Of a stretch of DNA of 32,000 nucleotides, positions 1 through 32,000 are shown one piece after another. Source of the DNA: Promethearchaeota archaeon (GTDB taxonomy: Archaea; Asgardarchaeota; Hermodarchaeia; Hermodarchaeales; Hermodarchaeaceae); contig JBHLMI010000006.1 in assembly GCA_048938295.1 (NCBI GenBank), positions 69,761-101,760 of the forward strand. The letters run 5' to 3'. The stretch's first letter is position 1, and every line of letters starts with the position of its first letter. The notes beneath the pieces were generated by a model. It saw only the letters and a list, made by a program, of their open reading frames with translations, was not told the DNA's origin and searched no databases. The position numbers and the translations under genes are program-made.

Positions 1-202
1 TAAACTGCATGAATTCGTTGGGTTTCAAAGCTTCAAGGTTTTTGCGAGTGGTACCAATGAGTTTAGCGAGTTCCTGGTTAGCAAATAAAACTTTATCGTC
101 CTGAATGACGATTATACCGACCGGTGATTTTTGGGTGATGGTTCTTAGAATTTCTTCAGGAACTTCAGGGTTAAAGGAAGTGATGTCTTCATCTTGAGGC
201 AT
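1..202 (-). CDS. PAS-domain sensor protein, N-terminal part (runs off window start)
   Basis: Manual translation from ATG at 202: MPQDEDITSFNPEVPEEILRTITQKSPVGIIVIQDDKVLFANQELAKLIGTTRKNLEALKPNEFMQF. The SPVGIIVIQDDKVLFANQELAKLIG segment is a typical PAS N-terminal core. Not in the ORF track. Confidence 0.8.
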   Translation of the reverse strand, partial: MPQDEDITSFNPEVPEEILRTITQKSPVGIIVIQDDKVLFANQELAKLIGTTRKNLEALKPNEFMQF

Positions 203-311
203 TTTCTGTCACCTCGTATTGGCTAGAGGAAAATCGGTTTTATGTCTGTGCACATCTTTCGTTCCCCAGGCTTCTCTGAAGCTTGATGATACTCTGTCCT
301 AGAGAGCATAT

Positions 312-340
312 ATCTCCTTCGATGAAAATGTGAAGGAGAT
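312..340. other. Inverted repeat / hairpin
   Basis: ATCTCCTTC (312-320) and GAAGGAGAT (332-340) form a perfect 9-bp inverted repeat in the spacer between the pseudogene and the PAS gene. Terminator or operator role is undetermined. Confidence 0.45.
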
Positions 341-462
341 GATAGGAATTAAGGTCAGCTAAAAACTGGAAAATGCCCTTAGTATGGTCATGGAGTGATT
401 ATTTGTCGCGTAAGGTATTGTAATGTGACCATTTTTGCTAAGTTTTGAACCGAAATCACGAA

Positions 463-878
463 TTATGACTTACTACCGTCAATATCAAGTTCACTTCCGT
501 CAATGTGAAAGTCTTCAGCGTATTTGTCAAAATCACCATTGGGAACAGGATCTTCCCTTCGAGCAAGGTTTGACACGCTCGTGACTAATTGATAACCGCC
601 ATACCCTACCGAAACCACGCCGAACTGTATTGGAATGAAGTATCGTTCAGTCCATTGGTGAAAGTACTACTATCATTTCGCGCAAATTCAAAGACTTCGA
701 GTGTTCCGCCACTGCCTGTATAAGGAGAATTGGGTGGAGTACCTGCGCGAACAGTAGCAAGTGGATTTTCTAAAAGAGGGCTAAGAGCTACACATGCAAA
801 AAGGAGCAGGGCTGTTATCAGGCGTATCTTTGTATTCCCCATATCTTTCACCAACTTGTGAGGAGTTAGCATTTTCAC
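463..878 (-). pseudogene. Truncated, frameshifted secreted/cell-surface protein
   Basis: ORF 606-878 has a signal peptide (KIRLITALLLFACVALSP) and a S/T/N/G-rich start. It stops at TAG 606-608, but a shifted frame continues VSVGYGGYQLVTSVSNLARREDPVPNGDFDKYAEDFHIDGSELDIDGSKS* to 463. This fits a 1-nt deletion near 613-615. Confidence 0.55.
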
Positions 879-982
879 TCCCCGCTGTAAAGCCGCTTCT
901 TCTAGGCTTAGGAATGAAATTTAAATAGATTTTGTGAAATGCACCACTAAGCAAATTTCAACGAATTTGTCGAAACATGAAA

Positions 983-1000
983 GATAATTAAAGAATTATC
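983..1000. promoter_or_regulatory. Palindromic operator over the AT-rich promoter of the PfkB kinase gene
   Basis: GATAATT-aaag-AATTATC is a perfect 7-bp inverted repeat about 25 nt upstream of ATG 1026. Confidence 0.45.
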
Positions 1001-1025
1001 CCACTTGAAGAACGGGACTTCAACC

Positions 1026-1997
1026 ATGCCAGCCAAACGTTTTGATCTTGTCATTGTGGGTCATCTCACCATTGATCTAATGAAGTCTGGTGACAAAGAA
1101 CATACTGAGATGGGTGGCCCTCCCGCATATGCGATGGTTGGACCAGCCTTGGGACTCAAGAACGTCGGAATTGTATCTCGCATCGGACGAGACTTCCCCC
1201 CCGCATATTATGACCGACTAGTATGTTCAGGATTAAATTTAGAAGGATTACGACAAAACAAGCACACTACGCATTTCACTAATACTTACAATGAACTGGG
1301 TGACCGAACTCAACGAGTGGATGCGGTTTCAGATCCCTTAACATCGGAGGATTTCCCTAACACCTACTGGAATACTCTATGGATGCATATTAGCCCGGTA
1401 ATTGGTGAAGTAGACTCCTCGATTATCCCAAAAGCAAAATCTCGGGGAATTCAAGTATCTGTCGATGTTCAAGGTTTTATACGCACACGAAAGAACAAAG
1501 ACACAGAGATAATTAGCTGTGAGTGGGAGAAGTTCTCTGAACTCGCAGCATATATCGATGCCCTAAAAGTTGATTCGCAGGAACTCCGTCAACTCACCCA
1601 CCAATCTGACACTCGAACTGCTGCCCAGAGCGTCCACAAAATGGGTGTTCCTCTAATTCTGATAACTCGTGGATATAAGGGAGCTCATCTCTCTTATGGA
1701 GACAACTATTACGATATTCCAGCTATTGAACCCCAGCACATCGTGGACCATACGGGAAGTGGAGATGTCTTTTCCATTAGTTTTCTTGTAGAACTCCAAC
1801 GGACTCAGCGTCCTCTGTGGTCAGCTTTCTTTGCCTCAGCTGCTGCTTCCTATAACCTCGAAACACCTGGACCAACCAATTTTCCTTCATACGAACAAGT
1901 GATCACCCGCTTACGAGGGTTCCTTGCGCTGCAAGAGAATCGACAGCACACCGAGAAATTGCTTAATGAACCCGGCTCCACTGAGTGTCCATTGTAA
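1026..1997 (+). CDS. PfkB/ribokinase-family carbohydrate kinase
   Basis: N-terminal VIVGHLTIDL...GGPPAY and C-terminal anion-hole motif DHTGSGDVF. ATG 1026 is preferred over TTG 1005. Confidence 0.9.
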   Translation: MPAKRFDLVIVGHLTIDLMKSGDKEHTEMGGPPAYAMVGPALGLKNVGIVSRIGRDFPPAYYDRLVCSGLNLEGLRQNKHTTHFTNTYNELGDRTQRVDAVSDPLTSEDFPNTYWNTLWMHISPVIGEVDSSIIPKAKSRGIQVSVDVQGFIRTRKNKDTEIISCEWEKFSELAAYIDALKVDSQELRQLTHQSDTRTAAQSVHKMGVPLILITRGYKGAHLSYGDNYYDIPAIEPQHIVDHTGSGDVFSISFLVELQRTQRPLWSAFFASAAASYNLETPGPTNFPSYEQVITRLRGFLALQENRQHTEKLLNEPGSTECPL

Positions 1998-2038
1998 TCG
2001 TTTCGTGCTTTGTACAGAGGATCGTTATTACGTGGTCC

Positions 2039-2079
2039 AAAAAGTTTATATCGGAATCCGATAGTATCGAACGCCGATA
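2039..2079 (+). promoter_or_regulatory. BRE/TATA promoter overlapped by a tandem TATCG-N5-CGATA operator
   Basis: A-rich BRE followed by TTTATA (2045-2050). TATCGGAATCCGATA (2049-2063) and TATCGAACGCCGATA (2065-2079) lie directly upstream of the PadR gene. Confidence 0.7.
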
Positions 2080-2114
2080 GTTCCTTTAACGACATAAATT
2101 GAGTTGCCACTACC

Positions 2115-2735
2115 TTGCACGATAAAACCACTCAACAGCCCACGGGCCCCACGAGCACTGTCAAATCCCTTGGTAAAGGTTACATGCGGGCAATAATCCT
2201 AGCACTACTCGCTGACCAGCCCAGGTATGGTTACGATATTCTGGATACACTAGCAGAGTCAAGCGATGGATGGCGCCCCTCTCCCGGAACCATTTACCCC
2301 ATTTTACATGATCTTCATGAACGGGGATGGATTATGAAGAAAGAAGTGGAACCGGAAGGTCGCCGTCGCATCATCTATCGTTTGGGAACAAAGGGAAAAC
2401 GGCACCTTGAACATGATGCTTTAGAACACGCAAGGTTCGTAGCCATGATGCGAAGAATCCTCATTAAACACGGTGGCCCACAGTTTGCAGTAGCCCCAGC
2501 TTTCGATGTGGATAAGGCTTTGCGGCGATTAGAGCATTTCGATTTAATTCTGGATGAAGCGTCACTAATTCTAAAAGAGGATGCTTCGGATTTAGCGTTT
2601 CAAAAGAAGCGATCTGTTGAAGTGTTACAACGTCGTTTAAAGTTACTCGAAAATCATGCAGGGAATATTGAAAAAGCCATTCGAAGTGTGAAGGAGGAGA
2701 TTCGTAATCTCGAAAATTCTACTGGAACACTTTAA
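2115..2735 (+). CDS. PadR-family transcriptional regulator with C-terminal helical/coiled-coil extension
   Basis: KGYMRAIILALLADQPRYGYDI...PSPGTIYPILHDLHERGWI...RRRIIYRLGTKG is the PadR wHTH signature. TTG start is uncertain. Confidence 0.9.
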   Translation: MHDKTTQQPTGPTSTVKSLGKGYMRAIILALLADQPRYGYDILDTLAESSDGWRPSPGTIYPILHDLHERGWIMKKEVEPEGRRRIIYRLGTKGKRHLEHDALEHARFVAMMRRILIKHGGPQFAVAPAFDVDKALRRLEHFDLILDEASLILKEDASDLAFQKKRSVEVLQRRLKLLENHAGNIEKAIRSVKEEIRNLENSTGTL

Positions 2736-2749
2736 TCATATATGGAGAC

Positions 2750-3973
2750 GTGAACACAATCAGCATTATTGAAGTGAAAGAACTAACTAAAACCTTTAAC
2801 GGTGATGTCACTGCTGTCGACCACATCTCATTCACTGTAGAAGAAGGAGAAATCTTTGGGTTTCTTGGACCTAACGGAGCAGGAAAAACCACTACTCTGA
2901 ATATGCTTGCCACTATTCTTAGACCAACTAGTGGAACAGCGATAGTGAACGGATTTGATATCCATGACAATCCCGATGCCGTTCGACGGAGCATTGGATT
3001 TGTTTTCCAAGACCCCACTTTAGATACCGAACTCACAGGACGTGAGAATCTAGATTTCCATGGGCGATTGTACGGGCTGACAAAGAAGGAACGAGAAGAG
3101 CGGATTAAAGAGATTCTCGAGGTCGTTCAATTAACTGACCGTGCTGACGCTTATGTGAAGACTTATAGTGGTGGAATGAAACGCCGGCTTGAGATTGCAC
3201 GAGGATTATTACATTACCCGAAGGTGTTGTTTCTTGATGAACCCACGTTAGGATTGGATCCCCAAACCCGACGTGCGATCTGGGATTACATTGTCAAACT
3301 CAATCAGGAACAAAATGTTACTATCATCTTGACGACACATTACACCGAAGAAGCTGACCATTTGTGTAACCGAATCCAAATCATAGATTTTGGAAAAATT
3401 GTGGCAAATGATACACCAGAGAATTTGAAGGCAACTTTGCAGGGTGATGTAATCGGTCTGACTTTCAAGAAATCTGAAGATGCCCAAGGAATGCTGTCCA
3501 AGCTGATTACCCTAGAGTGGGTCAAAAAGGCAATTCCTGTCACTGAGGGTAGCAATCAAGTTGGCATGAGCAACATGAGCCATTTGATGCGGCGAATTGG
3601 TCAGCCTGACGGCGTTGTAACGATGGGTGGGATTGAAAATTTAGAAAGTGGAGGGAAGACGCAAATGGCAAGAGATCCAGACGAGATAGCCATAGTTATG
3701 AGTAAAATGCACGAACAGGTTGGACTCTCAAAGAATTTCCGTCAGATAAACTTACTTGTCGATAATGCAAGTAAGAGGATTCCTGGACTGGTGAAAATTG
3801 TCGATGCATCTGGTGTTGAACTCGACTCGGTCCAAATGAATAAACCGGCATTAGATGATGTCTTTCTATCTGTTACTGGGCGGAGTATTCGTGATGAAGC
3901 TGGAAGCATGATGCAAATGTTTCGCCAGTTTCGCATGATGCGACAAGCCCGAGGAGGCAGTACTCCTCACTAA
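2750..3973 (+). CDS. DrrA-type (drug-resistance family) ABC exporter ATP-binding subunit with a C-terminal insertion
   Basis: Walker A GPNGAGKTT, signature YSGGMKRR, Walker B LFLDEP, H-loop LTTHY, C-terminal PALDDVFLSVTG. Confidence 0.92.
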   Translation: MNTISIIEVKELTKTFNGDVTAVDHISFTVEEGEIFGFLGPNGAGKTTTLNMLATILRPTSGTAIVNGFDIHDNPDAVRRSIGFVFQDPTLDTELTGRENLDFHGRLYGLTKKEREERIKEILEVVQLTDRADAYVKTYSGGMKRRLEIARGLLHYPKVLFLDEPTLGLDPQTRRAIWDYIVKLNQEQNVTIILTTHYTEEADHLCNRIQIIDFGKIVANDTPENLKATLQGDVIGLTFKKSEDAQGMLSKLITLEWVKKAIPVTEGSNQVGMSNMSHLMRRIGQPDGVVTMGGIENLESGGKTQMARDPDEIAIVMSKMHEQVGLSKNFRQINLLVDNASKRIPGLVKIVDASGVELDSVQMNKPALDDVFLSVTGRSIRDEAGSMMQMFRQFRMMRQARGGSTPH

Positions 3974-3990
3974 ACGAGGTGATATGTGAA

Positions 3991-4776
3991 ATGCAACTAA
4001 TATCTGGACAGGCCATTTACGTGGTCTTACTTCGAGAACTGAAACGGTTCTGGCGAGCAAAAGCCCGAATTATTGCTTCCATTGCTCAAAGCTTCTTCTT
4101 CCTTCTCATTCTCGGATTTGGAATAGGAGGGTTATTTGGAGGAGCGCTTGGAGGTAGCTACCTTACGTTTATTGCACCCGGAATCATTGCAATGTCATTA
4201 CTATTTGCTTCGGTATTTTCTGGAGTTTCGGTTATTTTTGATCGACAATTTGGTTTCTTTAAAGAGATGCTAGTTGCCCCTGTGAGCCGTACCAGCATCA
4301 TAACGGGTAAAATCTTTGGAGGGGCAATCACCGCAGCAATCCAAGGTCTATTAATTTTAGTCGTTTCGACCATCCTTGGAGCATTCGTGCTTGATCCCCG
4401 ATTTGCTCTTGGGATTTTTGCAGGAATTGGAGTGATGCTGTTGATTACTGCCGGATTTGTCGGACTCGGAGTAGCAATTGGTTCAGCGCTTACAGATTTT
4501 CATGCCTTCCAATTGATTTCGACTTTTATCATTTGGCCCCTTTTCATGCTCTCAGGTGTCTTCTTTCCAATTGATACTGCACCTTTACCTCTTCAAATAG
4601 CGATGCTCGTTGATCCCCTTTTCTACGGAGTAGAACTTCTTCGCTTCTGCCTTGTTGGATATATTACTCCCATATTGGGTCCGTTTGGTCCACTCCTTGC
4701 TTTGACAGTACTAGGTGGATTTTCACTTCTAATGATTGCAATTGGAACTTACCTGTTTTCTCGAGCTGAAGCTTAA
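3991..4776 (+). CDS. ABC-2 type (DrrB-like) exporter permease
   Basis: LRELKRFWR, FIAPGIIAM, DRQFGFFKEMLVAPVSR...GK, LSGVFFP, DPLFYGVE; about 6 TM helices; follows the ATPase. Confidence 0.92.
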   Translation: MQLISGQAIYVVLLRELKRFWRAKARIIASIAQSFFFLLILGFGIGGLFGGALGGSYLTFIAPGIIAMSLLFASVFSGVSVIFDRQFGFFKEMLVAPVSRTSIITGKIFGGAITAAIQGLLILVVSTILGAFVLDPRFALGIFAGIGVMLLITAGFVGLGVAIGSALTDFHAFQLISTFIIWPLFMLSGVFFPIDTAPLPLQIAMLVDPLFYGVELLRFCLVGYITPILGPFGPLLALTVLGGFSLLMIAIGTYLFSRAEA

Positions 4777-5309
4777 ATATCAAGAAACTCGGATGCAAGC
4801 AAATCATAAAGTAGAAGATCGTGGTAGGCACCTTCGAAGAATGAGGCTTGGCGGCGGCGTCCGCCGTGCTGAAACCCTATTTTTTCATAGACTCGCTGCG
4901 CACGCTTGTTGATATCGTGTGTGAATAATACGATTCGATGGAGGTTAAGTTGCTTGAAACCAAAGTTCAGAAGGAGCCGTAGAGCTTCAGTTCCATATCC
5001 TTTGTCGTAGTTCTGATCTTCGTAAATTACAATCATGAGCTCGGCTTTATGATTGATTTTACTGATGTCCATCAATCCACAAACACCGAGTAGTTGTTGC
5101 GTTTTAGTGTGCTCGATTGCAAAGAGGTAGTGTTGGTGGTTTTTCCTTGCCTCCCATGTTTTTTTGATCCATTGTTTCGTGTCTTCGAGTGAGGATGGAT
5201 AAGGCATATCTAAGAACCGTCGCACTTCTAGCCAATTGAATTGTTGGTTAATTGTCTCTACATCGGTTAACTCAAGGCTGCGAAGCAGTACCTGTTTGCC
5301 TTCAAACAT
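4773..5309 (-). CDS. GNAT N-acetyltransferase, RimJ/RimL family (paralog 2)
   Basis: Start at ATG 5309 (MFEGKQVLLRSLE); HKAELMIVI...YDKGYGTEA, LNLHRI, NKRAQRVYEKIGF. Overlaps the stop of the upstream paralog by 8 nt. Confidence 0.88.
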   Translation of the reverse strand: MFEGKQVLLRSLELTDVETINQQFNWLEVRRFLDMPYPSSLEDTKQWIKKTWEARKNHQHYLFAIEHTKTQQLLGVCGLMDISKINHKAELMIVIYEDQNYDKGYGTEALRLLLNFGFKQLNLHRIVLFTHDINKRAQRVYEKIGFQHGGRRRQASFFEGAYHDLLLYDLLASEFLDI

Positions 5310-5883
5310 TTTTTGTTTCCTCCTGAATGAGGGGGTAATGTGGAGGATGGCGGTCGCGGAATTCCTCATCGAGGATGTCCATGATGAGCACGTCCTTGTA
5401 TTTTCCATCTTGGAAGATAGCTTTGCGATGACGTGCTACGTGTTGAAACCCGACTTTCTCGTAGGCTCGGATGGCCCGGGGATTATCCTCATTGACGAGG
5501 AGGAAGATGCTGTGGAGGTTGAGGAAATTGAATCCGTACCCGAGCAGAAGATTGATTGCCTCCTGACCATAGCCTTTGGCCCAATATTGTTTATTCCAAA
5601 TTGCGATGCCAAGTTCAGCTGACCGGTTGATCCATGAGAGTGTAAATAGGCTGCATGATCCTATGAGGTGTTTTGGTTGCTTGGTTTCGATGCCGAAAAC
5701 ATGTGCGTTCCCCTGTCGACGCTGGTCCCAAGTGTTGCGTATCCATTGTTCCTCCTCTTCTTTTGATAGGGGAATTGTAAGACCGAGAAAACGTCGCAGT
5801 TCAACATCGTTCCAGTGTTTGAGTATCTCATCGACATCTGTTAGTTCTAATCCTCGAAGGATGATTTTCTCTCCAGTTATCAA
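5302..5883 (-). CDS. GNAT N-acetyltransferase, RimJ/RimL family (paralog 1)
   Basis: IILRGLE, RSAELGIAI...YWAKGYGQEA, LNLHSI, NPRAIRAYEKVGF; TTG start. Confidence 0.88.
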   Translation of the reverse strand: MITGEKIILRGLELTDVDEILKHWNDVELRRFLGLTIPLSKEEEEQWIRNTWDQRRQGNAHVFGIETKQPKHLIGSCSLFTLSWINRSAELGIAIWNKQYWAKGYGQEAINLLLGYGFNFLNLHSIFLLVNEDNPRAIRAYEKVGFQHVARHRKAIFQDGKYKDVLIMDILDEEFRDRHPPHYPLIQEETKNV

Positions 5884-5964
5884 GGCCCTACACCTAGAAT
5901 TTGCATGGGATGCCTGGTGGGTTAACGCTGGTACTATTTCTCTGTTTCTTCTTAGAAAGGTTTG

Positions 5965-6492
5965 CTAAATACTCCAGCCCATCATTTGCCGAAAGGCATT
6001 TCCAGTAAAGCTCAGGACAAGAATGAAGGGGGTGGCTAAAACTAAGAATAGGAAGAGACTTTGCAGGTATAACAAAGTGAAACTTACAAGGACTTCGTTG
6101 AATATAGCTGTCCAGTTGGGATTCAACCCCCAAATCCATTGCCAACCGGGAATCAAAGTAGTGGCATAAGCTGGATTAATGATAAGTATTCCCAGTATGA
6201 CGAAGTAGTTGACATTAAGAAATAGGAAAGGACCTAAGAATCCAGCAACTACGACCTCCTTCGTTTCGAAGGTGACCAAGAATCCGATAACAAAAGCCAT
6301 GCCAGCAAAAACAAAAAGATAGAAGAAGAAATCCATGGCTGCGGTGGGAGAAAGGGGATTGATAAGATAAGTGAATTTAGTTCCAAAGAGGAAGAAATGA
6401 AGCCAATCGATGCCGATGAATCCCAAACACATGATTCCTGTAATTGCTAATACGTGTCGCCATCTGATGCGGGGTCGAATGTCTTGTGCCAT
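5965..6492 (-). CDS. Hypothetical multi-pass membrane protein
   Basis: 175-aa ORF with about 4 hydrophobic, Phe-rich segments; no family recognised. Confidence 0.7.
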   Translation of the reverse strand: MAQDIRPRIRWRHVLAITGIMCLGFIGIDWLHFFLFGTKFTYLINPLSPTAAMDFFFYLFVFAGMAFVIGFLVTFETKEVVVAGFLGPFLFLNVNYFVILGILIINPAYATTLIPGWQWIWGLNPNWTAIFNEVLVSFTLLYLQSLFLFLVLATPFILVLSFTGNAFRQMMGWSI

Positions 6493-6622
6493 CGATTCAT
6501 GTCCTTTAATTAAAAGTTGGTTTGTGAGTACCTTTGTGGGTATTAAAGTTGATAGTCTTGCACCAGAACTTGTGGTTGGATTTTTAAAGAAAAAGGAAAG
6601 CTGGTGGCGATTTACTGTCTTT

Positions 6623-7141
6623 TCATAGAGGCAACAAGTTGGCTCCGAAATAGACTACAACGCGAGATAATTCTAAGCGACCGTTATTAGTTTCAGCAAG
6701 AAATGTCGTCTGCACAAGCGGTTCTAACAGAAGATACCAATTCCAGTTACCACTTGATTCTGCGGCTAGGAACAGGGATTGATCAGACTCGGTTAATGAG
6801 TACTCCCAGGTGAAATCACGAGTTTCGCCCGGAATAATTATTGTACGACCTCCTTTGAAACCAAAACCATAGTAGAGTTGTTCGCCATTGAGAAGGATAC
6901 GGGTATCGGTGTGAATGAGATCCACGGAGAGGGTTAGCCCAGGATTATGGATTCGACCACTGATCTGCACTCTTACATACATGCCACTTGTCGCATTACT
7001 AATCACATTGACTGATGTGATTTCATAGGTAAAAGTGAGAGAGCGATAAGTGTCAGCTTGATAAAAAGCAGATAGGCCTAACAGGACACTTGAGGCTAAA
7101 ATGGCTGAAAGGAAAATAAGCGTACGTGTCCGACGAATCAT
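6623..7141 (-). CDS. Membrane-anchored/secreted beta-rich protein (possibly LEA_2/WHy-like)
   Basis: N-terminal hydrophobic anchor, then beta-strand pattern with RIHNP...TRILLNGEQL...IIPGETRDFTWEY reminiscent of WHy/LEA_2 domains. The family call is tentative. Confidence 0.6.
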   Translation of the reverse strand: MIRRTRTLIFLSAILASSVLLGLSAFYQADTYRSLTFTYEITSVNVISNATSGMYVRVQISGRIHNPGLTLSVDLIHTDTRILLNGEQLYYGFGFKGGRTIIIPGETRDFTWEYSLTESDQSLFLAAESSGNWNWYLLLEPLVQTTFLAETNNGRLELSRVVVYFGANLLPL

Positions 7142-7293
7142 ATCAGACCAAGACCTTTTTTCACGGCAGAGCGTTATCTTCGTATTAAGTCAACGGTGAC
7201 GGCAATTTCTACCTTGTCTTCTTCGGGCTACGTGTAAAGAATATTTAAGGTTGGAGTTTGTAGGAGTATCTTACTGGTTGAGGGTGATTTTGA

Positions 7294-8697
7294 GTGGTAC
7301 GATTTCGAAAATCCCAGTTATATACGGTGTGGCTGGTTCTCGTTATCATCCTATTCGTTGTTAATTGGATTGGCCTGAGAGACCGTTATGTAACGAGTAC
7401 ATATCCCACTGATAATGCAACACAAATTGCACTTGGAGATCTCGATGTCTCAAAACCCGGATTTGAATTAGCTTACTTAACTCCATCACGAGTCATCCTA
7501 GTTGGTGGACTCACTGCATCCCCATGGCAAGAGACAGTCTTTCAAAATCCAGACTGGGAAACGAATCCCCTCATAGCCCTAAGCGTGGGCGATTATTTTG
7601 ATGAATACAAAGGAGACGAAATCGCAGTCCTTACACAGAATGGAATACTACATTTGAACTTCCGCGGAGCTGCCATCTGGCATTCTGAAGAAATCGGTAA
7701 TATTCCTGATGGATATCCGGTGTGGACAACTAACCATATGTTTGCTGGCCAATTCATCACGGCATCAAATTCCATGGAAATAGCCATTATTGGTCAATAT
7801 TATAATGTGTCCACAACGATTTCAACGGGTCGCATCTATGTCGCTAGCAGATTCAACAGTACAACCTGGACTATTGACCAAGTCCATACTGAACCGACCA
7901 TTTTACTCACTGGCACAGCTGGTGATGTGGATACCTCCAATAGCGGCGATGAATTGATTGCGGGCGGAATAGATACAGGAGTCTTCTATTTACGTTACGA
8001 TGATGGAGCCTGGACGATATCCCGACTCATGGAATGGGTTGGGGTAACACGTTCAATTGCAATTGGAGATTTTATGTTTCAACCTGCAGGGAACGAAATC
8101 GCCATCGTAAGGAATCATGATATTCGAGTCTTCTATAGGCAATTGGGAGAATGGATATCGACGACTATCTGGTCGGAGAATCATTTGCAAATCGGAATCG
8201 AGTCTGTGTTCATCGGGGACATCGACCCATTTAACCCTGGATATGAGGTGCTGGGTGTTGGTACTGTAAATGAAAATAACAAACCAGTACTAATTGTCCA
8301 GAAGTATATGTTAAGTTGGGTGCCTAGCATTCTCTGGAACCTAGTTGAATCACCTACAAGTGTAATTGCAGGGAATTTTGATTTCAACCACATGGGAACA
8401 GAGATTCTCATCACCAATTCACCTCAAACTTCTGTGTTGTCTGTCCCAACAGCTACTGACCGAAGTCTACGTGCAGGAGTAGCTGTCCTGATACCAGCAA
8501 TCCTACTATTTCCATCAACCTTTCTTCTCTTCGCACTAGCGGAGTATTTTGGAAAAGTTACTGATGAACGTCGTCGCGCTCGTGCCTTAGAAATGATTTC
8601 CAAAGGGTATGTTCGGTGCCCTGTTTGCAGACGCTTTATTCCCAAGGATAAAGCGGAAGCTCATAAACGGTGGCATAGAACCCAACAATTCCGTTAA
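7294..8697 (+). CDS. FG-GAP-like 7-bladed beta-propeller membrane protein with C-terminal C2H2 zinc finger
   Basis: N-terminal anchor (aa ~9-27). Seven repeats: LGDLDVSKPGFEL, VGDYFDEYKGDEI, AGQFITASNSMEI, AGDVDTSNSGDEL, IGDFMFQPAGNEI, IGDIDPFNPGYEV, AGNFDFNHMGTEI. TM helix at aa ~395-418, then CPVC-x11-H-x3-H. Confidence 0.8.
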   Translation: MVRFRKSQLYTVWLVLVIILFVVNWIGLRDRYVTSTYPTDNATQIALGDLDVSKPGFELAYLTPSRVILVGGLTASPWQETVFQNPDWETNPLIALSVGDYFDEYKGDEIAVLTQNGILHLNFRGAAIWHSEEIGNIPDGYPVWTTNHMFAGQFITASNSMEIAIIGQYYNVSTTISTGRIYVASRFNSTTWTIDQVHTEPTILLTGTAGDVDTSNSGDELIAGGIDTGVFYLRYDDGAWTISRLMEWVGVTRSIAIGDFMFQPAGNEIAIVRNHDIRVFYRQLGEWISTTIWSENHLQIGIESVFIGDIDPFNPGYEVLGVGTVNENNKPVLIVQKYMLSWVPSILWNLVESPTSVIAGNFDFNHMGTEILITNSPQTSVLSVPTATDRSLRAGVAVLIPAILLFPSTFLLFALAEYFGKVTDERRRARALEMISKGYVRCPVCRRFIPKDKAEAHKRWHRTQQFR

Positions 8698-8705
8698 ATA
8701 CCAGT

Positions 8706-9797
8706 CTAGGATTTGAGAACCTTTCTAGGAAGTTGTGCCAAGACCTTAATTGCGTCCTTCACAATGGCGTCAATTAGTTCAGCAACCGTGGGTAAATCCG
8801 ATATGCGACCTGTCACCTCGCCACCAAACATCAGAGCAGTATCGGATTTCCGGTCCAAGAGATCCACAAACCCTGATTGTTCTAGTTTCAATATGGCGTC
8901 ATTCGAGTCGACTGGCTCGCCAAGGTAAAACCGGGGAACATCGTCCAGTGTCTGCTCGACAAGCATCTCTGCCCGTTGGTTCCGAAGAAACCGCATCGGT
9001 CCAAATAACCCACGTCCAACAAGTGTTTGTCGTTCCTCATGATTAATGATGGCGTCTTTCCAGATGGATTCGAAATCACTTTCTTGGGTCGCGATAAAAC
9101 GTGTTCCCATTTGAATCCCTACTGCCCCTAAACAGAGGGCTGCAGCCAGGGATGCTCCATCACTGAACCCTCCTGCAGCGACGACGGGGGTTTTTACTGC
9201 CCGAGCCACCGCCGGTACTAACACCATCGAATGGACGGGGTCCCAGGAGACATGGGCACCACCTTCATGCCCAGAGGCCACAATCACATCAGCCCCTACC
9301 CGTTCAGCCTTCTTGGCATGATAGACAGAGGGCACCACATGCACCCAGATGAGCCCATGTTTTTTGACTTCAGCCCACGGTGTCGGATTCCCGGCAGAGG
9401 TGATTAATACCCGCAGCCGCCGCTCAATATCGGAATCGCCATTCCTAGCCTCAATGACCTGCTCGACGAACATCTTTGACGCTAATAGGAACTCTGCAGC
9501 CACAGGAACATTTACGCCAAAAACGCCCTTCGATGATTTTGTCCCCTTGGCCACTGCTTCCATGGATTTTTGTAATAACACCATTGGTGGATCATCGCCG
9601 AACAATCGTTTCGCATCCACCGGAGCCGCTTCGGGTAAGAGAGTGGCTGCCATCCCGATACTACTAATAACCCCTAAAGCCCCTGCATTAGAAACGGCGA
9701 TGGCTAGGTCCTCAGTCTTATAGGGTCCCATGCCCCCTTGCAGAATGGGCACACGGATATCCAACAGATCACATAGGTCCGTATGAAGACGTGTCAT
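8706..9797 (-). CDS. Nitronate monooxygenase / FabK-like FMN-dependent oxidoreductase
   Basis: PILQGGM, AVSNAGALG, ASGHEGGAH, PVVAAGGFSDG, LGAVGIQMGTRFIAT motifs. Confidence 0.88.
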   Translation of the reverse strand: MTRLHTDLCDLLDIRVPILQGGMGPYKTEDLAIAVSNAGALGVISSIGMAATLLPEAAPVDAKRLFGDDPPMVLLQKSMEAVAKGTKSSKGVFGVNVPVAAEFLLASKMFVEQVIEARNGDSDIERRLRVLITSAGNPTPWAEVKKHGLIWVHVVPSVYHAKKAERVGADVIVASGHEGGAHVSWDPVHSMVLVPAVARAVKTPVVAAGGFSDGASLAAALCLGAVGIQMGTRFIATQESDFESIWKDAIINHEERQTLVGRGLFGPMRFLRNQRAEMLVEQTLDDVPRFYLGEPVDSNDAILKLEQSGFVDLLDRKSDTALMFGGEVTGRISDLPTVAELIDAIVKDAIKVLAQLPRKVLKS

Positions 9798-9857
9798 GCT
9801 ATAGCATGCCCAACCCTTGTGATTTAAATTTACACCTTGAAACCCGGTCGCATGCCG

Positions 9858-10253
9858 CTATTTTGAAGGCACATACGCGATGACATCAATTTCTATAGCC
9901 ACTCCCTTCGGGAGTGTCGCAACACCGATCGTGGTACGAGCTGGGGGATCCAGGTCGAAGTAATTGCTATAGGCATCGTTAACTTCACCGAAATCATGCA
10001 TGTTTGTCAAGTAAATCGTCGTCCGCACCACATCCGCAAGTCTTGCGCCTGCGGCATTTAGAATAGACTTCAAATTCTCCATACATTGCCGAGTTTGATT
10101 ACCAATTGACCCGGTGACGAACTCACCAGTTTTGGGATTTACAGGAACCTGTCCTGCCACAAACAAAAAATCACCTGCGCGGATTGCCTGACTATACGGT
10201 CCCACAGGCGAAGGAGCATCTTGGGTGAACACCCGAGTTTTCTTCGAGGGCAT
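9858..10253 (-). CDS. ridA: RidA/YjgF/UK114 reactive-imine deaminase
   Basis: APSPVGPYSQAI...FVAGQVP...NEYF-like NDAYSNYF..PPARTTIGVATLPKGVAIEIDVIA. Start at ATG 10253 rather than the ORF-track 10442. Confidence 0.9.
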   Translation of the reverse strand: MPSKKTRVFTQDAPSPVGPYSQAIRAGDFLFVAGQVPVNPKTGEFVTGSIGNQTRQCMENLKSILNAAGARLADVVRTTIYLTNMHDFGEVNDAYSNYFDLDPPARTTIGVATLPKGVAIEIDVIAYVPSK

Positions 10254-10442
10254 CAAATCATCTCCAATAACCAGTAACGAGAGTAGACAGGAATCAGTGT
10301 GTACACTTATTATGCTTGCGATATAGGCGCACAGCACTAAACTTTGACCGAGTGTAAAGGTTAAAAAACACCTACCATCCTGTGGGGATAATCTCCACCT
10401 GTAATACAAGGCGGGGAGTCCCTCAAAGGAGAGAAACATCAC

Positions 10443-10619
10443 ATGCCACCAAAAGTAGACGAAACAAAATGCACCGGTTGCGGTACCTGCGTCGACGTTT
10501 GCCCCAGCGAATGCTTCACCCTCGAAGACAACAAGTCCAAAGTCACCGACCCAGATGCGTGCGTCGAATGTGAAAGTTGTGTCGAGAACTGTCCTGAAAG
10601 CGCGATTGTTCTTGAGTGA
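10443..10619 (+). CDS. 2[4Fe-4S] ferredoxin (58 aa)
   Basis: Manual translation: MPPKVDETKCTGCGTCVDVCPSECFTLEDNKSKVTDPDACVECESCVENCPESAIVLE*, with two CxxCxxCxxxCP motifs and an upstream AGGAG. Below the ORF-track length cutoff. Confidence 0.95.
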   Translation: MPPKVDETKCTGCGTCVDVCPSECFTLEDNKSKVTDPDACVECESCVENCPESAIVLE

Positions 10620-10727
10620 ATCTTACGGGATCCAGAGCTTAGCTCTCTTCTCACTAGATATAAGGTTTGAAGCAGAGCATGCCTAATTGTTGTAACTTTT
10701 AGTACTACTTCTGTACAACTACACTCC

Positions 10728-12428
10728 ATGAGGACAATATTCCGCTCTTCAGGGCTCACGCTTTTCACGATTTTATTATGTGTTCAGCTTCTCCTCTCTC
10801 CATTTGTTTCTTCCTCATATCAGAACCTATCCTTGATAGCACATGAACCAACTAACTCAGATCATTTTCAATTTCAGGCAACAGATGTTAGGTTTGGTCA
10901 AAACCGTCGTGTTAATACTGGAGGTTCAGGGTACTCCGAGCAAGTAGAACCCACATTAACGATTCTTAGTAATGGTTGCATCCTTATAGGATGGAAAGAA
11001 GCGGCCACTTCAACTGGACCAGGACTCCGGGTAGGCTTTGCTTATTCGGAAGATGATGGCTATTCATTCAGCAATAACACTCTTATGGCCACATTGGGTG
11101 GCGGTTCGCAATCCGATCCCTGGCTTGTAAAAGACCAGAATGATAACGCTTATTTTACCTTCCTTGAATATGGCGGTTCTTCCGAGGGTATGGGTGTGGC
11201 GAAGACGATTGATGGTGGGTTGACATGGCAACCACCAACACAAGCTAGTGATACGCCCGGAGAGCTTGATGACAAAGAAACCATGTGTGTCGATTCCAAT
11301 GGGAATCTCTATTTGGTCTGGGATTTCATCTACTACAGTGGTGGTGCAGCCTTTCTGAAATTTACAAGATCTACAAATAGTGGTGCCTCCTTTGATCCCA
11401 CTACAACACTTGGCCTTTGGGAAGAACGGGGTGGTATTCCCTATATCACCTGTTCAGCGAATAACACGCTCTATATGACAACATATGACTCAAGTGAAGC
11501 GTATCCAGATATGATTTATCTTTCAAAATCAATCGATTTAGGCAATACTTGGACAACACCTGCTAATGTGAACACCTGGGGTTACCCGAGCATTGCATTA
11601 ATCACTGTATGTGCCACTGATAGCAATAATGATGTGTACATCTGTTTTGCTGCAGGTTCCATTACTGATTATGAAGTCTATGTGACCAAATCAATAGATG
11701 GTGGTTTCTCTTGGTCCACACCGGTACAGATCAATGATAAGAGCACGAATATGCAACGAATGGTCGAGATGCACATTGATCCCGAAGATAATATTCATGT
11801 TGCCTGGTTAGATGGCAGTCTAGGTGAATGGAATATCTTCTACAGTTACTCAACTGACGGAGGAGCCACATTCTCTAATGATATTAAAATCACAAGTGAA
11901 GGCACACCATTCTCATACACACGCCCTGGTGACTACTTCACATTGCGCTCTGGTCCCAATGGTCGACTCTACATTGTTTGGACCGATGGACGAGGCCAGG
12001 ACCAGGATATCTACTTTGCAAAGCAGGATCTTTTAGCGCCACAAATCAATCATACACCGCCAGTGTTTATATTGATACAAACACCTTTCAACGTCGAGGT
12101 TCAGGCATCAGATGATGACGCTATCGAACGGGTTGAATTTCATTATCGCATCGGAGACATAGGAACCTGGAATACTCAGCTTTTGACTCGTATCTCTTCA
12201 ACATCCTATCAAGGAGAGATTGATGCTGATCGAATGATAGGATCTACGATTGCGTACTATTTTACCGTTAATGATTATGCCCAACGACAGACATTTCTTC
12301 CCGCTTCAGGATATTTCATTATTCCTCTACTACCGGTATCACCAACGATGATCATCATAATTGTGGCCTCTATCATCATTATCACAATAGTTGTAATCTT
12401 TGCTATATGGTATCTTCGCCGACCATAA
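10728..12428 (+). CDS. Surface-anchored BNR/Asp-box (sialidase-fold) propeller protein with Ig-like domain and C-terminal TM
   Basis: Signal peptide. Six Asp-box motifs: YSEDDGYSF, KTIDGGLTW, RSTNSGASF, KSIDLGNTW, KSIDGGFSW, YSTDGGATF. Ig-like APQINHTP...VEFHYR...YYFTVND, then a hydrophobic anchor ending WYLRRP. Confidence 0.85.
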   Translation: MRTIFRSSGLTLFTILLCVQLLLSPFVSSSYQNLSLIAHEPTNSDHFQFQATDVRFGQNRRVNTGGSGYSEQVEPTLTILSNGCILIGWKEAATSTGPGLRVGFAYSEDDGYSFSNNTLMATLGGGSQSDPWLVKDQNDNAYFTFLEYGGSSEGMGVAKTIDGGLTWQPPTQASDTPGELDDKETMCVDSNGNLYLVWDFIYYSGGAAFLKFTRSTNSGASFDPTTTLGLWEERGGIPYITCSANNTLYMTTYDSSEAYPDMIYLSKSIDLGNTWTTPANVNTWGYPSIALITVCATDSNNDVYICFAAGSITDYEVYVTKSIDGGFSWSTPVQINDKSTNMQRMVEMHIDPEDNIHVAWLDGSLGEWNIFYSYSTDGGATFSNDIKITSEGTPFSYTRPGDYFTLRSGPNGRLYIVWTDGRGQDQDIYFAKQDLLAPQINHTPPVFILIQTPFNVEVQASDDDAIERVEFHYRIGDIGTWNTQLLTRISSTSYQGEIDADRMIGSTIAYYFTVNDYAQRQTFLPASGYFIIPLLPVSPTMIIIIVASIIIITIVVIFAIWYLRRP

Positions 12429-12794
12429 TTTCTTCACAGAAAGCGTTGGTCAGGATTACTTAGCTTCCCGACTAATGACCATAATACGATATACAAATCC
12501 TTGTTTTTAACCTTCAAGTAGGTTGAGAGCTAATCTTCTAGTTTAAGGTGTCCTAGAACGACTCCATGAAATCCGTGGCGTATCACAAGATATGTGTACA
12601 GTGTGGTTTAAACTGGATAGGGTTCTTTGTCTCCAGGTGGATGAGTCATCAAGTCATCACCATGACGAGTGGGTGACTTCGTCTTCGTTTGATGGGAATA
12701 AAAGGCGACAAAAAGCGGGAGTCTAATGGAGAATATGATGTAAACGCGGTTCTTATGTGTTAAAATAGCTCAAGCAGCGTTCATTATGGTGTAA

Positions 12795-12808
12795 ATGTGA
12801 TTTCACAT
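12795..12808. promoter_or_regulatory. Palindrome upstream of the first double-Lrp-like regulator
   Basis: ATGTGA-tt-TCACAT, about 140 nt upstream of ATG 12947. Confidence 0.35.
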
Positions 12809-12946
12809 AACAGAGGGTGTTTGTTTAAGATTCTGGTAATTATTTTCTAAGAAAAGTGCGAAAAAAATTACTTTTTCTGGCAATTTTATCTCGGAAATTT
12901 TCACGATAAGTAAGGCTTTTGGGCATGTTAAATCGGTGTTATCATC

Positions 12947-14347
12947 ATGGCGGGAGTGATCGACCACCCACTGATTGAACTCGCCGATCAGATCGTGGCG
13001 AGAACACAACCAGTGGAGGAGAGAGCATCGATTCAACGTAGATTATACAATATCATTCTTTACATCAAACGGGTTGAAAACAAAGAATTAACTCAAAAAG
13101 AAAGAGAATTTCTGGCACATCGCAAACTCGGTATAACAGCAATGGCTGCCTCCCAAGAGCTTGCGGATGGCTTAAGAGACCGGATTCGAATAATTAACGA
13201 GTATCACATTGAGTCCGCTTTTCGGATTTATGAAATGCTTGAATATGGCTTCGAGATTACCTCGCCACGCTCACTTTCAAAAAAGCAGGTATTGATTCTT
13301 CAAGAATTGGTAAAGGATCCAATGATGAAAGTGTCCCAGCTGAGCACACGGTTAAACAAATCCCGTCATACTGTTACCAAGATTTTAAATGAATTGGAAG
13401 AGCATTTCGCACTTAGCCGCCTTTATGTAGCAAATCGAGGGAAACTGAAGCTATCGTCTTTCATTCTGTTTTTTCAAACTAAGTCTTACCAGCATTCAAA
13501 AGCACTTGAATCTTGGGTTCGAAAATCGCCACCGTTATTTGGGACCACCCTTGTCTTTGATGTGACATTTCGTAATGGATATCTCGGATATGCTATTCCA
13601 TCCCAACATCGAGCATACCGGCTGTTTACTGACCGTCTAAGACGTTTAGAACAGACCTATTTCAAACGAACTCAACTCCAAGAATTAACAGAACATTTTT
13701 GGAACATCCGTTTTGACTATTATGACTCGGGCCAAGGACAGTGGTTAATTCCCCCTGTATTGAAAGACCCTTCAGAACTTCCAAGGATAGGGCAAACAGA
13801 GAATTCAGGAATCACCTATTGCACTCATGCTGACTTGGGAGAACCTGGGGATTTTGACTGTATTGATCTTCTTATCACCAAAGCAAAAATCAAAGCACAG
13901 GACACCATCGCAAATATCCAAGCTTATCTCACTCAATACGGTTACCAACTCCCATATCCGGTGGTATCACAGCGCATCAATCGACTAACACAGGAAGGAA
14001 TACTTTTTCCACATCTCTATTTCAGCGGAGCGGGAATCGAAGAATTCGTTGGACTGGGGATTACCTGTCAACCAAAAACCCGATACCAACTCCAGATACT
14101 CGCATCATATTTTCCGCTTTCTTTCACATATTTGTCCAAACAAGGAATTACGATTTTTATCAAACTCCCGATGGGATGGAGAGACTTCTTTTCCAAATTC
14201 GTTCATGACCTACCCTCAGTCTATGACATTGGAGAAGTAATGGTGGTTCATCAGGAACGCAATTTTGGTAGCGGTCTCAAAGATGAAGTATATGTTCGTT
14301 GGAATGAAAAACGGCAGTATTGGGAATTTACCGACGACGAGATCTAG
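12947..14347 (+). CDS. Duplicated Lrp/AsnC-like (HTH + RAM-like, twice) transcriptional regulator with N-terminal helical extension, paralog A
   Basis: HTH LSKKQVLILQELVKDPMMKVSQLSTRLNKSRHTVTKILNEL; NIRFDYYDSGQGQW; second degenerate HTH (FDCIDLLI...VVSQRINRLTQEGIL); terminal WNEKRQYWEF. Confidence 0.7.
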   Translation: MAGVIDHPLIELADQIVARTQPVEERASIQRRLYNIILYIKRVENKELTQKEREFLAHRKLGITAMAASQELADGLRDRIRIINEYHIESAFRIYEMLEYGFEITSPRSLSKKQVLILQELVKDPMMKVSQLSTRLNKSRHTVTKILNELEEHFALSRLYVANRGKLKLSSFILFFQTKSYQHSKALESWVRKSPPLFGTTLVFDVTFRNGYLGYAIPSQHRAYRLFTDRLRRLEQTYFKRTQLQELTEHFWNIRFDYYDSGQGQWLIPPVLKDPSELPRIGQTENSGITYCTHADLGEPGDFDCIDLLITKAKIKAQDTIANIQAYLTQYGYQLPYPVVSQRINRLTQEGILFPHLYFSGAGIEEFVGLGITCQPKTRYQLQILASYFPLSFTYLSKQGITIFIKLPMGWRDFFSKFVHDLPSVYDIGEVMVVHQERNFGSGLKDEVYVRWNEKRQYWEFTDDEI

Positions 14348-14401
14348 ATACCCAGAAGGGGCATTCGTTGGAGGTGAATGCCCCATTGGATATCTGGGTA
14401 T
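14348..14401. terminator. Two-tier hairpin between convergent genes (candidate bidirectional terminator)
   Basis: Outer stem ATACCCAGA (14348-14356)/TCTGGGTAT (14393-14401) and inner stem GGGGCATTC (14358-14366)/GAATGCCCC (14376-14384), filling the gap between stops at 14347 and 14407. Confidence 0.55.
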
Positions 14402-14406
14402 GGTGC

Positions 14407-14682
14407 CTAATCGCGTCTCAAAATTCTCAGCTCAACCCCCCTAGTTGACTCAGAGGGCACAATGGTTATAGCCTTTGGTGTTTGTATACCAAAGTCCCGT
14501 GCAAGCGCTAGAAGGAGTAGGTTGCACACTGCGGCGAGTTGGCGGGAATGTTCTCGCTCCGAAAAACGATCGACGCAGAGATAACGAATTTTCTCGTGGG
14601 ACACCTGGAGACTTACATCCGCATGGAAGGGGATATTAGATTCGGATTGTTGAGGATCATGGGTAGGTGATTCGTTAGTCAA
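14407..14682 (-). CDS. Small hypothetical protein
   Basis: 91-aa ORF that overlaps no other gene, with an amphipathic helix (QLAAVCNLLLLALARDFG) and a possible SD (AAGGGATG-like) before a TTG start. No family recognised. Confidence 0.5.
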   Translation of the reverse strand: MTNESPTHDPQQSESNIPFHADVSLQVSHEKIRYLCVDRFSEREHSRQLAAVCNLLLLALARDFGIQTPKAITIVPSESTRGVELRILRRD

Positions 14683-15026
14683 AGTGCATCCCTTACTCTT
14701 GATCTTCTAGCGAGGTGTGGAGAAAGAGGGATAACGGGTTTGGTGGGAACATCCTTCTCCATATAACGGAAAGGGATTTTGCCTTTTAAGATAAGAATTA
14801 GAAACCTTAGTCAGGCTTTTTCTCCGAATAGGACACTAATAGATGCCCGAAGATTAATTACGGATTCAAGCCAGCGTTTTACGGAATTTGGGAGGAGTAC
14901 TTGCCATGTTGTGGAATAAAATTCAGCTATCAGCCGGGAAAATGTAACAGGAGATTTGTATTTGAGTCATTTTTTCTTTTTCATCCGTAATCTTAAGAAT
15001 CATAAAAGGTCTAAAGAAAAGGTGGA

Positions 15027-16430
15027 ATGGACATCTATCAAGATAGACTTCTGAAACAAGGTCAACAAATCCTTAAAGGGATCGCCCCAGGAAATGATGC
15101 CACTCAGCTTCAGAAGCTTTTGAACCAACTTATCCATTACCAACTTCGAGTACGTGGGATAACATCAATTGGCATACCTTCGGATTCACCCTTTTTTAAC
15201 TCTCAAACAACATTACCCTCCCTCGACTTAGCTGCAGAGATTGATTACCGATTAGCTCTATTAGCCTCCTATCAGTTATCGAAGCCTAAACGAATCGTCA
15301 AAACCCTCATGGCAGGATTACAAATAGAAAAGCCCCCACAATTTACCCAATTACAAATCAGACTTCTAACGGAAATGCACCAAGACTCAAGAGTAGGCAC
15401 AGTAAACCTTTCTAAAACGTTACATGTTAGCCCAAGGACAATTAATCAGCAGAAACATGAATTGCTGTCAGCTTTTGGAGCACGAACAGCAGCGGTAATT
15501 GATCCCCATCGATTTGGGCTAGTCCATGTTGGAGTATGGTTCCGGGCAAATTCCCCTGAAGCATCACAAAGCATCGAACACTGGATTTTCCAGGAAGCAC
15601 ACCTCAACGGAGCTCTCCCCTTCCTGCATGGATTTGGATTTGATGTCAACCAACAAAATGGGCTCCTGATGCTATATTTACCAGACGAAAGGCGAGTACT
15701 AACACAATTCAACCAAACCCTGGAAAAACTAGCAGATTCTCATTTAGAAAGTTATGAGATAATTCCCTTCCAAGGCTTTTTCAGCAACGTGAATTTCAAC
15801 ACTTACGATTATGTTTCCCAGCAATGGCAGATAACCTCCGATTTACGAACAGAAGGCACCCGTCGTTTCATCGAAGAGTACGGCCCCCAGTTTCCACCCC
15901 CACGGGGCAGCTTGTACCAAAAGAAACCGTTGGCATTCACTCAAGCTGATTGGATACTCGCCCTCAGCATCTGCGAAGGATTAGTGGACCGGAAGGACCG
16001 ACAACACATTATTGCTTCACACGGATTCCCTTTTGCAAACAAAACTGGGTGGGCTCATGAGCATCGTTTAGAAAACGCTCAGGCATATATTCGGTACCTT
16101 ACCTTCAGCAACTTACTCTTCGCCGAGATCATTTGTATTATCGTAGTATGTGAAACTTCCATGGTTGACTTCTTTCACCAGTTTTCCACCCAATTTGCCA
16201 TGAGCCGGCTTATGCCTACACCGGAGGGAGTTGTGGTTTTCATTGGGATCCCCACCCAGGCTTCAAGCTTCATAAACCAACTCATCCACACGCTCATCGA
16301 TATTCCGGGTCTTCGTAATATCGACTTTTTACGGCTAAAGCGCAACCTCCCAAGCACACCCCCTATACATACTTTTCACCTTTGGAATCCCAGCCCTAAG
16401 CGCTGGAGCTACCCAAAATACGATGATTAA
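15027..16430 (+). CDS. Duplicated Lrp/AsnC-like regulator, paralog B
   Basis: Same size (467 vs 466 aa) and layout as 12947-14347: FTQLQIRLLTEMHQDSRVGTVNLSKTLHVSPRTINQ, NVNFNTYDYVSQQW, FTQADWILAL, terminal WNPSPKRWSY. Confidence 0.7.
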   Translation: MDIYQDRLLKQGQQILKGIAPGNDATQLQKLLNQLIHYQLRVRGITSIGIPSDSPFFNSQTTLPSLDLAAEIDYRLALLASYQLSKPKRIVKTLMAGLQIEKPPQFTQLQIRLLTEMHQDSRVGTVNLSKTLHVSPRTINQQKHELLSAFGARTAAVIDPHRFGLVHVGVWFRANSPEASQSIEHWIFQEAHLNGALPFLHGFGFDVNQQNGLLMLYLPDERRVLTQFNQTLEKLADSHLESYEIIPFQGFFSNVNFNTYDYVSQQWQITSDLRTEGTRRFIEEYGPQFPPPRGSLYQKKPLAFTQADWILALSICEGLVDRKDRQHIIASHGFPFANKTGWAHEHRLENAQAYIRYLTFSNLLFAEIICIIVVCETSMVDFFHQFSTQFAMSRLMPTPEGVVVFIGIPTQASSFINQLIHTLIDIPGLRNIDFLRLKRNLPSTPPIHTFHLWNPSPKRWSYPKYDD

Positions 16431-16963
16431 TGACGCCCTAATTAAAATCAACAATAAAGCTTCGGCTCAAGATGTAAAAGGTGACGCAAAAAGGTGCGCC
16501 ACCCTATAGCGGGATGGGGCGTCCATTTAATGAGGACATAAAGGAGGAGAGGGGGAGAGGGGAATGAAAGACACAGGGAAAGGAGACCCCATCCTGTCGC
16601 CGTAAAGTTTTGGTTTTACCTCATTTGATGTCTTGTGTCGGGAAACTGGCATTCCGGAGAAGGTGGAAAAGTTGGGTTGGTAGAGGACTTACTCGTCGTG
16701 TAAGCTGTATTATTGTGCTCTATTCCACCTCGGGGAACTCCCGTTATCCAGTTTTATAGGGGGGTACTGAATTTAAAATGCTTTCCTTTTGCTTCTGCAC
16801 GTTTTTTCCGGAAAATACTATAGAATCGGAAAAAACCAGGTTCAAGACGCATCTGAATAATGGGGAGAATATCGGGAGCGGAATATTTGTCCGCGCACGA
16901 GAAGGAAAAGCAATCACTTTTAAGGAGATAGTAAAGGATGTGTGCGCGGAGGGTTTCTCTGAA

Positions 16964-17677
16964 TTGCTCTTTATTCTTGAAACACCTTTCCATTTTGGAG
17001 TTATTCTACTGCTTGCTATTATCTTTCTCTTCTTCGCACTTTTTGGAATCATTGGCGTCCTCCGAAGTGAACACCCATCGCCTTCAGGGTGGTCGGGATT
17101 CTTGACTGTCGCCTTTGGTTTCTTCGCCTTCATCATCCTCGCCGCGTCTGTATTCTTGTTGCCTGCCACGGCGACAGCTAGTGAACTGTTCCCCTACTAT
17201 CTTGCGGTGTATTCTTTCGTTGGATTACATGCATTCTTCATGGTGTTCTATTTCCTCGACTTATCCTGGTTTAAGAAACGAATGTGGCTCGTGTATCTGC
17301 CAATTCTGGCAACGTTTTCCTGGATTGCTATCATGTGGTTTTATGTGACCCCGACGACTGTGAGCGTCGTCTCAGATGGAGTCCTCAACTTCATCGTGAT
17401 GCCGTTGAACTTTTTGCTCTACTCTGCCTTCTTGACAGTAATCTATCTATTCCTGGTTCCGACACTTGTTCTTTACAGGCTCGCAAAGGCCCGTGAAGGA
17501 TCGATGAAGATGTGGACCTGGATTGGTTGGCTAGGTAGCCTGCTGTGGTTTATCTCTGTTCTACTTATGGCGCTTGTTCAGTACACTGCGCCGTTTATGA
17601 TCTATATCTTCATTATCGCCTCGTTTGCTTGGATAATCATATTCATCGCATGGTACCTAACAACACAGAGAAGCTAG
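16964..17677 (+). CDS. Stand-alone 7-TM membrane protein, paralog 1
   Basis: TTG 16964 is preferred: it follows GGAGGGT and aligns with the paralog start (MLFILETPFHF vs MLLFIHETPVHF). Seven hydrophobic segments; no cytoplasmic domain. Confidence 0.8.
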   Translation: MLFILETPFHFGVILLLAIIFLFFALFGIIGVLRSEHPSPSGWSGFLTVAFGFFAFIILAASVFLLPATATASELFPYYLAVYSFVGLHAFFMVFYFLDLSWFKKRMWLVYLPILATFSWIAIMWFYVTPTTVSVVSDGVLNFIVMPLNFLLYSAFLTVIYLFLVPTLVLYRLAKAREGSMKMWTWIGWLGSLLWFISVLLMALVQYTAPFMIYIFIIASFAWIIIFIAWYLTTQRS

Positions 17678-17828
17678 ATAGGATAATCCCAGATATCTGG
17701 CCTGTTACCTGAGATTCACAGGGAATGGGCCTCTCTTCCTTTTTCATCAAAGTCACTTAGTGAGTGGTACTGCTCTGAAAGTGGAAGTCTATTTATAGAA
17801 AATCGTTGGAGGACTTATTGGAGGGTAT

Positions 17829-18563
17829 TTGCTGCTTTTCATTCATGAAACCCCGGTACATTTTGCCGTTGTTCTGCTGATTTGTGCGATAACCTTTGTT
17901 TCACTGCTACTTGCGATTCTCTCTGTGAGTCGGGCTGAAGGCACAACGCGTTGGACGCGATTATTTGGGTTATTGTTTGTGTTGTCGATTTTTCTAATGT
18001 ATCTTGTATTTGCGATCTCCATGGCTGTGTTGCCAGCAACTGCAGGTGTTGTTGAACTACTTCCGTTTTACCTTGTGATTTGGGGATTTGCGGGGCTCAA
18101 TGGTTTTTTCATTATATTGTTCTGTCTGGGCGCTCGCTTCCTCAATGAACGAAAATGGCTATTGCTGCTCATTGTATTAGGTGGCGCAGTATATGTGGTT
18201 CTGCTCTTTCTTCTTCCGACTCCATTCACGGTGTTCACCGTTTCGGATGGCTGGCTCAATTACATTGCCATGCCTTTGGTCTTGGTGATGTACGCCTTTT
18301 TCCTTGGGACTATCTACATGTGCTTGATTCCCTTATACGTTAGCATCCAGCTAAACAATCGGATGGAGGGATCTGCAAAGCGTGGCTTATGGATTGGATG
18401 GATAGGGCTCTTTTTATCATTTCTTGGAGCCGTACTGATTTCAGCTGTGCAGTTCACTGTTGCGTTTATTCTGTTTGTCTTTGCACTCGTTGCCATAGCA
18501 TGGGTGCTAAACATACTAGGCATTGTCCTTGCAGGCCTTCACACGAAACCATTAGCAGAATAA
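17829..18563 (+). CDS. Stand-alone 7-TM membrane protein, paralog 2
   Basis: Colinear with 16964-17677: LPATA..ELxPxYL, VSDGxLNxIxMP, EGSxK..WIGWxG, VQxT. Confidence 0.8.
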   Translation: MLLFIHETPVHFAVVLLICAITFVSLLLAILSVSRAEGTTRWTRLFGLLFVLSIFLMYLVFAISMAVLPATAGVVELLPFYLVIWGFAGLNGFFIILFCLGARFLNERKWLLLLIVLGGAVYVVLLFLLPTPFTVFTVSDGWLNYIAMPLVLVMYAFFLGTIYMCLIPLYVSIQLNNRMEGSAKRGLWIGWIGLFLSFLGAVLISAVQFTVAFILFVFALVAIAWVLNILGIVLAGLHTKPLAE

Positions 18564-19128
18564 TGTCAGAGTGGGATTCGATTATCACATTGCATATGGT
18601 CTCAGGAGAAAAGGTGGAGGTGCCCGACAAAGGGTGCGGGCACATCCCTGTGTGATCATCCCCCTACACCCCCGATAGGAGGGGGGTAACTCAGACACAG
18701 GACGCTCGTCAGTTCCGGGAACCTAGAAAAAATTTCTGAGGTTCGGACAACGGGAGGAGGGATTTGGGAGGACAGAATTGGAGGGCTCCCCGGGTGGGAG
18801 GCGTTTTTCGAGGTGCCCGGATATTCACGTCGCGTCCAGGGTGCTTCCCGGAGTCTGTGTTACCAAGTAAGTCTAATTATTGAGTGGTGATTGCGTAGTT
18901 CCGGTGGTGGAAACGGCGCATTTGCGTAGAAAATGTGATATTATGGCTGTGAAAAAGTAGGTTATTGTGAAATGATTTCGCGCAAGCGCGTGGTTTGGTA
19001 TCTTCTTAAAAGTGTTACATTTCCTCAGGTTGCGGGGGATGAGATTTTGTGGTTTTCAAAGAAAGGACAAAGCATATCAGCATCCGATTCAGGTGAATAC
19101 TGGGTATCGTGCAACGGCGGGTGGACGT

Positions 19129-20235
19129 GTGACGTTTAAACCCTCAGTACTAGAAGATCATGGCGCGTGGTTGCTTATCAAACGGTTATTGGATGGGACC
19201 ATCGGGGAATTAGTCCCAGTATTTGACGTGACAGCACCATACGGGTTTCGGTATCCCGAGGCCGAGAAGGTACTAGAAGCAGATCCAAAGGACACCGTAG
19301 ATCGGCTGGAGGGATTACGTCGTGCTGGTATTTTGGAAGGGAAGTTATCGGAGTCGATTTTCACATGTAGCGAGTGTTCTTCGCCAGACTTGCATCCCCA
19401 ATCCCAATGTCCATCATGTGCGAAGAACCGTTTGGTTCACCAGCCGGTGATTGAACATTTCAGCTGTGGGTTCATTGGACCACGAACAGAGTTTGAAAGT
19501 GAGAAAGGATTACGGTGCCCGTCATGTAGGGAATTCTTAAGCGCTGAACAGCAGGACTACAAATCTGAAGAAGCCTTTCAATGCCTAGACTGTAAAACGG
19601 TAAGTGCCCAGCCCCGGTTGGTATTTCGGTGTTTTCAGTGTCAGAATACTGCTGAGCCATCTGTAATGACGGAACAAGCCATCTATGTCTACCATTTGAA
19701 CATAAAGCATCGTGGGGATATCATTCACTATCTGGGGTTTCATCCAACTCCTGAAGCTGAAAAACCTTCTCGGCGAAAGCATCGTGCCGATTTGGATGAT
19801 ATGGATCGACGGATTCTGAACATCCTACAACGAGATGCACGATTGTCTTTTCGAAACATCGCTCGCCGATTGAAGGTTAGTGATGCCACCGTTCGAAGTC
19901 GGGTTTCTCGCCTCGAGCAGAATAATGTGATTAAGGGCTTTACAACCTTGGTTGACCCCCAACAGGTGGGGATGGAAGTAATTGCACTGATTCAATTGGA
20001 AGTGGATGCCAAGCTGTTAACGAAACTGAACACAGACCTACAGACAGTAGAAGAAGTTAAGCTGGTACTGGAAACCGGGGACCGGGCTAATATGATTCTA
20101 CTTACAAGCTTTGTGTCACGTGACACTTTGAACTCGTTCTTAGATAGCCATATTCGGGGACGCCAGGGCGTTCAATTGGTTTCTGTCACCCTGGCATTGG
20201 GGATAAGGAAATATGATTGGATGATTCAGCTGTAG
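19129..20235 (+). CDS. TackOD1-like (wHTH + zinc-ribbon) domain fused to an Lrp/AsnC regulator
   Basis: FRYPEAEKVL...LEGLRRAGIL, then CSEC, CPSC, IEHFSCGFIG, CPSC, DY, CLDC, CFQC. C-terminal DDMDRRILNILQRDARLSFRNIARRLKVSDATVRSRVSRLEQNNVIKGFTTLVDP plus a RAM domain. GTG 19129 is preferred over 19012. Confidence 0.85.
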   Translation: MTFKPSVLEDHGAWLLIKRLLDGTIGELVPVFDVTAPYGFRYPEAEKVLEADPKDTVDRLEGLRRAGILEGKLSESIFTCSECSSPDLHPQSQCPSCAKNRLVHQPVIEHFSCGFIGPRTEFESEKGLRCPSCREFLSAEQQDYKSEEAFQCLDCKTVSAQPRLVFRCFQCQNTAEPSVMTEQAIYVYHLNIKHRGDIIHYLGFHPTPEAEKPSRRKHRADLDDMDRRILNILQRDARLSFRNIARRLKVSDATVRSRVSRLEQNNVIKGFTTLVDPQQVGMEVIALIQLEVDAKLLTKLNTDLQTVEEVKLVLETGDRANMILLTSFVSRDTLNSFLDSHIRGRQGVQLVSVTLALGIRKYDWMIQL

Positions 20236-20293
20236 AATTGGGAACCCCTTATTCTTGTAGGGAAATTCTGGTGGTCGGCGATAACCTTTTTGA

Positions 20294-21133
20294 ATGGATA
20301 TGAGTCCATATCATAGCAGGAAAAAGACCCGCCTTGAGGCGTTGCAAGTGTCAGATCTCTATAAATTACTGGAAGAAGGCGAGGTTCAGAAGGCCTTAGA
20401 GCTGGTCAACGAGGACGAAGATGCATGGCAAGACCTTATGGAATTGCTTGAAGATACAGATGAATCGATGCAGCGTTTTGCTTTTGAAATCGCTTCAAAA
20501 TCTGGCGACAATCCACTACTTCTTGAAGCGTTGCCAATGCTTATCAGCGGGCTTAATAGTGATGAGGATGACATTTGTCGGTATGCTGCAGAAGCACTTT
20601 ATTACTTAGGTCCCGATGCAGCGGATGCAGCTGAAGCCCTCTCAAATCTATTGAGTCATGATGATGACGACGTACGACGCGCTTCAGCCCGAGTTTTTAC
20701 AAACATGGGAACCACAGCATTGGTAGCTAAGGAGCAGCTGATTGAAGCCCTCAATGATAGCGATGAGGTCGTCCGAGGAGAAGCAGCGCTGGCTATCGCG
20801 AATCTAGGCAAAGATGCATCTGAAGCAGTCCCAGTTCTAATCAACATGTTATCGGACGAAGAGGAATTTATCCACGAGAATAAGGGTATGGAGGTTCGAC
20901 TGGCAGCCCAGAAAGCTTTGGAGCGAATCGGCCCTGATGCGATTCCTGGACTCCTTGAAGCATTACGAGCAGACCGACCCGAACAGCGCGCGATTGCAGT
21001 CACAGCATTGGGAGCAATGGAATCATTGCCAGAAGAAGCCGCCAAAGATATTGAAGATGCAACGCTAGATCCTGATGAGACGGTGCAGACTGCAGCAAAG
21101 AATGCGCTAAAGCGAATTAAGGCACAGAAATAG
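20294..21133 (+). CDS. HEAT-repeat (PBS lyase-like) protein
   Basis: Repeated L..L.D.D..VR..AA.AL..LG units (SDEDDICRYAAEAL, HDDDDVRRASARVF, DSDEVVRGEAALAI, DPDETVQTAAKNAL); acidic. Confidence 0.88.
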   Translation: MDMSPYHSRKKTRLEALQVSDLYKLLEEGEVQKALELVNEDEDAWQDLMELLEDTDESMQRFAFEIASKSGDNPLLLEALPMLISGLNSDEDDICRYAAEALYYLGPDAADAAEALSNLLSHDDDDVRRASARVFTNMGTTALVAKEQLIEALNDSDEVVRGEAALAIANLGKDASEAVPVLINMLSDEEEFIHENKGMEVRLAAQKALERIGPDAIPGLLEALRADRPEQRAIAVTALGAMESLPEEAAKDIEDATLDPDETVQTAAKNALKRIKAQK

Positions 21134-21623
21134 CAGAGCTCAACTTATTGTTCGAACCCCCTTCTTCTTCATTCTCATTCTCTGTAAACTCTCGACGATC
21201 AATGAAGAAGAAGATGGCAAGGAAGATGAGAACTCCGACCAAGACTGGAATCTTTACAACGAATGAAACAGGCGAGATGAGATACCAGGACAACGCAAAA
21301 CCGGTGGGGAGTGCAGTCCAGAACCGGATGCCATTTCGGCTTTCACGTAAAGCAAGTCTTTGAGTTGTCCAATCCAAGATTGCAGGCAATGAGATGAAGA
21401 TAGCAACAAGTGTAGTGCCGAGGTCACCGAGACTATAGAAGATAGGAAAATAGAGGAGCATGGCAAAGGAGATGATAAAACCGAGTAGAATCCCAAGATA
21501 TAGACCCGAACACCGGGCGCACACGTAATAGATCTGATTATCGAGTTTTACTTTAAATGCGTGGATCTTCTTATGATAGAAGAAGCTAAGAATGGGACCC
21601 AGAATTCGTTTTTTGAGACTCAT
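21117..21623 (-). CDS. DUF2085-like membrane protein
   Basis: H...YYVCARCSGLYLG...PAILDWTTQ..RESRNGIRFWTA..G pattern. Its 3' end overlaps the convergent HEAT gene by 17 nt. Confidence 0.75.
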   Translation of the reverse strand: MSLKKRILGPILSFFYHKKIHAFKVKLDNQIYYVCARCSGLYLGILLGFIISFAMLLYFPIFYSLGDLGTTLVAIFISLPAILDWTTQRLALRESRNGIRFWTALPTGFALSWYLISPVSFVVKIPVLVGVLIFLAIFFFIDRREFTENENEEEGGSNNKLSSAISVP

Positions 21624-21646
21624 CGCGCAATCACTTAACCGTATGC

Positions 21647-22399
21647 TTAGGAGAGGTTTTGGGGGCAGATGGGTGGAAGATTGCGTTTGTGTTCATTGTC
21701 GGTAATTCGCTTCTTGAAATGAGTGATTTGTACTTCTGTTAACCCCTTGGGAGTTTTCCCTGCGACAAGGTCATCGAGCCGTTCATAGCTGGCCCCGAGT
21801 TCACCCTCATCGGTTTGCCCAGGCCACAATCCAGGAGTTGGAATTTTAGTTAATATTTTTTCAGGTAGACCTAGGTGTGCGCCGAGTCCTTGGACTTCAC
21901 GTTTCAAGAGCGCCCCTAGGGGAAGTAAGTCCACAGCTCCATCACCATACTTTGTAAAGAATCCAAGTGCCAGTTCAGTTCGGTTGCCCGTGCCCACCAC
22001 AAGTCGATTACGTTGATTAGCTTCATAATATAATGCTACCATTCGAAGACGAGCCTTAATGTTCGCTAAGGGGATTGTTGTTGGCGTTTCTGTAGAAAGA
22101 CCCAGAGCTAGAAGTAAGGAATTGTAAGTTGCGGTGAGATCATAGGTTTCATGATCGATATTGAATTGTTCTGCAATGGCTTGTGCATCTGGAGCAGCGT
22201 CTTCAGGTGTGTGACCACAGGGCAAGATAAGCCCCAAAGTAGCATCTGAGACTCGACGACATAAGACAGCAGTGACACTAGAATCAACACCACCCGAAAT
22301 CGCGACGACAAAACCTGTGCAACCACTCTGCTCAAGATGTTCCTGCAACCATTTCAATATTCTTTTTTCGATCTTTGCAAAATTTGGTTTGGACTCCAT
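21647..22399 (-). CDS. nadE: NH3-dependent NAD+ synthetase
   Basis: VAISGGVDSS, ANIKARLRM, VGTGNRTE...GFFTKYGDG, PTPGLWPGQTDE; no glutaminase domain. Confidence 0.95.
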   Translation of the reverse strand: MESKPNFAKIEKRILKWLQEHLEQSGCTGFVVAISGGVDSSVTAVLCRRVSDATLGLILPCGHTPEDAAPDAQAIAEQFNIDHETYDLTATYNSLLLALGLSTETPTTIPLANIKARLRMVALYYEANQRNRLVVGTGNRTELALGFFTKYGDGAVDLLPLGALLKREVQGLGAHLGLPEKILTKIPTPGLWPGQTDEGELGASYERLDDLVAGKTPKGLTEVQITHFKKRITDNEHKRNLPPICPQNLS

Positions 22400-22407
22400 G
22401 TTCTGAT

Positions 22408-23310
22408 TCAGCCTCCAGGCGTAGTTTTCTTTTGGATGGGTGTTATATCGATGCTTAGATCAAGCGCGCGAACGGAGTGGGTTAGCCATCCCACTGAGAT
22501 GACATCAACACCCGTCCTGGCGTATTCAGCGATGTTTTCAGGCGTAATGTTTCCTGACGCTTCAAGGAGAATGGTGGGATGCGATTTGCGAAGAGATGAG
22601 GCGACTTTTTTGATTTCACTGGGTAACATGTTGTCTAAAAGAATGGTATCAGGTTTAGCATCAGCTACTGAAATTGCATCGTTAACATTCGTGACTTCCA
22701 CTTCAATGGATGTAGAGAAACTTGAACTGATTTTCGCCTGATGCACGGCTTCTCTAGGAGTCGAGTAGAAGGCAAGATGATTATCTTTTATCAAGATAGC
22801 ATCATCAAGTCGCCAGCGATGAGGATCCCCCCCTCCCATAATAACAGCAAGTTTATCAAATAGCCGAAGAAGCGGAGCTGTTTTCCGTGTGGCAGCGACC
22901 CGTATGCTGGGATTGACTTTACGGGCGATGGCTAAAAGATTCGCCGTTGCTGTTGCAATACCGCTCATCCGTTGGAGTAAATTTAAGAGTGTACGCTCAA
23001 GAGTGAGAAGAATAGAAGCACGACCATCAGCGGTGAGCAAGGTCATATCAGTCTGAACAGCTGTACCATCTTTTTGCTTTTGCTTAACAAAACACCCAAA
23101 GTCCTGCAGCACAATGGCAGCGATATTGAGTCCTGCAATGACTCCGGCTTGCCGTGTGAAGAGCCGTGCATGTGCTGGGTGACTAGTAGGAACCAACGCA
23201 TTGGTAGTAATGTCCCCGAAGCCGACATCTTCCTCCAGCATCTCATAGAACCGTTGAAGAACTAGCTGTGAGGGCAGTTCAGGTAAAAAGTATGGAGGGG
23301 GTTTTACCAT
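22408..23310 (-). CDS. nadC: Quinolinate phosphoribosyltransferase
   Basis: EDVGFGDITT, LERTLLNLLQRMSGIAT, ATRKT, HRWRLDDAILIKDNH, IEVEV, ILLDNM, EASGNI, VDVISVG. The start may instead be 23316. Confidence 0.95.
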   Translation of the reverse strand: MVKPPPYFLPELPSQLVLQRFYEMLEEDVGFGDITTNALVPTSHPAHARLFTRQAGVIAGLNIAAIVLQDFGCFVKQKQKDGTAVQTDMTLLTADGRASILLTLERTLLNLLQRMSGIATATANLLAIARKVNPSIRVAATRKTAPLLRLFDKLAVIMGGGDPHRWRLDDAILIKDNHLAFYSTPREAVHQAKISSSFSTSIEVEVTNVNDAISVADAKPDTILLDNMLPSEIKKVASSLRKSHPTILLEASGNITPENIAEYARTGVDVISVGWLTHSVRALDLSIDITPIQKKTTPGG

Positions 23311-23381
23311 TAGCATTCACTAGGATATGCTAGGTTTTGACTGCTTCTAAAAACCTTCTCTCTACAAGATTTATCAACAAG

Positions 23382-24305
23382 TCAACTTGTTAGGTCCAGC
23401 ATCCGCTGAATCGCCACTCGTGCCTTATCGGCGATAGATTTCGGTACAGTGACTTGGTATTGGTTGTTGATTAAACTGGCTTTAACTTTCTCCAGAGTGA
23501 TTTTTTTCATAGCTTTACAAATGGCATAATCCAATGCAGGAATGAAGGTTTTTTCGGGCATCTCTTTATGCATTCGGCTGACAAGATCTACCTCCGTACA
23601 AATAATGAAGGTGTCATTTGGACTATCACGGGCGTATTGGAGCATCTGACCTGTGGATCCAATGAAGTCAGCTTGCTCTTGGATATTCCAAGCACATTCA
23701 GGATGAACGAGTAGCTTGGCGTTGGGATAGGTTTCTTTCCATAGGAGAACTTGGGGATCAAAACTGAATGTCACATGCACGTGGCAGAAGCCATAGTCTG
23801 GAATAGGAATCACTTCGTATCCGCAAACATGATGGGCGTATTCAGCCATATTCCCATCCGGTCCAAAGAGAACCGGGTTAGTATCAAGGGCCTTCAAGAT
23901 AGTGCATAAATTTGATGAGGTGCAGATGACATCAGCTTCGGCTTTCGCTTCTGCAGTAGTATTCACATATAGGACAACAGGAACCCCAGGATGCCGCTTT
24001 TTCGCCTCCTGAATGAGATCAGCAGGCAATTGTGCAGCCATGGGACACCTGGCTGAGGGATCAGGGATCAGGACACGTTTGTCGGGATTGAGGATGGTGG
24101 CTGTTTCGGCCATAAACCGAACCCCACAGAAAAGAATCGTATCAGCTTCAATTTGTTGGGCTCGTTGACATAACCCAAAACTATCCCCCAAATAATCAGC
24201 AATGGCTTGAATTTCTGGGGGCTGATAATTGTGGGCGAAAATGATCGTGTTATTTGCCTTAGCCAAACGCTGAATGTCTTTTTGAAGAGGAGTAAGGGAG
24301 CCCAT
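23382..24305 (-). CDS. nadA: Quinolinate synthase A
   Basis: AHNYQ, GDS, FCGVRFMAETA, ARCPMA, YVNT, CTSSN, CHVH, HPEC, GST, CKAMKK. ATG 24305 is preferred. Confidence 0.95.
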   Translation of the reverse strand: MGSLTPLQKDIQRLAKANNTIIFAHNYQPPEIQAIADYLGDSFGLCQRAQQIEADTILFCGVRFMAETATILNPDKRVLIPDPSARCPMAAQLPADLIQEAKKRHPGVPVVLYVNTTAEAKAEADVICTSSNLCTILKALDTNPVLFGPDGNMAEYAHHVCGYEVIPIPDYGFCHVHVTFSFDPQVLLWKETYPNAKLLVHPECAWNIQEQADFIGSTGQMLQYARDSPNDTFIICTEVDLVSRMHKEMPEKTFIPALDYAICKAMKKITLEKVKASLINNQYQVTVPKSIADKARVAIQRMLDLTS

Positions 24306-24420
24306 ACGGTTGCCGCCATTCGATTTCAATTCAAGATAGTGAAGCAAAAATCCCCGCACCACCCTCTCCTATAAGCCTTTGTCTTGAAATGCTGTCGGAA
24401 GCTTTTTGAGGTAACACCAG

Positions 24421-24440
24421 GCAGAGGGTATATAATCTGC
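24421..24440 (+). promoter_or_regulatory. TATA box flanked by an inverted repeat in the nadA / ABC-operon divergent spacer
   Basis: GCAGA-gggTATATAA-TCTGC, 20 nt upstream of ATG 24460. Confidence 0.4.
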
Positions 24441-24459
24441 TTTGGGAGTACAAAAAACT

Positions 24460-25014
24460 ATGACTGATAAGCCATCACGAGAGTCAAATCTCAGCCGTCT
24501 TTTCTCTGGAGCTACAACAGCCACTTTTATCATCCAGCTTCTAACCATCCTGCTCCTCATTGGCGCCCTCGTTGGCTACGCACTTTGGTTTATCGGATTT
24601 TGGGCTCTGATTAGGAACAACCAAGATATCGTCATCTTTCTTTTACTAGTTGGTGGTGCCATTGCATTCGCAATCTTTATGCTCTTTTTTGGCTTCTTTA
24701 TCCGAACCCTAGGACGTGTGAAGCACTTCGTTCTGGGTAAAGGAATTGGCACTGTTACAGGTGGCGATGGGCAAATCATTCTCATGCTCTTTGCATTCTC
24801 AGTTGTCTTCTTTACGCTAGCGGGTATCTATGCCATCTATTTGCTGTGGAAGTATCTTTTCCCCTATTTATTCAGCATTACAAACTCAATTTATCCCAAC
24901 ATCATTATCCTTTGTATCGCGATCCTCATTGTGACCGGGATAATTCAACTTGCCACCCGAATGGTCAGCCGATATGCACAACACGTCGTTAAGCGAATAA
25001 CAGATGAGAAATAG
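24460..25014 (+). CDS. Hypothetical 4-TM membrane protein
   Basis: Four long hydrophobic segments with an apparent two-fold internal repeat; first gene of the ABC cluster. Confidence 0.75.
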   Translation: MTDKPSRESNLSRLFSGATTATFIIQLLTILLLIGALVGYALWFIGFWALIRNNQDIVIFLLLVGGAIAFAIFMLFFGFFIRTLGRVKHFVLGKGIGTVTGGDGQIILMLFAFSVVFFTLAGIYAIYLLWKYLFPYLFSITNSIYPNIIILCIAILIVTGIIQLATRMVSRYAQHVVKRITDEK

Positions 25015-25092
25015 CCAAGACTGAGGAGTCAAAGCAGTTTTAAGCTGAATTCCAATAGAGAGTAGTGACCATGCATAAGAGGTAGGTCGATT

Positions 25093-25692
25093 ATGGTTCT
25101 TCGGATATTTTTCAAAGCTTGGCGCATCACCATGCGGACAACGCGACGATTTATCGTTTTCCTCGTCGCCTATGCTATATTACTGACCTGGATCGCATTT
25201 ATCATTCGACAATATTACATCACACTCTTCACCCCCCCAGTTAACCCAGCTGTCTTAACATATTTCATGGTGATTATTGGGTGGACCCTTGTGGCTGGAA
25301 CCATAATGGGAATCATCTTCTCTTGGCTACTTGCCCATGGACGACGTGACGATATTGCTACCTTGAAATGTGTCGGATGGTCTAACCATGATATCCGTGA
25401 ATTGGTACTTGGAGAAGTCATCTTCATTACGATTGCTGCCATGATAACCATCGCTGTCCTCGGAGTCCTAGCTACTGGCATTTACGCCGCTGTTGCCATC
25501 ATGTTAAGCTTTGATCCCCTCGGGAATACTGTCATCTTTATTCCCGATGCGCTCCGACTTATCTTGATCAACCCGTTCTTCATGTTGGTTTCCTTTGCCG
25601 CAGTGATGGTGGTACAGTTACCAGGAATTCTCATTCTCCTTTGGCGTTCTCTGCGCATCAGCCCCATGATGGCTCTAACCCGACCTGAATGA
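25093..25692 (+). CDS. FtsX-domain ABC permease (minimal, no large extracytoplasmic domain)
   Basis: RRDDIATLKCVGWSNHDIRELVLGE coupling-helix motif and C-terminal RSLRISPMMALTRPE; 199 aa. Confidence 0.85.
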   Translation: MVLRIFFKAWRITMRTTRRFIVFLVAYAILLTWIAFIIRQYYITLFTPPVNPAVLTYFMVIIGWTLVAGTIMGIIFSWLLAHGRRDDIATLKCVGWSNHDIRELVLGEVIFITIAAMITIAVLGVLATGIYAAVAIMLSFDPLGNTVIFIPDALRLILINPFFMLVSFAAVMVVQLPGILILLWRSLRISPMMALTRPE

Positions 25693-25708
25693 TGGAGGAA
25701 GAAATGAC

Positions 25709-26395
25709 ATGCCAGACGAAATTATTGTTGCACAAAAACTTCAGAAGGAATATCGACGCGGACGTGAGATTATCCACGCCCTTCGTGACATTAACCTCAC
25801 TATCCGATCCGGCGAATTCATTGTTATCGAAGGAAAAAGTGGGTGTGGCAAGACAACGCTTCTTAACGTTTTATCGGGCCTTGACCGCCCTACGGATGGC
25901 CGGATTATCTTTGACCAGATGGACCTCACCGTCATTGATGAACGAATCTTGCCAAAAATCCGACAAGAAAAAATCGGGTTCATCTTCCAACTCTTCAACC
26001 TTATCTCTACCATGACAGTATATGAGAATGTGGCGGCGCCTCTCTGGCCGACAACCCTCAAAGGCAAAGAAATCGAAGATAGAGCAATGGAGGTCATTCG
26101 CGCCGTTGATATGGTGGAACGTAAAGATCACATACCGCGGCAACTCTCCGGCGGCGAGCAACAGCGAACGGCCATCGCCCGAGCTTTAGTCAATAAACCG
26201 AAAGTTGTCTTCGCTGATGAACCCACTGGTGACCTCGACACTAAAACTGGCACATCAATCATGCAGCTTCTTCGCAAACTCAATAAGGATGAAAAAATCA
26301 CCTTCGTCGTTGTAACACATGACCAAGAACTAGTCAAGTATGCTGACAGACATTGGACAATGAGTGATGGAAAGCTGGGTGGAGCTCGTGACTAG
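25709..26395 (+). CDS. LolD/MacB-type ABC ATPase
   Basis: GKSGCGKTT, GFIFQLFNL, LSGGEQQRTAIARAL, ADEPTGDLD, VVTHD. Confidence 0.93.
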   Translation: MPDEIIVAQKLQKEYRRGREIIHALRDINLTIRSGEFIVIEGKSGCGKTTLLNVLSGLDRPTDGRIIFDQMDLTVIDERILPKIRQEKIGFIFQLFNLISTMTVYENVAAPLWPTTLKGKEIEDRAMEVIRAVDMVERKDHIPRQLSGGEQQRTAIARALVNKPKVVFADEPTGDLDTKTGTSIMQLLRKLNKDEKITFVVVTHDQELVKYADRHWTMSDGKLGGARD

Positions 26396-26494
26396 CTAGG
26401 TTTCTGGTTCATCGAGTTCCTTTCGTCGTTTTGCAATTAGGGAATACAACTTTTCGAAGGTTTCAGGAGGTTCATGTTGCTCCACTTTTTTCAT
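26396..26494 (-). CDS. Possible small protein (32 aa)
   Basis: Manual translation: MKKVEQHEPPETFEKLYSLIAKRRKELDEPET*. It is charged and helical, fills the spacer and abuts the convergent ATPase stop. Confidence 0.3.
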   Translation of the reverse strand: MKKVEQHEPPETFEKLYSLIAKRRKELDEPET

Positions 26495-26598
26495 GAGCTG
26501 GATGCAATATCCGACGGATGGGGTGGTTTACCCGTTCTATCCAAAAGATGTCCATTCTTGATTATTATATTGTAGTTCCTTTGACCACCAAGGATTAC

Positions 26599-27891
26599 TT
26601 ATTCTGTGACAATGTTTTCGATGACTTTGAGGGTCTTGGAGAACTCCTCGTCTGTATGTACAAAGGAGACGCCACCTAACCCATGATATCCGAATACACC
26701 CTCTTCAAGAAGGCGACTTTGAAACAGATTTGTTTGTTCAGTATCAAAGACCTTCCCTAATCGACCTGCAGTGATGAGACCCTCTTCCAATGGCTCTTTT
26801 AGTGAGTGAATGAAAAGGATCGACCCTTTGCCCATTGCTACTTTGTTAGCGTTCGCTCTTCGAAAGATATTGTTGATTTGACGCCGTAATTGGTCACCGC
26901 GTTTATTGAGGGCAGTGTATTTCTGCTTATACGATTCGAGGATCTCCAGTGTTGTTATTCCAGCAACCATGGTCAAGGGATGACTGGAGAACGTACCACC
27001 TCCAACCCATCTCCCACTGGGTACCCCTGGGACAGCGAGTTTCATGACATCAGCCCGACCTCCATACACACCGATCGGGAGGCCACTGGCAATGATTTTT
27101 CCATGGGTTTGGAGGTCGGGTTTGACACCAAAGACTTGGGTCCCAGCAGATCCATAACATAAGCGGAATCCGGTGATAATCTCATCGAAGATGAGTAGGA
27201 TGTCGCGTGATTCGGTTTCTTCACGAAGGTATGGCAAAAATTCTGAATCTGGTTCGATTCCTCCCCCTGCACCTAAAACAGGTTCGATGATCACAGCAGC
27301 TAATTGCTTACCGTGTTTCTTCATGAGCCGATCAACACTAGTAGTGTCATTATAATCGAATGCGACTCCATTATAATAGGGTTCATCCGTGAAAGGATAC
27401 TTGTTATGGTAACTGAGTGCGTCGTTGCCGCCATGCCATCCGCTCCAAGCCTTGGCAACCAACTTTCTTCCTGTGAAGAGCCTGGCTAGTCGCGTAGCAT
27501 ACATCGTCGATTCGCTGCCTGTGGTACAAAATCGCATTTTCTCAAGCTCAGGGATTATTGTCTGAAGCTTTTCAGCATAGAGGACTTGGGCTTCGTTCAA
27601 GGCTCCGAGATGCCAGCCTTCACGGAGTTGTTGTTCTAGGGCCAGAAGAATCTGTGGGTGATTATGGCCTAAAATCATGCAATAATGCGTCATCCAATAG
27701 TCGATGTATTCATTCCCATCGACATCCCAGATATGACAGCCTTCGCCACGTTGCATAAAGGGGGGATGTGCATTCGCACTACCTAGGCCGAAGGTTCGAA
27801 TGTTATGGTTGATTCCACCACAAAAGACCTTTTTTGCACGTTCCCAAAGCTGTCTTGATTTGGGTGAGGCTTGTCGGTATCGTTCCAGCAT
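26599..27891 (-). CDS. Class III PLP aminotransferase (HemL/GSA-aminomutase-like, substrate uncertain)
   Basis: GCHIWDVDGNEYIDY, GWHG, IIEPV, LLIFDEIITGFR, DLQTHGKIIASGLPIG (catalytic Lys), GGTFSSHP. Confidence 0.9.
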   Translation of the reverse strand: MLERYRQASPKSRQLWERAKKVFCGGINHNIRTFGLGSANAHPPFMQRGEGCHIWDVDGNEYIDYWMTHYCMILGHNHPQILLALEQQLREGWHLGALNEAQVLYAEKLQTIIPELEKMRFCTTGSESTMYATRLARLFTGRKLVAKAWSGWHGGNDALSYHNKYPFTDEPYYNGVAFDYNDTTSVDRLMKKHGKQLAAVIIEPVLGAGGGIEPDSEFLPYLREETESRDILLIFDEIITGFRLCYGSAGTQVFGVKPDLQTHGKIIASGLPIGVYGGRADVMKLAVPGVPSGRWVGGGTFSSHPLTMVAGITTLEILESYKQKYTALNKRGDQLRRQINNIFRRANANKVAMGKGSILFIHSLKEPLEEGLITAGRLGKVFDTEQTNLFQSRLLEEGVFGYHGLGGVSFVHTDEEFSKTLKVIENIVTE

Positions 27892-27895
27892 TCGG

Positions 27896-27916
27896 ATTCA
27901 CCCTTAATGGGTGAAT
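27896..27916 (-). promoter_or_regulatory. Hairpin sequestering the SD of the aminotransferase gene
   Basis: The minus-strand RNA reads AUUCACCC-AUUAA-GGGUGAAU-CCGA-AUG; the perfect 8-bp stem contains GGUGA. Confidence 0.55.
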
Positions 27917-27931
27917 GGGTGGTTAGTCTTT

Positions 27932-28969
27932 TTAAGGCGAGTCCTTGAAGACTCGCTCCGTATTGTGTGGAGCGGGTATATCGCGCATGGTGAAAAGACC
28001 GGGTTCTGCGTCAACAATCACTGGGATAAGGTTGAGTAGCATACCAATCGTTGCGTGATCACCATGCACGCCACCTTCGATTCGTTGACAAATGCTAGGG
28101 TGCCCCTCAATTCGGACTTCATCATAAGCAGGGTCAGCATCAGCATAAGCGTTGAAATCTAGCGTGACTAGGGTCTTTCCAGCTTTTTGTCCGATAGCAC
28201 GACTCTTGAGCCCACGTACCATCCCCTTCTCAACGGTGGCAAAGGGCGTAACGATTTTCTTTTCGGCAATGACGGGTTCGGGAGGCAACTCCTCCACATG
28301 TTCGAGCCCCATTTTGAGTGTGTCGCTAATCATCTGCAAGGATTCCACTAATCCCACATGGCCAGTTATCGCTCCTGTGGAAATTGCATGCTCAAAGGCC
28401 TCTTTAGTCATGCCAGTTCCAATCTTCCTCTGGAAGGCAGCCCGTCGTGAACTGGAATTCATATTACGAGTCACATGGATGGTTTCTACATGCTGAATTG
28501 GCGCAGTCAGGAAAATTGGCAATAGATCCATGAGATACCCTGGATTAATTCCTGTACCCAAAATCGACTTCTTCGCTTTGAGACCCATCTCGTGGACTTT
28601 CTTCGAGATCTCAGGGTTCTTTTCATAGGGAAAGGATAGTTCTTCACAGAGTGAAAGCACATCCATTCCAGCATTCAAGCAATCCTGGATAGTGGGTACA
28701 ACTTTTTCTAATGAAGAAGAAGTTGACACTATCGCCACATCAGGGGGATTATTCTTGAATTCAAGTAGCACTTGTTGAAGATCATCGCGTATTTTTAAAG
28801 AAGATGAAATTTCTCGTTCTAATAAATCTGCAAGCGGTTTTCCCTTAAGATTCGGATCAATATCTACCACAGCATCTAAGTGCAGATTCTCTCGTTGAAT
28901 GATTGCTTTGGCAATTGAGCGCCCCAATGTTCCAAAGCCGATCTGAATTACTCGGAATGGGTTTGGCAT
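27932..28969 (-). CDS. 2,4-diaminopentanoate dehydrogenase (Ord)-like NAD(P)-dependent amine dehydrogenase
   Basis: IQIGFGTLG Rossmann motif; CEELSFP, LGTGINPGYLMD, RRAAFQRKIGTG, GHVGLVES, GVHGDHAT, N.IP.IVDAEPGL. Confidence 0.85.
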   Translation of the reverse strand: MPNPFRVIQIGFGTLGRSIAKAIIQRENLHLDAVVDIDPNLKGKPLADLLEREISSSLKIRDDLQQVLLEFKNNPPDVAIVSTSSSLEKVVPTIQDCLNAGMDVLSLCEELSFPYEKNPEISKKVHEMGLKAKKSILGTGINPGYLMDLLPIFLTAPIQHVETIHVTRNMNSSSRRAAFQRKIGTGMTKEAFEHAISTGAITGHVGLVESLQMISDTLKMGLEHVEELPPEPVIAEKKIVTPFATVEKGMVRGLKSRAIGQKAGKTLVTLDFNAYADADPAYDEVRIEGHPSICQRIEGGVHGDHATIGMLLNLIPVIVDAEPGLFTMRDIPAPHNTERVFKDSP

Positions 28970-29041
28970 AATTTCCCACTGTAGGAAGTGGGCTTAAAAG
29001 CTGTTCTGATGCATAATTCCTTAGTTTGATCAGTTTTCACC

Positions 29042-29077
29042 GAAAAAGAAAGGTCAGAGGGACGGAAGCCATCCCTC
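29042..29077 (-). terminator. Intrinsic terminator of the dodecin gene
   Basis: Minus strand: GAGGGAUGG-CUU-CCGUCCCUC (9 bp, one G-U pair) followed by CUUUCUUUUU, 12 nt after the stop. Confidence 0.65.
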
Positions 29078-29088
29078 AACCCGACAGA

Positions 29089-29301
29089 CTAGCCTTTCAC
29101 GTCTTCAATCATGAAGGCGATTTTCACGGTTGCACGGTATTCGACGATTTTACCATTCTTGATGACAGCAGTCATTGCTTTGACATCAGCGCCCGTAAGA
29201 CCTCGAAGAGTCTTGGCAGCAGTGTTTACGGCATTATTCGCCGCGTCTTCCCAGCTTTTCGTCGAATTACCAACTAATTCAATGACTTTGATAACACCCA
29301 T
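29089..29301 (-). CDS. Dodecin-family flavin/CoA-binding protein
   Basis: VIKVIELVGNSTKSWEDAANNAV..AAKTLRG...GKIVEYRATVKIAF; 70 aa from ATG 29301. Confidence 0.92.
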   Translation of the reverse strand: MGVIKVIELVGNSTKSWEDAANNAVNTAAKTLRGLTGADVKAMTAVIKNGKIVEYRATVKIAFMIEDVKG

Positions 29302-29378
29302 TGGCAAAACCTCACACCCTATTTACAGCAAAGTCAGCTTAAGGCTTTCTATCTACAAAGGAATCCATGCTGCTAGTT

Positions 29379-29795
29379 TCATTTGACAGATTTACCAGAT
29401 TCCCTAATGAACAACCCAGCTGCAATAACGAGTAAGCCAGGACTCATAATGATAGGACTCATAATGATAGAAATCGGTGTCCGTGACCCCAACAAGGATA
29501 TCACGATTCCAAGCCCATACACAATCCATATTGCCCCGGTATATACCAAGTCCACGTCACGGAACGAATCGTACGCCAACCACATCAGCCAATAATACGA
29601 AAGGAGACCTGATAAGCACAAGCCAAAGAAAAAGTACACCACCCTCACAGAGTCCTCCAAGGAAAATAAAAAGAATGATTGGAAAAGAAATTGGATAATC
29701 ATTTGACCCAGAGAAAAAAGCTGGAATAGGAAGAACAGAATCAACATCACTATTGCTATAGCAAATAGGATTCGACTCGCCCCTCGGTGCGCCAT
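29379..29795 (-). CDS. Hypothetical 4-TM membrane protein
   Basis: 138 aa, almost entirely hydrophobic; no family recognised. Confidence 0.7.
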   Translation of the reverse strand: MAHRGASRILFAIAIVMLILFFLFQLFSLGQMIIQFLFQSFFLFSLEDSVRVVYFFFGLCLSGLLSYYWLMWLAYDSFRDVDLVYTGAIWIVYGLGIVISLLGSRTPISIIMSPIIMSPGLLVIAAGLFIRESGKSVK

Positions 29796-30004
29796 GAAAT
29801 ACCGCTATTTTTTTCTGAATTTAAATTTTATAATATAGGCACCACCTTTCCATTCCAGTTTCAATATTGAACAGATGAGATACCCGGATTTTAAATCACA
29901 AATAGCTCGGGATTCCTACGGAGAAACAAACTGAGCTGAAAACAGCGAGAAGCAGACCCAAACAACCAAAGTCTTTTTAACCAAACCACCTAATCGGCAA
30001 GTCC

Positions 30005-30020
30005 CTTTACGATTGTAAAG
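30005..30020. promoter_or_regulatory. Palindrome upstream of the glutamate-synthase-family gene
   Basis: CTTTAC-gatt-GTAAAG, about 33 nt upstream of the start. Confidence 0.4.
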
Positions 30021-30052
30021 ACCCCACGACAGAAATAAACAAGAGGTTTATC

Positions 30053-31639
30053 GTGATGGATGATAGTCTAAATAACGCACGATCCACCGATGGCACCGCC
30101 CTCCGTACACGGGATCCCAATCCCGTCAGCGGCATGTGCGGCATCTGCATCCACGACTGCAAAGTTCTCTGCATGATCAGCAAATCCGCCTTCCGTGGCC
30201 ACGAGGTTCTTTACCCAACCAATGAATACTTCGGTCAAAGCACAGCCTCCGCCAACAAGGACTTCGGACTTGACTGGTCGAACTTCCAGCTGCTTGCCGC
30301 CCTCCAGGGTGCCGAAGGGATCGAAGCCGATTCCGACAAAGCATTATTCCCCAACGCTGATGCCTCCACCTCCGTTGGTGGCATCCCCCTCAAGCTCCCG
30401 ATGCTCATTGCGGGGCTCGGGTCTACCGCAGTGGCGAAGAACCACTGGAAAGGCATCTCTATGGGCGCCGCCATGGCTGGAACAATTCAGACAGTTGGAG
30501 AGAATGTCTGCGGGATGGATAATGATAGTGTAATCACAAACGGAAAGGTGAGCCATTCACCGGATATGCAGTTCCGTATCGACTCTTACCGGAAATTCTG
30601 GGATGAGAAGCACGGTGACATTGTGGTTCAAACGAACGTTGAAGACCAGCGGCTTGGAGTTGATTTGTATGCGATTTCCAAGCTGGAAGTGAACGTGATT
30701 GAGCGAAAGTGGGGGCAGGGTGCCAAGTCGATTGGCGGTGAGGTGCGTCTACCAACCCTTGAGCGAGCTAAGAAGCTCAAGAGTCGTGGGTATGTGGTCC
30801 TCCCTGACCCTGATGATCCTGTCGTTCAAGAAGCGTTCAAAGCGGGGACGATTAAGACCTTTGAGCGTCATAGCCGTGTCGGTATGCCAGAACTGAGTTG
30901 CATTGAGGATCTGGAGTGGCTTCGTGAGCAGGGTGCGAAGAAAGTCTTCTTGAAGACTGGTGCGTATCGTCCTGCCGCAACGGCGTTTGCCTTGAAAGCT
31001 GCTAGCGAAGGCAAGGTTGATATGCTCACCCTTGACGGGGCAGGCGGCGGAACAGGTATGAGCCCCATGGCGCACATGAATGAGCTCAGCACACCAACCG
31101 TGTATCTGGCGGCCCAGGTGCTGAAGGGTTGTCAGATTCTAAAGAAGAAAGGTAAGCATGTGCCTGACATTTCGATTGCTGGTGGCTTTATCCATGAGGC
31201 TCAAATTGTAAAGGCGATTGCCCTTAGCAACTTTGGTGCCGGTCCATTCTTCAAGTCAGTGGCTGTAGCACGTGCACCACTCACCGCGGCTATGAAGTCG
31301 GATTACTTCATAGAACTTGCGAAGAAGGGACAATTACCCAAGAGCTTTGTGGATGACTATGGTGATGATCCGGAGAAGTTCTTTATCGCCTCTGCTGATT
31401 TGGAGCACGAATATGGCAACCGCTATAAAGACATTCCCAAACCAGCCATTGGTGTTTACACCTACTTTGAGCGGATTCGGGTTGGTATCCAGCAGTTAAT
31501 TGCAGGAATGCGGAAGTTCAAGCTGCACCTTGTGGATCGCAACGATCTGATGGCTTTGACACCGCTTGCAGCTGAAGTTACCGGGATTCGGATGCCCCAC
31601 CAGGTTGAGGCTGACGTCTTCGAACAGATGCTTGGCTGA
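30053..31639 (+). CDS. FMN-binding glutamate synthase family protein (stand-alone GltB FMN domain with N-terminal Cys cluster)
   Basis: SGMCGICIHDCKVLC, ERKWGQGAKSIGGEV, FERHSRVG, LKTGAYR, DGAGGGTGMSP, IAGG. Start is GTG 30053 or ATG 30056. Confidence 0.9.
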   Translation: MMDDSLNNARSTDGTALRTRDPNPVSGMCGICIHDCKVLCMISKSAFRGHEVLYPTNEYFGQSTASANKDFGLDWSNFQLLAALQGAEGIEADSDKALFPNADASTSVGGIPLKLPMLIAGLGSTAVAKNHWKGISMGAAMAGTIQTVGENVCGMDNDSVITNGKVSHSPDMQFRIDSYRKFWDEKHGDIVVQTNVEDQRLGVDLYAISKLEVNVIERKWGQGAKSIGGEVRLPTLERAKKLKSRGYVVLPDPDDPVVQEAFKAGTIKTFERHSRVGMPELSCIEDLEWLREQGAKKVFLKTGAYRPAATAFALKAASEGKVDMLTLDGAGGGTGMSPMAHMNELSTPTVYLAAQVLKGCQILKKKGKHVPDISIAGGFIHEAQIVKAIALSNFGAGPFFKSVAVARAPLTAAMKSDYFIELAKKGQLPKSFVDDYGDDPEKFFIASADLEHEYGNRYKDIPKPAIGVYTYFERIRVGIQQLIAGMRKFKLHLVDRNDLMALTPLAAEVTGIRMPHQVEADVFEQMLG

Positions 31640-31671
31640 GCGCTTTGTTCTCAGCCCCATCTCCTTTTTTT
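31634..31671 (+). terminator. Hairpin plus T7 terminator
   Basis: GGCTGAG (31634-31640)/CTCAGCC (31650-31656), then TTTTTTT at 31665-31671. Confidence 0.6.
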
Positions 31672-31688
31672 AACTCTGTCAGTGGATA

Positions 31689-32000
31689 TTAGGTTTCAAT
31701 GAGATCGGGTGGATCTAAGTCGGCGTTGCAGTGGGGGCATTTGCCTTTGACCTTCAGGTACTCGAGGAAGTGTACTCGATGGGCTCTGCCTTCACAGTGA
31801 GGGCATTGTAAGGTGACATCAGTTGACCCAATAGCTCTGTTACATACCATGCAGAGGTGTTGTGGGCCGCTCGTTGATGAGGGAAAGGGGGTTTCGGATG
31901 AGTCGTCGATGAGTTCATGGGGGTCGAGATCGGCGTTGCATTCTGGACATTTGCCTTTGACTTTCAAGTATTCTAGAAAGTGGATGCGATGGGCCTGCCC
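31689..32000 (-). CDS. Protein with tandem RING-like zinc fingers, C-terminal part (5' end outside window)
   Basis: The frame is open from 32000: GQAHRIHFLEYLKVKGKCPECNADLDPHELID...HLCMVC-x12-CPHCEGRAHRVHFLEYLKVKGKCPHCNADLDPPDLIET*. Confidence 0.85.
   Translation of the reverse strand, partial: GQAHRIHFLEYLKVKGKCPECNADLDPHELIDDSSETPFPSSTSGPQHLCMVCNRAIGSTDVTLQCPHCEGRAHRVHFLEYLKVKGKCPHCNADLDPPDLIET
31692..32000. repeat. Intragenic direct repeat with 210-nt period
   Basis: ~31700-31790 resembles ~31910-32000 (e.g. CATTTGCCTTTGAC in both), encoding the duplicated finger C-terminal half. Confidence 0.8.

Follow-up and report, generated by a model that had tools for sequence, protein, structure and literature searches.

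Here we describe an archaeal protein of 467 residues that combines a membrane propeller with a zinc finger predicted to be cytoplasmic, a domain combination that has not been described before. It is encoded at positions 7294-8697 on the forward strand of the 32,000-nucleotide stretch of DNA analysed here (the window), by a gene that is real and that is conserved in one small Asgard archaeal group. Between two membrane anchors (hydrophobic residues 9-28 and 394-416), the initial annotation had noticed seven repeats of a Gly-Asp type, and our analysis recovered all of them. The observations of that annotation were confirmed and its interpretation was partly supported. The product would be a lineage-specific archaeal surface protein, and the chances are about even that it acts as a whole as a surface propeller with a cytoplasmic adaptor.

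Gene and distribution

The gene is an open reading frame of 467 codons plus a stop codon, with a GTG start. A putative Shine-Dalgarno-like sequence, GAGGGTGA, can be read off 6 nt before this start (7280-7287, forward strand), and a putative TATA-like box (atatttaa; 7241-7248, forward strand) lies 46 nt upstream of the GTG. The GTG start is conserved, since the relatives also have MVRFRK as their N-terminus. A spacer of 152 bp separates the gene from its divergent neighbour (6623-7141, reverse strand), which implies that it has its own promoter. The gene is monocistronic and present in a single copy per genome.

We identified 28 homologues of 445-472 amino acids, with E-values down to 5e-279, and every database copy is annotated as ‘hypothetical’. 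The initial annotation knew of no such architecture, and Pfam and NCBIfam scans of the whole protein indeed retrieved no family at E ≤ 10. The search of Asgard genomes that it had suggested did find the architecture; of the 400 genomes of the phylum that we sampled, those with the gene all belong to the same GTDB family as the window. The architecture itself probably extends beyond the Asgard archaea. Matching sequencing runs came from sediment and soil DNA only and none from RNA, and a feature search of the ESM Atlas gave a score of 0.78 only, a lead at best.

The order PfkB-PadR-ABC-GNAT ... NMO-RidA is conserved around the gene, and the block remains syntenic down to 33% identity. We rejected this neighbourhood as a functional clue; the block is made of unrelated housekeeping genes and resembles lineage synteny, and the most distant family member is placed among purine-synthesis genes. 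The gene neighbourhood examined contains no cognate regulator gene. Two ORFs of equal length (12947-14347 and 15027-16430) were considered as paralogues and rejected, both being HTH regulators.

The propeller

The ectodomain is predicted to adopt the FG-GAP/VCBS propeller fold, with seven blades. In the AlphaFold2 model (pLDDT 86), residues 32-384 (7387-8445, forward strand), predicted to be extracellular, form 28 β-strands, that is, seven blades of four strands. FG-GAP/VCBS propellers top the Foldseek searches of the PDB, the AFDB clusters, the VIA alignments, the Swiss-Prot models and the ESM Atlas; AFDB clusters of VCBS proteins were matched at E 1e-12, and ten of the ten ESM Atlas rows bear FG-GAP or BBS propeller families. 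With VIA, the propeller of AUDH (4a7k; Z 29.4, rmsd 4.0 Å, 345 residues aligned) precedes BBS2 (Z 28.6), ITFG2 (Z 27.8) and integrins (Z 27.3-27.7), with a lead over WD40 propellers of merely ~3 Z units. An integrin-alpha-like seven-bladed propeller had been anticipated from the letters alone. Integrin alpha heads are among the best structural matches, and integrin alphaIIb (7la4_A) was superposed with a Z of 27.7 and an rmsd of 3.3 Å over 329 aligned residues, at 11% identity.

The repeats are equally visible in the sequence. The strict motif G[DN]x6GxE occurs six times, at residues 48, 99, 210, 258, 308 and 360, compared with a mean of 0.012 and a maximum of 1 in 20,000 shuffles, and the relaxed motif G[DNQ]x8E adds residue 152 to make seven occurrences where 0.23 are expected. 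Successive repeats are spaced by 48-58 amino acids. An HMM built from blades 4-6 only recovered blades 1, 2, 3 and 7 in register, weakly, with 2-10 bits against 3.4 bits for the best shuffled match.

Each repeat marks the acidic A-B loop of one blade (all coordinates on the forward strand). The loop of blade 1 spans G48-E58 (GDLDVSKPGFE; 7435-7467) and that of blade 2 G99-E109, with an invariant E109 (7588-7620), while blade 3 has a degenerate loop, G152-E162, that starts with GQ and contains no Asp (7747-7779). The loops of blade 4 (G210-E220; 7921-7953) and blade 7 (G360-E370; 8371-8403) retain an invariant E220 and E370, respectively, and both G258 and E268 are invariant in blade 5 (G258-E268; 8065-8097). 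The best conserved loop is that of blade 6 (G308-E318, GDIDPFNPGYE; 8215-8247). The acidic loops of all seven blades follow a variant pattern, D-x-D-x4-G-x-E, which is one residue longer than DxDxDG and ends with Glu; blades 3 and 5 are without the second loop Asp. From their sequence, these loops may bind metal, possibly calcium. They do differ from the proven calcium-binding DxDxDG. W129, W192, W240 and W287 are invariant, and the Trp of blades 4 and 5 is preceded, two residues earlier, by a Gly at the start of strand D. In the VCBS supercluster, an acidic A-B loop is combined with Gly and Trp residues at the C-D turn (PMC8023676), a pattern that our propeller fits with its A-B loops and with Gly/Trp close to that turn.

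A direct match of the whole protein to Pfam FG-GAP (PF01839) or FG-GAP_3 (PF13517) was not obtained at E ≤ 10. A sequence bridge nevertheless exists: phmmer finds the proteins P0040 (E 2.4e-23) and P0051 (E 7.6e-14), which have the GDxDPxxPGxE plus W repeat in common with the 467-residue protein and which pass FG-GAP_3 with 59.9 and 40.4 bits, respectively. The link to FG-GAP_3 is transitive, because it runs via these two proteins. Like the VCBS/FG-GAP_3 proteins (PF13517 clan; AUDH 4a7k, PVL lectin and prokaryotic surface proteins), the protein has seven four-stranded blades, an acidic A-B loop, Gly/Trp near the C-D turn and a predicted extracytoplasmic location. It differs from them in having no direct Pfam match and in carrying the D-x-D-x4-G-x-E loop instead of DxDxDG and, compared with the described members, it alone would be fixed in the membrane at both ends and continue into a cytoplasmic zinc finger.

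Integrin alpha, ITFG1/LINKIN, ITFG2 and BBS2 likewise have a seven-bladed FG-GAP-class propeller, with a sequence identity to our protein of ~10%. LINKIN is a membrane protein with its propeller outside and a short cytoplasmic tail (PMC4275582), and the predicted layout of our protein resembles that of LINKIN and the integrins in both respects. In contrast to integrin alpha, the protein has no I-domain and is predicted to form a two-helix hairpin. The thigh, calf-1 and calf-2 legs of integrins are absent, as the last propeller strand reaches residue 384 and the helix with the second membrane segment begins at residue 387; the GFFKR motif is absent after that segment, and the first membrane segment is conserved like a functional helix. 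Of the initial description as integrin-alpha-like, the propeller fold was retained; with no leg domains, no GFFKR and a different loop motif, the protein is not an integrin alpha.

Membrane topology

The chain begins with a short tail (residues 1-8, MVRFRKSQ; 7294-7317, forward strand), predicted to be cytoplasmic from its charge count of three basic and no acidic residues, in which M1, V2, R5 and K6 are nearly invariant among relatives. The first membrane segment, TM1 (residues 9-28; 7318-7377, forward strand), was assigned by hydropathy and corresponds to helix 6-27 of the AlphaFold2 model. It has a mean conservation of 0.64, higher than that of the propeller, with L9, W13, L16, L20, N24, W25, G27 and L28 invariant. 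TM1 is probably an uncleaved signal anchor; it could also be a cleaved signal peptide, giving a type I protein, because a signal combined with a C-terminal anchor is found in many relatives. The second segment, TM2 (residues 394-416; 8473-8541, forward strand; conservation 0.68), also assigned by hydropathy, lies within a continuous helix of the model, residues 387-436. Its P407 is invariant family-wide, and P401 is invariant in the closer relatives and present in at least 90% of the family.

The C-terminal tail contains 15 basic and 6 acidic residues among 51. Applied to the flanking charges of both tails, the positive-inside rule places the finger in the cytoplasm, as the initial annotation had supposed; the propeller would lie outside, between the two membrane helices, and the finger inside. 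Four conserved N-x-S/T sequons (116, 171, 189 and 237) all fall within the propeller, which may be glycosylated. The only two cysteines of the whole protein are both in the finger.

Blade register, the side facing the membrane and the packing of TM1 against TM2 were deduced from the strand order of the model. On this basis, both membrane helices would leave from the same blade, so that the propeller would lie flat on the membrane. The face carrying the acidic A-B loops would be turned to the membrane, and the usual ligand-binding face, with the D-A and B-C loops, would be directed away from the cell.

The predicted cytoplasmic tail

Directly after TM2 the chain reads EYFGKVTDERRR. The models show here a basic helix, predicted to be cytoplasmic, at residues 417-438 (8542-8607, forward strand), with an R-R-R-x-x-A-L-E-M core. 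In the closer relatives R426, R428, L432, E433, M434 and G438 are invariant; family-wide only G438 is, with R426, R427 and M434 found in at least 90%. Residues 439-467 (8608-8694, forward strand) constitute a ββα CCHH zinc finger, as indicated by the conserved ligands and by a model of the tail alone, which yielded a helix plus a ββα unit with a pLDDT of 86. The finger itself, CPVCRRFIPKDKAEAHKRWH (residues 442-461; 8617-8676), has exactly the position and the C-x2-C-x11-H-x3-H spacing initially annotated. Its predicted zinc ligands are C442, C445, H457 and H461. Conservation of these Cys and His residues had been named beforehand as a test, and the ligands proved invariant in all homologues: the four ligands and the x11 spacing are unchanged in >30 relatives, down to 23% identity. 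The conserved end of the finger reads ...WHRTQQFR, with HRTQQFR nearly invariant. Conservation reaches 0.70 in the finger and 0.68 in the cytoplasmic helix, compared with 0.48-0.57 in the propeller strands and loops. The tail has no second copy in its own genome (best other match, E 0.06) and was found on no other architecture in a set of 5.8 billion proteins, within length limits; it is therefore not a reusable signalling module.

In spacing and geometry the finger is UBZ-like, as initially proposed. It has in common with UBZ3/UBZ4 fingers (Pol eta, RAD18, WRNIP1) the C-x2-C-x11-H-x3-[HC] pattern and the ββα fold, and its spacing is identical and its backbone near-identical to those of the Pol eta UBZ. 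A hydrophobic-hydrophobic-Pro sequence follows its second Cys, and an aromatic residue precedes its last ligand. UBZ fingers lead both structure lists. The first VIA match is the Pol eta UBZ (3wup_A), with an rmsd of 0.8 Å over 31 residues and a Z of 4.6, which is low in absolute terms because only 31 residues are compared, and the RAD18 UBZ comes third (Z 3.5); the Foldseek list is headed by TAX1BP1, WRNIP1 and the Pol eta UBZ, with every E-value >1. The Pfam scores remain below the gathering cut-offs for both zf_UBZ (PF18439; 14.6 vs 25.6 bits) and zf-WRNIP1_ubi (PF18279; 13.9 vs 26.4 bits), and such sub-threshold matches recur in 18 and 10 of the 24 family members, respectively (best E 0.0028).

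This resemblance raises the question of whether the finger could be a true UBZ that reads the archaeon's own ubiquitin-like protein and thereby ties the propeller to the ubiquitin/ESCRT machinery, for example to sort or turn over the receptor itself or its neighbours. The genome does contain, on another contig, a compact operon for a RING protein, a ubiquitin-like protein ending in GG, an E2 and an E1-like protein; however, the gene is unlinked to it. A helix Asp of Pol eta, D652, is required for ubiquitin binding and stands in the order H-M-D(652)-Y-H, as given by a mutagenesis primer (PMC2965212). At this position, two residues after the first His, our protein has R459, the substitution that the initial annotation had pointed out, and its relatives have R, K, E, L, N or A but in no case D. 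Furthermore, the helix surface is strongly basic, and the protein stops six residues after the last His, which leaves only a short version of the helix extension that UBZ fingers have. A complex prediction for tail residues 424-467 with zinc and the organism's own ubiquitin-like protein (81 aa; L010, 1450-1695) scored 0.00 without controls and speaks neither for nor against binding. With the essential Asp missing family-wide and zf_UBZ scores under the cut-off, the suggested link to ubiquitin signalling was not upheld. To our knowledge, UBZ fingers sit in soluble eukaryotic DNA-repair and autophagy proteins, whereas the present finger is C-terminal on an archaeal membrane protein.

Possible function

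We propose that the basic N-terminal tail and the signal anchor TM1 would lead the chain to the outside, where the VCBS/FG-GAP-type propeller would bind an external ligand (a glycan, a protein or a metal ion) like its lectin, integrin and AUDH relatives. The chain would re-enter through the proline-containing TM2, continue as a basic cytoplasmic helix of ~20 residues and close inside the cell with the single UBZ-shaped ββα finger. UBZ-type fingers are protein-binding modules. The rigid unit of TM2, helix and finger could accordingly be a small protein-binding adaptor that ties the surface module to a single conserved partner in the cytoplasm, the whole forming a minimal transmembrane adhesion or sensor link. 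A membrane-associated archaeal zinc finger that binds a cytoplasmic protein is exemplified by CdpC-FtsZ1 (bioRxiv 10.64898/2026.07.16.738847). That a UBZ-shaped adaptor finger in this way connects a binding propeller on the surface with a partner on the cytoplasmic side of the membrane seems to us as credible as not; the partner and its nature, as well as the ligand, are postulated here. The very basic finger and helix would suit the binding of nucleic acid or acidic lipid equally well, and the gene neighbourhood offers no functional hint. The order TM1, extracytoplasmic ligand-binding domain, TM2 and cytoplasmic module is that of bacterial and archaeal two-TM receptors, but the output here is a 50-residue helix and finger, with no kinase, HAMP, GGDEF or HTH.

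It is conceivable, if rather unlikely, that no signal passes at all and that the protein is a lectin, adhesin or envelope component anchored twice at the cell surface; its basic helix and zinc knuckle would then stop transfer or set the topology, clamp lipid head groups or promote oligomerization. Among the relatives, many surface propeller proteins indeed have a signal at the N-terminus and an anchor at the C-terminus but lack the finger. The tail is highly basic, and neither the genome nor the large database, searched within length limits, contains another protein that bears it. Yet a mere anchor needs neither four invariant zinc ligands with fixed spacing nor a near-invariant ...HRTQQFR, and no part of the protein is better conserved than the tail.

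We have greater doubts about a membrane-tethered nucleic-acid binder, in which the basic helix and finger would bind DNA or RNA, either tethered, as in a ToxR/CadC-like one-component sensor, or after intramembrane proteolysis. The 15 basic residues in the 51-residue tail would fit such a role, and the CCHH ligands and ββα fold are those of DNA-binding C2H2 fingers (PF00096). TM2 contains two conserved helix-breaking prolines, P401 and P407, and such prolines are common in intramembrane protease substrates. Weak matches exist to zf-C2H2_4 (14 of the 24 members, E ≥ 0.016), to zf-C2H2 (2 of the 24, E ≥ 0.09) and to Xfin and ZBTB fingers. The eS26 knuckle, which contacts rRNA, is matched as well (V-R-C-x-x-C-x-R-x-[VI]-P-K-D-K-A; profile E 0.008). 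We rejected an eS26-like assignment, this being a local similarity of the first zinc knuckle only: the second half-site here consists of two His in a helix, and eS26 completes its zinc site with a second CxxC. The finger fails the classical C2H2 criterion (C-x2-4-C-x12-H-x3-5-H plus the profile cut-off), and C2H2 fingers of the PDB align only with a one-residue gap because the spacing is x11. It is moreover a single finger without a TGEKP linker and without the conserved in-register Phe/Leu core pattern, and the positions that read bases in C2H2 fingers would here be Pro, Asp, Lys and Ala, the Ala being invariant in the closer relatives. It begins only ~20 helical residues from the membrane, and neither a protease gene nor a regulated operon is found nearby. 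A genuine ubiquitin reader, for the reasons given above, is improbable.

Compared with these alternatives, we retain the surface propeller with a cytoplasmic adaptor finger as our working model. VCBS/FG-GAP propellers are common surface modules of prokaryotes, and ββα zinc fingers are common small adaptors. Both parts are thus known; what is new is their fusion across the membrane, outside every Pfam and NCBIfam model. As UBZ-shaped fingers have so far come from soluble eukaryotic proteins, the known range of this finger geometry is widened. Asgard archaea of the host's kind carry eukaryote-like ubiquitin, ESCRT and cytoskeletal systems, and the protein bears on how the Asgard cell surface communicates with such internal systems. 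Being small, single-copy and strongly conserved, with its 50-residue tail the most constrained part, it offers a tractable handle on this question. One could go further and imagine, although we hold it to be highly improbable, an integrin-style link in which the FG-GAP propeller engages a matrix, a partner cell or a glycan and the UBZ-shaped finger recruits one of the eukaryote-like systems of Asgard archaea, which would be ubiquitin/ESCRT or the actin cytoskeleton. If this were true, the protein would represent an outside-to-inside coupling device older than the eukaryotic adhesion receptors.

Results

Gene, relatives and distribution

The open frame at 7294-8697 (+) has 467 codons and a GTG start. 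A Shine-Dalgarno-like GAGGGTGA precedes the start by 6 nt and a TATA-like box rich in A/T by 46 nt, both read from the sequence. As the upstream neighbour is divergent across a 152 bp spacer and the downstream nitronate-monooxygenase-like gene convergent at 8 bp, the gene is monocistronic.

A word-indexed search of 5.8 billion proteins returned 28 homologues (445-472 aa, 46-87% identity), all unnamed or ‘hypothetical’; those with a named organism come from Promethearchaeota or ‘Candidatus Hodarchaeota’ MAGs, and the sequencing runs with DNA of the gene are sediment metagenomes. With phmmer, run exhaustively against 1.8 billion representatives, further full-length relatives appeared at 33-38% identity (P0032-P0036), as did a distant clade at 23-27% (P0047, P0062, plus P0081). 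The initial annotation had called for a search of Asgard genomes for the same architecture: across 400 genomes sampled from the phylum, matches to the family profile occur in 15, with one copy per genome. All belong to two genera of a single GTDB family, that of the window (14 of its 18 other genomes plus the genome of the window). The gene is genuine and conserved within a narrow lineage. The distant clade retains the whole architecture, with a finger of the form CP[IL]C ... H-I-x-L-H and exact spacing; its gene context differs from that of the target, P0062 (L008, 7001-8386) lying among purS/purL/purQ/purM, FTR and POR genes. Since the closest finger-less relatives of this clade bear the name Thermoplasmata, the architecture may be older than Asgard archaea or have spread outside them.

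Propeller ectodomain

Exactly two segments of the protein have membrane-like length and hydropathy, residues 9-28 (TM1) and 394-416 (TM2), and the repeats lie between them, as first described. There are six copies of the motif G[DN]x6GxE, where chance predicts 0.012 (20,000 shuffles, maximum 1), and seven of a relaxed form, at residues 48, 99, 152, 210, 258, 308 and 360, spaced by 48-58 residues.

The whole-protein Pfam scan gave no direct match. An AlphaFold2 model from a 24-sequence alignment (mean pLDDT 86, pTM 0.77) predicts a helix (6-27), 28 strands within 32-384, equivalent to seven blades of four, and a single long helix (387-436). Foldseek against the PDB placed aldos-2-ulose dehydratase (AUDH), ITFG2 (KICSTOR) and CRTAC1 on top, and Swiss-Prot models gave AUDH, then ITFG2. 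The AFDB clusters that matched (lowest E 1.4e-12) are labelled ‘VCBS repeat-containing’ or ‘FG-GAP repeat’ protein, and ten of ten ESM Atlas rows carried FG-GAP, FG-GAP_3, AUDH or BBS propeller families. The VIA-align ranking of 48,161 chains was led by AUDH (Z 29.4), BBS2 (28.6), ITFG2 (27.8) and integrins alphaIIb, alpha5 and alphaV (27.3-27.7), which exceed WD40 propellers (Z ~25) by a modest margin only. A sequence bridge also exists: phmmer reaches P0040 and P0051, which both pass FG-GAP_3 and share with the target, in pairwise alignments, a GDxDPxxPGxE loop and a downstream Trp. The VCBS supercluster, which includes AUDH, PVL lectins and integrins, is marked by an Asp-rich A-B loop and Gly/Trp in the C-D loop (PMC8023676). 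In the target, strands A and B of every blade are linked by the acidic loop, and strand D begins with a Trp that is invariant (W129, W192, W240, W287). According to the model, the ectodomain is a seven-bladed VCBS/FG-GAP-class propeller. As regards fold class, the initial structural interpretation thus largely holds, but the proposed likeness to integrin alpha goes no further than that: the target has neither leg domains nor a GFFKR motif, shows ~10% identity, and is not an integrin alpha. Compared with DxDxDG, the acidic loop has one extra residue and a Glu at its end, so that metal binding is no more than plausible.

Membrane topology

The N-terminal tail carries three basic and no acidic residues, the C-terminal tail 15 basic and 6 acidic, and the propeller-flanking segments are near neutral. 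By the positive-inside rule, both termini should be cytoplasmic and the propeller extracellular, which places the finger inside the cell as originally suggested. A Cys-ligated zinc site fits this location, and four conserved N-x-S/T sequons (116, 171, 189 and 237, each in 14-18 of 24 sequences), all within the propeller, would fit an N-glycosylated ectodomain. TM1 is better conserved than the propeller (mean 0.64; N24, W25 and G27 invariant), so that it is probably kept as a signal anchor and not cut off as a signal peptide, although many finger-less relatives resemble signal-plus-anchor proteins. Counted along the sequence, the acidic loop separates strand two from strand three, which should make the strand that follows TM1 strand D of blade 7. 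With such a ‘velcro’ closure, both membrane helices would emerge from one blade, on the A-B/C-D face, and the propeller would rest flat against the membrane, its usual ligand face exposed to the outside.

Zinc finger

The sequence CPVCRRFIPKDKAEAHKRWH maps to 8617-8676, as annotated, and holds both cysteines of the protein. Every relative examined, down to 23-27% identity, keeps the ligands C442, C445, H457 and H461 and their x2/x11/x3 spacing unchanged. Mean conservation is 0.70 for the finger, 0.68 for the cytoplasmic helix and for TM2, and 0.48-0.57 for propeller strands and loops. No part of the protein is better conserved than the tail, which in closer relatives is almost invariant to the final residue (...WHRTQQFR).

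Folded in isolation (pLDDT 86), the tail forms a helix followed by beta-beta-alpha. Foldseek gave it no significant match, as expected for ~30 residues; the top rows, below significance, were the UBZ fingers of TAX1BP1, WRNIP1 and Pol eta (the last with TM by target 0.84, rmsd 0.7 A over 29 columns). In VIA-align over the 48,161 chains, the top rank went to the UBZ of Pol eta (Z 4.6, all 31 residues at rmsd 0.8 A) and the third to that of RAD18 (Z 3.5). Sub-threshold profile matches among 24 family members were to zf_UBZ (18, best E 0.0028), the S26e knuckle (18), zf-C2H2_4 (14) and WRNIP1_ubi (10); PDB sequences gave the eS26 knuckle (profile E 0.008), Xfin (0.038) and WRNIP1 (0.13), likewise sub-threshold. 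Classical C2H2 fingers align only with a one-residue gap. These data support a finger with the UBZ spacing noted initially and with a UBZ-like shape. The first knuckle (8608-8652, residues 439-453; V-R-C-P-V-C-R-R-F-I-P-K-D-K-A) closely resembles that of ribosomal protein eS26 (e.g. V-R-C-T-N-C-A-R-C-V-P-K-D-K-A), probably by local convergence.

Gene neighbourhood

The order PfkB, PadR, ABC ATPase, ABC-2 permease, GNAT(s), 175-aa multi-pass membrane protein and target, followed by the convergent NMO-family gene and RidA, is retained down to 33% identity. This conserved block offers no functional hint, and no protease, kinase or regulator coupled to the gene was found in the neighbourhood. The 175-aa protein (5965-6492 (-), upstream, without Pfam family) remains paired with the target down to the same identity, is its directly adjacent divergent neighbour in relatives (loci L001, L003 and L009, and the P0033 contig) and is absent beside P0062. 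The pairing may reflect a functional partnership or simple synteny. In the window, the two are separated by the immediate divergent neighbour, a 172-aa N-terminally anchored protein without family match (6623-7141 (-)), present only in closer relatives (L001, L003) and replaced in L004 by a 286-aa plus-strand gene. The two tandem GNAT acetyltransferase genes (PF13302, 4773-5883 (-)) overlap by ~100 bp as listed and measure 177-197 aa in relatives, so an internal Met is probably the true start of the 211-aa ORF.

Another surface propeller protein, of 566 aa, is encoded 2 kb downstream (10728-12428 (+)). It combines a hydrophobic N-terminal segment, repeats of the BNR/sialidase type (PF13088, E 2.7e-9) and, at the C terminus, a membrane helix ending ...YLRRP, and it lacks a zinc finger. 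The 466/467-aa products of 12947-14347 and 15027-16430 (+), near the target in length, are unrelated to it; the former has winged-helix HTH matches (HTH_24, MarR_2), the latter no Pfam match, and both genes recur in relatives' syntenic loci.

Discussion

We favour, at roughly even odds, a model in which the propeller would bind an external ligand while a rigid TM2-helix-finger unit grips one conserved cytoplasmic partner through protein-protein contact. UBZ-type fingers work in this way, as does CdpC, an archaeal membrane-associated zinc-finger protein, with FtsZ1 (bioRxiv 10.64898/2026.07.16.738847). The tail occurs on no other protein of the genome or, within the length limits applied, of the 5.8-billion-protein set. 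It could instead serve topology, lipid contact or oligomerization in a doubly anchored lectin or adhesin that does not signal, which we regard as unlikely. We give still less credence to a membrane-tethered nucleic-acid binder, possibly freed by intramembrane cleavage, for which two conserved TM2 prolines (P401, P407) are the sole hint.

A true ubiquitin reader is the most doubtful proposal, as Pol eta D652 is required for ubiquitin binding (PMC2965212) and its equivalent is R459, the Arg noted initially, with R, K, E, L, N or A elsewhere and never Asp among the family members compared. The missing Asp weakens the initial suggestion of canonical ubiquitin binding, which is not supported for this finger. 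On a different contig from the target (contig 53), the genome nevertheless encodes a compact eukaryote-like RING/Ub-like/E2/E1-like operon (L010, 1120-2354, continuing into L011), with a RING-H2 protein (1120-1446), an 81-aa ubiquitin-like protein with a GG end (1450-1695; PF00240, 45.7 bits) and an E2/UBC-like protein (1893-2354). A 358-aa frame with a weak second ubiquitin-fold match is presumably E1-like.

The initial description of the sequence is accurate. The target represents a new domain combination assembled from known parts, lineage-restricted, strongly constrained in its cytoplasmic tail and readily accessible to experiment, and the Ub-like operon of its own genome makes the ubiquitin hypothesis experimentally testable.
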